From Pseudogymnoascus verrucosus (taxonomy: Eukaryota): DNA of 64,000 nt. This document shows positions 1-64,000 of this stretch, one piece after another. The notes under the pieces are model-generated. The model had not been told where the DNA came from. It saw nothing but the letters and a program-made list of their open reading frames with translations, and made no database searches. The stretch lies in the NCBI GenBank assembly GCA_001662655.1, contig KV460285.1, one strand, 5' to 3'. Positions within the stretch are counted from its first letter, which is position 1. Every line of letters begins with the position of its first letter. A program made the translations under genes and the position numbers.

Positions 1-1446
1 AAAAAAANNCTCGCCCGTGAAATACGTTATCCTATAATATAATATATTATTTATTTTAGTATTATAATAACAAAATAGGATTATTTTCCCCAAATATTTA
101 TTCTAAAAATGGAAAGAACTGTTACTAAGCAAACTCAATCGCAGCTTCCTTGGGAATTGCTAGTCATATATATGGAAAGAACGATTACCAAACAAACTCA
201 CTCGCAACTTCCCTGCGGCAGCCGCAAGAAAATGTCATTCCCATCCTCATCCTCAACTCCACAGCCACAGCCTTGCCCCTCCCTCCCTCAGCCTCGTCTC
301 CATCCCCTCGCCCCACTCAACCAATCACAACCCTCCCCCATGTCGCAATCGATCCCCTGCCCCCTCCAGCCAATCAGCACGCCCACCCTCCTCTGCCAGG
401 CTGTTAGGCCTCACTGTTCGATGCGAATCGATATATATATCAATTCTCCCATTTGCGATTCCTCTTTCCTTGATATCATTCCGTGATGTGAGCGTGCTGA
501 GCGTGTTTTTGAGACGCGTTGTGGTGCTGGTGTTGTGTTGTGGCGTTTGATCGGAAGGGAGCGGCGACGGTGAGTGATTGACGAGGAAAGGAAGGGGAAT
601 GGGGAGAGGGAAGTACTGTTTTTCTTATATGTTACGTTATCACTTTGGAAGGCTCAGAGAGGGAGCTGGGATTTATTTGCTGTTTTTATTCCTTATATTC
701 TTATTTTTTTCGTGTGGTTATTCGATTTGATCGCTCTCTGGGTCCTGGTCTCTGGCCACTGGAAGTACTTCCTTACTGCGACACTTTGTCTCTATGGCAT
801 TGTCCAGTCTTCACAGGATATGACGGTAATGTATATCCTACATCTGCTCATCCAATGTCCTGGAGATACAGATACAACTCAGCATACATCTGCATATCTT
901 CAGGACATTTGGAGAAGGCACAAACACAAAACACAAACACTGATGGACTGACATGCAGCTACAGTTTGGTTGTGCCCTACATTTCCCCTCCTTCCTCATC
1001 AAAACGACACAACGGATCCCTCCCGACCACCGTACGACTCAAAAAGCGGATACCGTCGGAAACAAATCCGCCGTCCACCGATAGCTGACCAATGACGAAC
1101 TTCCAGACCTGCCGATTTCTGGCCAACCCTCACTCCTCATTGGCCAATTTTTTTTTTGCTCACTGACAGTGGCAACGAACGGTCCAGTCTTGTCACGCCT
1201 CGCCCCGCTTGACTAAGGGCCAGACGAGGAAGCCGTGAAGGTTACAGCACAATCTCTTGCCTGTCGCAGCGACAATCCGTTTCTCCTCAGCTGTTACGTG
1301 ATAGCTCCCTGATGGCGGAACTGCGCCCACGTCGTCCTTGTGACCGCTGAATCAACACAACATATTGGGCAGACAAACGACGACCATATCGCTCTTCAAC
1401 CACGCCGATACGGCTTCACATACACAACGCACATATCGGTCGGGAA

Positions 1447-3195
1447 ATGGCGACGAGGAAGGTCTTTCGCCAATTCTGGCGGCCCGTATACAAACTATGT
1501 ACCGGTGAGCTAGCCGCGACACCCATCCGGCGTACTATCCAGACGAGCGCGAGGAATGCGCACCCCTTTCCGGGCAAGAAACACATACGGCCACCTCCCA
1601 AACGGAATGGCCAGATACTTGCTCTCACCGGTGGGGGTGTTCTGACCATCATTCTCGGCTCACAACTCGCATTTCCATCCCGCGAGAAGAGTGCCTCGGG
1701 ACCATCACCACCATCCCACAAGACCACCGCTAAACCACAACCCCATTCCGAGCAGGAAATCCAACCCGAGCTCAAGGAAGGCGTACAATATTACCGCCTT
1801 GATGAAATCCGTAGCCACGATGGCGCCTCGGCCCGCCCATGGGTCACCCGCGGCACCTCCGTCTACGATATCACAGACTGGATCCCCGCACATCCTGGCG
1901 GCGACGTGATCCTGCGCGCCTGCGGGGGTAGTCTAGACCCGTACTGGGACATCTTCTCGATCCACAAACGCAAGGACGTTTATGAGATCCTCGAGGAGTA
2001 CAAGATCGGGGAAATCTCACCCCACGACCTCGTTGACGGCAAGCTCCCCGCCGCAACAGTCCCCGACCCCTTCATCGCCGACCCAGAACGTGACCCCCGC
2101 CTCAAAACACTCACCGCGCGCCCGCGCAACGCCGAAACCCCCTCCGAAGGCCTCTCCCCCTTCCTCACCCCCACCCCCCTCTTCTACGTCCGGAACCACA
2201 TGTGGGTTCCCCCAGTCGAACCCAACGAGCACAGCCTAACCATCACCCTTCCCTCCGGCGACGAGAAAACCTACACCCTGGAAGATCTCAAATCCCGCTT
2301 CCGCACCCACACCGTAACCGCAACCCTCCAATGCTCCGGTAACCGCCGCGCAGACATGACCCGCGCCGTCCCCGACAAAGGCACCAACGGCCTCCAATGG
2401 GAAGCCGGCGCTATCTCCTGCGCAGAATGGACGGGCGTCAAACTCCGCGACGTCCTCGCCGATGCCGGGTTAGATCTCGCCTCCCCCGGCCCGGACGCCA
2501 AACACGCACAATTCGAAGGCGCCGAAGCATACGGCGCCAGCATCCCCCTCAGCAAAGTCCTCGACTCCCAAGGCGACGTCCTCCTCGCCTTCGGCATGAA
2601 CGGCGCCCCCCTACCCGCTGACCACGGCTTCCCCCTGCGCGTGATCGTGCCCGGCAACGTCGCGGCGCGGAGCGTGAAGTGGCTGAAGAAAATCACCGTC
2701 AGCGACGAGGAGAGCACTACGCAGTGGCAGCGACGGGACTATAAATGTTTCGGCCCCAACGTCGCTAAGCCCGACTGGAGCAAGGCGCCCAGTATCCAAG
2801 AGATGCCCGTCACCAGCGCCATCACGGGGATCCAGCGCCCTGAAGCAGGTGGGAAGGTCAATGTAGAGGGCTACGCGTATAGTGGTGGCGGTCGCGAGAT
2901 CGTGCGCGTAGACGTGTCGATTGATGCCGGCAAGACGTGGGCGCAGGCGGAGCTGATGGGCGATGAGGGGAAGGGGAGTAAGAGCTGGTGGTGGAAACGG
3001 TGGAGGTTTGAGATTCCGGATGAGGGAGATGAGGGGGGGGAGGTGCTGGTGAAGGCTACGGATGAGAGTTATAATACCCAGCCGGAGGATTATAGGGGGA
3101 TTTGGAATCAGAGGGGGAATTTGAGCTGTGCGTGGCATGGGGTGCATGTTGGGCCGGGGGAGGGGGCGAAGAGGGGGAAGGAGGTGAAGGGGTAG
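1447..3195 (+). CDS. SUOX: Sulfite oxidase (cytochrome b5 + molybdopterin + dimerization domains), probably mitochondrial
   Basis: 582-aa intronless ORF. Arg-rich N-terminus followed by a hydrophobic stretch; b5 motif (VYDITDWIPAHPGG); Moco-domain motifs FYVRNH, TLQCSGNRR, DHGFPLRVIVPG, ARSVKWL; C-terminal GYAYSGGGREIVRVDVS. Confidence 0.93.
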   Translation: MATRKVFRQFWRPVYKLCTGELAATPIRRTIQTSARNAHPFPGKKHIRPPPKRNGQILALTGGGVLTIILGSQLAFPSREKSASGPSPPSHKTTAKPQPHSEQEIQPELKEGVQYYRLDEIRSHDGASARPWVTRGTSVYDITDWIPAHPGGDVILRACGGSLDPYWDIFSIHKRKDVYEILEEYKIGEISPHDLVDGKLPAATVPDPFIADPERDPRLKTLTARPRNAETPSEGLSPFLTPTPLFYVRNHMWVPPVEPNEHSLTITLPSGDEKTYTLEDLKSRFRTHTVTATLQCSGNRRADMTRAVPDKGTNGLQWEAGAISCAEWTGVKLRDVLADAGLDLASPGPDAKHAQFEGAEAYGASIPLSKVLDSQGDVLLAFGMNGAPLPADHGFPLRVIVPGNVAARSVKWLKKITVSDEESTTQWQRRDYKCFGPNVAKPDWSKAPSIQEMPVTSAITGIQRPEAGGKVNVEGYAYSGGGREIVRVDVSIDAGKTWAQAELMGDEGKGSKSWWWKRWRFEIPDEGDEGGEVLVKATDESYNTQPEDYRGIWNQRGNLSCAWHGVHVGPGEGAKRGKEVKG

Positions 3196-3548
3196 GTGGG
3201 GGTGTAGAGTATTAGTACCAAGGCATAGCATGGCATACCCATTTTTTATTAATTATCTTTTATCTTCACCTTCCATATTCGTCATGATTTATGATGCCGC
3301 GCTTAGTTATGGCATCGGCTCTTGATCGCCAACATGGATAAACTCAAGAAGGATTTTTGAGGGCAACACTCCACCCATAAAAAGGAACGCCCGGAATCGA
3401 ACGAAGGCGACAAGTATCGTTCGCGAAACAAAAAACTCCAATCGCTCCTGGTTCCTATACTAAGCCCGGCAACCCTGTCTGGCTGCATTGTCCCCACGGG
3501 CGCCGTGTGCAGGCTCTCCTCCGACGGTGGATTCTCACCTAGCACGTG

Positions 3549-3695
3549 TTCTTGTCACCGATTACGGATTCTTGTCACCGATTACGGATTCTTGTCACCG
3601 ATTACGGATTCTTGTCACCGATTACGGATTCTTGTCACCGATTACGGATTCTCGCCGATTATTCGATCTCGCCGATTATGGATTCCTGTAACCGA
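3549..3695. repeat. 20-bp tandem minisatellite (TTCTTGTCACCGATTACGGA) x5 plus degenerate copies
   Basis: Five perfect head-to-tail copies at 3549-3648, then decayed partial copies to about 3695; no spacers. Confidence 0.95.
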
Positions 3696-6600
3696 AATTC
3701 TTACCACCGCCCAGTGAAGCAGGAAGGTATACCTTGATCACTGGCGAGCACGGAAAGAACCCTGTGTTTTGTTTATGTATTTCTTCGGCGTTGGGCAACC
3801 TTTACGATTTCGACCTCAATGTGGTTGTTCTTTGCCTACTGGACTTCAGCAGTGTGTTTTTCGTGTAATAAGTAATATCTCATCGCCTTCATCCGTCTGG
3901 GATCGCGCTTCCTATTTCTCAATCTCTGCGATCGAGGGGAGGAAGATATCAAAGTCGAGACGAGGAGGACGAAGATATCCGCATATGCTCTCCAAAAATG
4001 TTTAGCGGTACGAATGTCACTTGGATGATGTCAAGAACGTCTATTCTATCAATCCCACGAGAACTGATAGTCAACCTCAAACACCAGAGCCCCCTTCATT
4101 CCCATCCCAACCTCCCGTTACCTGATATATAATAAACAACAACCCAAGACCAAACTACTCCGAGCGAGCTAGAAATCCCTCACAATACCCGGAGAGTAGG
4201 GTAAGTGAGGAGAAGTGATGAGAACAGAGCGGCGGTGAGAATAAACTGGCGGCGGTGACAACAGTAGGTCGACGATAACAGTTGTCCAAGAACAACAGGA
4301 AACCAAGCATCGAGAACAATGTATAAACCTCACACTCACCCTTACAGTTCACTACAATGATTTCTCCTGCCTTCTTTCCTGATATAAGCATCGGAGCATG
4401 TCCAGCTATCTTTCGACTGATATCGGGTTGCCATTTATGGACTCATTAGAGCTCATTAGACTTCTACATCATATTTATAGTTATAAAGTCCCCCCAAAAT
4501 AGCAACCCAAAGCCAGCCCCCGATGCGAAATCCCCATTCAGGAAGCTAGGCTTCAAAAGTATCTCTGTTCATAGATGATACAGACATACTTACCCAAGCG
4601 GCCACAGGACAACAACAAGTAGTCAAGAGCAGGTAACATATGACTGAACCCAGCAAATACAATTTTTTTGAAGCTCAAATATAAGAATAGTGGGCCATGC
4701 CAGGTCTGCAGCCGACACTCGCCTTCCATTGCCACAATGACTGGTTCACAGGAAATGACCAACGCCAGCTGGACTACGTCAGCTTGGAAGATCTGTGGCC
4801 TTTCCCCACGTTCTACTCTGAAGGTGTACGTTCTAGGATGGCTGGACAGAAAGAAGGAACGGTGACAGGAACTGGCGACGGTGACAGCAGCGGCGACAGC
4901 ATGCCGACAAGAATAATCCCCCCACAGGAGAAATAATGACTAATGAGGACGGCTGTATACAGCGCATATCAGCCCCCCCGTGTTTAATTTGTTGTGAACC
5001 TATCTAAGGGTGCCATTGTTGGTAGCTTTCCTGGTTTTGCGTCGATAATCTTGTGTGCAACCGGGCCCTAATGTAGTAGCCATCTGTCATCTCGGGATCC
5101 CAACATCTTGTGGCGGATCAACTACCTCTTCTGGGGTTGTTGGAAGATGCCTTTGGGGAAGCGGGGATTCAATGCCACATTCATAGATAATACGAACGCA
5201 CTTATACGTGCGGGTGATGGCAACAAAGTTGCAAAGAAACGAATGAGACCAAATCTCGTGAAAGAGATATACACAAGTGCGAACGTGAGAATCTTAACAT
5301 GGATTCTAAAAACGGCCTTTCAGCTTCAGACGCAGCTTGAGATGGCCAGGTCAAAGACTGGGATATCATGACAACAAGAAAAAAACGGTGACATAAGCTA
5401 CCCACAGCAACAACAAGCACGACGGCAACGGTGACAGCTAGCAAGACAGTGACGGCGACAACAACAGTGACAACATCACCCAATGTCAGTCATAACGCCA
5501 GCAAGCACTGGCTTGCCGAGAAGGGGTTCAGACAGCACCAGTGACGTTGCTGTCATCCGGGCATGGGTGCCTTGTCTGCTTGCATTTTGACCCATCCTTG
5601 TATAACAAAATTGCCCCAGAGGTGAGATGAATGCCGTCTTAAATCAATCGGAACACGATAACTGTTCAAGCCATCCGCAGTAAACAGATACAATATCCGC
5701 CCTCCGTCCCATATCCGCCCCATCCCCGCACTCCCACCCCATAATCCATAACCTTAATCTAGAAAACCTTATACTCACAACCCCCATTGCAGCCTCCCCC
5801 ACATAACCCCACATAACGGCGCGAGATTAGATTCCCTATCCTCCCGTCACCTCTCCACTTCTCTTCCGTCTTAGCCAGGAACCCGTGCATGGGATGGGAC
5901 AATCAAGATAACTCCGAGATGGGACCTGGTGGGAAGCGGGCCACACGCCCTCGTGGTTATGACAGCGGGATATGGGTTTAAGGTATATTATCAGCGGGGA
6001 GGTAAGGGAAGAGGCTCGAGGGCTTGGTATTCAGTCTTGTATTTGGTTGTGTTCTGTTGTGTTGTGTTATACTTTACTTCCCGTACCCCTCTTAGGAGGG
6101 GTTTTTTTGGGTTCTCATATGTGCATCCCCCACCCCCCAAACCTACCAAACCCAATCACGACGCAACAAACCACAGTACCAGCCAAGTCTTCAAGCCCAA
6201 AATCCAACGCGTGCCCCATATAACCTCTCTTCCAATCCCTTCGTTAGTTCGTCTCGCTTTCCGCCTTTTGTTTACCATATCCCCCTCCGTCCGTCGCTTA
6301 GAGTTATCCCCCTCGCTCTACGCCACACACACAATCCCCTACGCACGCCACAACCTGCCCTACCCTACCTGCAGATAATGCATGAACACAAGCCCCAATG
6401 GCCCGGGAGAATGATGTGGATAAAACGCGGGGTAAACTATGACTACCGGACCTTTTGTGGGGTAAACCATCCTCTCTATCAATCCCTCCATCCCCCAACC
6501 CCCCTGGCTGGCTGGCTAAATATCTCCTCAATGCAGTACCGCACCTGTGGCGCTGGGTAAAAAGGGGGTTGCCAGCTGGGTAAAGAAGGAGTGGCGCTGG

Positions 6601-7626
6601 GTAAACGCATCCTGGTGGGTTGGATAAAAGGTTAACCTCGGCGGAGCGCACCGATCGGTCTATCAATCTGTTCTATTCGGTAGGAACTAACTATGGTGTG
6701 CGATCCCTCGTACCTGAGCGGAGGTATTTTCTTTCCTCCCTCCGAATTCCAGATACTACGATGCTGTCACTTTACTTCATTTCACGATATGGTAGAGAGA
6801 TATGGTTCGTAAGTGTATGGTAGAAACTCGGCACCACCCGGCCATCATTTCATTCGCTCCCATCCGCTTTCAATATCAGATCTGTTCAGAATTACATACT
6901 CGTACCCCCCAACCAGTATGTCATGTCAAATATATACACCCGCCAAAAGCCAAAAAATAGACATTTCAAACACCTTCCCCCCCCAAGAACCCCGCCCGCC
7001 CCATATTGACAAATCCCATCCCCCCCCCCTGCCTGGCTATCAAATCCCGTAGAATCCCATCACCACCGCCCCCCCGGTACCTATTTTTATCAACACCCAC
7101 CCCTCCTTCCCTTTCCGGCTCATCTCCCATCGCCCGAACTCTCGCCCCAACACTCCCCCGAAAAGACGAATATCCCACCACACCCCGCGGGCGATAACAC
7201 ACCGAGCCACGCACACAGATAGACGCCACATCTCTTCTTTCGCGGCGGTATCAGGTCCTCCATTTTCATCCCAGCAAGAAACGCTTCTCCGTCTCGTATA
7301 GCTTCGTATCGGCTCGCACCCGCATCAAGCTCAGCCCTGTGCTCATTTCGCCACGTCAGATCAGGAGCCGGGGAGTGAAGGAGGATCGGGAAGATCCCCC
7401 ACATTCGCTCCGCTCCCGCCTCCCGCCTCCCTGGTCCCCCAGGAACGAGAAAAATCTGGGGAGGGAGGGGTGTAATATCGGTGGTAATGCCGGTGGGTGG
7501 CGAACGCCAAGTTTCGTTCATTTGTGTCGATCCTCGGTTGAAAATCCTGCTTTCCCCTCCTCACATCCTGCTTCCCATCATCGTTCGTTCGGGCACTCCC
7601 CCTTCCCTAGGCAAGGTAACTCCTCA

Positions 7627-10483
7627 CTAACCCATCCCTCCCCCCTCCACCCCTCCAAGAAAGAAATCCAGTTCGCTCGGCCCGCCCCCACTATACTCAT
7701 TCTCAGCCAACTGCTCCAGCAGCGTCAAAAACGGATCCTTCTCCTCCCCCTCCTGTCCCTGTCCTCCCATCCCTCCACCCCCTGCATTCCCAAGTCCACC
7801 CGCCACCCCGCAGCCGCTTCCCGCCGAAGGGGTTTGCGCGTCATACGCAAGGGGTGACTGTGCGGATGTGTGTTGATTTTGGTGAGACGAGGTGGGCGGG
7901 TTGAGACCATGGTTGTTGTTGTGTGACCCAAACATGTCGGTGCCGGGGGGTGGTGTGGAGAGCGGATACATCCCCATTGCTCCACCAAACTGGGCAGAGT
8001 TGCCGCCATTGCCGTTGCCATTTCCATTATGGAGATGCTCGGGGTACCCACCATTCCCGGCGCCGAGGGACATCGACGTCCTCGGGTGCCGAGAAGACGT
8101 ACCTGCGCCGTTGCCGTTGCTGGTGATAGGGAAGGAAGAGGGGTTAGAGAAGTCGAGGTGCGGGAAGGTATCTGTTGTTGCTGAGGTCGGGTTATTCCCG
8201 TTTGTGGAGTCGTGTAGGCGAGTAGGTAATTCATTCCCCTCCCCCGCCTCGCGCTTCCTCTTCCCCGTCGCAGCGTTACCTGGATACCCAGATGTGCCGT
8301 CGGGGAAGTGTGAAGATGAAGCGGGCATAGCATGCAGGTTATGCGCGCGATACTCCTCATCAGCCGGATGCCTCAGCGCCACCTCCGCAAAGGAGACGTG
8401 CGCGCCGTCGAAGGAGGCGCCGAGGGCGGCGTAGCGGTCGAAGAAATCTTCTAGATGGAAGACGGGGGAGTAGCGCATAGGTGAGGATGCCAGGTTCTTC
8501 AGCAGCTCCGCGTGCGCCGCGTACAGCGCTTGTAGGGTGTCGCGCTGGTGCTGGACGAGGGCCCAGGTGTACCGGAGTTTGGAGAGCTGGTGCATGGATC
8601 GCGATAGAAGGTCGGGGGAGGAGGAGAACACCTCGTCGGAATGCGAGGTCTTGTAGTGAGAGCCGTGGACGTGCACGGTGCCGGCGCTGCAGACGCAGTA
8701 GCCTACGAAGGCGGGCCATTCTGTTGATCCTGCCTGTCGTCCCAGTTCGACGAGCTCGGCGATGGCGTTGGCGTGCAAGAAACAGAGGTTGGTCGCTTCG
8801 ATCTGCCAGCTCTGGTGCTGGCCTGTCCCGGCTAGCTCTGCGAGGTCGATGGGGAGGAAGGGGCGGTAGATGAGCACGTGGATGAGGTGGTATATGAGTT
8901 TCGCGAGGATGAGGATCGTGCTATCGGGTTGATGGAATAGTGGTGTTGTGGAGGCGAAGACGTCCGCGGTCCCCGAGGCCCAGATATCTAGGTCCTGTCG
9001 GATCTTGGAGAGGTTCGAGAGACTGTGCCAGGGGAAGTGGCTGTCGCCCTTGACGCCGCCGGCGGCGAGGTAGCGCGACGTGTTACCCAGGATCCGCACG
9101 ATGTCGATGAGGAGTCCCGTGCCGCCTTGCGACGTCTTGCCGCTGCCGGCGTGGTATTGGAGGTTACTCCCGTCTTGGAAGAATTCGCCTTCTACAGGCG
9201 CAGATTGGGGGTTTGGTGACCATGAGGGTAGACGGAGGATTAATGAGCTGTCGGGAATCATAGATGGACGCTTCGATCCACACGACGCGAATCGGTCCAT
9301 GAGGTAACATGACCAGAAGAGACGCCGCCTTAGACTTCGTTCGCCGGAGGATAATTTTAACCTAGGGTCCGCCTCGCGGTGTAGTTCGAGAGCCATAGCC
9401 ATTCCGATTCCGGATCCTAGTAACACACACACATTAGCACGCAACTACGCCAAGCCATGCGGACCGACTCACCTAGGAGCATATACGCCTTCTTCCCACT
9501 CCCCAAGGCGACAAAGGATAACGATAGCAGCAGCAGCGCTTGCAGCGTCTCGATACTCGGCTCGTCGATGTTGACCTCCGCGCGCGCTCGCGTCGCGTAC
9601 TCCTCGCTCAGCCGCACCGCAGCATGGTATCCGTTGGGATGCACGGCATACCTGGCACCCACGGCATAGAGGGCGAGCAACAGTCCATTCGGGGCGGTGC
9701 CTGCCTGGACACGCGAGCGGATCACGCCCTCGTCGAGGATGAAGTAGGGTTTTCCATGCGCACGCCCGAAGTAGGCATCGAGAAGGACATCGTCTGCGAC
9801 TGCGGGACTCTGCACACTAGGGGTGGGTGTGTAGATAGCGCTCTCAATGGTGGGCTCGGGTATATTTTCGGTCTTGAGATTAGGGCGCTGCTGCTGGGCG
9901 TGTTCGGGGAAGGTATCGGTGCCAGCTGAGGAAGAGGTGTCGGGCGGGACGGAGGGAGGGTCGCTCGGAGAGTCCTTGGAGCCGTTGAGTTGTTTCTCGT
10001 CTTTGAGGCGGCGCTCGAGGCCGTCTACGCGCTTGAGGAGTGCTTCGAGGACGTCGGTCTTGGGACCGCGCTTTTTGGGCACGGCGTCTGCGAGGAGGGT
10101 CGTCAGCAACGTGCAGCCAAGGAGTTTCTTATCATGGCAGCTGCAAGGCACTATCTTGTCTGAGACATGCCTTGCAGCTTGCACCATGCGGATTATATCT
10201 CACCATATACACAGGGACACTGGAAGACCTGGCAGGCCTCACAAGTCGGCCGCAGCCGGTTGCACTTGATCTACAGACGACGGATTAGCACGCGGAAAGC
10301 TGGTACGCGGTCGTCTTCGTCTCGCGAATCTCCCAGGCATAGACATCGACTCACCTTCCTCTTGCGACAGCTCTTGCAATTCATACTCTCGCGGGGCTCA
10401 TTGCTCAGTCTCCTGGCAGCAGCCGAGACCGGGAGACGCTCAATGCCCACAGCGGGTCTGAAGGCGGAGGTCGCCATTCTCAT
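7627..10483 (-). CDS. Zn(II)2Cys6 transcription factor with fungal TF middle-homology domain; candidate GaaR/QutA-type activator
   Basis: Spliced model: exons 10483-10355, 10270-10204, 10087-9473, 9416-7627 (866 aa). This rebuilds [30 protein letters not shown]. Middle domain [14 protein letters not shown]; acidic/hydrophobic C-terminal tail [14 protein letters not shown]...ELDFFL. Confidence 0.92.
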
Positions 10484-13334
10484 CGCCCAGCGGCAGCGGC
10501 ACCAACAGGAGCGGCAGCGCAGCAGCAGCGCCTGGGGGCTGCTGGGAGCCCTTCTGCGATCGCGCCAATGGCCGGGGCGGGATTTGTTGGGCGTACGGCG
10601 CGACGGAGATTCTTTCTACGTCATGCGGTGAGGGTGGTAAGGCGGGCGTGGAGCATGTTGTGAGGGGATGAGAGGGAGAGGAAATTTCTCCGGACGGCGA
10701 GAGGTTGCGGAGAATATGAGGTGGTGGTGATATTTGGGATGGGGATGGGGAGGAGTTGATGGGGAACTGTGGATTTTTGGGGCCGAGGCGACAAAGAGGG
10801 ATGGGATGAGGGATGTTGGTGGTTGTAAGTACGGGTTATGCGGTACAGTATGCAGTATACATACAGTAGCGTCGAATTTTAGAAGGGGAAGGGAGGGGGG
10901 AGGGAGGGGGGAAGTGTGGGGTGTGGAGGTTTTGTGGAGGTAGGAGTGGAGGAGGTTAGGGTGGAAGTTGGTTAGGGTGATTAGGGTAGGGAACGACAGG
11001 AGAGGCGGTTAGCGGAGGCGTAGAAAAGGAAGGGAAGGGGAAGGGGTTATGCGTGACAGCAGCGTGGTTTTGACAACTAATTAGATATGTAGTTACTAGG
11101 AGAGGAAGTTAGATGTACGGTAGGCTAGTATAGACGTATGGTAGTTCAGCACAGAGGGTGAGACGAAGCATGTACTTACTGGTACTAGCAGTAGAGTTTT
11201 CTATAACCCGCCCACGCACGACGCACGAGTACCGTACCGACAATTCCTTCTAAGCACGGCCGGCCGGCTCACGACTCGATGCTTAGTCTACCACCAAGCG
11301 CTTCCACGGTAAACGGGTCAGGTAGAGCACTATAACCCTCCGTCTAGCACTATATCTCTCCCTCTGGCACTTTAGAAATGTGCGGTAAAGTGAGGGGATG
11401 GTAGGGGGGGGAACCCTGCTAGGACGGTCAGAATGGGAGGAAAGACGGGGAAGAGAAGGACCAAAGTCGTGGTACACTGGGGAAGAGAGAGGGGAGGACG
11501 GGGGAGGTAGCGGGGAGGTAGCCGATGAGGGAAAAGGGTGGTGAGTGAGAGTTGTAGGGGGAGTGTAGTAGACCGAGTATGACGAGTAGTAAGTGTGTAG
11601 TGTAGAGAGTAAGAGCGATTGTATGAATACAATACTAGCAACAGCCTCATCTAGCTGGCAGACGACTGCCTACTCCTCCAGCCTCTCTATGCATAAAATA
11701 CCTCCCAACTACCTCCCTCCCATCCCCATCCACCACCTCCAAGTACCTCTACCCCCCGTGATCGTCGCATCACCCAGTAAACCCCCGAGAAACCAGTCCT
11801 ACATAGACGCAAAGATCAAAGAGACTCCGGTGGGGTTTGCGAGGAGTGTGGGTGGAGAGGGTGCAGGGCTATTTTAGTGGTAGGAGGGACATGACAGGGC
11901 TAGAGACAGGTCTAGGTCTGGCGCGGTGGTGTGGTGTCTGACATTCATTTTTCACGTGGTTGATTAATGTGTTGATCCCCCGGTGCCCGCCGTAGATATC
12001 CCGATGGGCAGGCACGGGCTAGGTACAGGTTTGGTTGCTCCTGCCCTGTTCTGTGTTCTAGATACACATATAAACCAAGACCACAACCCACTCACAACAT
12101 CTGACATGACATCGAACATCTCTAGTGTAAACAATACACGTCACCCCCTCTCACCCTCCTCAATTTCCTATCCCTCCTCTCCCGTCTTCTCTGTCCACCT
12201 CTTCATCTCTCTTTCTCACCCCTCTCCTCTCCCCCTATATCAAATCCCCTATATACCTCCATTCGTCCCACCACCAGAAAACCACGTGCGAACTACCCTG
12301 CAGAACGAACCCTCCTCCCCTGTTTTGAGTGCTACACCACTACACCATGGAGCCTCACCCTCCGCCCTATCCCTAATTAATTCGCCCGACCGAGCCGTTA
12401 GAGTGCGTGGGTGGTGAGCGGCGGTAGTGGAGAGGTGGGCTCTGTGGGCTCTACGGTACTCTCTGCGGAACTCGGATCTGTTACCGTGCGCTTGCTCGTC
12501 TGGACTACTACTGGTGCCGTGTCTGTGTGGTTTATCCGTCTGCTGTGGAGTCCCGAGTATAACCCGCGGAGATGATTATCACTACACTAACTGTTAGGGC
12601 ATCGGATGAGGGTATAGACAGCTAACAGACTCTCCAACTCATTACTATCGAATTGTAGAATATATGTAGATACACTCCTGAAAGAAACTACAATCTATTT
12701 CGGCCCCTCGCCCGAAACCTCCCCCCTCACCACTCTATCCCCAGCCACGCGGCTCGGGCTAGCACCGCGCGAGCGTCACCTTCCTCTCCTAATTTTCCAC
12801 TCCACGGCAATACCTTCCCTTCTTCCCTTCCTTCTTTCCTTCTGTCCACCCATACGGACTAGACACCAGTACTTGCGGCGACAGCGCTCAGAATAGTCAG
12901 TAGCGCCCCAGTACCGTGAGTACCGTGCGAGTACCGCTGAGTCGGCCGTTGGATGGTGCGTCTTGTCGGGCTTGTCGTGTCTTGTCTTTGTTCACGGACA
13001 GCTGCGGACCGGCTGGAGCAGTGGAGAAAGGAGAGTGAGTGCGTTTCGTGCCGTCTGCGGTGGAGTAGGTCCTCGTGTGGGCGTATACAGGGCGTAGCAG
13101 TTTCTCACGACTAGCACATGCCAGCCGCCCAGTCCCACGCTCAAAAATCTCTCAGTAGCATAGAGTAGCACAGAAATAACATCATCACCCTTACCCCTCC
13201 GGACACTCACCCGCACCGCCGGCACCGAACTGCACAGCACTGTACTGCGTGATGGATCTAAGGACCGACTCGGACCGCCGTGGCGTCTCGACATACACCA
13301 CCACAGCGTGCCACACCAGTTTATTACCCTCCTA

Positions 13335-13670
13335 ATGCAAGACATCTGCATACCTACCGTCCTCACATCTAGAACCCGCCGTCGTACCCTATACGCGTTT
13401 ACAACGCCCGACAGGGGTGGGTGCGGCACGTTCATAGATTACAGGGAACAGGATATACCGGGGTTAACACCTCGGGCAGCGGGACAATGTACGTGCGAGC
13501 GGCTCGATACGGAGGGGTCCTGGTGCGAGTACGAGTTAACTGGCTGCGATTACGAGGGGGGGCCAGTCGAGAAGGTCTGCCGCAAGGTGACCTGTTCTGG
13601 GAAGGGGTGCGTGCGCTGTGTGCGGTGCACGAGGAAATTCTCCTTACAGTACGGTATAGTAATGCAGTAG
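13335..13670 (+). CDS. Hypothetical small Cys-rich protein (111 aa, 11 Cys)
   Basis: ATG-initiated ORF with ordinary complexity inside low-complexity intergenic DNA; CxC and CxxCxxC spacings; no homologue recognised. Confidence 0.35.
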   Translation: MQDICIPTVLTSRTRRRTLYAFTTPDRGGCGTFIDYREQDIPGLTPRAAGQCTCERLDTEGSWCEYELTGCDYEGGPVEKVCRKVTCSGKGCVRCVRCTRKFSLQYGIVMQ

Positions 13671-15384
13671 AATGGTATTAGAGGGTATGGAAGGGGTTTT
13701 AGTCGCGGAGATATATGCCGATCTGGGGTGCATACAACTAGAAGCCATGTGCTCCTGAAGCCTCACGACGCGGGGTGCCCGGTTTCTTGATGTACAGTAT
13801 GCATACCTACAGCTTAGTGGGCGAGGATTTCTCATCCTACAGTCCTGCCCTGCACACACCGTCCAACCACTCACCTCACACAGTAATTACTGTATGCACA
13901 AAAAATGCAAGGCTCGCCCGATGATCACCACCATCAAAGCGTACGAGATCCCCACATCCACTTCCGCCTTTTTCCTTGCGTCGGGGTTCTCGAATAGACA
14001 CCCTTGAGCGGTGGATAGTGGGTTTATATTGAGGACTGCCGATCGTGAGACACGTGTGGGTTGGGTGCCGGAGGTGGGCGGGGAGGGTGCTGGGCGGTAA
14101 GATGGTGAGGGATGCAGGGGAATCTGAAAGAGGGGAGGAGGGGGAGGGAAGGAATTGGAAGGGGAAAGGAGGGGAGAAGGAAGGAGGGGGGTTGGAATGG
14201 GAGGGATGGGTTGGAAGGAGAAGAAGGGGAAGAAGGGAAAGTGAAGGGGAGGGGAAAGGGAAAGGAAGAGAGATCGAATGTTCTACCGCGGCACCTAGGT
14301 GCGTGGTATAGTAGCAGTAGATATCTATATCAGAGAGGGCTAAACATTCAACCGCCTCCGGGCCTTGAGTTGTGCGTCCGCGGAGGTGTCTCCAGTGGGC
14401 GGGGCAGTCTGGGCGTGAGCTGGGCTGAGTTGAATCTACTACGCTGTAGGAGTGTGCTGCAATTTTGGTACGGTACTGGGTAAGTAAGATGGCGTTCTAC
14501 AACGGCGACGTCTACCATGGTGGCGCCGCCACGGCGTGTAGGCTGATCGACCGACGGACACCATCCGCCAGAGGTGATTGATAGGATTGGGATTGTCTCA
14601 CCGCGTTGGGCGCGGGATCGCGGGGGAGTGGATGGGATTAGCGGCGAAAGGGGGCGCGGGATAGGCAACGGTGTGGATGGAGATGTGCGTAGGATGCTGA
14701 CGGCGGGCCCGGCGATGGATAGAGGCAGAGTAAGCAGATCACTCACAGGACTGATAGTCACACTGGACTCACTTTCCAAACCACTCAGCCAACTAAAACC
14801 CTCTTCACAAAAACGCTGTCACCAGATAAATCCCAATCACAGGCCTAACACCACATAACCGCTGGCCCTTGCCACGAAATCGACACACCAACACAAACAC
14901 AAACACCAACACCACCACAGCATAGAACACACCACACACAACAGGACATCCAGCAGGGCGGCAAGAAAAATCATATTATCTAGATAAGACCGCACACCCA
15001 CCTCCTACTTGTACCAATTCGATCGATATACCACCACCCCGCCAGCACCACACATCTAATGATTGCCCCAACCAGCCGAAAGATGATGAAAACTACAGAC
15101 ATAAAAAAAAATAGGGACGAGAATGAGACGAGGGATGGATGTGGGAGACAATGCCGCGACGGCTGTGTATTGTTGAGTCGGGGGAAGCTGGTCTGCTCAT
15201 GGCGGAGGTGTGGTTCGACGGCGGTGAGGGGCGGGAATGGCGGGGGAGGCGGAGTGACAGAACGCCGAGTATGCGGTAAGTAGACCCCGTCCTTTCGCCC
15301 ATCTATCCGCCGTCCACCACATCACCGTCCCGCGCGCGTGTTGGTGACATACTGTAACCCCCATCCCCCTCTCCCCCTTCACCC

Positions 15385-17487
15385 CTACGACAAACTCCTC
15401 CCACTCGCCAACCTCACAAAGCTATACGGAACATTCTGCCCCACCAACAACCTCAACACCTCCACCGTCGCAAACGCCCCCGTATCCGCAACCCCATAAC
15501 AAGTCCACCCACACCCCTCCGCCACCGCCCTTGGATCCCCCTTCCTCGGCCCACTCGCCAAATCCACAAAGATCCTGCCACTCCCGCTCTCCTTCCCCGC
15601 CATCCTCCGCGTCCCAGGCCACGCACCAAAGTGCCTCAGCAGCGGCTGCACGAGATGGCTTCGTGAAGGCGGGAGCGCCGAGACGACAACAACAGGCATC
15701 TCAACCCTCTGCACGCTCTCCACCCCCGTGAACGCCTCACTCCCCTGCCACAGCCCCGCTGAGCCAGGCGCACCATCAACGGCGCGGAAACCGACTGTGT
15801 AAATCGTTCCCACGTTCAGCGAGCGCAGCGCAAACACCGCAGTCGACGCATCGTCCGCTGAGGAAGCGACAACAATAGCTGCGCGCCCGCGGTAGGCAGC
15901 TGGTGCGAAGTCCCGGGTGAGCGTCGCGCGGATGCCTTTCCACATCGCGTTGTCGCCGATGAGCTGCGACCCGGCGGCCGTGGTGTGCGCGGTGATGGTA
16001 TCGATTGCGCCGATAGCTCTCGCGGCGTCGGAGAGCTGCGGGATGTAGGCTTGCGCGGCGGCGATGGGAGGGTTGAGGTAGGCGCCACCGAAGTCGGGTT
16101 GTGAGCAGAAGGACTCGACATTACCCTTTGGACCGCGGTCGACGGCTGATAGGCGGTGGGTTAGTCCCAGCTCGTTGAAGCATTTCTCGAAGAAGGCGGT
16201 TTGGGCGCTGGGGCGGGAGGTGATGGCGAAGATTGTCTTGCGGGGGAGCTGCGACATGGTGGCTAGGGAGCTGTTGATCTCGGCGGCGGACATTTGGCCC
16301 GGGGCCGCGACGATGGGGAGGAGGGGGTGCGTGATGGGCGAGAAGACGGTGTTGAATGCGCGGGAGATCTGGCCGAGGCGGCCCATGTTGACGGCGGAGA
16401 GGGCGGGGCCGGAGGGGTTGTTGGCGCGGATCTGGGAGCGGAAGTATTCGAGCTCGTAGTTCTCGGAGACGTCGTTGATGACCGTGATCATCTTGACGAT
16501 GTCGCCGTAGCGGCGGCTGTCGCGGAAGATCTCCTGAGCGCGCTCAGACGGCCAACGGAAGGTCCCGGAGAAGTCGTGGAAGGCGCTGATGATCTTGCTG
16601 TTGCCGCGCTTCTCGTAGAGGCTCCGGCGGATTTCTTCCGGGAGCCAGATCTCGACGTCGATGTACTCGACACCCCATTGCACGGCGCGGTATAGGTATT
16701 CGTAGAATAGTTGCGGGTTCTCCATCGGGAACTTGCCGTTCTCCTTTGTGCACCTCGTCGTGAATATTATGGGTAGCTCCGTACGCTGCCTCAGTAGCAT
16801 GACCTGCTCCCCGACATAGCTGATGCTCGGCACCGAGCTGAACGTCCCGTCCGATAATGGCTCCTTCAATAGATCTACACGTAGCTCGACGGCGTCCGAT
16901 CCCACGGTCAGGATGTCGAGATTCGGCAGCGCCGTCCGCACGTCGGGGAACGTCGTCGAGATGAAATATGTTCTAGGTTTCGTGATGAGCGCCTCGTGGT
17001 GGTTGATCTGTCCAAGCGTAAAGGAGATGAAGCGTGATAGGTCTCTCCTGAAAAACGGCTTCTCCGCGTATAGAAACTCGTAGTCGCATTCGCTCGACAG
17101 CTCCGCGTCCGGGGGCATCCCCAGATTCACACAGTGCGCATGTATGGCTACAATCCTGCTTCTATCCCTCTCATGTATGTCCACCTTTGCATCATCAGCC
17201 CGCAGCCCGATCACAATGCCATGTCCCGCGTCCGCGACGGACCTGAAGCTGGTGGCGAGCCTGAACGGCTTCCCGAGGACGTCGGCGAAGACGGACACGA
17301 TGCCTTCCTGCCCTGGGCCGTGGACGATTATCACGGTCCTCGTGTCGCCGCCTCCCGCCTTCTCCCCGTTGGCGACTCCATTTGCGCTGGCGGGAGGCAC
17401 TGGTGTCGGTTGCACGACTGCCTGAAGCGGCTTCGTCGCCATGGGAGTGGGTTGTAGATCTGTAAACGTCCCCAAGACGCTGGCCAT
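15385..17487 (-). CDS. AROM-derived repressor (type I 3-dehydroquinase-like + degenerate shikimate dehydrogenase-like domains); GaaX/QutR/qa-1S family, most likely GaaX-like
   Basis: 700-aa ORF. DHQase-I motifs [51 protein letters not shown]-like region ([15 protein letters not shown]) is degenerate. No DHQ synthase or EPSPS domains. Adjacent to a Zn2Cys6 gene. Confidence 0.85.
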
Positions 17488-17692
17488 GTATCAGCAAGCG
17501 GGAGGTGACACGCCGTCAGAAGAATGTCGAGAGGTTATTTTGGGATTCGCGCGGCAAAATCGAGCATTGCAATCGCCGCTCCAAAGTTGCTCCTGAGACT
17601 TTAGCCGGGTACAGTCGGGGGCCAATGGACCGATGGCTCGTGGCGGTTTTTTAGAGTTTGTAGTGTACAGTTGCGGTCAACACCGAGAAGGT

Positions 17693-19048
17693 TTGGGGGA
17701 GGAATTATCCGATGCGAAGACTCGATTGTTGAAGATGCGCAACGTCGTGCCGCATGATCTAGATGGAGACACAGGCTGATGCCTTTGCGGAACTAGTTGC
17801 GCGTGCGTGCTGGTAATCACGGCTTATCTCAATGAGCGCAAGCCAAGACAGGGAAGGAGAAGAGGAATTTTGCCGGACGCCTTGCAAGACTCGGAGTAGT
17901 TGGTGGAAGACTGTCCATCTGAGGAGAGATTCCCGAGATTTCTTATCCAGAGTATCGGCAAATAGACAAGTTAGTCTTTGGAATAGCGAGTGAGGAGAGG
18001 ACGGAAAGTCGCAAGCTGAAAAGTCCGGGGATCTAGGAGGGGGGAGGAGACTATGGGGTTGCGGCTAGTAGCCGTCGCTGGATCAATATTCCTCCAATCA
18101 GAACAGCGGCAATTGCATATACCAAGGAGGGAAGGATGAGATTCCGTGGAGATATAGATAGGAAAAGTTTCAAGGTGGGAGGGGAAAGGGGAGTTTAGAG
18201 GAGGAAGATAGGAGAAATATAGATGAATTTAGAGGTTTTATGAGGATGATATTGAGGATATAGAGGATATAGAGTATGATAAAGATGAGATTTTGGGAGT
18301 TATATTGTATGTATGTACATAGTTGTTGCAGCGGCAGGCGGGTAAAGGACGGTAGACGCGGATAATTAGTGACATCACGTGATATGGGGTACGTACGTAT
18401 TTCTGCACTTGGTACTTCGTATTGGAGAGAACAGAAATGTGGAGACGCTAGTGGCGTTGGGGTTAGTACAACACCTGCCGTACAGAAAGGGGAGTGGGGG
18501 TTCTGTGGGGGTCTCGGAGAGTCCGGATAATTACAAAGTCACGTGATCAGATATTTGTGGAGCTGGAGGCGAATAGGATACATCGAACTATCACGTGCAT
18601 ATTACCGTGCATATCACCGCAACCTAACATTCAGCAAGAACACATTACAAAGCGGACAATTGATGTTCTAGAAGCGGATGAAAGGGATTCGATCGCGATT
18701 GTGCATGAGGTGATAGGGATCATATGTACGATAATTGGTGGTTTTTGTGAGCTCGTACGATGCGATTTCTGGATAAATGCACAAGTCTCACGTGATTCGG
18801 TGTTTATCTGAGTTCAACGAGAGATATGCCCGACGGACAAATATCATTGCCCTGCCAAGTTCTGAAACTGGATAATTGAGAATGTCTTAGGTAACTGACG
18901 GACAATTATTCTTTCTCCTGAGAGTCTCACGTTCTACAAGTTAAACACTTCCGTTTGCACATTTCCTCTGTGGCGTCCTCCAGTTTCGCTGCAAACAAAC
19001 CCGAAGGTCCGTTATATCACGTGATACGCCGAGTCAAGTGCCGCCAAT
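17693..19048. promoter_or_regulatory. Candidate galacturonate-responsive elements (CCNCCAA / TCCNCCAAT)
   Basis: Matches at 17693-17700(-), 17900-17907(-), 18090-18098(+, full TCCTCCAAT), 18734-18741(-), 19041-19048(+), in the divergent promoter between repressor and transporter. Confidence 0.45.
18374..19026. promoter_or_regulatory. Cluster of five TCACGTG E-boxes (bHLH sites)
   Basis: ATCACGTGAT 18374, GTCACGTGAT 18538, ATCACGTGCA 18590, CTCACGTGAT 18787, TATCACGTGATA 19015. Confidence 0.65.
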
Positions 19049-19790
19049 CCCGACCGGATTCGTCGGCGCAGGGTGGTGGGGTCGTGGCCACAATGCCGCC
19101 GAGACACACAGAGATTCTCCGTTGCCTATGGGTCTTCTATGGAGATATATGGGGTCTGCCGCCTATCCCCATCTCCTTCTCCAACTGTTTCTCCAACTCA
19201 ACTCGCCGAATCTCCGAAAAGTCAAGTTCCTGAATATCTCCGCCTCCATCTCTCCATCATCTCCATCATCCCCATGAATCTCCAACTTCTCCTCACCTCA
19301 CCCCATCTTCATCCCCCACGCGTCCCCAGGTCCAACCCCTCTGGTTTTGCCCCAACCGTCATGATGCTTTCAGCCTCTGCCGCTTCTGACGACCACTGAC
19401 GTCGTATCTCCAAAGTACAGGTTATGGAAGTTTCCACAGCCGCAAATGCACCCCGTGCCACCCCGTCCCTTCCGCCACCGACACTTGACAAAACCAGGTT
19501 CGGCTGACTAAGTGGTGTGCCGACCCAATGGGTTGCCGCGTTGCGCATCCACGCCGAGCCGAGCGAGGTTTCTGGGTCTACCATGATGTCATACCCACCG
19601 AGTTCTCACTTTTTCTGATATCCCCCACTCGAATCCGCCCCATCCGACATCTGCATTTAAAAAGAAAATCTGACTCGTTCCACTCTCCCATGACTTCTTA
19701 TAATCCCCCTTTAGACCTCACATTCTCCTTTCTAAACAATTTTTATTCAATTTTATAGCAACGAAACAAACTTGTCGAAACCCCACAATC

Positions 19791-21629
19791 ATGGGACTCC
19801 TCGACAAAGTGAAAGGCCATAAGGCCTCGGGCAATGGGCTCGACACGTCCGGAAGGACGTCTTCGGATCCCGGTATCAAAGAGCAGGAAGGCGGAATCGC
19901 CGATATCAATTTCGATCAAAACACAGACGACACAGAGACCATCATGAACAACCCGAACCTCGACGATGGGAAGGTACCACGCGTAACCTTCAGGACAGCT
20001 ATAATGGCTATCATCGCTGCCATGGGAGGTTTCATTTTCGGTTACGATACCGGACAAATCTCTGGATTCTTGGAGATGCAAGTCTTCTTGGAACGCTTTG
20101 GAGAGACGAACGCAGACGGGAAACTCTTTTTCTCAAATGTACGATCGGGTCTTATTGTCGCTCTTCTCAGTATCGGAACTGCCATTGGAGCCTTGCTTGC
20201 TGCACCGCTCGCGGATAGAATTGGCCGCCGAGGCTCAATTCCTTGGTGGTGTCTCATCTTCTGCGTCGGCGTTACCATCCAGATTGCTGTTGGCGATGGA
20301 CAATGGGTTGGTGTCGCAATGGGAAGATGGGTCGCTGGTCTTGGTGTTGGATCCCTCTCCGTTCTTGTCCCACTATACATGTCGGAGTCGACCCCCAAGC
20401 AAGTTCGTGGAGCCGTTGTGTGTTCCTACCAACTGTTCATCACCATCGGTATCTTCACATCCAACTGTATAAATTACGGCACAGAATCGCGCACGGATAC
20501 CGGCTCCTACAGAATTCCAATGGCCATTGGCTACCTCTGGGCACTCATCCTCTGCATCGGCATGCTCATGCTTCCCGAGTCGCCCCGTTATGATATCCGC
20601 AAAGGTTTCAACAAGCGCGCTTTCAACACGATGCAGAAGTTCTACGGCGTTCCCGTCAACCATCGCGCCATCGCTCTCGAGACTGCTGAGATTAACGCCA
20701 ACATCCGCGCATCTCAAGGATCACACGCCTGGTACGAGGTCTTCACCGGTCCTCGTATGGGCTACCGTACTATGCTCGCCATGGCCCTGCAGATGTTCCA
20801 GCAACTGACCGGTGCCAACTACTTCTTCTACTACGGCACCACGATCTTCGCTGGTGTCGGACTTTCGAACTCTTTTGTCACGGCCATGATCCTTGGTGGC
20901 GTCAACGTTGGCGCTACCTTCTTCGGTCTCTACTTCGTTGAGCACTTCGGACGCCGCAAGTGTCTTATCACTGGTGGCTTGTGGATGTTCATGTGCTTCA
21001 TGATTTTCGCCTCCATCGGACACTTCAAGTTCCAGCCTGCAATCGAGGGCAGCAACGACGCCAAGACCTACGGTACCGTCCTGATCGTCTTCGCGTGCCT
21101 GTTCATCTGCGGTTTCGCCTCGACCTGGGGACCCATGATCTGGGCCGTCAACTCCGAGATGTTCCCATACCGTTACCGTGCTAACGCCATGGCCCTCGCC
21201 ACCGCCTCCAACTGGATCTGGAACTTCCTCCTCGGTTTCTTCTCTCCTTTCATCACCGGCGCCATCGACTTCAGCTACGGCTATGTGTTCGCCGGATGCA
21301 ACTTGGTCGGTGTGGCCATCGTGTACTTCTTCCTCATCGAGTCGGCGACCCGCACTATCGAGGAGGTCGACACCATGTATCTCATCCACGTGCCGCCGCT
21401 CAAGTCGAGCAAGTGGACGAGCGAGATGATCGAGCGCGAGCTCGCCAGCAGTGATAACATGCACCTGGCGCACGGCGGGCGCAACGTCGAGAAGCGCAAC
21501 CGCGATGAGGAGGCGAATGCTCAGCAGGTTGAGGGCAACGGTGTCCTGGGGGGCAAGCTTGCTGGCGACGATTCGCTGCCTCAACATCCTCTGCCGGCTA
21601 ATGATCTGCCGGCGCATCTTCAACAATAG
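19791..21629 (+). CDS. MFS sugar porter (HXT-like hexose transporter)
   Basis: 612-aa ORF with GGFIFGYDTGQISG, DRIGRR, PESPR, QQLTGANYFFYYG, FGRRK and WGPMIW motifs; about 12 hydrophobic segments. Confidence 0.93.
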   Translation: MGLLDKVKGHKASGNGLDTSGRTSSDPGIKEQEGGIADINFDQNTDDTETIMNNPNLDDGKVPRVTFRTAIMAIIAAMGGFIFGYDTGQISGFLEMQVFLERFGETNADGKLFFSNVRSGLIVALLSIGTAIGALLAAPLADRIGRRGSIPWWCLIFCVGVTIQIAVGDGQWVGVAMGRWVAGLGVGSLSVLVPLYMSESTPKQVRGAVVCSYQLFITIGIFTSNCINYGTESRTDTGSYRIPMAIGYLWALILCIGMLMLPESPRYDIRKGFNKRAFNTMQKFYGVPVNHRAIALETAEINANIRASQGSHAWYEVFTGPRMGYRTMLAMALQMFQQLTGANYFFYYGTTIFAGVGLSNSFVTAMILGGVNVGATFFGLYFVEHFGRRKCLITGGLWMFMCFMIFASIGHFKFQPAIEGSNDAKTYGTVLIVFACLFICGFASTWGPMIWAVNSEMFPYRYRANAMALATASNWIWNFLLGFFSPFITGAIDFSYGYVFAGCNLVGVAIVYFFLIESATRTIEEVDTMYLIHVPPLKSSKWTSEMIERELASSDNMHLAHGGRNVEKRNRDEEANAQQVEGNGVLGGKLAGDDSLPQHPLPANDLPAHLQQ

Positions 21630-22281
21630 ATGCGTTACGTGTCACGCGATATATGGGATTGTACAAAAAGAAATAATAGACATAAACTCTCCACGGAGAC
21701 AGATGTTATATTACTACGATGTATCAATGCGACATACAATAGCGGCGCTGGTGCGACGGGCGACCACCTCTTGCACCAACGACCGCGCCACATGTACTCA
21801 TGGTTTGTAGAATCATTGTTGTAACCTTTTACTGGGATCGGGCTGCATAGTTTTGTTTGATATCCTGGGCTGGAGTTTATTTGGGTACAGGACATTTTAG
21901 CTATTTTCTACATACTTTAGATATAGAATATTATTATTCACCATTATTCGCTGATTCTTACTTTGGTTGTGTGTCAGTTTAGCGCACCCTTGCGGGGCTG
22001 TGAAGGGTTCTGGGATTCTGGGGTTGATGATGCCATTGTGACGGAGATATCGGAAGATTGGCGTTTTGACTTCTTTGGTAACACGGTCGACCCGTGGTAA
22101 CTGGAGGTGCTAGGAGAACCAAATTCATGTCAAGGGTGTAGTCAGGATACTGGTAAGATAGGAACAGGTTTGACTTCTGGGGTAGGGAGCCCGTTTAAGT
22201 TCGATTATTGACACCTCGTAATATAATGATCATAGATTCTTCCTGTCTACCACACATCGTCCGCCCCTCCCGACAGAACCC

Positions 22282-22609
22282 CTATTCGCCCCCAAACTCC
22301 ATCTTTCCCTCCACCGCCCCTTCCGCCCCAAACGCCACCACAACAAGTCTTGCTCCCTCCGTCCTACTCACCTCCTGCGGGAGGGAAGAAGAGAAATGGC
22401 GGGCCTGAGGACGCGGTGGCATGGTGATGGGCAAGGTCCGCGTTAGAAGTTAGGTTGAGAGAAGGCGGCGTGGAGTAGATGTAAGAGATCGTGGTGGTAG
22501 GGCCTATGACTTGGCTTGACGGTGAGGTGATTGGTAGGAAGGACGATGTTTTGGCGTCGGAGGAGTTTGTTGTGATGTAAACGTTGGGGATAGGGGATTC
22601 AGTTGCCAT
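22282..22609 (-). pseudogene. Cupin-family gene remnant with internal deletion and frameshift
   Basis: N-terminus (VYITTN...YIYSTP...DL...FFPPAGG) joins out of frame to VSRTEGARLVVVAFGAEGAVEGKMEFGGE*. The central His-containing cupin core is missing. Confidence 0.55.
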
Positions 22610-23091
22610 CTTGGGCGGTTTTATTTGTTAGAATGGGATGTTGCTGATATGAAATAAAGCGAGCGGAAGGTCATTATTTATATTTCTTGAGTACCAAGCT
22701 AATCTTCGGTATTTTGGATGCAATTTATTCTTCATGTCCTCTCTAAACTGCCCTTCGTCGAGGTAATCTAGACTATCATGTCAATGGGCTATCTAAATCG
22801 TCTCATCTCCGTGTCTGATGCGGGCGTTGAGGTGGATTGGGTTTATGGACTCATGGTCCCGCTAGACCTATTCCAGGGTTATTTGCGCGAGAGATCTAGG
22901 CTGCGCACACCGACTACAGGGATTTATCAGCTTTAGGATCATGAGTAGTTGTTCCCAGAACATGGTATTATGTGCGAGCTTATTTAGTCATCGTAACGTT
23001 GTTATATAAAATCTTCACCTCCAGTTCCGGGCTTTCCGGTCTGTTTATTATTCCCGCCACTCTTCTTGATTTCAAATGCCCATACTGCGCC

Positions 23092-24673
23092 ATGGGAGCA
23101 CTGAGTAAGGGATGCGAATCCTGCAAACGAAAGAAGGTCAAATGTGACGAGACACGTCCACTGTGTAATCGGTGCCGTAAGGCAGGCATCGAGTGCCCTG
23201 GTTACAACCGACGGCTTAGATTTGTGGATGACTCCCCGCATCGAACGCTCCATAGCTACCGCTCATGTACAGTTTCACGAATTCGCAGAAGCAACAAGGA
23301 ATTCTCACTTGGCATCTCCTTCGAGTCGAATTAGTCGCCCCCCGCGTCTTAATCCCGCCACTTTAGTTACAAACACGTTACCATTGACGGCATTTAAGGA
23401 TGATATATTCATCTCCTATTTATATTCCAAATTATTCGACTCGAATGCTCTCGGTGATCGGTGTGGGTTGCCGGCAGACTGGGTTCTCGAGCTAGCCAAT
23501 AACCCTCAGAAGTCACGCTATAAGTCATGGGATGCTTTGGCCGCTATTGTGTTTGGGCAAGCTCACCAGTGCAAAGATGTGATACTAACTTCAAAGGAGC
23601 TGTATCAGCAAGCATTGTCAGAGCTCAGATGTGTACTTTCAAATGCTAGCGATCGTTGCACGGATAGTACAGTAGCGTCTATGACAGCTCTTTGCAAGTA
23701 TGATGTAAGCTGCATTGCCATTTACTGCGTTATGGAATAGTATTAACAAGCACAGAGACTACTGTCTGCGACGGGTGGATATTGGGTGCTACACGTAGAT
23801 GGCCTTAAAGCCCTTTTAGAGTCGAGAGGCCCATGGCAGCAAAAGTCTTACGCGAGCAAGACCATCTTTCTAGAGCATCGAATTATGCTAGTAAGAGACG
23901 TCGCATTTTGATTGCTTAACCCAGCTAACGGCTTGCAGGTTACGGAAGCAATTATTACCAGCCGGAGCACATTTCTTCGTTGCCCACTTTGGAAAACGGT
24001 TCCGTGGGAAGACGACCCGGCATCGAAATCACCCATTGATTATCTGGTTGATATCGGGGCTGATATTACGGAATATATTGCTCAGGCAAAGATATTTAAC
24101 AGCAAATGCAACCAGGGGGCTGAAAACACCAATCTTAAATTTCAGGTTGCTAGTTCTCTTGAAGAATTAAATACATGGTGGCACCACTGGGAAGCGGAGC
24201 AGACTGAGCCTGCCTCAGAACTAACATCACATCAGGATACCAACGAGTCAATTTTTCATACGCTTCTGGAGTATGACACGTTGTGGACAGCATTTACGGT
24301 TTGCTACTATGATGCAATTCGAATTTTGCTATTACAGTTGTGGTATATTCTCCGGCCATTCCCTGGCCCAAAAATCATTCTAGATGAGCCAAACCGAACA
24401 GCATTGCTCGGCATAACATCCAACAGCAAACGACTTGCTCGTGAGATTCTGCGGTCTCTAAAATATTGCTATCGAAAATCACAGCGCTTCATATACACTT
24501 CCAGCTTCTTGTTTATCCAAGACGTAGCATACGGGTGTTTTTACCAGGGCTCGAAAGAGGCTGCGTGGGCTGGGCGACACAGCTGGGCTGAGCTTGGGAG
24601 TTTTGATAATATCGAGGAGGCAAATATTTTGAGAAAACTGCTACCTCTGGGCAATCTAAAAGTTAGAAACTAG
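23092..24673 (+). pseudogene. Zn(II)2Cys6 transcription factor gene with apparent frameshift after the zinc cluster
   Basis: CESCKRKKVKCDETRPLCNRCRKAGIECPGY...RFVDD, then the body (PRIERSIA...WDALAAIVFG) continues in another frame from about 23233 with no usable intron. Introns 23705-23755 and 23891-23938 give HVDGLKALLESRGP and WKTVPWEDDP...IDYLVD. Confidence 0.7.
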
Positions 24674-24749
24674 AAATCTATACAAATCACAAAGTACAGC
24701 ACATGAACCCGCAACTACATTCTATCATGACCAGTTCCCCCTAATAATA

Positions 24750-26622
24750 TCAAACCGCCTCCAAAGATATCTTGGAGAAGTCGGCGGGATCCAAGACAGG
24801 CTCCATCTTGCCAAAGGAGTAGACTCCGAACATAACGCCGGTAAAGGCACCTCCAATAGGCGGCGATCTGGTCAACAACTTGCTTTGCACTGATGCTAGC
24901 AATTTTGAGTCGTCTTTCCCTTCCTCATTGTAACTTAGCGTATATTGAAGGCCATCTCCTTGGATAGCCAAGGTTACTTGTCCTTCTGGGCCGAGAGGAT
25001 ACATAGATTCCTGTCACACGTTTAGCAATCGTCACTGCTGGCAAAGGGGCAACTTACGGTCAATACACCAATCTTGTCTGTTGGAGATCTTAACAGCAAG
25101 ACTCTCTTTCCAGCATCCGGTCCTTCAGACGCAATGGTTACTCCGATGCTGGCATAAGAAAACAAACTATACCAAACAACAATACCAGCCTCGTACCCTG
25201 CCTTGCTCGGTTGGAAGTTGAGTACGGCCTGGAAACGCTGCTGGAAAGTAGTTTGTTTCCGGAGAAGCAGCGTTGGGGCTTCAGCGCTGGAGAGGGGATA
25301 GCAACTACCATATAGGCGGAGATGGCCAGGCCTTTCAGATAGAGACCACTCCTGCTTCAAGGGTGTGTCTTGAATTTGTCAGAAAAAGGTACTGAGTGGT
25401 CAAATAAGATGTGAAGCTTACGTTTTTGGTACCAGCCTAGTTCGAGAGTCGACTTTTCCAGGTCTGCGTTCCATACATTTGCGGGAGCAAGCTGTCCTGT
25501 GTGCCTCCCTTCCGTCGCAATTGTGATATTCTTACCACCATTGAATATAGGCCAGTCATTCTCCCAGATGACCTTCACCAAAAATGTCTCTCTTCCTATG
25601 ACGCACGGTTTTAGCAGATATCCGGAATCCACGGTTGCTCACCCACATACCTAATGGAGAGTCCAGCCATTCCTTTTCACACAACCGTGGCCTAACACCA
25701 AGGAACACAGCCCACCAATCCCCTTTGGCATCCTCAAACACATCTGCGTGCCCGGTACTCTGCACCTCCTCTTCGGTCCCGTTATACCACAGCGGGTTCA
25801 CTGGCCCAAGCTCCCACGGACCTAGAGGCCCAACCTCACTCCTCAACACCCACTCTTGATGGCCAGCCTCGGTTCCTCCTTCTGCTGTGAACAGGTAATA
25901 ATACTTGCCACGCTTGATGATGTGCGACCCCTCGGCAATACCGTGCGGACTAGCTCTGATCACCTTCGGTGCCGTCAAGGTCCGCCCTGTGATGAGATCT
26001 ATTTCAGAGACGTGGATAGCAAAGTCCTTTAGTTTGCTGCCCACGGGCCTGTTGGCAATGCGAACAGTGGTAGAGAGGTACACCTTATCATCGTCATCCC
26101 AGAACAACTTCAAAAATTAGCCTGAGATGCGGAAATGTGGGGACAAAAACATACATCTTGATCAAAGCCTGGGTTATCGAAATACACGGGATCGGACCAG
26201 GAGTTGTCATCCCAGATATTATCAGTGAACACGTAGAATCCTCTCGGGAAGATTCGCTCCTAAACCATGGTCTCGTCAGTAGCCGCAACGTGTTTTCGAA
26301 TATATGAAGAGGGACGCACATCATCCTTTGGCCGATACCGGTCCCATTTGCAGGTCGTAAGGTAAACTCTCCCTTTGTGGTATCTAATAGTCGGCGCCCA
26401 GATTCCTCCAGACGGCTCAACAGTCCTCAAATTGAGTTGACTGCTCCTGGTCAGACCATGGCCAATCAATTTCCAATTCAATAAGTCTTTGCTGTGATAG
26501 ATTGGCAATCCGGGAAAGTATTCAAAGGTGGAGGTGACCAGGAAATAGTCCTCCCCAATCCGAATGACCGAAGGGTCCGGGTTGAAGCCGGATATGACAG
26601 GGTTATTAAAAGTTGCCGCCAT
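24750..26622 (-). CDS. Glycoside hydrolase family 43 (beta-xylosidase/arabinofuranosidase) with C-terminal ConA-like domain, multi-exon, no signal peptide
   Basis: NPVISGFNPDPSV, TSTFEYFPGLP, WAPTIRYH, LFWDDD, EGSHI, TGHAD, GRETFL, FTGVMFG across several exons. Confidence 0.92.
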
Positions 26623-26913
26623 TGTGCAGTCTTCCTCAGCTATTACTCGGCTTGTAGAGTTAATAACGTCCACTCTAAAGTTGCGAATGAAACAACCCTC
26701 TGTATGACTTTTGGTATCAGGTGCAAGACAGTATTATCATTTCCTGTTATAATATACCCCAAGCCCTTTATCTAAGCTGTCAAAATAACGTATCATGTGT
26801 AAGTCCACTTCTAGAGGCGGTTTAATAATTCTCCGTTAGTTGGAGAAAGACGAAAGGCCACCCGAAAGTGACGATTGTGAACCCGCTGTGACCTTGGGAA
26901 GTGGCGGGACACT

Positions 26914-26959
26914 GCGGGGCGACGCGGGGTTGCCAAGTGAAGGTATTTTGTATTTAGCC
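26914..26959. promoter_or_regulatory. Candidate XlnR site (GGCTAAA) and paired CreA sites (SYGGRG) upstream of GH43
   Basis: GGCTAAA on the minus strand at 26953-26959; GCGGGG at 26914-26919 and 26924-26929; about 300 bp upstream of the GH43 ATG. Short motifs, so chance is possible. Confidence 0.35.
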
Positions 26960-27146
26960 TGAAGTGTTAGTGTCGCTGAGATTCACAACTTTACCACAAC
27001 GACATCGTTCAAAACGGAAGATATGGTCGTTTAGGTCTCATTTTTTGTTCTTTTTCACCCGAAGACTTCCGCTATGTGGTATACATGTCGGTTCATATTA
27101 TAATTATACATCTACAGCCAACCAATCGCCGTATATACTCCCAACT

Positions 27147-29645
27147 TTAATGCCACAGTACGCCATCGTCGCAGGCAAACTTGAGCCACGACCCTTGAAT
27201 ATCTTGATCCCCGAAATTCTGCATAGTAAAGTCCATCCCAAAACCAAGAGGGTCCTCAAAAATGTCAAGAGCATTATGAGAACCGGCTTCTACAGGCAGT
27301 GAAGCATTTGTCTCTGCCATTCTTGCGCTCATCAGGTTATAACAGAGCAGGGAGCTTTTCTTCGCAGCATCTAGGACCACTGGTTCTGGATCAACGCCCT
27401 TCTCTGTGGAATCCAGGAGAGACAGAGTAATAACAATGAGCAGGCGTACCATGACGTTGTTTTCTTCCAAGGTAACACGATCCACAGAGAGGTCCAATAA
27501 ATCCAGTAAGCATTGCTTCAGAGAATCTCTGTTATCCTTTGTTTGCTGTACCATTGCCGGGCCGTCTTCCTTAAGTTGTGTATGTAGTTCATGGAATATT
27601 ATCGTGCTTGTATATGTAATGATGCTTTTAAAGCCGCCGCCCACAATCTTGAGCTGTGCGTAATCGTCCCGAAACATATTATCCACCGATTGATTTGCCA
27701 GAAGAGGTTCTGATGAGGGGTACTTGAGTATGGTCACGGCTGATTCAAGGCATATTTTCCTAGAATAGTAGAAGCGTGGATCTTTCATTCCTTTGGCGGC
27801 GAAAGGGCGATGGAGAAGTAGCAAGGCGAGGCGTAAGGGAAGATCGACCATGTTGATGTTAAGCTGTGTGACTCTGTCTTGTGATTGTAGCGACTGATTG
27901 ACTCTTAAGATAAATGTTCTGTTATCTCTCAATGCTTTCATCAGCTCAGCTCCAACTCGAAGAACATCATCGTATAAAGGCTTATTGCCAATACTATTTG
28001 AACATCGAATGAATTCTAGTCGGGGCCCAATGGATTGAAGAAGCATAATCTGCAACGACGTTTGTGTAAGTGTACTGTTTGGTTTGGGGGTTACGGGGTT
28101 ATTTGTGGCCTCGCTAATATCGACATCGTCAATATTAGCTGGTGGTGCAGTATCCCACTCCTGCTCAGTCTGCCAGATGTTAGCGACTATTATGTATGTG
28201 CAAGCTTCTTAAACTTACAATCAAGAAAGGCATCCCCGAACCAATTGAAGACTGAATATTCAGCTCGATTATCGTTGCCCACAATCTTCTGCGCATTTCC
28301 CCCTGTAGTATTCCTATCTTTGGCAAACTTGCCGGGTCACGATGGAAACCCATTTGCATCGCCGTTCGTAGGAGCGTACCAGCCGCTATCCAGACGACAT
28401 CGCCTGATATCGAGCAATATTGGCGTGCTATAATCAATAGACATTGAATTTGGATTGTTGACATGTGAAGTTTCGCCTTCTCAAAAGGAGTAGATTGCCA
28501 GGATTGTGCGGCAAAGATCCATTTCTTTGATTCAACTCGGTAATGTGTAGAGTCAGGACCCTGATAAAAGCACCCGCCTATTGACATGACAAGCAAAAGC
28601 TTGACGATAAATACGGGATTTGATACGTCGGGCTGATCCCAATACTGCCGGTATTCCTTCATAAATGATGGAATGTGAAGGATTCGGTATATGGATTCAG
28701 AGGTTCTGAAGTATGCATTTACCAACTGATCCGCAACTCCCTTTACGGGAACAGCATCTCTGAAGCATGGATTCTAAATAGGAGTGGTAAGTTAACATAC
28801 ATTATACCCTAGGTGTTGTATGAGTGGCGTTGGAGGCAGTCAAGAGTGAAAGGAGGAGGTTGCAACTTACTGCGAGCCATTGAGAATACGGAATTGCCTT
28901 CATACTTTTGGCGAGGGCCTTGCATTTTTCCATACTCTCCGTAATATCATCGACTTGCTCCGAGGAAGCATCGGAACAGCCCGAGGGATGTCTGGTAGAC
29001 TTGGCAAATAGATAAGCTATGTCGTCAAACTGCGAAGGTCAGCTTAACTTCTAGACTTGGCAAATGATAACATACAGCTCCGTGCGAATACATCCAGTGA
29101 GTGCCTCCCAAAAATCGCGTCTTCGATATGATGCCACCTAGCCTTTTGGGAGCTGCATTTGGAACTGGAGGTGGTGGGTTAGTAGTTCCCTCTGACTTGG
29201 CAATAGCCAACTGTGCTTCAAGGTTACGGATGCGATCGAGCAGGTCTTTGTTACGGAGTGCTTCCTCCTGGTGGGATTCACCCGGCTCCACAACCGGCGA
29301 GCCATATGAGCTGGGGCGGGTGGTAGTAGAGAGATGGGTAGAGGTGGGTGACACGCCAACTAAAGATGCATGCGTGCTTGAGCTACTCGGGATACTCCGT
29401 GCTCGATTTGGAAGCCCCGTTGACGATTGTCTGGGGAAGGAAGCCGGCGGGAAGGCGCCGCGTGTGCGACGAGACACAGCTGGAAGGATGGCGCTATAGG
29501 TACAAGAAGCAATTTTTGACTGCACACATTGGCCACAAGGCTGATTACGGTCGCATTTGACCTTCCGCCGTCGGCATGGCTCACATGAAAGAGCTGGCCT
29601 TCTTCGCTTTTTCACAGATGACGCGGGACTGAGAGGTGCGGACAT
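27147..29645 (-). CDS. Zn(II)2Cys6 transcription factor (multi-exon)
   Basis: KRRRPALSCEPCRRRKVKCDRNQPCGQCVQSKIASCTY; KTRFLGGTHW; MGFHRDP, EMRRRLWATIIEL; LLLHRPF, FYYSRKICLE. Confidence 0.92.
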
Positions 29646-30370
29646 GGCGGGGATAAGGTCCTGGATTTGTGTTAGATGCAACCTCGAAATTTCTCGATAA
29701 ACGGTGGAATCCAGCAGCACTTACGGATGTAGCGGTCTTACACTAAGGGTACTCTTCAGGAAGGAGTGCTTTTGCCGCAAATTGTGTGACAAATGTGAAT
29801 TTCCCGATGATGAGGGATTGTCGGTGTTTAAAGGCAGTCCCTTCGGTCTTTTGGGGTTGTTTGGATGGCTAAGTCCGAGACAGGAAGATAATAAGCCGTG
29901 CGTTTATCTCCGTCCCCTGTGTTCTCAAACATCCTCGAAAAGTTTTAGCTATTCTACCCAACCAATATGTGGTGCTTTAAGAATTTAAGATTTGTATTGA
30001 ATCTCCAACCATCTTTGTAGCGACTAGATTTACCTTGAGGCAGATGGATGACTTGAACGAGCTTACGACGCGGTATACCCGTTTTCGGTTCGGGGATAAC
30101 GGCAAATTACACAACATGGCAGTGATCAATAATATAAGCAGTGAAAGGTTCCTCCAGTACTACTGTTCCACAAGCTCCAGTCAAAAGCAAACTGTTTCAT
30201 TATATTGGGAGGTTCGGGCCTGCCCTTGTGTTAAAAGACCTGTCGTTCGGGCGTTCCTGCCGTCTGTTTAAGTCAAAACATACTAATGTTATAAAATTCT
30301 ATTTACTTTAGTCTACATCGTCTACTATCGTTTCAATTACCACCCAAACGCCCATAATATCAAGCAAAAC

Positions 30371-31642
30371 ATGGCACCTATGAAAATCCTCGTCAGCGGT
30401 GGAGGCATTGCCGGCAATGCAGTAGCCTTTTGGCTGTCAAAGCTCGGTCACGAAGTCACCGTTGTCGAACGGTTCTCAAGCCTACGAATCACAGGACTCC
30501 AGATCGACCTCCGCCTCCACGGGATTGAGGTCTTGAAACGCATGGGTCTCGATGAGGCTTTCCGTGCCAACGCCGCTCCAGAGCAGGGCATTCAGGTAGT
30601 CGACAAGTCGGGCAGACGGCGCGGCTACTTCCCAGCGAATACGTCTGGCAAAGGAACTCAGAATTTCACTAGCGAGTATGAGATTATGAGAGGGGATCTT
30701 TGTCGTATTATGCACGATGTTACCAAGGATCGAGTCGAGTATATCTTCGGAACGTCGATCGAAAGCTTCGAGGAGACGGATGGCGCCGTTGAGGTTAGGT
30801 TTGCGGACGGCAAGACGGGAAGGTATGATCTCTTGATTGGTGCCGATGGCCAGGGATCGCGAACACGCAGGATGATGCTCGGACCCGGTGCCGCGGATCC
30901 GTTCGTCCCCATTGGCGATGGGGAATACATCGCATACTTCACTATCCCTCGGCCGATGCGTGAAGGGGAGGGGTACATGGCCACTTTCTACCTCGCTACC
31001 AGAAATAGATGGGTGTTGACTCGACGGAGCAATTCGAAGGAGATACAGGTCTACCTGGCCTGCAAGCTTGATGCAGGGAAACTCAGAACTGCTTATCAGG
31101 AAGGTGTCGAAGAGGAGAAGGCGGCCTTGGCAGAGGTTTTCAAAGGCGCTGGGTGGCAGCTGGATGAGATCTTGGAGTCTCTCAAAGACACCGACAACTT
31201 CTATGGCGATGAACTAGGTATTGTCAAGATGGAGTCTTGGTCGCGCGGCCGTGTAACTCTTCTTGGAGATGCCGGGTTTTGCCCGTCAGTAAATACGGGA
31301 ATGGGCACTACCAGTGCCATGGTGGGTGCTTATATCTTGGCTGGCGAGATTGGGAGACACTGTGGTGGAGATGCCAGTAAAGGAGGTGATACCAAAGATG
31401 GTATTGCGGCCGCGCTCAAGGCCTACGAGCAAAAGTTTCGCCCATTCATGAACCACGTACAAAAAGGAGTGGAGGAAAAGTCGAGCTTGGACTCATTCAC
31501 GTCAACATCGTTTGGAATTGCCGTCATCAATTGTCTCGTGGGGATAGCCTCTTTATTCAAGGTGAATATTGGGAAGTGGAGCCTGAAGGAGACTCTCGAG
31601 GGATGGGAACTCCCGGAGTATGAAGAGTTGGCACGGGATTAG
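30371..31642 (+). CDS. FAD-dependent monooxygenase/oxidoreductase (flavin hydroxylase type)
   Basis: 423 aa with GGGIAG Rossmann motif, LIGADG (DG motif) and LLGDAG...GMGTTSA (GD motif). Confidence 0.9.
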   Translation: MAPMKILVSGGGIAGNAVAFWLSKLGHEVTVVERFSSLRITGLQIDLRLHGIEVLKRMGLDEAFRANAAPEQGIQVVDKSGRRRGYFPANTSGKGTQNFTSEYEIMRGDLCRIMHDVTKDRVEYIFGTSIESFEETDGAVEVRFADGKTGRYDLLIGADGQGSRTRRMMLGPGAADPFVPIGDGEYIAYFTIPRPMREGEGYMATFYLATRNRWVLTRRSNSKEIQVYLACKLDAGKLRTAYQEGVEEEKAALAEVFKGAGWQLDEILESLKDTDNFYGDELGIVKMESWSRGRVTLLGDAGFCPSVNTGMGTTSAMVGAYILAGEIGRHCGGDASKGGDTKDGIAAALKAYEQKFRPFMNHVQKGVEEKSSLDSFTSTSFGIAVINCLVGIASLFKVNIGKWSLKETLEGWELPEYEELARD

Positions 31643-31841
31643 GTCATTAATGTAAATAGATTATAAGATACCATTGTATATAAAGACCATACTCTACTCA
31701 CTTTGCTCCGCAATAGACTGAAAGGAAGGTGATCAACCCTTACGGGACCTTGAAAAGATTCACAACATGGAAACATCTACATCAAACCTAACCCCAGACC
31801 CCAGAACGCCTCCTCGATGCTTCCACTTCGACGCTTCCACT

Positions 31842-32415
31842 TTAGGCGGAGGGGTTGATCCAAGGCCTGCAAAGAGTAGCAGCACAGTACCCATTGCAGC
31901 AGGGGCCAATAAACTGGTTGTTACTATCGTAGCACTTGCCTATTCATGGTTAGCTTGTCATTGCCAACACCGCCGGCACATAAAAGGCAACATACCATAA
32001 GTCCCGACGCAAGTTCCGTAACAGCTCACGCCAGTGATAGGTTGGGGCGGGCCAATGATAACCTGCTGCACACCGGTGGCGCTCATGCCGCCAACGAGGG
32101 TCTGCTGGCCAGCAGTGTGGAAGGTGCAGTCACTCAGGGCGAGGTAGTCTGGTGCGTCGATGATGGAGACCGCGAAGTCGTGATCTGAAAGGTATGTTAG
32201 AGAGAATGGGATGAGTGAAGAAGCCACAGGGGAGGCGCACTGGTCGGGTGAATGGTCCCGTCAGCAGGGAAGGCCATCTCATAAGAGGCCGGGCCGCCAT
32301 GGAAGGTGAGGTGCACAGTTTGAACTGTGTCGCGCTTGTCGAGCTGCTCCGCGGCAGGAAGAGCAAGGGCAGTGCCGCTCAGGATGAGGGCGATAGTTGG
32401 AAGTGTGAATCTCAT
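31842..32415 (-). CDS. Small secreted Cys-rich protein (153 aa) with C-terminal knottin-like motif
   Basis: Exons 32415-32241, 32184-31996, 31939-31842. Signal peptide MRFTLPTIALILSGTALA, Kex2-type KR, 8 Cys; C-terminus CVGTYGKCYDSNNQFIGPCCNGYCAATLCRPWINPSA*. Confidence 0.85.
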
Positions 32416-33877
32416 GTTTGACTATTTAGGTAGATGTGAAAGCGATGGAAAGCAAAGCTGAGCTTGAAGGTGTCATATCGAGGGATATACATCATGATTT
32501 TATAGCCGCGGAAAGGGCTGAGAGTTCGTAAAAGGCTGACAGCTCCCTGCATTCAGCCTCTGGGGAAAAAGGCAACCACGGGTATCACAGAACTGGAAAG
32601 GCGGTATGAAATACGAGCTTGACTCTATGAATAACCTGCCAACAGCGCCACCGTATTTGACTGTCAAATCGGAAAGCACTGTTCTTGGGCGATCACGTTC
32701 CTCTATGCTGGTTGACCTACCAGAGAATCTTGGAAAACGTCCGTTCGGGCGTGTTCGTTCAGACATTCGTTGTCACGACGTTGAATACGAGCCCTATGGA
32801 GATCTTATACCGCGTAGGATTCGCGGGGAGAGATGCGACTCGTCATCTGATCACGGGCATTGGGCTGTGAGGGCTGAGAACCCAAGTAGTGGCGTAGGCG
32901 GTGACATAAACAGGACTGGTCTGTACAGTAAGCAGATAGGCATTACGGCTCGGGAGAATTGTTTGCCCGACGCACTTTCAACGACCACCGTCCATCCCGT
33001 CCCTTCGTTGGTTGGCAAATCCATTTCATTTCAATGAACGCATCCCACAAATCCAAATGTCAGAGCTGAACCTCAGGGCTAAATTTGATGCTGAATTGAT
33101 CCCTGGGGGCTAATGTCAGCGAGCCTTGACAGTGCAAATGACTCGTATACGTATATGTTGTTTTAATCTGGCTGAAGACCAATCCCAGGTAGAACGGCAG
33201 GAGCTACATTCCCTTCCCTTGAGGAGCCTGATCTGATGCGTGACACATTGCAGGTAGGAGATGACTTTATACACGCCAGTGTGTCTGTCCAGACTCATAT
33301 CTCTATCTCAGAATATGAGGCGCATACTATTACGCTGTTTACTATTCTCCTCTTCTTCCCCAGATTTATTGTTTGTCCGCGCGTCCCTTAAGTCTACAAC
33401 TTTGGTCGGGGTCCAAATATGACATCTATGTCTGAGTTCGGCACCAGCCGAGGTAAAGTAGCTCCAATGACGGCACACATAGCTTTCCCAACAGAAAGTG
33501 GCGTGAGGAAAAGAGAAAACATTTCGCCTTCTACTCTACCAGTCGCGAGGCTATTCGCGTCTTGTTTCTTTCATTGTTGCCGGGGAGCAGTGTCTTTCGT
33601 GAAGGTTGGATCCAGACCGAGGGACAACACGTTTGGATCGCTCGAACACAAAAAGAGACGCTGTGTGGACCGCATATGACATTCCGCCTTGGTGATGGCA
33701 TCTGAGGTTACCAAAGGGCTTAAGGGGAGTACTTGTAACAATAGGAAGTCTATACGCGTGAGCGTATCTATATACGCACTCCAATACGCCCACCATTAGT
33801 CGTATAACATGCGGATGCGTTGTTGAAGCATCCATTAGTTATTCGAGAAATTCGCCTCTCCAGTCTCTGTCGACAGC

Positions 33878-36800
33878 ATGCCTGGTTCTGATCGGCGCGA
33901 AGCCGTGCAAGTCGCGACGACCGTCACGATCGTCATTGCCTTTGTGTTCGTGGCACTACGGATGATAAGCCGGATATTTATCACGAGGCGTACAACCTTG
34001 GATGACTACGTGATGATACTCGCCTGGATAATTGCATTTGGAGGTTCTTTTACTATTCTACTTGCGGCACGAAAGGGGTTTGGCTTGATGGATGCAGAAC
34101 TCAAACCAGAGTGGATAACGACTTTGAAGAAATGCGGGTATATCTACAGTATTATTTATGTGTGTATATTCCTACTTATAATAGCATGGACCTCTAGCAG
34201 TGCAGAGCAGGAATGGAGTGGAATATGAGGGAAAGGGATCGAACTAACAATTATCAGAACCCAGCACTTATGGCTACCAAGACGAGCATCCTAATATTCT
34301 ACCTACGCCTTTCGAGGACGAATAAGCTGTTCCGGATTGGAACGTACGCAACAATGGGAGTGGTAAATGTGGTAGGCCTAATATTGACATTTATCAATGT
34401 TTTCCAGTGCCACCCACTCGACAAGATCTTCTCGGACTCTTTTGTTGATCCGACACAGAAGTGTATACCGTTAGTCACACTTTTTCTCGCCTCGTCGCCG
34501 GCTAATATCTTCACTGATCTTGCGATATTGGTACTTCCAATACCTGTTCTCACCGGTATGCATCTACCTATGAGACAGAAAACAATACTAGTCTTAACGT
34601 TCGGACTCGGAATATTTGTCACCATTGTCGACGTGATCCGAATCTATTACCTCCAGCAAGCCCTAGGACCTACAACTGCTAATTCCAGCTCACCACAAGG
34701 AACGCCCGGACTTGGTGCAAGTCCCAACTTTGTATTCAATGTATCGTACGGTCTAATGTGGTCGATTGTGGAGGTGAATGTCGGCATTATATGTGGTTGC
34801 ATCCCGCTACTGAAGCCATTGGTATCCAAGACAATGCCGAAGCTCATTAACCCTCCTGGGTTTCATGGTAGCCAGACATCGTCTCAAGTCTCAGCGACCC
34901 TGACAAGACCGGCGGAAATGCCCACGGATCGGGCCCCTGCCAGGCAGAACAACATAGAAGGGTTCACGCCCTTAAACTTTAGAATGCCGGGGACCCCTTT
35001 GCCGGAAATGTCGATGACGCCAGGTCCGAGTCTCGGGACGCCTATTCTACAGAATTCACATCGAACATCAGTATCATCCACCGGCGGAGTGGGCGAGGCG
35101 CCCTCGCAGTTGGCCTCACGACGAGTCTCGCTTTCGCCAGTCCATGAAGGCGGGTCGTCCATGCAGCAAACATCTCAAGAGCCTTCATTGCAGCCCTCAC
35201 AAGATCCACTTGATTCACCCGTCCTAGAGAGCAGTACCCCCATAGAGCAAACCGAGTCTTCAACTTCACCTTCAACCGAGCATGAGAACTTTTCTCCCAG
35301 GCGAAGGTACCCGCAACAGACAGCTCTTTCACAACAGAATGATGCCGACCACCAAGTACAGAACGATGCACAGCCAGCACAAGAAGGAATGTTCTCGCCA
35401 GAACAACAACAACATCAAGAAATGGACATGCTCAACTTTCTCACCTCGCCTGGGATGCCTCCAAGAACTGAATCCGGGCCTGACCGACCGAACCAAATCC
35501 ATTTTGGTTTTGTTAAAATCCGTCAGCCAAGATCTATGCTGCGCACTTCTGCAAAAGACTCGTGGAAATACTGTGCTTGGGTCTCAGTTTCTTTCTTCCT
35601 ATTAGGATTTTCTTACGGGCTACTCAACACACTCAACGTCCAAATATCTCTGATCGCACGTTATACGCGAGCACTGACCGTATCTCTGCACACAATGTAT
35701 TTTGCCGGATATTTCTTCGGCCCCTTAACGGTTGGGTTGTACTGCCTGAGAAGGGGTGGGTTTAAGGTGACATTCATGGTCGGTCTTTGCATCCTTGGAA
35801 CTGGGACTCTCGTTTTCTGGCCTTCCTCCATCCTTCTTACATATCCGGGCTTTATCATTTCCAATTTTATCATTGGATTTGGCTTGTCTGTTTTCGAGAC
35901 CACCGCGAATGCCTTTGTCCTCCTCTGCGGCCCGCCACGCTACGGCGAGTCTCGCCTTCTAGCAGTTCAATTCGTTCAGAGTATCGGTGCAATTGTCAGC
36001 CAGCTCCTGGTTGAGAAGGCTTTTTTTCCCTCTAATGAAGTTCACAATAACGTCCTTAGTATACGGTGGACATATCTTACTATTTCCTTCATCACAGTCA
36101 TCATCGCCCTTGTTTTTCACTACACGCCACTACCAGAGGCGAGCGATGAGGACCTCCAAGACTCTCTCCAGCCCCAGCTTTTACCACTTAATCGCGTTAT
36201 TAACGACGATCCTAGTAATCGCATTTTTGGCTTTCGAGTTGTCTATATAAGCCTCGCCTTCGCCTGCTTCACCATGTTCTGCTATATGTTCTCCCAGGAG
36301 AGTTTCAATGTTTGGTTCAACAATTCACTCCTCTCCTCCACCAACGTAATAGACGGTACCCACCGGCGCCAGTTACTATCCCCGAATTTTGTTCTCTATG
36401 GGCATTGTGCATTCTCAGGGTCGTTGCTATTGGCCTCGGCATTGTGTCTCTACGTGCGGCCGCGCATCATCCTACTCGGAGCCCTCTTAGGCAGTGCAAC
36501 ATTTAGGTTGGCGTTCATTCTGATTCCAGCTGAGCTGGAGAAGAAAAACAGTTCGAAGATTGCGGGACTGGCCGTAGCAGAATATTTCTGTGAGGCCCCC
36601 ATATATGCAATTATTGTGGGGCTGGCGCTGAGGGGCCTCGGCGCGAAAACAAAGCTCGGTAGTGCGTTGGTTATTACTATGAACATAGGAGGGGCGGCGG
36701 GACCATGGGTCGTTCTTGGGGTTATTAAGGGGATGGGGAATACTCGGAGGCCATTTGTTGTTGGGGTTGCTTTCTTGTTCTTCGTATCACTTTATCCACT

Positions 36801-37077
36801 GTATCTGTCTGTGGTGCCGAAGGCTAGGGCGATTGTAGATTGGCCTGATGACGGCGAAGCTGGAAGCGAGAGGAGGGTGAGCCAGTCTGACTCGATGGCG
36901 GCCGTGGAGGCTGCGAATGCGGGAGTGTATAGTAGTAGGCATCATGGGATGCATTGGCCTGCTCTTGTGGAGAAAGAGTTTGCGCATATTAGGAGAGCGA
37001 GTTCCACGAGCGGGAAGGCCGTGAGCAAATGGGCTGGCAGTGTCAGGGACTGGACGAGGAGAGTCAGCGGGTTGTAG
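33878..37077 (+). CDS. Fusion protein: Pth11-like 7TM receptor domain + S/P/Q-rich linker + FucP/GGP-family MFS domain (1033 aa)
   Basis: Exons 33878-34159 and 34258-37077. Pth11-like motifs: VALRMISR, LDDY, NPALMATKTSIL, QCHP, TDLAILVLPIP, WSIVEVNVGIICGCIPLLKP. FucP-like motifs: GFSYGLLNTLN, GFKVTFMVGL, FETTANAF, LPEASDEDL, LRGLGAKTK. Both domains lie in one uninterrupted frame. Confidence 0.88.
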
Positions 37078-37539
37078 AAGGAGGCTGTCCCACGAGAGTT
37101 TGCGTGATGTTACTATATGTAAAATGGGGGATTGGAGTTGGGGGGTACAATATTCGCATATATGGTGCAGCTTTGGCGTTTTCTAAATGGTATATGGCAC
37201 ATGTAAAATAATTGGAATCGGGGAAATACTGTATATATAGAAAAGGCTATTAAGAAGCTAAAGTGTATATTAACTAATAATCATATCAATAAAAAATATT
37301 CCATAACATACAGAGTCTAATTCTTGCCGTCTTTCTGCGCCAACACGACCATCCCCTACTAAAACATTGCTCACGGTGTCTACGCACAGCTAGCATTATG
37401 ACACTCAAGCCAAAGGCCATTACTTATATTACACTCGCTCAGGAGCGAGAATATTTAATATCTATCTACAGTATATATAGGTTCTCAACGCCTTGATATC
37501 TATTCCCACGTCCAGACATAGCTTACACACACAACCGGC

Positions 37540-39468
37540 TTACTCCCTAACCTCCTTAATCGGCCCCAAATACGTCGTCTTGCCATAAGCATACCAGGCC
37601 ACCGCACTGAAAATAAACGTTCCCCCGTACACAACACTCGTATAATTCATATTCACAGCCGTCACTGGAACAAACGCGGGAAAGAACATCCAAATCGACA
37701 CAAACAACGCGTACACCAGAGAGAATATGTTAAGGGGCATACCCCATCTCCCGAGGTGCCACGGGCCAAAGGGGATTTCATCCCCTGAGAGCCGACGTAC
37801 CACGAGAAGTGCAATTGGGACGATGTAGGTGGAGTACAAGGCCACGGTTGCAAGGCCGGTGATGGCATAGAAGGCGGCCGTGGAGGCGATATTGATTAAG
37901 CCAAGGACGAGTAGGGTGGCGGCGGTGAGGATAATAGATCGGATGGGGATGTGGCGCGTGCTGTGAACCTGGGACGTGTTAGTTTCAGCGAAGCGCAGGA
38001 AAATTGATACTTACGTGCGCAAAGTAGGTCGAGTAAGGCAATCCGTTGTCTCGGCAGAATGCCCAAGTCATACGCGAGGCGGCGGAGAGAAGACCCCAGG
38101 TGGATGTTACGGCCGAAAAGACAATGCCACACACCATCAGGGTTGCGGCCAACTTCGAACTCGTCGCGAAGTAGAATATTTCGATAATTGGGAATCCCGT
38201 GGGGGTCGAGAGGGCGGCGTTGATATCCCCCATGCTGAATAAGAGCGCAATTAGGAAGCCGAAACCGAGAGAGCCATTGAGCACTATACTTGTGATCATG
38301 GCGCGCGGAACGACGGTTGTTGCGTTTTCAATTTCCTCGCTCATGTGCCACGCACCGTCAAAACCTGACTCGGATATGAGACATTGTAACATTAACACAG
38401 GAATTTCGACTTACCAGTAAATGGAAAGGCGCTTGTGAGAAGGCCAACACACCAAGACACGCCATCGCTACTCCAACCTCCTTTGTTCTCAAAATCCGTG
38501 AAGACCCACTCAGCTGAATGTTGCGGTGCAAGACACACCATCGGGATTAAAAGGAGAAACCAGAGCCCTATATGCATCAAGAGAATGATGCTTTCTAGGT
38601 GAGGTAGAATCTTGATGCCAAAGATGTTCACGACGACTGCTGAAGTGACAATCGCAGTATAGAGCAGAGTGCCATGCCATCGCTCGTATACATATGTGTC
38701 GTCGTTTAGGACTAGGAGACCTTGAATCAAAGTCCCGCCGAGGAAGGCTGGTGCCGCCGTAGCAGCTAGCCATGCAAGGACTGAGGCCCATCCTGCGGTG
38801 TGTTAGAATGTTGTACGGCACGACTTTCATGGATGTCTTACCAGTGTACCACCCCAACAATATGGAGTACTTGCGCGGTGCCAGCTGCGCAACCCAGTGA
38901 TACTGCCCTCCAGACGTTGGACTCCTGTTGTGCAAAATTGATTAGAGACAATTGGCCAAACTTTTAAGACATGGCTGGCTTACATTGATGCCATCTCACC
39001 CAGCGACGCACAAGTCGCGAGCGTACCGAAGAAACAGAGAATGAAGCCATATACCAGCGACACGGGACCGCCATTGAGGAGTCCTCCTTGCAGTAAGCTG
39101 TGCTTGGATTAGCCTTTAGCTTGCAGTTGTATGAGGATTACCAACGCTGATAATGGTTCCCATGTAGCCATCAATGTGCTTGAGAACCCCTGGATGCGCG
39201 GTCAGCGCTGTGGCTATCGACTCTGGTATCACTCTGAGGCTGTTCGCACCACCATGGATATGAAGCCAAAGTTCCGCTACTGCTATTAGCTGTATGTCCC
39301 CACCAGTTCATAGCGCCGGAAGCTTACCTTCAGCGCCTGCTTCTTCCCCAAGTTTGCAAGAACCGCTCGGTCACGGCTGCCATAAGAGTACTCCTCGTCA
39401 TCGTTCTTGACCTCGCCCGAGCCGTTCCTGCTGGGCCGGCGCCCTGTCATCTCGAATTCCATAGTCAT
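37540..39468 (-). CDS. APC-superfamily amino acid/choline/GABA permease (many introns)
   Basis: Spliced motifs RNFGFISM, LLNGGP, EMAS..PTSGGQYHWV, GFDGAWHMSEE, SRMTWAFCRDNGLP, MNYTSVV. Confidence 0.9.
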
Positions 39469-40160
39469 GTTTGAAATATAGAGATGTCGATGTCTTTGAA
39501 ATAGCAGATGGCCTCAAACACTAATATGCTTGAGGTGCCATGAGAAATGGGCTCCCTTTGGGGGATATTTGAAGATGAGAGTTGAGCGGGCAAAATCCGG
39601 CACGCGGGGAGCCGGCATTCGAGACAAAACATGATAGAACAGGCACCATACAGTGCATTGGCAGATGCAGGTTCCATTAAAGTGCTCTGCCCCATTGCAC
39701 TGTGCATCCTACCCAGTAGCACAGGTGCAGAGGGCCGCCGGGTGTGATTGAGAAACACTCCTGGATGTGATCAGTACTTTTTCTATTTGGGTAATTTGTC
39801 ACTACTGGCTGATTACACCGAGCCCCCGAAACGAACCCCCGACCAGGGACCTTTTTTGGGGGCTATCAGATTCACAGCGCGCCAAAAGAAATCATGCCAT
39901 GTCGCATGGGAGTGGGTGGTTGCAGCGGACAAGGGTGCCCTATAATACCCAGCACATGCGGAATCCCAGAATGGGCGGCCAGGGGCGAGGGGGAGTGACT
40001 GGCCTGGTCGCCGACCCCTCTGATATTGATAATGACGGACTCAGTGTTATGTTCATTACTTACTTGGTGCTGGCATCGCCCTCATTACTGTATTTTTATT
40101 CTTCACTGTGGCATCTGGAAATTTTCACCGTGTATGCTTAATTGTTAATTCGTTTTCACG

Positions 40161-41467
40161 ATGAGCGAAGAGTCAGATCCAAACCCGCTGGCGGCCTTGT
40201 CACCTCCGCATTGGGTGATTAGCGATACTGATCATGGTGGATATGTGGTTATAGCAAACTGGACGATGATGTGTTTTATGGTTATCACAGTCATTGTCCG
40301 CCTGCTCAGGAAGTTATCCATCAGGTCATGGAGCCTTGATGATAATCTGATTGCAGCTGCTGGTGTAAAGAAGCCCTCTACTCAAGTTTGCCTCCCCAGA
40401 CCAAACTGACAACAACATAGGCATTTGGACTGATACAATGCGGCATACTTCATAAAGCAGTCCTAGCTGGTCTTGGACGCCACGAATCAAGCCTACTCGA
40501 CGGCGAGATAGATATGTACAACAAATATAACTACACATACCAGATTCTATTTATCATAACGACCGTCCTGGCCAAGATGTCGCTGCTCCTTTTCATCACA
40601 AGATTGACACCAAACGTGGCCACAATTAGAGTGGGAAGGATCATTCTATGCCTCATTGCTACATGGGGAGTTGCGACTGTCATTGCATTTGCATTCCAGT
40701 GCTCCTTGCCACAACCATGGAACAACATCTCTGGTGTCTGCAAAAACCAGGCTGCACTATACTACGCTGCCGGAATCATTGATATCATCACAGACATCGC
40801 CCTTACCATTCTGCCAGTTGTCATCCTCTGGGGTGTCCAGATCCAGCGAAGAAAGAGGGCGATAGTGATGCTGGTGTTCATGGCCAGAATGCTGTGGGTT
40901 ATTTAGGCGCCTAGCTTGAGGGAGCAACAGCTAACCAGACTCCACAGTGTATGCCTTGCAGAGATCCCGCGATTGATCTATTTGTCGCGATACATTGGAT
41001 CTACTGACAAACCCTGGTACGGCGCCAATGTGGCAATTTGGACACAGTAAGAAACCCCCCCACCAAAGATCCACCCCTATTTCGCTGACACCAGTCCTCC
41101 ACGTAGGGCAGTTACGCACCTCAGCATTGTCACAGCTTGTATTCCCAGCCTACAGCACCTTTTGGCGAGCATGCAATCCGGCGTCTTCAACACGGCCCTC
41201 CCAGCTGGCTTTGAGGGTGGGCTCTCCTACACGCTTGAGTCTACTGGTAGTGGAGGCATGTCACGCGAACTATACGGCTCAAAGAGGGTCGGGACAACGC
41301 GCACAACGGTCGAGTCTGGCACACAGCCACCGCGATCGGAGAGCAAGACGCGCCTGGTAGTGGATGGGGGCATTTACAAAACAACGGAGTTCGTGCTGAA
41401 CAACGTAGACAACGATCAAGATAGCGGAGCGCGGAAGCGGGGCCCGCCGGCGGGACGCACCGGCTGA
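40161..41467 (+). CDS. Pth11-like integral membrane protein (no CFEM domain), 4 exons
   Basis: DHGGYVVI, SLDD, GLGRH, LAKMSLL, FQCSLPQPW, DIITDIALTILP, WTQ...SIVTACIP after removing introns near 40365-40400, 40894-40947 and 41047-41107. Confidence 0.85.
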
Positions 41468-42411
41468 ACACAGCCCGCTGTCATTTTGCAGGCTAAGTGT
41501 GGTAGTGGACGGTACAGTGGCTAGTCTAGTGTTTATTGCTAGAAGTAACGCAGAGTGGTCTGGTTGGATCGGTATCAATAGCGCGGAGACCAAGGATTAG
41601 ATACCCGTAGCAAATAACGTCTTCATAACTCTTCATACTTCATCCCCTGTGGCGCATTAGCGGCGTGGGCGCATACTATGGCGTTTGCCTTAGCTGGCCG
41701 TTATATATCTACGCACGTTTTCCACAAGCCAATCCCGCCAAATGTCTCACTTCCTCAATGTGGCGAAGCTTGCGGTTCTTTGATTGATTCTCCGTGTGTT
41801 ATGGTTTGGTTTGCGGTGGGTACACCCACGTACGCCCGGCGCCGGATATCTTGGCATATTCTATCACATTTTAACATTGGATCTTATACGATATGCGGCG
41901 TTATATAGCCACAATCTCTGAGATATGCAGGCATTATTAAAGCACAGGCAGTGGATTAATGTCAATCAAATGCACGTCGCGTTTCAAATACAACCTTCAT
42001 ATGTACGTACGTGAAATATTGGATGTGGAAGACCTCGCTTGGCATTACGCCGATGCAGGATCGCTCGTAGCACCCTGTAGCACCTGGTAGCACTCCATCA
42101 CGCCTGATTGCACATGGTACTCTGACATATATATTGGCCGAGATCATTTGGGACAATGCTTGCTTCACACACGGAACGGAAACGGCAAGGTCAATGGACC
42201 AATGAAAGAGATCTGCAACAATGGATTCCCTTGTTGTTTGCATACCTTACTATATCGGGCTCGGACATAGTAGCATCGAGAACGCCGCCGCTATTTGCGA
42301 TCCATATGTATACAACCCACAACTGCGGGTCTGTACCTGTCCGCCCGGATCACTTTCCTACCCTTCCTTCTCTTCCTTGCCTTCCGTCTCATCGCCGCCT
42401 TCCCCTTCTCT

Positions 42412-43146
42412 CTACTCCCTTGCAATCTTGTCCCTAAACATGACAGCGCCGCCCTTGACCCCAGCGATCGGCCCCACATCCGCTCTTCCGGCCTCCTTGA
42501 ATCCAAACTTTGCATAGTAAGGATCCTTCTCCCATGCAGCAATCACCGACGTGCAAATCCCTTCTCCCTCAGCCTGGCTGATCCCCCACTTGACAAGCGA
42601 GCTGCCGTGCTTCTTGCCCTCAAAGTCAGGGTGCGTACAGAGGATGTCAAGGTGCCATGCCTCCTCGCGATCTCCAGACCAGAGGTGCGCAGCATAGGGC
42701 ACAGCGTCCTTGAAGGCCTTGATGTGCTCCGGGTCCGCAGAACGATCTGGCCAGAAGTAGGACACGACGCTGCCCATAACCGTAGCATAGAAGTTCTTGA
42801 TGCCTGTTCAAACTATTAGCACCCTGTAGACCCTTCGGTGCGTGGTTCCAGCGAACTTACGTAGATACAACGGGTTCGCGCGAGCCGCAGCCCCGGGTCC
42901 AATGCGCTCCCAGCATGCCCATGCAACAACGGAGCCAGTCAAGGCATCCACAGCAACATACTGTTCGTACTCGGGCTTGGTGGCGTACATGGCAATGCGC
43001 CTCTCCCACTGGGTGATGTAGTCCTCAGGATATTGGCGACGACGGGGGAACATGAAGCGCCCATAGACGTCGTCCTCCATGAACGCAGCGGCGGCAACCT
43101 CAGCCATGCGGGGGTAGTCCGCTGGGACAGCAGCGCGGATAGACAT
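42412..43146 (-). CDS. GNAT-family N-acetyltransferase
   Basis: Exons 43146-42861 and 42803-42412. IRAAVPAD start; WHLDILCTHPDFEGKKHGSSLVKWG acetyl-CoA motif; YYAKFGF. Confidence 0.88.
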
Positions 43147-43729
43147 CTTGAGTAGCTTGTTTTTGTGAAACTTTGGCTGTTGCTCTGAGACCTCCTTTTC
43201 GCTGGAAATGCTCGTTTCGGGGCGTGCAATGCGAAAGTGATAAATGAGGCCTCCGTGGTGGACCTCCAGAGTGGCCGAGATGGCAATTGTTATTGGCAAA
43301 CTTGCGGAAGTTCGGACTTGGACACCTTGTAAAATATGCCCCTGTAGTAAGGTGTGTGCCAGGTAAGGGTTGTGGAAGGTCGTCCATACTCAGCTGGCGT
43401 GGAATTTGGGGGAGGGGGGTTAGGCCTGGAACCGAACAAACGTGGTAAACAGGCGTGACACGACACCGCGAAGAAATGTGGCACACAAGCAGGGGCTTGA
43501 CACTTGCGACTGCTACGTTAAGACATAATTAGGATCAATACGCATTGTTGGATCAAGGATATTCCTGCAGGCGCTATATGCGGATAATGTGCCGGTTCCT
43601 AGAATCATTGATCTATGGACAAAATTGAAAGCGAACCTCTTTCATACACCATCAACAACTTCACAGAACGTCCTGATCTCTCCGAGGGATTAGAAGAACG
43701 AAGCCTACATCTTATAGACCCCAATTGAG

Positions 43730-45667
43730 ATGCCTATCATGTCTGATAAGGAGGATGTCAAAGAGAGACAAGTTGGGGCTGTTGGTGAGTCTCTCCGAGC
43801 CCGGATTAATTCATGAGACATTCCGTCAGGGAGAAATAGAACAGTCGCTGACCCCCACTCTATAGACTCAGAGCTGAGCCAGGACAACAGTATCCGTAAG
43901 TGACAAGTCCTTTCTGAATCTCCTCAAGGAGTGGTTGCTGAGGCCAATTGGCACAGCAGATGCACTTCCATGTGATGTGATAGCCAGCATAATTGTGCTC
44001 AACTGACGTTCCATCACAGCCAGCTCTCGCGATGGGGAAGTCGACGTCTTCGCCGAAGTTGCGCATCCACCGCGGACGATTGGTGCCCTGGAGGTGCTCT
44101 CTGCTGGATTCAATGTCTGCAATAGTTGGGCCGGTGTGGCCGCGTCCATGTTCCTCGCCATCTTCCAGGGAGGGCCAGTGACGATCATCTATGGCTGCAT
44201 CGTCATTCTCTTTCTGATGGGCGCGACGGCATTGAGCTTGGCGGAGCTGAGTGCCAGATATCCAACTGCTGGAGGGCAGTACCATTGGACTGCGATACTC
44301 GCACCGAAAAAGTATGCGAGAGGAATGGTATGTTTTTGAACCATGTGTAGCTTGACTGAGCCTGACGAGAAACAGAGCTACACGGTTGGCACCATCAACA
44401 TGTTTGGATGGGTCGCCATCTGCGCTGGTATTTGCATCATCATGCCCCAGATCATCATGGGGATTGTTGTCTTCTACAACAATGATTTTGTGATTTTGCA
44501 GTGGCATTCGTTTTTGATATACCAAGTCCTCAACGTCTCAGTGCTTGTTTACAACCTCTTTATTTTACCCAAGGCAGCATGGACACATAATATTGGCTGT
44601 TGGTATATCTGCTTCCGCTTTTGAGTCTTACTAACGACCTTACCAGTCGCATTGTCCCTGCTCTGCTTTATCATCTTTTTCATTACATGTCTCGCCATCG
44701 CCGGCCCCAAGCAGCCAAACGAATATGTGTGGAACACCTTCGTCAATGATTCCGGCTGGCCCGACGGAATAGTCTTCCTTACTGGCCTAGTAAACCCCAA
44801 TTTTATGTACTCCGGTCTTGATGGAGCCATTCATCTTGCGGAGGACTGCATCAACGCTTCGACGGCCGTCCCGCAAGCCCTCATGGCCACCATTGTCATC
44901 GGCTTTGTGACGACCTTCGCATTTGTAGTCGCCATGTTCTATTGCATTTCTGACTTCGATGCGGTCCTTATGACTCCAACTGCTGTCCCCATCTATGAGA
45001 TTTGGAACCAGGCGACTAAGTCCGAGACCGCCGCTACGATCTTCATCGTCCTTCTCCTCCTCACCGGCATCTTTGCTCTCAACGCCAGTCAGCAGACCGC
45101 CTCTCGCCTGACGTTCTCCTTTGCTCGCGATGATGCTCTCATCTTCTCCAAATACATAGGCCAGATGCATCAAGGCCTTGGTGTCCCACCATACGCACTT
45201 TTCTTTAACTCTTTTGTTGTCTTTATTATCGGATGCATCTATCTCGGCTCCACCACGGCTTTCAGCGCCATCATCGGCACCGGCCTTGTCCTGCAACAGC
45301 TCACATTCGCCATTCCAGCCGCTTTACTCATGATACGTGGCCGGGCGCCGCAGTATCTCCCATCGAGCGGGCGCTGGAACTTGGGGAAGTTTGGATGGTT
45401 TGTCAACGGCGTAACAGTGGCGTGGAGCGCCCTCCAACTCGTGCTGTACAATCTCCCTCTCGCGCTGCCCGTGTCGGGTTCAACTATGAGTAAGTCCCTC
45501 CCCATCTTCCACGGTAAATTTAAATGACCTGGGCCTTGCTGATTCTTTGTGCAGATTATACCTGTGCGGTTCTTGGCTGCATGGCTATATTCGCGCTGGT
45601 GAACTGGTTTGCCTACGCGCGCACGCGTTATGCTGGGCCAAAGATCGACTTGACCAAGTTTCAGTAA
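43730..45667 (+). CDS. APC-superfamily amino acid/choline permease (multi-exon)
   Basis: GFNVCNSWAG, GGPVTIIYG, ELSARYPTAGGQYHW, GLDGAIHLAED, SRLTFSFARD, MNYTCAV; stop TAA at 45665-45667. Confidence 0.9.
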
Positions 45668-46376
45668 ATATGGGCAAATATGCCCATAGCCATTAGTCTC
45701 TGTTCTATTCCATTGAGGGTGTTGAAGTTGTAAAAAAGAACGTTGTAAACCAGACAAAGAAGCTTAATTTGGAAGATACAGTACCATATATACATCTAGC
45801 TGTCGCAATATACCATGAATGACTCAGTCTTTGATAGGTTTTCTCGTAATATGTGACTCTAACATTGATTGCTATGGCAATAAAAGGCAAATTCACTGCG
45901 TTGTCACAGCTGGTGCTGGAAGCTGAGCTATGGTATGGTATGTCCCATGGCGCCTGCCGCAACAATATGCTTTAGAGCCGCTCTGCTTCCCTTTAGTACC
46001 CACGCGGCGATTATCTTCACTAGATGTGCCTTGTTATATTTGCTGATGCTATGCTCGCGACTCCGTTGATTTGACCTGGCTTGGATCTCCTGTCCGCATT
46101 CAAGCCGGCTGGGCCCGTATATCCAACATATTTATATTGGAATACCACACCCCTTTCCCGCGCTCTGAAGTATTGAATTGCATGTTCGTGGAATATATGT
46201 GACTACGATATTCTGGCAAAGGACCTGGGTCCTTCGCAAATAGTTACAATTGGCTGTTCGATGTCGCCTAATCTAGCAAATGAGACTCCAAGGCATTCAT
46301 CACATAGACCGACAACCAGAAACCTGGGCCGCGTCCCTCCCAAATAGCTAACCACGGTTCAAACTTCTAACACAAT

Positions 46377-48374
46377 ATGGCAGGCCACTATCCTAACAAC
46401 CTTTATACTCCATATACATGTACTATATGCCGGGGGGAAACAACAGATCGGATTTTGGGGCCATCTCATACTCATGGAAAAGGCTACGCGGCTATCAACG
46501 ACGATCCACGAGCCAGCCCTCACGCCAGAAGGTCATATCTGCCACTTTGGTATCATGAAGCCTGTTATTATAATTTAGCCAGTAGTTTCATCGGTGCAGA
46601 GGTCCCAAAGGAGGGGGAAATCAAGGATTTTTACGAGGCAACTAAGCCTACATATCCGCCCCCTAGGTATAAAAGAGGAATCCGTGAATCCGTGAGGGAG
46701 GGGCTTCTTTTTGGTAAGTATACTAAAGTTGTACTGAGGGGCTGCTTCAGCCAAGCTTTGTTGAGGAGGCTACCTGAGGAGATCATACGTACGATCTTGC
46801 GTTACCTAGGGGAATGTCGGTGGTTGATAGTGCTCGGCGAAACTCGTCGACTGTTTGACCAGTGGCAGCGTGGCTGTGAGGACATATGTGAAATAGTCAC
46901 TACGTCGAAGCCTGTCTTCTTGACAAGAATAGAATTCCGAGGCATTTCTTATATTTCAAAAATCAGCAATGTGCCATTTGGGAAGCCCTCGGACGAAGGG
47001 GTCCCTGGGGAATTGCTTGGAGTGCCACCCAATACGCGGAGACTTATTGTGTCCAAAGACCACATGGGAATCCGCAATATACGACCTGTTGTGGACGGTG
47101 TAGAGCCATCGGAAGATGGATCTGCTTGGTATGAAGTACTTGGCGAACCTAATGCATCATTGAATGCTGAAATTGAGGTCTTATATAATGTGAGACTCCT
47201 CTCTGCTAGGTCTCTGGGAAACTCCCCTAAAGTTAACCCAGGGGTTATTTCTTCGAAGAGTCCGGTCAACTATAACTGATCAAAACCGTGAAAGAGGGAC
47301 GTGGACCATTCCATGTCCGCCTTTGGTCTCGCCGTATAATGTGGATTGCATTGAAGAGGCAAATCAGGGGTCTAGCTGGCTTCACTATACGCAGCTCGAT
47401 GCTGATGTCAAGGGCCTTACCGTTTGCCGCTGGGATAATCGTAATATTGGATTCCATTTCTTCACAGGTTTAACAGTGGATTATAGGCGTTTCGTCTCCC
47501 ATATGAAGCAACAGTACTCGGACTCTTTTCTCACTTGGATGTACTTTCCCATCAATCCTGGCGAATCTATAACCGACGTATGGACCCGCAAGGATGGGGT
47601 TATTGATGAAAATATCCGATCCTCTGGCCCATCAGTTGTTGTAGGTGTTCCTTTTCGGATGTATTATCAAGACTAAATTTGCTATTATAGCTCGAAACAT
47701 CTCTATGCAGAACGATGACTTTCGGGGCATATATACCTTATAAAGAAACGCCCTCTAGTCAGCCTACTTCTCAAATGAGGCCCCATCAGTCTCGTTCTCT
47801 TCTTAGAAGTGGCGACGGCGCCATCTCGGGGATATTCCACAACGGTTTCGATCCGATATCACCATTTATCACGGAGTTTGGAGTTATATGCGATTCTCAC
47901 CGCGCGAGGAAGCCAACCAACCAAATACCAAGTTCGGAAGTGTATTTGTACCCGACCCCTTGGGCCAACTCTCTAGTATGGACCTATGAGTATGAGGATG
48001 CTCATGATTAATGGTACTTGACAAAGGCTCCACTGGAAGGCCTCACTGGGGTACAATTCTGTCAAGACAGGGGACAGCGAAAACGTCCGTGTATTGGACT
48101 CATCCTACACTACAGCGACGGGCATACAGAATCTCTGGGGCAATTCCGCTGGGACTTAACAGTTTCCGATATAATCAGCACTCCTATTAGGATCGAGATA
48201 TGCAGCGATGAGGATCGGCGCTTCAATAACCCTTATATCAGGGCTGTGGAAACAATACCGCCATTCGATACTTGGGGAGACGAAAGAAAGTGGCAAAATA
48301 TTCCGAATCATGGGGTCATCGTTTGGTGGAACAATCCTAGGCTAGGCGAAGAGATCGCGCTTTATAAGTCTTAG
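46377..48374 (+). CDS. F-box-like fungal protein, possibly a pseudogene
   Basis: WYHEACY and F-box-like LRRLPEEIIRTILRYL. Colinear ORF pieces are joined by introns near 47190 and 47641; PCIGLILHYSDGHTESLGQFRWD near the C-terminus. In-frame TAA at 48009-48011. True 5' end uncertain. Confidence 0.6.
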
Positions 48375-48526
48375 TTTCAATAGGTATTGTGAGGCGAAGG
48401 GGCGAAGCTTCGTGGTGCACAGGCGATGGACGTTCCAAATTATCGTAGGTAGGTTATTGTTAATATGATTATTCAACGGGTATAAGATGCTGTTCAATCC
48501 CACGTGTCCATGCGCCAGGCCGCTCT

Positions 48527-50062
48527 CTACGGTGTCTCCCCATTCTCCTTGCCCTTCCCTTTCTTCTCCGTCGCTGCCGGCTCACTATCCGCGGTTTCCC
48601 CCGCTCTTTTAGCAGGGCCATTATCAACTCCTGGCATTTGCGCCTCCTTTATCACATCCCGAGGTGCACTTGTATCCAATCCCGTCCACGCCGGATCCCA
48701 GCCCTGTTCCTCGTCTACCGCGCCTTTCGCCATCCCTTCCTCCGTAACGCCCTTGATATCACTCCAGTACTCCAGCCGTTTAACTTCCCCATCCGCGGCC
48801 TCGACCGCATTAAGTAGATGATTAAGCCTCTCCTTCCTTTTACCGTCTTCCGCGTTTGCAGCCTCACCCTTCTCTTCTACTTCTTTCTGCTCTTTTGAAG
48901 TCTCATCCAATGCCGTAGTCAGATGCGCAAGCAGAGTCCGTCGTGACGCCTGAAAGATAAACATGCCCATAACATCATGCATCCTCTCCGCAAGGTCCTT
49001 TAAGTCCGCCTTGCCCCCCTTCACAAACGCCTCTACAACCTCACTCTTCTCTCGATCGATCCTGCACGCCTTCAGCGCCGCAAGCACCTGTTCAATATCT
49101 TTTATTTCTTCTACCTCCCCCCGCACCATATCACGCCTCGAGCTGCGCCGACTCACGCTGGCACTCGCGCTGCTCAACCTATCCGGATGCACCGCGAAAT
49201 ACTCCGCGGTCAGTCTGTGCGGGTCCTCCGTGTCCGTTTCGTGGTGCACGCGCACGCGCTTCCGGATCCACGCGCGGCGGCGAACAAAAGAGTTGTACCA
49301 GGTCGGGCCGTGCCAGCTACAACGTTTGCTGAACATGAAGCTGTACTCCCAGCCCTCGTCGTCAAGGATCTCGTTATCAGGATCGCGGTTGATGACCCAG
49401 TCGGCCCAGGCCCAGGTCCAGCCTGGATCAGGCACCTGGGCGTTTTTTATATTTGTTGCGGATGGTTTGAAGGCGATATTGGTCCACGGTGCGGCGTCGA
49501 ACATGCCAAGGGCGCGAAAGCTGAATAAAGGGTGTCCACAGAGGAAGCCTCCACGTTCGTTCTCGTAGAGCACATCGATTGCCGACTCAGGCGTGCAGAT
49601 GCTGGGTGATCGGTCTATGGTCACCGACGGCACTACCTTGTGCTTCGGGCGGCCAGACCTGCTATTCTCTCCATCGCTCCCTGACACTATAACGCGCACT
49701 CCTGCGCTCTTCGTCGGGGTCACATCCAGGCTGCTATCATCGTCTGTGATGAGCTGGCCTGCACGCTCTCCGGTTCGTTCTTCGGTCCATTTCTTGCTCC
49801 ACCGTTTATGCTCGATCCCGCCCCTGATCCTCGCGGAGCCCTTGCCGTGGTCGAAGCTATGGCGGCGAGAGAGTGGGGTTTGTGATGTTTGCGGGGTGAC
49901 GGAAGACTCGTCGTCGCTGCGGGGGATTTCGACAGAGCGGCTGCCTACTGGAGATAGATTAGTCTGGTCGACGAGGTGTATTTCATGGTCGTAGTCCTCG
50001 TCGCGTAAGGCAATCGGGCGGCGGCTGGAGGCGTGTGAGACCGCGTTGAATAAGGTGGTCAT
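48527..50062 (-). CDS. Mug65/Spo73-like dysferlin (Pex24p)-domain protein
   Basis: 511 aa; IDVLYENERGGFLCG.PLFS, WTWAWADW, DDEGWEYSF, FVRRRAWIRKR. Confidence 0.8.
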   Translation of the reverse strand: MTTLFNAVSHASSRRPIALRDEDYDHEIHLVDQTNLSPVGSRSVEIPRSDDESSVTPQTSQTPLSRRHSFDHGKGSARIRGGIEHKRWSKKWTEERTGERAGQLITDDDSSLDVTPTKSAGVRVIVSGSDGENSRSGRPKHKVVPSVTIDRSPSICTPESAIDVLYENERGGFLCGHPLFSFRALGMFDAAPWTNIAFKPSATNIKNAQVPDPGWTWAWADWVINRDPDNEILDDEGWEYSFMFSKRCSWHGPTWYNSFVRRRAWIRKRVRVHHETDTEDPHRLTAEYFAVHPDRLSSASASVSRRSSRRDMVRGEVEEIKDIEQVLAALKACRIDREKSEVVEAFVKGGKADLKDLAERMHDVMGMFIFQASRRTLLAHLTTALDETSKEQKEVEEKGEAANAEDGKRKERLNHLLNAVEAADGEVKRLEYWSDIKGVTEEGMAKGAVDEEQGWDPAWTGLDTSAPRDVIKEAQMPGVDNGPAKRAGETADSEPAATEKKGKGKENGETP

Positions 50063-50832
50063 TGTGGGGTTTCGTTGGAAGATAGCTTATGCTCGCTGCA
50101 TCTCGAAGCTCACGGGACAGCTAGAAAGCTGTTTGAGATGTGAATCTGCACCATATACGTGAGATAGGGGGGAAGGCAAAGCTGTGGCCGTGGGTGGCCG
50201 TCGTTTTGGCCTTGTCTTGAGGTTCCAAGTCGCACACCGAGATAACAATGATGGCGAACAAGCTACCGATTGGGCCAAATCACAGAACTTCCAAAAGAAC
50301 GAATAATTAACAAATATGCATAACACAATAATTACTCCGTATACCAAAGAGTGACGAGACGCGACTCTCCTAAAACAAATACAAGCGTCCAAGTTACCAA
50401 TGTCCCAGTTGTTCAGCTACCTACCAGGCAGATTCCCCACCAGGAAACCTTGGAAGGACCTTGCTAACTAACAACTTACTAGAGTAACTTTAGCATCTAT
50501 CCAAGCTCCAATCCAAAATCCAACAATCACGTGCAACCAACAAATCGATGACGTAGCAATTGTTGCTCACTTGGAGATCCCAAGGTCATAGGCAAATGTA
50601 GCAATGCATTTCACAAGGATGGACGAATCATATAACGAGATTGACCCAGCTTGTAACAGGACCCCTCATCACTCTCCGCAAACATCTGTCGCCTTCGGCT
50701 TTCGCTCCCTCCATTGACTTCTTCTCTTTAAAAACAACTCTGAATCTTGACCTCAATTGTCGAGCGACTGTTCCATTATCATATCAACACTAATATAACC
50801 TCCTCCTCCAACCACCAACAACCACATCAACA

Positions 50833-51374
50833 ATGGCCCAGCCAAAGTCCCGCGTCCCTCTCGCTGTCGGCCTTACCGCCGCAGCAGGTGTCGGTTACTA
50901 CCTTTACCAGTCCGGTGGTAATGCGAAAGTAGCAGAGAAGAAGTTTGAGGGTAAGCCAGCCAGATATCCATTCCTACGTCTACCAGCTTTGCAAACGGGC
51001 GACAATATGACGGCCTGCTAACACCACCCCAGCGGATCTCTCATCTGCCTCCGCGCGCGTGAAGGGCGAGCTCCCCGGCCGTGGCAAGGAAGCCGAGAAG
51101 ACAGCCGCTGCATGGGCCACCGAGAAGGGCCAGCAGATCGACGACGCCGTATGTCCTCCCCTACAGCCTTAACCCCACTGCAATATACTGACAAGACCAG
51201 GCTGAGAAGGCGCGCAAGGAGCTTAACAAGACTGGGGAGTCGTTGGATTCCTACCGCAAAGAGGTGGGCAAGGAGGCCATGGCCAAGGTCGACAAGTTCG
51301 ATGCCACAATCGAGAAGGAGGCTGCGAAGGCGAAGAGCGGTATCTCTGGCTGGTTTGGGGGAAGCAGCAAGTAA
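50833..51374 (+). CDS. Small conserved fungal protein with N-terminal anchor and LEA-like charged helix (probably mitochondrial)
   Basis: Exons 50833-50950, 51033-51148, 51201-51374. AAAGVGYYLYQSGG followed by a K/E/A-rich helix ending KAKSGISGWFGGSSK*. Confidence 0.8.
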
Positions 51375-51674
51375 TCTCGTCGCTTGGGAATAGGAGTAAC
51401 CTTTTAAGGACTGTATATGATTTGGTATATATCCGCAATCACATTTAAAACCTCGTGGTGACTTTGTGTGTGACGTAGTGACAGCTGAAAAATCATCGTG
51501 ACATGAATATCATTTGATTCTCATATCTTCTTCTATCATCTCAGATACCCCCCACTAGCCGAATCACCAGGCCCATTAAACTCCAACATATATATGCAGC
51601 AACGCTGATAAAAAACCGCTCCGAACTTGCATTAGCCATTAACTCCAAGATATTGTCTCTTTTACCTCATCCCA

Positions 51675-54600
51675 TCAAACTCCATTCATATCCACATCCG
51701 CCATCTCCGCCTCCTTCAGCTCCCTCTTCCGCTCTCCCAGCTCCCACTTCCACAGATCCTCAAATGCGGTAGGCTTCGTCTTCACATCAGTGTCCTTCAA
51801 CCCAAGTTTCCGGACAACCTTGAATGCGCCGGTGCCGACACTCATCGTCTGTCCCATAATGATACACTCCGAAACACCTTCAATAGAATCCTTCTTCATC
51901 CCCGCTGCCGCATCAAACAAGTGATCGGGCGTCTTCTCGAACGACGCAAGCTGCAGTACCGAATCTCTCATCTTGCTGAGACCAAAGCGCGTAATTCCCA
52001 AAATCTCACCCTTGTATGTCATCACATCAGCTAACAGCTGCATGTGACGCGGATCGATATTCATTTCGCTCATCACGCTCTCAATCTCATTAGCAATGGT
52101 GGTTCGCGCCGCTTCTATACCAAGGACTTGGTTGCATTCGACGACGCTGTTGGTTGTGACTCTAGTACCAATGACACCCTCGGTGGTCATACAGGCACGA
52201 AGACCGTAGCCTTCGACGTGGACGGTGTGCTCTCCCTTATCCTGCTGGATGATGGCTCGAGTGGCCTCTGGGTAGCCAGAGACGGGGATGGTAGGGATGG
52301 TGCGCTTCAGGTGGTTAACGCGGAGGAGAAGATCAGATGCTTCATCTGTCGACTTCTTGGCGGCGGCGCTGCGACCAAAGGTGCCAGTGTTGGAGCCGTG
52401 AGCAACACGAACGAAGATATCGTCGCCGATAATGTCGAGTGCGTCGTTAGGTATCTTCAGCTTTTTATTCCTCAGAATAGCATTCGCGATATCCGCTGTG
52501 GTGATATCAAGATGCATCTCGCTCACACCTTGAACATCCACTGACAAACAAATTGTTGCGCTCTTGGCTGACCACATATCCTCGACAAATCGTATGCAAT
52601 CTGAGATATAGGTCTTCTCGATACGGCCCTTAACGACGCGTGCTGCAACAATATCGTGTGGGTTTTCCAGGGGACACGTCATTACAGGCGTACTGATCAG
52701 CTTCGAAGCATTGATGATTTCCTTGATACGGGGCACACCCTGGGTGATACTCATACCAGCAACACCAGCAAAATGGAAAGTTCTCAGCGTCATCTGCGTT
52801 CCGGGTTCACCAATAGACTGGGCTCCAACAGCTCCGACGGCATGCCCTGGCTCAACGTGTGCCTTCAAATATTTCATCAGGCAGAGCTCAATGAACTTGG
52901 CCAATGTAGCCTCCGAAACCTTTGCAACTCGGTCCATTTGGTTTCGTCTTGTTTGGTCTTCAGTGGCGGGGTTATAGTGTGTATCGGAAAGGCTTGGGTT
53001 TTCTGCCAGTTCGGGCAAGCCAGCCCTTTTTCGTGCCTGAGAGAGCTTTTGTGCCAGCCTTCCAACGTATTTGCTTACTTCGCTAACAAAGCCTCGAGCA
53101 CTTTCTAGTTCATCAATTGCATAGTCGCTCTGGTCGTTGTACTCCAGTTTCTCGTTGTGAAGTAGGCCACGTCTCGTAAGCTTTGCTTTCTCCGGTTCGA
53201 GGAGTGCCGCGCATTGGGCCGTAATCTCGTATGGCAGGAGAGCAGCGTCGTTGTTATCCCACGTCAAACTCTCAGCATGCGTAAATGTTCGATCGAAATG
53301 CACAGGCACAGCGCTGCCTTCCATATCAACGGGATCAAGTTTATCAGCTCCAAACTGGAACTGAACGATGCCTCCAGACGAATTTCTAACGGTGTCGTCA
53401 TACTGTGTAGACAGATCTTCCAAAGATTTCATTAGACGTCTGGACATGTAACCAGTCTCAGCGGTCTTTACAGCAGTATCGACCAGACCTTCACGACCTG
53501 AAATAGCGTGAAAAAGAAACTCGGTAGGAGTGAGGCCGCCAAAAAAGCTATTGCGCACGAATCCTTTTGAGGGCGGTTGACGTGCATTTTTGGGGAAATG
53601 AGGCAGAGTACGGTCTTGGAATCCATCCGCAACTCTGGCTCCTGAAATCATTTGCTGACCGACAAGAGTGACCATTTGCGCGACGTTAATATTTGAGCCT
53701 TTCGATCCGGATTTGGCCATGATAAGTGGCGAGTTCCACTTGCTTAGTGTATTGATACAGAACTCTCCAGCTTGCTGTCTAACTCTGCTGAGAATACCAG
53801 AAATCTTATTCTCCAATGTTTCTTCCATGTTGCAGCCAGTTGCTTTCTCCAGCTTGCCTGACTTGAATTGGACAATGAGATCGTCACATTCGGCATACGC
53901 CTTTGTGACAAGAGCCAATTTCTGATCCTCAAGACTTTTGCTTGGATATACGTCACTGATGCCAATTGAGAAGCCCCGGTTAGTCAGATATCTTGCTGAC
54001 AGCTTCGCAAGTCGATTCATCGCCAAAACTGCATGATCGGGTCCGAAATCTCTCAGGATGGTATAAAATATGCAGTCTTTCTTTCCCGATCCAACGGTCG
54101 TCTTGTCCATTCTACCACACATAACCTCTGAGTTACGGACAACGAGCCATCCGTCGTTCGGATCCATATCCGGGGCCTGTCCAGCAACTGCTTTGTAATC
54201 TCGACACTTCGCATCAAGATTAACCTTGACAGGAGATGTTTTATTAGGGCGCATGAGAACACTGAAAACCTGTTTTCCCGTCCAGAGAGCTTCCGGTTTT
54301 ATGATAGCTGGGGGCGGAATATCAATATCCATTTTTCCGTCCACCATGTACATGCACAGATGTGCAAACGTTTTGCGGTCGAAGAAGTTCTCTTTGCTAC
54401 TGAGAAGGTACGCGGCCGTAATAAAATCTTGGGTGGCCGAAATAATAGGTTCTCCGTTTTTGGGCGTACACAAATTGTTCTTCACGCCCATCAGGTTGAT
54501 AGCTTCTGTTCTCGCCTCTTCCGTTTGCGGGACATGGATATTCATCTCATCACCGTCGAAATCTGCGTTGTAAGGGCCACAGACGCACTCGTTGAATCGA

Positions 54601-56221
54601 AAGGTTCTCCATGGTCGAACTTTGACGTAATGACTCATAATACTAAGTTTGTGTAGAGACGGTTGGCGGTTGAATAGAATAATATCTCCATCTTCCAGAT
54701 GCCTCTCGACAACGTCACCAACGCGGAGAGTGTTGGCCGTGTATTCCCGATCGGCATGCTTCAGTGAGACCTTCCGCCCATCCATCTTCTTTTCGACGAT
54801 GTTAGCTCCTGGCCATTTACCGGGTCCTCGCTTTATGCATTCCCTCAGCTTATGGATGTTCCTGTCATGAACTCGTTCCGGATATGTCATGTTGGTGGCC
54901 ACAAGAATTGGGATCGCAACTTCTTCAATGCTAAGGTTGGGATCCGGGGAGATAACGGTTCTCCCAGAAAAGTCAACACGCTTCCCCGAAAGGTTGCCTC
55001 TGAAGCGGCCTTGTTTGCCTTTTAACCTCTGGCAGAACCCACGAATAGCTTTTCCAAATCCCGGTTGCTGGAGACCTGGAACGTCGCTATTCACATACAT
55101 AGCAATTTGAAGTTGTAGATATTCCCACTGCTCCATAATTGTTTGGATGGGCTGTCCTTTTTGCAAGGCACTCCTGATCAGCGAGCTGATGTGAACAATA
55201 TCACCTAACTTCGATGTTAAATCGTCTTCGGTGCTGGCACCATCCTGGGCCACCGACGGCCGAATGCAAATTGGAGGAGCAGGCACATATTGCCACAGGA
55301 ACATTTCTGGCCTTCCCTCGGATGGATTGATTCCGAGCAACTCGCAGTCTGTTGGCGTGATCATCCTGAAGAGGTTCAGAACGCGAAGAGGGTTCAAGTC
55401 GTCCATTGCTTTCTTCAGGTGTTTATCCAATTCAGCATTGGTCTTCTTTGCCTCCACAAACGACTTGTCAAAGGCAGCCTTCTCTGGGGGGATAACTTTC
55501 TTCGCCGCTGTAGATTTGTTGTAGGCCAAAAATTTGTCGTGCGTAAGCTTGAATACACCGGTTTTCCGAATCTGACCGTTGACTGCGCTACAGTATGGGC
55601 AAGTCTTCGCCTTCCGGCATTGGGCGTTGATCTTTTTACAGATTTGAGTGCGCTTCAAATTGTCGATATTGGGTCGTCGTAGCTCTTTGAGGAATTGTCG
55701 GCGCTCAGTCTCGGTGAGCAACACTCGGGCGCAGTCCTTGCAGATCTCTTGTAGAATAGCTATCACAAGCTTCAAGTAGCCGATATGAAACGCCGGGAGG
55801 GCCAATCTGACGTGACCGAAGTGGCCGTTGCAATTATTCAGTCCTTCGCCGCAAGTTTCACATCGTCCCGTCTTGCTTGAGGTACCCTAGAAGCGACGTC
55901 AGTGTTGCAGTTATGATCAGAGAGTTGATATACGACTCACCAGCCTAGGATCTACGGCTCCATTCGGGACGGGTTTGCGATTCTTCTCGACATCGTAGAG
56001 CATGCGATCAGAGACCTCTAGAACTCCTTGGTTTACAATATCGCGTGTGGACCTAAGTAGTCAGTTTGAGCACGAATATACAAAAACAGCAGTCGCATTA
56101 TCACTTACTGGACTCCAAATTTAAGCTCTTTAAAGCGCTTGGGGATCTTATCCACAACCTGCTCTTTGACTGCAGGGCCACTCGAGCGAACAGGCTCGAT
56201 GCCAGAAGAGGTGAGCTGCAT
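51675..56221 (-). CDS. RPC1: DNA-directed RNA polymerase III largest subunit (C160)
   Basis: Exons 56221-56109, 56052-55941, 55886-51675. CETC/CNGHFGH zinc site, RLKGKQGRFRGNLSGKRVDFSGR, NRQPSLH, catalytic NADFDGDEMN. Pol III-type GITRFGLSKMRDSVLQLASFEKT; no CTD heptads. Confidence 0.97.
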
Positions 56222-56841
56222 CGTGACGCCGTGCTACCTTCTGTAATTCATGGGTATATTGTCGCAAGACTGTATAATTATGCTTCAATAAACAGAAAGT
56301 ACTGTAAGAATGGGGCGATTGCAAATGGTTGGAGTCACAACGAGGCATTTGGCGTAAATTTCCATGAGCACTAGTCGATGGTGGGGCACGACTCTATCAT
56401 CTAATCTAATCTGATTGCGAAGGATCATCCGCAATGTATCTTTTTGGTCAAAACTGCACGAGCAGTACAGCATGTAAACTCCGGGTCAATTTGCATTCTC
56501 ATACTGATAATATACACCGAACAATTCTAGTAAATACAGTTGATTGCTTAGAACTAGGGAGATATTTGGTCTGTCTCAGCTGTTCGAGTTTGCTCGTAAT
56601 TACTCACATTGACTGAACTCAAGTACGGAGTACGGAGTAGAGTATTTCCGCAAATATGGCAGTATTATACACTAGTCTTCATTTATTTCAATTCACACCG
56701 CCTTGCGCCTCCGTCGGTGACAATTTTGAAGCTCTAAATTGAAAGGGACTAGCTACATACCAAATTGCTGTTAATCTCAGGGCAGAACCACTCACCAATT
56801 CCTCCATCTTCTTGGTTGTTTGCATGTCATGACTGTAGGAC

Positions 56842-59415
56842 ATGGTACCTGGCAGCCGTAGCATTTCGATATGCAAGGCAGCCGTGTCTAGATGTTCGCC
56901 AACGCTCCATCGCGACATTCGCGAGCCATTGCTTTTTCTATACCCGACGTGGGCACGAGGATTTAGTTCAAGCGCTGCAGAGGTTCTCCGCAATGAGCAA
57001 TCGACCCTCCATTCTCGACTGGCACCTGAATCACAGCAAGCATGTTCGTCGTCAGCGGCCTCTTTTGATACCCGCGCCCTTGATACCCGCCCGGTGGCGC
57101 CGAGCTCGTCCAGTCAGGAGTATGAATCGATTTCAAAAGCACGGGGAGCACAGCAATATGCTCACGCGACGAGCAATAAGGACACTTGCAACAATAAGGG
57201 GCCTCGAGGCGGCTTGTCCCCGAACGGCCGTAGAAGCAACCAGAAAAACCCTCGTCCTCGGCGTTTGCAGATACAGCGGGTGGTGAGCGTTAACGACGCC
57301 CTTGACATTCGCCTACGTCGGGTGAAGATTGAGGAAGGTGATACGATGCCAAAGGCTCGCAAGTTCCGTGCTAAGTCCAGCAAATACCCAACTACCAGCG
57401 AGCAACAAGGCGATACAGGGGCTACCATGATGCGAAATATTGTTAAAGCATATCCGCGCCCAATTATAAAGGGGGACTCGTTCAGAAAAGTTCCATATGG
57501 ACAGAAGGTGCGGATGATATTATCGACGACAGAACGTGCCGAAATGAGGTGGTGGTATCAAGACGAAGTACGCAGATTGCAGCACGAAAATATGAACGAG
57601 GATAGAGGTTTTCCCCAAAAGGGTCCTCCAGAAGTACTCAAGACTCTTATTCGTTACACTCCGAAACGAGTTGAGAACACTCTTCTTAGAATTTCAGTCC
57701 CCGACAACGCTGTTGACTCATTGCTCGTTGGGCCTGGTAACAATATAATTGATATCAAGAACCTGACGGGTTGCGATATCGAACTTCTCGAAGCTGAAGA
57801 GGGCAAATCTACTCGGTCATTACTATTGTCAGGGCCGCCGATATGCATCTCAGCGGCAGCAGCACACATTTTCCGAATCGTCCCGGCGGCAGTTTCCAAC
57901 TCGACAAATAGAGCTTTTACGTTTTCCCAATACAACACCCGGTCATCAACTACAGGCGTAGCCCAGACCACAGATGCAAGAGGCTCGGCACATATTACAA
58001 CGCAGTATTACCTTGCATCCAGTAAGGTTGACGATATACCGAGGAGGGCAGACAGCATACCTAAGCCTAAGAGACTGACGGAAAAGTCCCTCGAATTATA
58101 CATACGATCATTAACGGGAATCAAGATGACGAGTCCGCTTCATAAGATGCTCTACAGGAAAAACGAAGACCATGTAGAAATCGTGGCCGAACGGTTGCTA
58201 GAGGTGTTTGCCTATGACGAGTGTATGGATGTGATGACGATCACTGCCTTGAACGAAGCAGTGTCATTTCTTGCAAAGTATGGTAGGGTCGCTGCGACCC
58301 GGGAGATATTCGACAAGGCGCGTAGGGTCAGATTTCCATTGACACCCGAAACCTACAACATCCTTCTACGAGGCTGTGCGAAGACCCAGAATATCAATAC
58401 TTTCGCCGCTTTATTGGGGGTAATGATACATAGTGGCTATCGCCCCAATTCTGGAACTTGGAGGGCGTTTATGATGGTATTGCGAAACCCCAAAGCCATT
58501 TTGCATGTCTACGAAGCAATGCAAGGCCGAGGGCTTTTCCACGAGGAAGGGCTCTTGAGCGACGTCTGCGAGCTCTTGCTACCCCACGAAATGACTTTTT
58601 GTCTGAACAAAAATCAGCTCGTTGCCCCTTTCATCGAACACATGTCATCACGTTATGGAGATGGATGGCTCTCGGTGTCGGGGGCTAACAAAGTTTTGGA
58701 AGAACTGGGCAAGCGTGGTCTCCTCTCGGAGTGTTGGTCTCTCGTCGACTACATGGTCGAGCAGAATATCCTGCCTAATGCTGTGACTATCAACACCATC
58801 TTCACACACTCAACGGATGCGAGAGACTTTCGAAACAACATCAGAGCTTTAGATCGCGTCTCTGAGCAGGCCAGGTTTCGACCCGACGGAACGACGTACG
58901 AGATCCTTTTCAAACTCGCCTGGCGCTGGCGCCTTTACAGTACCGCACGTGTTATTTGGCAACGCGCCTGCCTAGATGCATGCGCTAGGTTCGAGATGCG
59001 ACAACGGGTTTCTACTAGCCTTCAATCTACATTCATGTTCCAAAGCACAGCCCTTCCGTCTCTTCCTGGCCCATCCGCTCCGGCTGACAGCGTGTGGGAT
59101 CTGACGGCTGGAGTTTTTGTCGTTAGGGAAATCTGCCCACCAGCTCCCAAGGATGAGAGTCAAACCCCTGACGAATCGTCTCTAAGTCAATGGAAAGCCT
59201 TTCACCACGCAGTTGAAACTGTCAAGTCAGAACTGTTGATTTTTAAGGAGTGGCGCGCTGTTGGGTCCCTCACGAAATTACTGGTTGCCGCGGTCAAGAC
59301 AGATGAAACTGTTTCGAAGCAAATGGACAACAATTTCGAAAAGGGAATGGAGCATTTGTTGCAATATGCACCGGTTGTTAGAATAAAGCGAAGGTTCTGG
59401 CGTGACGACGAATAG
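56842..59415 (+). CDS. Mitochondrial pentatricopeptide-repeat protein with a KH-like segment
   Basis: 857 aa. PPR-like units TPETYNILLRGCAK, PNSGTWRAFM, PNAVTINTIF, PDGTTYEILF. KH-like ISVPDNAVDSLLVGPGNNIIDIKNLTGCDI. Basic N-terminus. Confidence 0.78.
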   Translation: MVPGSRSISICKAAVSRCSPTLHRDIREPLLFLYPTWARGFSSSAAEVLRNEQSTLHSRLAPESQQACSSSAASFDTRALDTRPVAPSSSSQEYESISKARGAQQYAHATSNKDTCNNKGPRGGLSPNGRRSNQKNPRPRRLQIQRVVSVNDALDIRLRRVKIEEGDTMPKARKFRAKSSKYPTTSEQQGDTGATMMRNIVKAYPRPIIKGDSFRKVPYGQKVRMILSTTERAEMRWWYQDEVRRLQHENMNEDRGFPQKGPPEVLKTLIRYTPKRVENTLLRISVPDNAVDSLLVGPGNNIIDIKNLTGCDIELLEAEEGKSTRSLLLSGPPICISAAAAHIFRIVPAAVSNSTNRAFTFSQYNTRSSTTGVAQTTDARGSAHITTQYYLASSKVDDIPRRADSIPKPKRLTEKSLELYIRSLTGIKMTSPLHKMLYRKNEDHVEIVAERLLEVFAYDECMDVMTITALNEAVSFLAKYGRVAATREIFDKARRVRFPLTPETYNILLRGCAKTQNINTFAALLGVMIHSGYRPNSGTWRAFMMVLRNPKAILHVYEAMQGRGLFHEEGLLSDVCELLLPHEMTFCLNKNQLVAPFIEHMSSRYGDGWLSVSGANKVLEELGKRGLLSECWSLVDYMVEQNILPNAVTINTIFTHSTDARDFRNNIRALDRVSEQARFRPDGTTYEILFKLAWRWRLYSTARVIWQRACLDACARFEMRQRVSTSLQSTFMFQSTALPSLPGPSAPADSVWDLTAGVFVVREICPPAPKDESQTPDESSLSQWKAFHHAVETVKSELLIFKEWRAVGSLTKLLVAAVKTDETVSKQMDNNFEKGMEHLLQYAPVVRIKRRFWRDDE

Positions 59416-59793
59416 TCGCGTCGCTTGAAGTGGGAATTAGGAACGAACTGTATAAAAATATTAGAGGCTTAGAGCCATCGTTGTAACTAGAAATTATGTA
59501 TAGTAGATATATGTACAATACTACACTCTTGTAATATAAACAATGCGCTTCACAGGAAGAGCAAAAATATTTCTCATGAAGCTAAAGTGTGAAGCTAAAG
59601 TGTGCTGGTCCCCATATCAACCCTCGGTATCAACCCTCAGCCGTGCACGGTCCTACTTCGGACTTTTGGGCGGCATGAGTAATGGACCGTTCCTAACCGG
59701 CACCATCATCAATTGGTGACTGCTGTAAACCCCACCACAAGGCTGTAGAGACAACGCATTTCTCTACACCTTCCTATACAGGTTCTTCCTCCA

Positions 59794-61489
59794 ATGTCAA
59801 GACTTCTGGCGCGAAACATCTTCAAGCAAACTAATGCCCGCTTGAGTACATTTACAACCTCTACGATCTGCCACAGTTCCTCTATATATCCTCTCCGATC
59901 TATTATCCCAAGACCTCTTCAAAGCAAAACTCCATCCATACGCTCGTACTCATCTCAGCTCTTGACAGCAGAACAACGCCGCGAGCACCAAGCGCAGAAA
60001 ATGGCCCCACAACTGGACGCATTCTTCAAGGAGGTCGACGCCCAAGCCGACCACTTCATCGAGCGCCTTCGCCAGGCAGTCGCCATCCCCTCTATCTCAG
60101 CTGAGGACGAGCGTCGCCCAGATGTTGTGCGCATGGGAGAATGGCTCGGGAAGGAGCTCGAGGCATTAGGCGCTCACGTTGAGCTGAGGCCCTTGGGCCC
60201 CCAGCCACACAAGGAGCACTTGATGCTTCCTCCTGTGGTTGTTGCCAGATACGGAAACGACAAGGCGAAGCGTACGATCCTCGTTTACGGACATTACGAC
60301 GTCCAGCCAGCTGCGAAGGAGGACGGATGGGCGACGGAGCCCTTCGAGCTCACCGTCGATGATAAGGGACGCATGTTTGGTCGTGGCAGCACTGATGACA
60401 AGGGCCCAGTTTTGGGATGGCTCAACGCTATCGAGGCTCACCAGAAGGCTGGGATTGACTTTCCCGTCAACTTGCTGATGTGCTTCGAGGGCATGGAGGA
60501 ATACGGCTCTGAGGGTCTTGATGATTTCATCAAGGAGGAGGCTGGAAAATTCTTCAAGGATACCGATGCCGTGTGTATCTCTGATAACTACTGGCTCGGC
60601 ACCGAGAAGCCCTGCCTCACCTATGGTCTCCGCGGCTGCAACTACTATTCTATTGAAATTTCCGGCCCCGGTCAGGATCTTCACAGCGGAGTCTTCGGTG
60701 GTTCCGCACAGGAGCCTATGACCGACCTTGTCCGCGTCCTCGGCTCTCTGGTCGACACCGACGGCAAGATCCAGATTCCTGGTCTGGCCGACCTCGTTGC
60801 CCCCGTCACCGAGGAAGAGAAGGGTCTGTACAAGGACATTGCTTTCACTATGGACAACCTCCACGAGTCCCTCGGCTCGAAGACCACGATCTTCGAGGAT
60901 AAGGAGAGCACACTCATGGCTCGCTGGCGCTTCCCCTCTCTCTCCATCCACGGCATCGAGGGAGCTTTCTCGCAGCCCGGCGCCAAGACCGTCATTCCCG
61001 CCAAGGTTATTGGCAAATTCTCCATCCGCACTGTGCCCAACATGGAGAGCGAGGACGTCACCCGCCTGGTTAAGGAGTACGTTACCGACGTTTTCGCCAA
61101 GCTGAAGTCTAAGAACACGCTCGACGTCAGCCTAATGCACGACGGCAAGTGGTGGGTCGCGAGCCCCAAGCACTGGAACTTCAGCGCCGCCGCCAAGGCA
61201 GCGGAGCGCGTATGGGGCGTCGCGCCGGATTTGACCAGAGAAGGTGGAAGGTATGCTTCTGACCCCACAGAACCCACGCTAACTTGGCGTTTTGCTAACA
61301 GGTTGCAGTATCCCCGTCACGTTGACGTTTGAGGAGGCAACCGGCAAGAATGTTCTGTTGTTACCAATGGGCAGCAGCACGGATATGGCGCACAGCACTA
61401 ACGAGAAGCTCGACAAGAGCAACTACCTTGAGGGTATCAAGACCCTGGGCGCTTACCTGCATTACGCGGCTGAGGAGCCGATGGTTTAA
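59794..61489 (+). CDS. DUG1: Cys-Gly metallodipeptidase (M20; CNDP2-like)
   Basis: [32 protein letters not shown]. Intron 61251-61308 restores [17 protein letters not shown]. Conserved start at 60001, with an upstream in-frame ATG at 59794. Confidence 0.95.
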
Positions 61490-62006
61490 ATGGGTGCGGT
61501 GTTGGGATGGAAGCAGCCGAGAATTATGGTGTCAGCGCCACTAATAGAGGAGCATCCGTAGCTCAGTGAAGCTTAAATTGGGGATACAATGGTAGCCACT
61601 TATAGCTTATTATAGTAACCCTTTCGGCTATCTTGGGATATCCATCACTTCAGTTCCTGGATGAATGGTATGGCTCATCATATGCTGTAAAATAGTAAAT
61701 CAAGTGTATATCAGAGCTCTCTTGTAGTAGTTGTTTAATATCTTGAACGTCAGGTATGGCTTTTATGATTAGGGTGGAACGATATAGCTTGAAATATGAT
61801 CGAGGTAATTTATTAATCTATATATATTTTTGCCTGATTTAATCGAAGAAATATATTTCACATACAGATCATAATTATAATCTACCGTATTATTTTTAGG
61901 AACGAATATTTGTTCTAAGAATTATATTTTCGACTCTAAAGATATTTATAGCAATATTCCGCACACATGCATATTAACATTTACATTTGCCTCGCGTCAT
62001 AACTAA

Positions 62007-63977
62007 TTACTTCTTCTCCGCAAAATCCTTCGACACCATTGCATTGCAGATGGGATGGTAGAAGCCCTTGTTTGCCTCATAAGTCTTGAGGGCCAACTCC
62101 CTATCTGCCGATGCAAACTTCCTGTACAACGGGCGCACAAACTTCATGCGTCCAACGCGTCCTAGCAATTCAGCGGTTGGCGCGTACGCGTTCTCATCCT
62201 TGGCCAGAAGCCCGAGCTGCAGGAACCTGGCGGAGAGCTCGACGTTTCGCGTCTTGAACAGCGAATACGTGTTGCCCAATAGAGTAGTCTGGCTGGGGAG
62301 AAGCGGGGACCTGGAGAAAGAAGTAAGAAGCGACTCGAGGAAGACGACAGTCTGGTTTGCGGAGAAGCCCTCGATATCCTCGGGCGAGGGCTTGAAGTTT
62401 GTCGATGCAGTCCAGCGGTCAGCCAGAGCGTAGGCCTTGTCCACCAAGCTTGTGTCAAACTCTGGCTTTGGTGGCATCCCTGGCTTGTAAAACCACGCAT
62501 CCCAATCAATTTCCTTCACCTTCTCCGCCGCTTGGGCATCGCCAGAAAAGAAGTTGATAAGAGTATCTTTAAACTCAAATGAGTCCAGAGACTTCTGGGC
62601 CCACGTATTAAAGTAGTGAGGGATAAATTGATCGAACTTGTCCTTTCCTACTAGCTTCTCGATATAATAGAGGAAGTGGAAGCCCTTCTCGTAGGGAATG
62701 GTGCTAAATGCATCATCGGGGTCAAGGCCCTTCAAGTCCGGCACAAGCTTTGTGTAGTCATGCTCGCTTCCAAAGAGATTAACTGCATCCTCCAGAGCCT
62801 TCCAGCCGATGATAGCTGAAAAGTCGCGGTACGATTCCCCATGCACTGCAGCCTGGAGCCGGCGCTCCAAGTACGTCGTCCATCCCTCGTTGAGCCAGAA
62901 GTGCTCCCACGCTGCTGCTGACACGAGATTTCCGCTCCAGCTGTGGCTAAGCTCGTGAGCAATCACGTCAACATTCTCGCGATCGCCACTGATAAGAGTG
63001 GGCGTTGCGAACGTGTAGACTGGGTTTTCCATACCACCATATGGGAAGCTAGCGGGGAGTACCAGGACATTGTATTGACCCCAGACATACGGAGAGATGA
63101 GTTTCTCGGCGATTTGAATGAAGTTCTCAGTATCCTTCTCTAACTCCCACTTTGATGCCTCGAGCTCCTTGGGGGAGGCGGCTACGGTGCTCCGCGGTCC
63201 GATTTGAGCTGTTGCGATATCTCCAGATGCGAGAGCAAAGAGATATGCGGTCATGGGAATGTTCTGCTTGAAGTGATAAAGCTTCGCTCCGGTCTTGGAC
63301 TTGAAGTCAACGCCTTGCTCTCCCTCAACGGGGACTCCGCTGGCAATCACGGGAAGAGTTGAGTGGATGAGGAAATCGTAGGTTGATTTCACATCTGGTG
63401 TGTCTTGGCAGGGAAACATGCTCCTTGCGTGGATGGCTTGACACTGAGAGAACATATATGGCGTGTCGCTCTTGGTTTGGGCAGGTGTGAGCCATTGCAA
63501 AGCTGTACACTTGTCGGTCGTTGAGACCTCCATTGCAAGCTCTACCACCTGGCCTTTGGACTCTCCACCTTGGATCTCAATGATCAAGGCAGAGCCAAGT
63601 GGCCCCATCCTCGGAGCAACTGACCAGCTTCCGGACTCTGCGAGTTGGCCATTGACGGTGATAGAGGTTACGTCAACGTAGCTAGTGTCAAGGATAATAG
63701 CCTTGGACTCCTTCTCAGTCAACGACTCGAGTTGCAGCGTCACTGTTCCATCGAGCTTCTGGTTCTTAAAGTCAATGAAGAGATCAGCAATGGTATGCTT
63801 CGTCGTCCAGCAGTCATAGTTGGACAGAGTGCATTGGTCACGGCGAGTCTTGCTCGCGATTTCAGTAGTAGCCATTCTTCTGATTTGGGTCTTTGGAAAT
63901 GGGGCTCGAGCAGCTGTAACCGAAATTCTAGTTGGCAATGAGGCTAGAGATCTCGTCAGGGATATCAAAAGCTTCAT
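62007..63977 (-). CDS. LAP2: Leukotriene A4 hydrolase / M1 leucine aminopeptidase
   Basis: FSQCQAIHARS, PCQDTP, GGMEN, HELSH...NE zinc motif, PYEKG, GRMKFVRPLY. The frame stays open to the window edge upstream of 63977. Confidence 0.95.
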   Translation of the reverse strand: MKLLISLTRSLASLPTRISVTAARAPFPKTQIRRMATTEIASKTRRDQCTLSNYDCWTTKHTIADLFIDFKNQKLDGTVTLQLESLTEKESKAIILDTSYVDVTSITVNGQLAESGSWSVAPRMGPLGSALIIEIQGGESKGQVVELAMEVSTTDKCTALQWLTPAQTKSDTPYMFSQCQAIHARSMFPCQDTPDVKSTYDFLIHSTLPVIASGVPVEGEQGVDFKSKTGAKLYHFKQNIPMTAYLFALASGDIATAQIGPRSTVAASPKELEASKWELEKDTENFIQIAEKLISPYVWGQYNVLVLPASFPYGGMENPVYTFATPTLISGDRENVDVIAHELSHSWSGNLVSAAAWEHFWLNEGWTTYLERRLQAAVHGESYRDFSAIIGWKALEDAVNLFGSEHDYTKLVPDLKGLDPDDAFSTIPYEKGFHFLYYIEKLVGKDKFDQFIPHYFNTWAQKSLDSFEFKDTLINFFSGDAQAAEKVKEIDWDAWFYKPGMPPKPEFDTSLVDKAYALADRWTASTNFKPSPEDIEGFSANQTVVFLESLLTSFSRSPLLPSQTTLLGNTYSLFKTRNVELSARFLQLGLLAKDENAYAPTAELLGRVGRMKFVRPLYRKFASADRELALKTYEANKGFYHPICNAMVSKDFAEKK

Positions 63978-64000
63978 GGAAACAAGCCCTAACCCTTCCT

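Follow-up and report, generated by a model that had tools for sequence, protein, structure and literature searches.

Can a single fungal gene encode both a Pth11-like receptor domain and a FucP-type permease, and, if so, what might such a protein do? The question is raised by a locus on the plus strand of a 64,000-nucleotide stretch of Pseudogymnoascus verrucosus DNA (the window), which the original prediction read as a covalently linked sugar sensor with an MFS part that binds a sugar and a seven-transmembrane (7TM) part that signals. Our analysis confirms the underlying observation and partly supports this interpretation. The locus encodes one 19-helix membrane protein, consisting of a 7TM domain, a linker, a juxtamembrane motif, an MFS domain and a tail, in which the residue corresponding to the putative proton site of FucP has been replaced.

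One spliced gene encodes both membrane domains

The gene (33878-37077, plus strand) comprises two exons separated by a single 98-nt intron. Exon 1 (33878-34159) starts with the ATG at 33878 and encodes 94 amino acids, from the N-terminus through TM1 and TM2 into the beginning of TM3. The intron (34160-34257) features a GTGTGT donor, an ACTAAC branch point at 34243-34248 and a CAG acceptor, and it is followed by exon 2 (34258-37077), which encodes 939 amino acids and ends in a TAG stop codon at 37075-37077. Excision of the intron yields exactly the protein deposited at NCBI for P. verrucosus, VE01_10362 (1033 aa), which the joined translation matches letter for letter, with exon 1 providing residues 1-94. 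Splicing is required, because the two exons lie in different frames and read-through into a retained intron meets a stop codon at 34226-34228.

Apart from the 7TM residues encoded by exon 1, both membrane domains and the linker are contained in exon 2, within a stop-to-stop frame of 959 codons on the plus strand (34198 to 37077). This single open exon, together with the presence of both domains in 112 of the 120 best matches of a protein search with VE01_10362 (see below), rules out a merge of two gene models; the claim that the two domains belong to one gene and one reading frame thus holds. Origin of the gene as a recent tandem duplicate of the neighboring Pth11-like gene (at 40.4 kb) is excluded by their identity of 27%. 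No coherent pathway that would indicate a functional cluster was seen among the genes around the locus.

The N-terminal half is a Pth11-like domain with a predicted GPCR fold

The N-terminal half matches the Pfam family Fung_rhodopsin (PF20684, cut-off 27 bits) in both exons. Exon 1 (33878-34159) aligns to profile positions 1-71 (33.1 bits, E 5.4e-8), and the exon 2 part (34258-34845), which encodes residues 95-290 and includes the rest of TM3 to TM7, scores 156 bits (E 1.6e-45); together, the two matches cover profile positions 1-237. The AlphaFold2 (AF2) model of this half shows seven long helices (pLDDT 89, pTM 0.88), the first of which span residues 7-36, 41-65 and 77-112. Cys145 and Cys163 in the loop between TM4 and TM5 are conserved in at least 90% of family members and lie on paired strands in the model. 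Conserved polar residues include D181, D219, R222, E266 and N268.

Among 48,161 chains compared with the model, the top structural match is the class D GPCR Ste2 (7ad3_B), with an rmsd of 3.8 Å over 249 aligned residues and a Z-score of 18.7, to be read against the value of about 14 that helical bundles often attain through their arrangement alone. Designed GPCR-like folds (Z 16.3) and TAS2R14 (Z 15.8) follow, in a list full of GPCRs. A Foldseek search of the PDB with the same model returned nothing at E <= 0.001, the best match being weak (E 2.6e-3). Together, the models predict a Pth11-like domain that adopts a GPCR fold, with its N-terminus probably outside the cell and its C-terminus inside.

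An N-terminal CFEM domain is a mark of Pth11 proper, not of Pth11-like proteins. VE01_10362 has no Pfam match to CFEM (PF05730) at E <= 1, and just six residues precede its TM1.

The C-terminal half is a relative of the FucP permeases

Residues 531-950 (35566-36825, plus strand) form a 12-TM MFS domain of the FucP (FHS) family, as indicated by PF07690, a family-profile match to FucP, Foldseek and the AF2 model, which shows twelve helices in this half. The Pfam match to MFS_1 (PF07690) barely exceeds its threshold (33.6 bits against a cut-off of 33.4, E 2.6e-8). The MFS identity is nonetheless secured by sequence and structure matches to FucP that are independent of Pfam. FucP is the sole structurally solved relative found by sequence (E 1.6e-15 for VE01_10362 alone, and 9.9e-34 when the family profile is compared with 3o7q), and it is also the best Foldseek match of the full model (3o7p; E 6.7e-12, TM-score 0.77, identity about 22%). 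Thus, HMM searches and fold comparisons recover both predicted domains, and the AF2 models place seven plus twelve helices in them.

The family profiles further indicate that the MFS half is an FHS-type relative and not a fucose-permease orthologue, since it scores below the cut-offs of both the fucP equivalog TIGR00885 (89.7 versus 280.4 bits) and NF007524 (62 versus 427). No Pfam match to the sugar porter family (PF00083) was found in VE01_10362. The proposed FucP-type sugar:H+ symporter therefore stands as far as the family fold is concerned; an ordinary symporter function is argued against by the TIGR00885 score and by the Asn at the position of FucP Asp46, which is described below.

The fusion is old and widespread and probably arose once

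The search for orthologues with the same fusion was productive: PF20684 and PF07690 occur together in the 112 matches mentioned above. In the ESM Atlas, four of 30 matches share this domain set, and three of these have 184, 60 and 97 members. Fused members are found in Pezizomycetes, Eurotiomycetes, Dothideomycetes and Leotiomycetes, as well as in a few Tremellomycetes, and most of those re-scanned contain both Pfam domains. Judging from these sequences, the fusion is an old, widespread family and not a peculiarity of the P. verrucosus genome.

We inferred a FastTree phylogeny from the MFS region (223 tips), with 13 bacterial FHS proteins as the root. A single clade of 199 tips takes in all 171 fused proteins, with Rhizina, Choiromyces, Sphaerosporella and Pyronema (Pezizomycetes) at its base. 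The MFS-only entries within this clade are N-terminally cut fragments or adjoin fused proteins in the tree. The unfused outgroup, obtained by a word-filtered search, is small and consists of the 13 bacterial proteins, one protein from Periconia and a 10-tip group mostly from Mycena. The tree suggests a single origin of the fusion near the base of the Pezizomycotina, with support of only 0.79 at the node uniting the fused clade and 0.96 at the next node inward.

The putative proton site varies within the fused clade

In FucP, Asp46 is the putative H+ site and is essential for H+-dependent active transport, while Glu135 takes part in substrate recognition (PMC4882079, PMC3824880). In VE01_10362, these positions correspond to N551 (35626-35628) and E641 (35896-35898), respectively, and FucP N162 corresponds to Q668 (35977-35979; all on the plus strand). 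These assignments come from a family-profile alignment to FucP that has a shared FFLW motif as its anchor and a high posterior probability; an alignment of the single sequence has low posterior probability at the D46 position. The family-profile alignment rules out that the Asp-to-Asn replacement is an alignment artefact. No acidic residue is present in the TM1 segment of the MFS half.

Outside the fused clade, Asp occupies the D46 position in 24 of 24 unfused tips. Within the clade, only 12 of the 199 tips carry it; Asn is by far the most frequent residue (151), followed by Gly (15), Ser (7), Thr (7), Phe (3), Glu (2), Ala (1) and Leu (1), and the position accounts for 27 parsimony changes. 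Similarly, Asn is found in 137 and Asp in nine of the 171 fused proteins. This contrast, and the replacement of Asp46 by Asn551 in VE01_10362, appear to be new, and the distribution suggests that constraint on the Asp at the proton site was relaxed only once the fusion had formed.

The E135 position, in TM4, is Glu in 162 of the 171 fused proteins. It has been replaced by Tyr in Talaromyces, Gln in Microsporum and Asp in Penicillium canescens, all of which retain a strong PF20684 match. A third acidic position, invariant or nearly so, is specific to fungi: E873 in TM10 (36592-36594, plus strand) is Glu in 139 of the 171 fused proteins and in unfused fungal relatives, and Met in the bacterial FHS proteins sampled. 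Judged by its residues, the MFS half departs from a normal FucP-type sugar:H+ symporter, and it may have lost H+ coupling altogether, although E873 could carry the proton instead. Helix X is also where Glu325 of LacY is located. This residue has been named as the LacY proton site, and FucP Asp46 as the counterpart of Asp27 in XylE (PMC4882079); XylE Asp27 and GLUT1 Asn29 are in turn described as a key element of symporter-uniporter divergence (PMC5491310).

Conservation is stronger in the 7TM half

In all 157 comparisons with VE01_10362, identity is higher in the 7TM half than in the MFS half (median 61% versus 42%), and the same is true for every pair among 60 sampled members. Within the genus, the asymmetry extends to otherwise well-conserved positions. 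The MFS half contains 92 positions conserved at 85% or more; the 14 Pseudogymnoascus orthologues have changed 13 of these, including L543 and L817, the equivalents of FucP W38 and R312, compared with only one of 69 conserved positions in the 7TM half. Their MFS branch is also longer, with a root-to-tip length of 3.26 versus 2.67 +/- 0.24. VE01_10362 is the divergent long-linker paralogue of Pseudogymnoascus, and the further changes in its MFS half point to sensing more than to bulk uptake.

The protein might instead be a plain solute transporter, either a facilitator or a symporter, whose 7TM domain serves as an accessory for folding, targeting, localization or turnover, without receptor signaling. 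Such a role would agree with the well-kept MFS core, as seen in its 92 conserved positions and the common E135 equivalent, and with the selective preference for Asn at the D46 position, as in uniporters (PMC5491310). In addition, E873 could provide an alternative proton site, and the Pth11-like class has no known ligand (PMC13308352). However, an accessory domain is not expected to out-conserve the catalytic domain in every one of the 157 comparisons, several fused lineages have lost the E135 equivalent yet keep a strong PF20684 match, and the 7TM fold is nearest to that of a true G-protein-coupled receptor, Ste2. We consider a plain transporter somewhat unlikely.

The Asn preference at the D46 position and the number of conserved MFS positions also count against the sensor reading proposed below, in that they fit a working facilitator as well as a pure sensor.

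Linker, juxtamembrane segment and tail

The two membrane domains are joined by a disordered, probably cytosolic linker of 190 residues (291-480; 34846-35415, plus strand), for which AF2 pLDDT values are below 50 from residue 296 to residue 478. It is rich in Ser (29 residues), Pro (24) and Gln (22), in line with the S/P/Q-rich linker originally described, whose coordinates were also accurate; the refinement is that the last ~50 amino acids ahead of the MFS domain (35416-35565) form a conserved motif. The linker carries one RRVS site at residue 382. Across eight Pseudogymnoascus orthologues, it is 54-86% identical and 181-202 aa long, and in a Pseudogymnoascus paralogue and three other Helotiales it measures 54-64 aa.

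The conserved juxtamembrane segment (residues 481-530, plus strand) reads EMDMxxFLTxPGM ... FGFVxxRxPxSML and directly precedes TM1 of the MFS domain. Its occupancy is 0.97-1.00 over 120 family members, with F510 and P518 invariant. Six of ten fused members compared show a clear F[GD]FV core, which is missing from the FHS proteins of Mycena, Periconia and bacteria. AF2 models a helix at residues 475-490 and a small hairpin at 508-515, at low to medium confidence. At the other end of the protein, the C-terminal tail (residues 951-1033; 36826-37077, plus strand), also predicted to be cytosolic, has pLDDT values of about 41-58 over most of its length and contains three RRxS sites, at residues 966, 1006 and 1028, which are candidate PKA-type sites. 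An RRxS-like motif (RRxS or RKxS) is present in the tails of four of six other members inspected.

The membrane topology was derived from sequence. The linker is placed in the cytosol on account of the seven preceding helices and the positive-inside loops; the N-terminus of an MFS domain must likewise be cytosolic. Sequons at residues 236, 255 and 782 lie in loops predicted to be outside. The full-length AF2 model reaches a pTM of 0.68 despite 268 of 1033 residues with pLDDT below 50, which, as a single summary number, implies that the error predicted for the placement of the two membrane domains relative to each other is low. A complex prediction of residues 1-295 against 480-960, run without alignments or controls, gave a score of 0.03, compared with a mark of 0.34, and speaks neither for nor against binding. 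On the strength of the full-length model, the two halves may be physically coupled.

The linker also bears on whether the open frame could give rise to two products, through an internal promoter or start near the Met-rich motif (residues 483-494) or through cleavage of the linker; since no stop separates the two parts, a 7TM-only product would need cleavage. The linker is indeed long, disordered and poorly conserved beyond the genus, Met codons are present at the start of the conserved segment ahead of the MFS domain, and databases hold both MFS-only and 7TM-only entries. Against this, a run of 190 stop-free codons has a chance of only about 6e-4 at this base composition, the orthologous linkers retain similar sequence and length, and the fusion is kept across several fungal classes, even with linkers of 54-64 aa. 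The MFS-only entries of the fused clade are, moreover, the fragments and neighbors of fused proteins described above. Two separate products are thus very improbable.

Another possibility is that information flows from the 7TM to the MFS half: the 7TM domain would sense a surface or chemical cue and gate or regulate an MFS transporter through the linker and the juxtamembrane motif. The position of this conserved motif immediately ahead of MFS TM1 would suit such control, and the conserved Cys pair in the outward TM4-TM5 loop recalls ligand-facing loops of GPCRs. PKA feedback could pass through the RRxS sites in linker and tail, and surface-cue sensing has been reported for Pth11 itself (PMC13308352). 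Yet Pfam detects neither a CFEM nor another extracellular domain, and the sensing part of a receptor is usually more variable than its output part, the opposite of what is seen here, where the 7TM half varies less than the MFS half. We regard this direction of control as distinctly unlikely.

A possible transporter-based sensor

As the likeliest of these readings, we tentatively propose that the MFS half is an H+-independent solute-binding module read by the 7TM half, so that the protein would be a hard-wired nutrient sensor, or transceptor. The MFS half would have stopped working as an H+ symporter while still binding a solute and perhaps letting it pass, given that it keeps the sugar-site Glu and shows Asn where the Asp that carries the proton would be, as in the XylE symporter versus the GLUT1 uniporter. 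Its occupancy or conformational cycle would be read by the more conserved 7TM half, which would pass a signal into the cell. Both the MFS-to-7TM direction and the nature of any signaling are our inference. To our knowledge, G-protein coupling of Pth11-like proteins without CFEM is poorly documented. For Pth11 itself, a 2026 review reports action by way of the G protein MagB and cAMP-PKA (PMC13308352).

The transceptor reading is plausible. A joint function of the two halves is argued by the conservation of the fusion; its early origin and persistence, the variation of the Asp after the fusion and the constraint on the 7TM half suggest that the two act together and that the role of the transporter half has shifted. 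Loss of the proton site after the fusion, stronger conservation of the 7TM half and further divergence of the MFS half in the paralogue fit a sensor-like role without proving it. A bolder version, which we judge rather unlikely, holds that the GPCR-fold 7TM domain reads the conformation of the transporter and not a free ligand, the MFS half having given up H+ coupling after the fusion to become a ligand-binding "antenna". If true, this would add an unrecognized type of hard-wired nutrient receptor in several Pezizomycotina classes, including dermatophytes and the bat white-nose fungus. The fusion would also be a Rosetta stone for the Pth11-like class, in that some stand-alone Pth11-like proteins may partner with transporters in trans.

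Pth11-like proteins constitute the largest receptor-like class of filamentous fungi, and their ligand is not known (PMC13308352). Here, a Pth11-like 7TM domain is tied covalently to an assayable domain, which offers a direct route to asking what Pth11-like domains sense. If the protein is a sensor, it would represent a new architecture for nutrient perception, apart from Snf3/Rgt2 and Gpr1-type receptors; should it be no more than a facilitator whose 7TM domain is an accessory, it still defines an unrecognized subclass of the FHS and Pth11-like families. Some of the fungi with a member live in association with animals or plants, among them Microsporum, Pseudogymnoascus destructans, Rhynchosporium and Cadophora.

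In agreement with the original prediction, which knew of no functional characterization of this architecture, searches of the full-text literature yielded no description or functional characterization of a 7TM-MFS fusion; supplementary GPCR catalogues could list members. The available text of the Pth11 survey (PMC5526305), the review (PMC13308352) and preprints on modular fungal rhodopsins and GPCR classification contains no relevant passage on MFS fusions. The survey demanded about 80% overlap with 7TM proteins and would have filtered the fusion out for this reason (PMC5526305).

Comparison with known systems

VE01_10362 resembles Pth11 and Pth11-like proteins (fungal GPCR class XIV) in that residues 1-290 match the whole PF20684 profile, and it shares the seven helices, the GPCR-like fold and the mainly Pezizomycotina distribution of the Pth11-like class. 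It differs from Pth11 in lacking CFEM and in having a 12-TM MFS domain appended, which gives 19 TM helices in total. The accessible sections of the Pth11 survey, with its overlap requirement, mention no MFS fusion and describe the class as absent from Basidiomycota, whereas we found fused members in Tremellomycetes (PMC5526305).

The best structural match of the 7TM model is Ste2 (PDB 7AD3), with 249 of 298 residues aligned. The identity is 8%, and there is no relationship at the sequence level. For the MFS half, the counterpart is the Escherichia coli L-fucose:H+ symporter FucP (FHS family; PDB 3O7Q/3O7P), which has the same 12 TM helices, the FFLW motif in TM1 and a Glu (E135) corresponding to E641. 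In VE01_10362, FucP D46 is replaced by Asn, W38 by Leu, N162 by Gln and R312 by Leu; it further has the TM10 Glu and a 530-residue N-terminal extension with the 7TM domain. XylE and GLUT1, both MFS sugar transporters, offer a parallel to this Asn, in that the proton site in TM1 is Asp27 in the former and Asn29 in the latter. These two proteins belong to a different MFS family, and any similar consequence for VE01_10362 is inferred by analogy.

Snf3 and Rgt2 belong to the sugar porters and use a cytosolic tail for signaling. Like the transceptors Pho84, Gap1 and Mep2, they exemplify the reuse of a transporter fold as a nutrient sensor (nutrient transceptors are reviewed in PMC3824880), which is what we propose here. 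VE01_10362 differs from Snf3 and Rgt2 in belonging to the FHS family and in having an entire additional membrane domain where those two have the signaling tail.

One exon holds most of a receptor-like domain and a whole transporter-like domain

Read from the DNA, the fusion gene of the window (33878-37077, + strand) starts with an ATG at 33878 and comprises exon 1 (33878-34159, + strand; 94 aa) and exon 2 (34258-37077, + strand; 939 aa plus TAG), separated by an intron. Its re-checked signals are the donor GTGTGT at 34160, the branch point ACTAAC (34243-34248) and the acceptor CAG, whose last base is 34257. The two exons give 1033 residues that match 'hypothetical protein VE01_10362 [Pseudogymnoascus verrucosus]' letter for letter, and residues are numbered accordingly below. 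The underlying + strand frames are a stop-to-stop frame of 959 codons (34198-37077) and a further one of 129 codons (33839-34228). Splicing is required, because the exons lie in different frames and unspliced read-through meets a stop at 34226-34228. Exon 2 alone encodes the seven-transmembrane (7TM) domain from midway through TM3 onward and everything after it, up to the stop codon. This excludes an annotation merge, in agreement with the original prediction.

Both domains that it named are detected by HMM. The Pth11-like profile PF20684 (Fung_rhodopsin) is matched by exon 2 (E 1.6e-45) and exon 1 (E 5.4e-8), which jointly cover it completely, and PF07690 (MFS_1) scores marginally over its cut-off (33.6 versus 33.4 bits). 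The MFS assignment is independent of this marginal score, since the sole solved structure matched by sequence is the Escherichia coli FucP (E 1.6e-15 for the protein alone, E 9.9e-34 for a profile built from 40 family members), which is also the top Foldseek match of the full AF2 model (E 6.7e-12, TM 0.77 on target). The closest NCBIfam model is likewise fucP (TIGR00885), whose cut-off of 280.4 bits is well above the score of 89.7. The proposed FucP-type permease thus holds as regards the nearest relative but not as a fucose-permease orthologue: judged by these scores, the MFS half is an FHS-type relative.

Upstream of the fusion gene lie a sugar-porter gene (PF00083, E 7e-130; 19704-21626, +), a GH43 glycoside hydrolase fragment (25559-26116, -), a Zn2Cys6/Fungal_trans regulator (27150-29720, -) and an FAD-dependent monooxygenase (30287-31639, +). 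An amino-acid permease gene with at least three exons (PF13520; 37543-38802, -) is convergent with it and ends ~470 bp from its stop, and a second one (PF13520) lies at 44625-45524 (+). No coherent pathway or functional cluster with the fusion gene was seen among these listed window neighbours. Some 3.3 kb downstream lies a fragment of another Pth11-like gene, not fused to an MFS domain (PF20684, E 1.1e-25; 40421-40903, +); a recent tandem copy is ruled out by its 27% identity to the 7TM half of the fusion gene.

The fusion is old and widespread

Scoring 8000 candidate proteins of 516-1644 aa against the MFS part yielded 347 matches. Both Pfam domains are present in 112 of the best 120 of these, PF07690 only in four and PF20684 only in four, so relatives with the same fusion do exist; the named members among the matches listed are Leotiomycetes. 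In the ESM Atlas, the domain set recurs in 4 of 30 matches, and the three shown represent clusters of 184, 60 and 97 members. When 1.84 billion representatives were searched exhaustively with a profile, 546 matches fell below 1e-30, and dozens among the matches listed span the whole profile. Sampled distant representatives come from Pezizomycetes (Rhizina, Choiromyces, Sphaerosporella, Pyronema), Eurotiomycetes (Talaromyces, Penicillium, Microsporum) and Dothideomycetes (Phaeosphaeriaceae, Trichodelitschia). Unexpectedly, full-length proteins with both Pfam domains also occur in Basidiomycota, namely in the Tremellomycetes Cryptococcus depauperatus, Saitozyma sp. JCM 24511 and Tremellales sp. 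(stored proteins P0188, P0323 and P0179). A Pfam re-scan of 15 distant members recovered both domains in 13, with Penicillium canescens and Sphaerosporella giving a PF20684 match only. More names, from Sordariomycetes and additional Dothideomycetes (Staphylotrichum, Purpureocillium, Aureobasidium, Elasticomyces), come from short matches to the 7TM part, all of them fragments and some labelled partial.

Some stored proteins look like gene models merged with a neighbouring gene: P0301 (the fusion preceded by a MYST histone acetyltransferase), P0278 (half an Aa_trans permease, then half of PF20684) and P0028 (a 1343-aa model with ~470 surplus N-terminal residues). A 430-aa, MFS-only protein of Saitozyma podzolica shares its 90% cluster with an 897-aa fused protein and is therefore probably a split model.

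To place the fusion, every stored protein with 250 aa or more was added to the family alignment, giving 320 rows. Judged by their coverage, 171 of these are fused, 61 are MFS-only and 88 are partial, the last being excluded from every count. The tree of the MFS columns (FastTree, LG+gamma; 223 tips, nine MFS-only rows without TM1 having been dropped) was rooted with 13 bacterial FHS proteins. Its first branches are Periconia and an unfused 10-tip group, mostly Mycena. All 171 fused proteins fall into one 199-tip clade (support 0.79 at the node, 0.96 one node inward), with Pezizomycetes at its base, in agreement with the species tree. At this support, the tree argues for a single origin of the fusion. 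Most of the 28 tips within the clade that have the MFS half only are apparently fragments: several start to match at their residues 1-4, already within the profile's linker, and several are neighbours of a fused protein in the tree or members of its 90% cluster. Likewise, a 'stand-alone' Drechslerella protein has the fusion-specific juxtamembrane motif and is thus probably a truncated gene model. The Tremellomycete fused proteins nest within the Pezizomycotina clade, which suggests possible horizontal transfer. Excerpts of a Pth11 survey state that Pth11-related proteins are absent from Basidiomycota and give ~80% overlap with Magnaporthe oryzae Pth11-related proteins as the criterion (PMC5526305); long fused proteins would fall outside it.

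The two halves have compatible predicted topologies

The full-length AF2 model, built with 112 family sequences, shows, in order, seven helices, a segment with pLDDT below 50 (residues 296-499), twelve helices and a low-confidence tail (mean pLDDT 71, pTM 0.68). The sequence, together with where the helices lie, gives a predicted topology. In the 7TM half, TM1, TM3, TM5 and TM7 are each followed by basic residues; the TM4-TM5 loop has paired strands that contain C145 and C163, two cysteines conserved in 90% of members or more; and the TM6-TM7 loop contains N-glycosylation sequons (residues 236 and 255). These features would place the N-terminus of the 7TM half outside and the linker inside. 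As the N-terminus of an MFS domain must face the cytosolic side, the linker would emerge on the required side, making the fusion topologically coherent.

The pTM of 0.68 is reached despite 268 of 1033 residues having a pLDDT below 50, which by calculation (d0 ~10.7 A at this length) points, indirectly, to a low predicted error between the two membrane domains. Ahead of the first MFS helix lies a conserved segment (residues 481-530) with invariant F510 and P518; among ten fused members compared, six have a clear F[GD]FV core, which the Mycena, Periconia and bacterial relatives lack. The segment is a candidate coupling element.

A separate model of the first 300 residues (70 family rows) reached pLDDT 89 and pTM 0.88. 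Foldseek found no PDB match for it at E <= 0.001, the best weak ones being GPCRs of several classes. With VIA-align against 48,161 chains, where helical bundles often reach Z ~14, the best match was the fungal pheromone receptor Ste2 (7ad3_B; Z 18.7 over 249 aligned residues, rmsd 3.8 A); designed GPCR-like folds (16.3 and 16.0), TAS2R14 (15.8) and adiponectin receptor 2 (15.5) came next. The modeled 7TM fold is thus GPCR-like, which does not bear on G-protein coupling. For Pth11 itself, coupling via MagB and cAMP-PKA is reported in excerpts of a 2026 review, in whose listing the Pth11-like class has no known ligand (PMC13308352).

The proton site was relaxed after the fusion

The family-profile alignment to FucP, of high posterior probability and anchored on the FFLW motif common to TM1 of both, pairs D46 (the proton site) with N551, E135 (the sugar site) with E641, N162 with Q668, and Y365 with Y877. 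At the D46 position, Asp is present in 24/24 unfused tips outside the fused clade, compared with N 151, G 15, D 12, S 7, T 7, F 3, E 2, A 1 and L 1 among the 199 tips within it (27 parsimony changes); the 171 fused proteins have N in 137 and D in nine. Asp persists in the basal Pezizomycetes Rhizina, Choiromyces and Sphaerosporella, so the fusion preceded its loss. The Glu135 position is Glu in 162 of 171 fused proteins; it is lost in Talaromyces (Y), Microsporum (Q) and P. canescens (D), which keep a strong PF20684 domain. According to an excerpt on the XylE symporter and the GLUT1 uniporter, Asp/Asn at the corresponding TM1 site is a key element of their divergence (PMC5491310), and the fusion family has the same difference.

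From this pattern we infer that the MFS half, once fused, stopped depending on the canonical proton site and may bind, and perhaps pass, solute without proton coupling. The main caveat is E873 (window 36592-36594) in mid-TM10, four residues ahead of the Tyr aligned to FucP Y365, which could serve as an alternative proton site: it is Glu in 139 of 171 fused proteins and in unfused fungal relatives, while the column is Met in the sampled bacterial FHS proteins.

The receptor-like half is the more constrained one

In 157/157 fused proteins outside the orthologue group of VE01_10362, similarity to that protein is higher for the 7TM half than for the MFS half (median 61% versus 42% identity), and the 7TM half is also the more similar one in all pairs of 60 sampled members. 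In receptor families, the ligand-facing part is usually variable and the output part conserved. Since the 7TM half is the more conserved one here, this pattern, by analogy, would favor the MFS half sensing and the 7TM half transmitting over the reverse direction.

The sequence comparisons identify the window gene as a divergent, long-linker paralogue. Its variable linker, originally put at roughly 200 aa or more, is indeed long: ~190 aa (181-202) in eight Pseudogymnoascus orthologues, which share 54-86% identity in it, compared with 54-64 aa in the paralogue VE01_01208 and three other Helotiales. VE01_01208 (P0024), encoded elsewhere in the P. verrucosus genome, has 843 aa, is 46% identical and is the more typical member, with a 56-aa linker and a Trp retained at the FucP W38 position. 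Across 14 orthologues, 13 of 92 otherwise conserved MFS positions are changed, including those of FucP W38 (Leu543) and R312 (Leu817), versus one of 69 conserved 7TM positions, and the MFS root-to-tip distance is 3.26 versus 2.67 +/- 0.24 for other fused proteins. On this pattern, the window copy appears to be a duplicate with a 7TM half that is held and a transporter half that drifts or specialises. VE01_10362 also carries four cytosolic RRxS motifs that fit the PKA consensus: three are in its tail, the fourth is in the linker. A fifth match (RRTT, residue 37) is part of the short loop between TM1 and TM2. The tails of four of six other members inspected likewise contain RRxS or the similar RKxS.

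Relation to known systems

Database names for the architecture are automatic ('Rhodopsin domain-containing protein', 'L-fucose permease', 'MFS general substrate transporter'). As anticipated, a full-text literature search found no description of a Pth11-like/MFS fusion; members might be listed in supplementary tables. The fusion family is thus real, old, widespread and uncharacterised, confirming the original observation, while its interpretation as a sugar transceptor is partly supported. New here are the family's single origin, the proton-site relaxation that followed the fusion, the conservation asymmetry between the 7TM and MFS halves, and the recognition of the window copy as a divergent long-linker paralogue. 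Among known kinds of protein, the family relates to Pth11-like receptors, FHS transporters and nutrient transceptors.

Follow-up and report, generated by a model that had tools for sequence, protein, structure and literature searches.

Asparagine in place of the FucP proton-site aspartate in a fungal PTH11-like/permease fusion: an apparently relaxed site that hints at a sensing role

A two-exon gene of Pseudogymnoascus verrucosus, located in the 64,000-nucleotide stretch of contig KV460285.1 analysed here (the window), encodes a PTH11-like seven-helix (7TM) domain fused to a complete 12-helix permease of the FucP type. The first helix of the permease carries an Asn where the Escherichia coli L-fucose:H+ symporter FucP has Asp46, its proton-coupling residue. 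The original prediction took this change as a sign of a binding or uncoupled module, and therefore of a sensor. Our analysis bears out the substitution, and we tentatively favour, at slightly less than even chances, the reading that the MFS half is an uncoupled ligand-binding (input) module of a receptor–permease chimera, packed on the PTH11-like 7TM domain. The Asp46 change hints at such a role without proving one; better grounds for a sensing function come from the fusion as such, from the relaxed variation at position 46 and from the way in which the two domains are predicted to pack.

RESULTS

Architecture of the fusion

The spliced translation of the gene (Table 1) is the database protein P0003, a P. 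verrucosus hypothetical protein of 1033 aa. As the remainder of the 7TM domain, the linker and the MFS domain sit in the single open frame of exon 2, the fusion is not an artefact of the gene model. Contigs from sequencing runs cover parts of the gene in three runs, one of which has a contig spanning the entire stretch as well as a second, more distant contig that covers it piecewise; among the runs listed, none containing the gene is an RNA run.

Table 1. Coordinates of the gene, its domains and the residues discussed (window numbering)
Feature	Position	Strand	Remarks
Exon 1	33878..34159	+	94 codons, encoding the first PTH11-like 7TM helices; PF20684 E=1.6e-7
Phase-0 GT..AG intron, 98 nt	34160..34257	+	read from the sequence; confirmed by splice check
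Exon 2	34258..37077	+	rest of 7TM, linker, entire MFS domain; 939 aa without stop; PF20684 E=3.1e-45, PF07690 E=3.6e-8
PTH11-like (Fung_rhodopsin) seven-helix domain, aa 7-291	33896..34848, intron inside	+	PF20684; helices in AlphaFold model
Ser/Pro/Gln-rich disordered linker, aa 298-494	34867..35457	+	pLDDT <50; ends in conserved short motif EMDMLNFLTSPG
FucP/FHS-type 12-helix MFS domain, aa 526-954	35551..36837	+	TIGR00885, 3O7Q, Foldseek, VIA
L543 = FucP Trp38, lost in orthologue group	35602..35604	+	Leu in 14/15 orthologues; Trp in 104/120 near matches, 119/119 stand-alones
N551 = FucP Asp46 (TM1 H+ site), AAC, within FFLLGFSYGLLNTLN	35626..35628	+	pairwise and 240-sequence alignments
E641 = FucP Glu135 (TM4), GAG, within FETTAN, kept	35896..35898	+	Glu in 119/120 near matches, 119/119 stand-alones
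E775 = FucP Thr275 (TM7), fusion-specific new acid (QE vs QV in stand-alones)	36298..36300	+	alignment
H810 = FucP Met305 (TM8)	36403..36405	+	His 83, Arg 14 of 120 near fusions; Gln 117 of 119 stand-alones; top covarying column 275
L817 = FucP Arg312 (TM8), lost in orthologue group	36424..36426	+	Leu 14, Met 1 of 15 orthologues; Arg in 104/120 near matches, 117/119 stand-alones
E873 = FucP Met361 (TM10), common to most fungal FHS proteins, fused or not	36592..36594	+	Glu in 110/120 near matches, 116/119 stand-alones

The N-terminal domain is a PTH11-like 7TM member, the PF20684 profile matching over its seven helices. Its residues K102, D181, R222, W262 and E266 are kept in 73–76 of the 76 full-length fusions aligned. 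With respect to the PTH11 motifs LxxxR, DD and GxH/D (PMC5526305), R32 and D43 are kept and the His of the third is replaced by Met (His in 43 of the 76 fusions); the 7TM motif GxGRHD reads GFGLMD in the window protein. From its topology, the linker that follows would be cytoplasmic. The pattern of the MMDFLTxP-like motif at its end (35419–35454) is found in 47 of the 76 full-length fusions, and a second conserved motif, YFGFVxMxxPxSML, stands before TM1 at 35497–35541. Both mark members of the fusion family, and the pair could serve in signalling or as an interdomain contact.

The MFS half belongs by descent to the FHS family (TC 2.A.1.7), in sequence as well as in fold. Its best PDB sequence match is 3O7Q (E=8.4e-16), 3o7p and 3o7q occupy the first two Foldseek ranks, and the VIA structural alignment of the model with FucP gives Z 37.2 and an rmsd of 3.3 over 381 aligned residues, tied with NorA (37.0). 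The TIGR00885 match (E=1.4e-24, 87 bits) lies under the curated cut-off of 280.4, so that the domain does not score as a FucP equivalog; with regard to the residues expected of one, Asp46 in TM1 is replaced by N551 and Glu135 in TM4 is present as E641.

A second PTH11-like gene, with no MFS domain, lies ~3 kb downstream (40149–41467, plus strand; PF20684 E=1.1e-25). The other neighbours in the window, an amino-acid permease, an FAD-dependent oxidoreductase and a Zn2Cys6 factor (37540–39513, minus; 30287–31642, plus; 27147–29720, minus), give no hint of a ligand.

Asn551 occupies the position of FucP Asp46

The original prediction placed the TM1 Asn on Asp46 and held the TM4 Glu of FETTAN to be retained, and both assignments stand. 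N551 falls on Asp46 in the pairwise alignment to 3O7Q, where the local posterior confidence is low, and does so again, with E641 on Glu135, in a 240-sequence alignment including FucP of E. coli K-12 from the annotated genome. The structural alignment begins with model residue 527 on FucP residue 22, an offset that likewise puts 551 on 46, provided that the helix contains no gap. The role given to Asp46 in the original prediction agrees with passages of PMC8784342, of PMC4882079, which lists it as the putative H+ site, and of PMC3824880, which cites the structure work of 2010.

The Asn is shared by close relatives. Among the best 120 of 1070 matches to the window protein (the near set, 119 of them annotated PF20684), 117 carry Asn at position 46, and the remaining three have Asp, Gln and Ser, respectively. 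As a fungal stand-alone set we took the 120 matches to a stand-alone paralogue, less one multidomain protein of 986 aa; these 119 proteins, mostly 73–98% identical to the query and hence a dense sample of a single clade, all have Asp. The prediction that stand-alone homologues keep the Asp was therefore correct; of the stand-alone paralogues in the same genome, two have the GLLDVLN that it named and the third has GLLDTLN. The Asn is not a chance event, given 117 of the 120 best matches against Asp in 119 of 119 stand-alones. Asp is likewise present in every one of the 53 bacterial FucP sequences obtained from 57 loci and in all 14 tree sequences outside the fusion clade, FucP among them. Within the P. 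verrucosus genome, four of four fusions (L001–L004) have Asn and three of three stand-alones have Asp. The fungal stand-alone homologues would presumably be H+-coupled. Some 'stand-alone' representatives with Asn were considered as counter-examples and rejected, since many start just before TM1 or carry the fusion linker motifs upstream and are probably truncated gene calls; one such candidate, P0257, has a cluster mate of 957 aa.

Position 46 varies across the fusion family

The expectation that the Asn would be conserved across fusion orthologues holds for the close relatives and fails for the family. When the best 150 representatives at 50% identity were taken, those that had a 7TM match and whose TM1 could be read (n=77) showed Asn 31, Asp 15, Gly 12, Ser 8, Thr 5, Phe 3, Leu 2 and Ala 1. 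A tree of 134 MFS domains, built with columns 46 and 275 left out and rooted on FucP, contains a fusion clade of 120 sequences with a support of only 0.63. Eleven different residues occur at position 46 in this clade (Asn 47, Asp 26, Gly 16, Ser 12, Thr 8, others 11), with at least 16 changes between Asp and non-Asp. The window gene falls within a subclade of 45 members (support 0.998), 33 of them with Asn, and Asp-bearing fusions with a named source belong to Penicillium, Aspergillus, Trichodelitschia, Rhizina and Choiromyces. Metagenome DNA gave 79 loci; in 69 of these both domains were present and TM1 could be read, with Asp (35) beside Asn (28) and others (6), and the 41 distinct TM1 strings comprise 22 with Asn and 13 with Asp. 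TM1 of the MFS domain and part of the 7TM domain share one open frame in 68 of these 69 loci. Asn is therefore a trait of the window gene's clade, and the trait of the family is free variation at a relaxed site.

The fusion is also found in Tremellomycetes (P0281, P0325, P0294, P0306 and P0280), namely in Kwoniella, Cryptococcus depauperatus, Cryptotrichosporon and a Tremellales sp. These sequences fall in a 15-member clade (support 1.0) whose members have Gly, Ser or Asn at this position and which is nested among ascomycete sequences. PTH11-like proteins are called exclusive to Pezizomycotina in passages of PMC1088943, PMC5526305 and PMC12842992. A horizontal transfer of the fusion to Tremellomycetes is possible.

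A new Glu in TM7 is the steadier signature of the fusions

Glu at position 275 (E775) is found in 115 of the 120 near matches and in none of the 119 stand-alones, and it recurs in 81 of 108 diverse clade members and in all 64 metagenome loci in which both sites were read. This Glu rather than Asn46 is the steadier signature of the fusion. The TM7 Glu was gained before the losses of Asp46, because 22 of the 24 Asp46-bearing clade members already have it. H810, in TM8, is a possible partner of E775. At position 361, the site of E873, bacterial FucP sequences have Met (52 of 53). The core helices of the window protein thereby hold three acids (E641, E775 and E873) as against two in E. coli FucP, and H+ coupling could have been relocated to E775 and E873 rather than lost.

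The residues E135, Q159, Q162, Y270, Q274 and R312 are conserved in most fusions. In a covariation test of 196 sequences (~70 effective), position 275 covaries best with 274, 271, 308, 38, 162, 270, 278 and 42, and position 46 has no strong partner (best 0.15). The columns covarying with 275 presumably line the sugar cavity of FucP. The signal may come from shared decay in a few lineages.

The window copy is a remodelled paralogue

The orthologue group of the window gene (n=15) departs from its relatives well beyond the two substitutions W38L and R312L. Of 133 positions with at least 90% conservation across the 105 other near fusions, its members depart at 30–36, against a median of 2 in those fusions, and 25 of these positions are departed from in at least 13 of the 15 orthologues. 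Such sharing has the look of a shift that came early and was retained. Six of the 15 have lost Q159 or Q162; E135, Y270, Q274 and E275 are kept in the window protein. The frame is intact in 14 of 14 near-full-length members, and in four orthologues compared the N-half of the MFS domain is 84–93% identical and the linker 63–86%. The window copy is best seen as a remodelled paralogue, with L002 as the canonical copy in the same genome. Given W38L and R312L, its ligand probably differs from that of the family. With so many departures, Q159 or Q162 among them in some members, it may bind poorly or not at all.

The four fusion copies (L001–L004) differ in their substrate-site losses. L003 has no acid at 46, 275 or 361 and keeps W38, E135, Q159, Q162, Y270, Q274 and R312, and L004 lacks E361. 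L004 has a Gpr1-like receptor gene fragment on one side and an RGS-domain gene on the other (G000:C52, ~134.8–144.2 kb; L086:5304–6747 and L087:2706–3809). These were rejected as conserved neighbours of the fusions, as neither has a tblastn match in the 79 metagenome loci, 37 of which exceed 9 kb. Just upstream of L002 is a sugar-porter gene (L083:807–2060, minus strand); a sugar-porter-like neighbour matches 9 of the 79 metagenome loci, but several of these are near-identical and the family is too common for a link to be drawn. Twenty recurring neighbour ORFs of the metagenome fusion loci include no glycosidase or other hint of a ligand.

The two domains are predicted to pack together

AlphaFold models were made of the window protein and of an Asp-bearing homologue (909 aa, 38% identity), with the same 76 full-length fusion sequences as the alignment. 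The model of the window protein shows seven helices joined by a disordered linker to the 12 helices of the MFS domain; its pTM is 0.74, and its pLDDT is below 50 at 244 of 1033 residues. The homologue has a pTM of 0.80. By a rough, uncontrolled estimate, a pTM of 0.47–0.57 is expected for domains placed independently and 0.69–0.81 for domains placed as one body. The models predict a 7TM–MFS interface insofar as both values fall in the one-body range, which suggests that the two domains are packed as one rigid body. A complex prediction for the 7TM (aa 10–292) and MFS (aa 505–960) parts, in which alignments were unused, scored 0.02 and is evidence neither way.

DISCUSSION

The replacement of Asp46 by Asn predicts, by analogy with FucP, a loss of coupling at that site. 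The FucP D46N mutant does not translocate protons and retains a specific response to L-fucose (PMC8784342, in excerpt), which speaks for the favoured uncoupled module. We propose that an ancestral FHS permease became fused to a PTH11-like 7TM domain and then gained the TM7 Glu in or beside its substrate site. The H+ switch at Asp46 would have been freed from selection and lost repeatedly, Asn becoming usual in the clade of the window gene. The MFS domain would bind a sugar-like ligand from outside with no H+-driven accumulation, any transport being limited to exchange or slow facilitation, and would relay its conformational change to the 7TM domain packed against it. The fusion, the residue states and their distribution are established by the sequences and the packing is a prediction, whereas ligand binding, the absence of H+ coupling and signalling by the fusion are what we infer. 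Position 46 is invariant in the stand-alones yet has 11 residues and at least 16 changes in the fusion clade, and most site residues stay conserved in the fusions while 46 has no strong partner and 275 covaries with site columns. L003, deprived of the acids at 46, 275 and 361 with its other site residues kept, fits a protein with no spare H+ carrier. The division of the genome into Asn-bearing fusions and Asp-bearing stand-alones, the pTM values in the one-body range and the frame shared in nearly all metagenome loci point in the same direction.

Against this reading stand the many fusions that keep Asp46, in the clade (26/120), the metagenome loci (35/69) and the distinct TM1 strings (13/41) alike. 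Moreover, E775 is more conserved than the Asn, and E641, E775 and E873 together could carry protons. A loss of H+ coupling is thus unproven. Of the original prediction, the residue assignments and their distribution in stand-alones and close orthologues stand, but the step from Asp-to-Asn to an uncoupled module and a sensor is only partly supported, in view of the Asp-bearing fusions, the extra acids and the fact that Asn is the usual state of a uniporter. The many departures in the orthologue group of the window gene also count against it.

The protein would still be an H+ symporter if the site had merely moved, with E775, H810 and E873 taking over and Asp46 then becoming redundant. We consider this unlikely, even though Glu275 arose at the root of the fusion clade with Asp46 still in place, which is the order expected of a hand-over. 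The presence of Glu275 in every metagenome locus read and the His or Arg that most near fusions have at position 305 would also fit, as would the commonest weighted pattern, which has no acid at 46 and acids at 135, 275 and 361 (25.8 of 69.5). However, Glu275 is missing in 27 of 108 diverse clade members, L003 has none of D46, E275 and E361, L004 lacks E361, and position 275 covaries with substrate-site columns and not with 46.

Another possibility, with similarly low odds, would be that the MFS half is a facilitator (uniporter) concerned mainly with transport, and that its 7TM partner serves in regulation, trafficking or stabilisation and not as the output for a signal. Since most GLUT uniporters have a neutral H+ site (PMC5770559, in excerpt), Asp-to-Asn by itself cannot separate a sensor from a facilitator. 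The same acidic-to-Asn change at the TM1 H+ site distinguishes the GLUT uniporters from the XylE and GlcP symporters; these belong to a different MFS family, and the change there goes with facilitated transport, not with sensing. The full 12-helix fold is retained, and the stand-alone fungal FHS protein RhtA of Aspergillus niger transports L-rhamnose (PMC5161314). On the other hand, engineered Asp-to-Asn versions of FucP, XylE and GlcP are exchange-only and not true uniporters (PMC5770559), three Asp-bearing stand-alone permeases are available in the same genome, and the polar core of the 7TM domain is nearly invariant across the fusions.

Least probable, in our view, is that the MFS half of the window copy no longer binds sugar and is a scaffold for the 7TM domain or an eroding duplicate with an Asn inherited from its clade: the fixation of W38L and R312L in the orthologue group, its 30–36 departures, the loss of Q159 or Q162 in some members, the change of GxGRHD to GFGLMD and the canonical site of L002 would be in keeping with it, but the frame is intact throughout the near-full-length orthologues, the N-half of the MFS domain is more conserved than the linker, E135, Y270, Q274 and E275 are kept and 25 departures are common to at least 13 of the 15.

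Use of the MFS fold in sensing has precedents in fungal transceptors and in the non-transporting glucose sensors Snf3 and Rgt2 of yeast, which are members of the sugar-porter family, signal through a soluble tail and have no fused seven-helix domain. The window MFS domain resembles FucP (3O7Q/3O7P) in its 12-helix fold and in the equivalents of E135, Q159, Y270 and Q274, and differs in the Asn at 46, the Leu residues in place of Trp38 and Arg312, the new acids at 275 and 361, an identity of only ~22% and the fusion to a 7TM domain. RhtA, according to its authors the first validated eukaryotic FHS member, is a stand-alone fungal protein of the same MFS family; no 7TM domain is mentioned in the excerpts of PMC5161314, and those passages neither show H+ coupling nor contain the term 'CCCP'.

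For PTH11-like proteins, excerpts of PMC1088943, PMC5526305 and PMC12842992 describe no C-terminal MFS domain such as that of the window protein. A description of the PTH11-like/MFS fusion was not found in the literature covered, which included excerpts of these three papers and of PMC4683645, PMC3576715, PMC10481521 and PMC11384713, with supplements and subscription journals outside its scope. Database annotations already place both Pfam domains on fusion proteins. The 2025 GPCR survey kept proteins of 6–7 helices only, according to its excerpts, and such a filter would exclude these fusions. Magnaporthe Pams1 was considered as a published member and rejected, since the MFS protein reported under that name has 14 helices and an N-terminus specific to its genus.

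A bolder form of the proposal, which we hold to be doubtful, is that the fusions constitute a widespread fungal receptor family of ~19 helices. A de-coupled FHS permease would be the ligand domain and drive the PTH11-like receptor by direct helix packing, the TM7 Glu would re-tune specificity, and Asp46 would have been lost many times independently. Speculatively, the TM7 Glu might shift specificity toward an amino or otherwise cationic sugar; in the window copy, the further loss of Arg312 would leave three acids and one His.

To conclude, a single Asp-to-Asn substitution is an ordinary event among MFS proteins and should not serve as a marker of sensing; it is the surrounding pattern, with the relaxed Asp46, the new Glu275 and the predicted packing, that makes this receptor–permease family directly testable. 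The natural series at position 46 (Asp, Asn, Gly and Ser, with or without E275 and E361) offers a view of how H+ symporters lose or relocate their coupling. Among the GPCRs predicted in fungi, the PTH11-like proteins form the largest class, with functions largely unknown (PMC12842992 and PMC5526305, in excerpt), and for a member with its own permease-type domain, ligand and activation can be tested by standard transport and binding assays. If the bolder form of the proposal is true, the largely orphan PTH11 family would gain a tractable ligand input, and a symporter would have been turned into a receptor domain.
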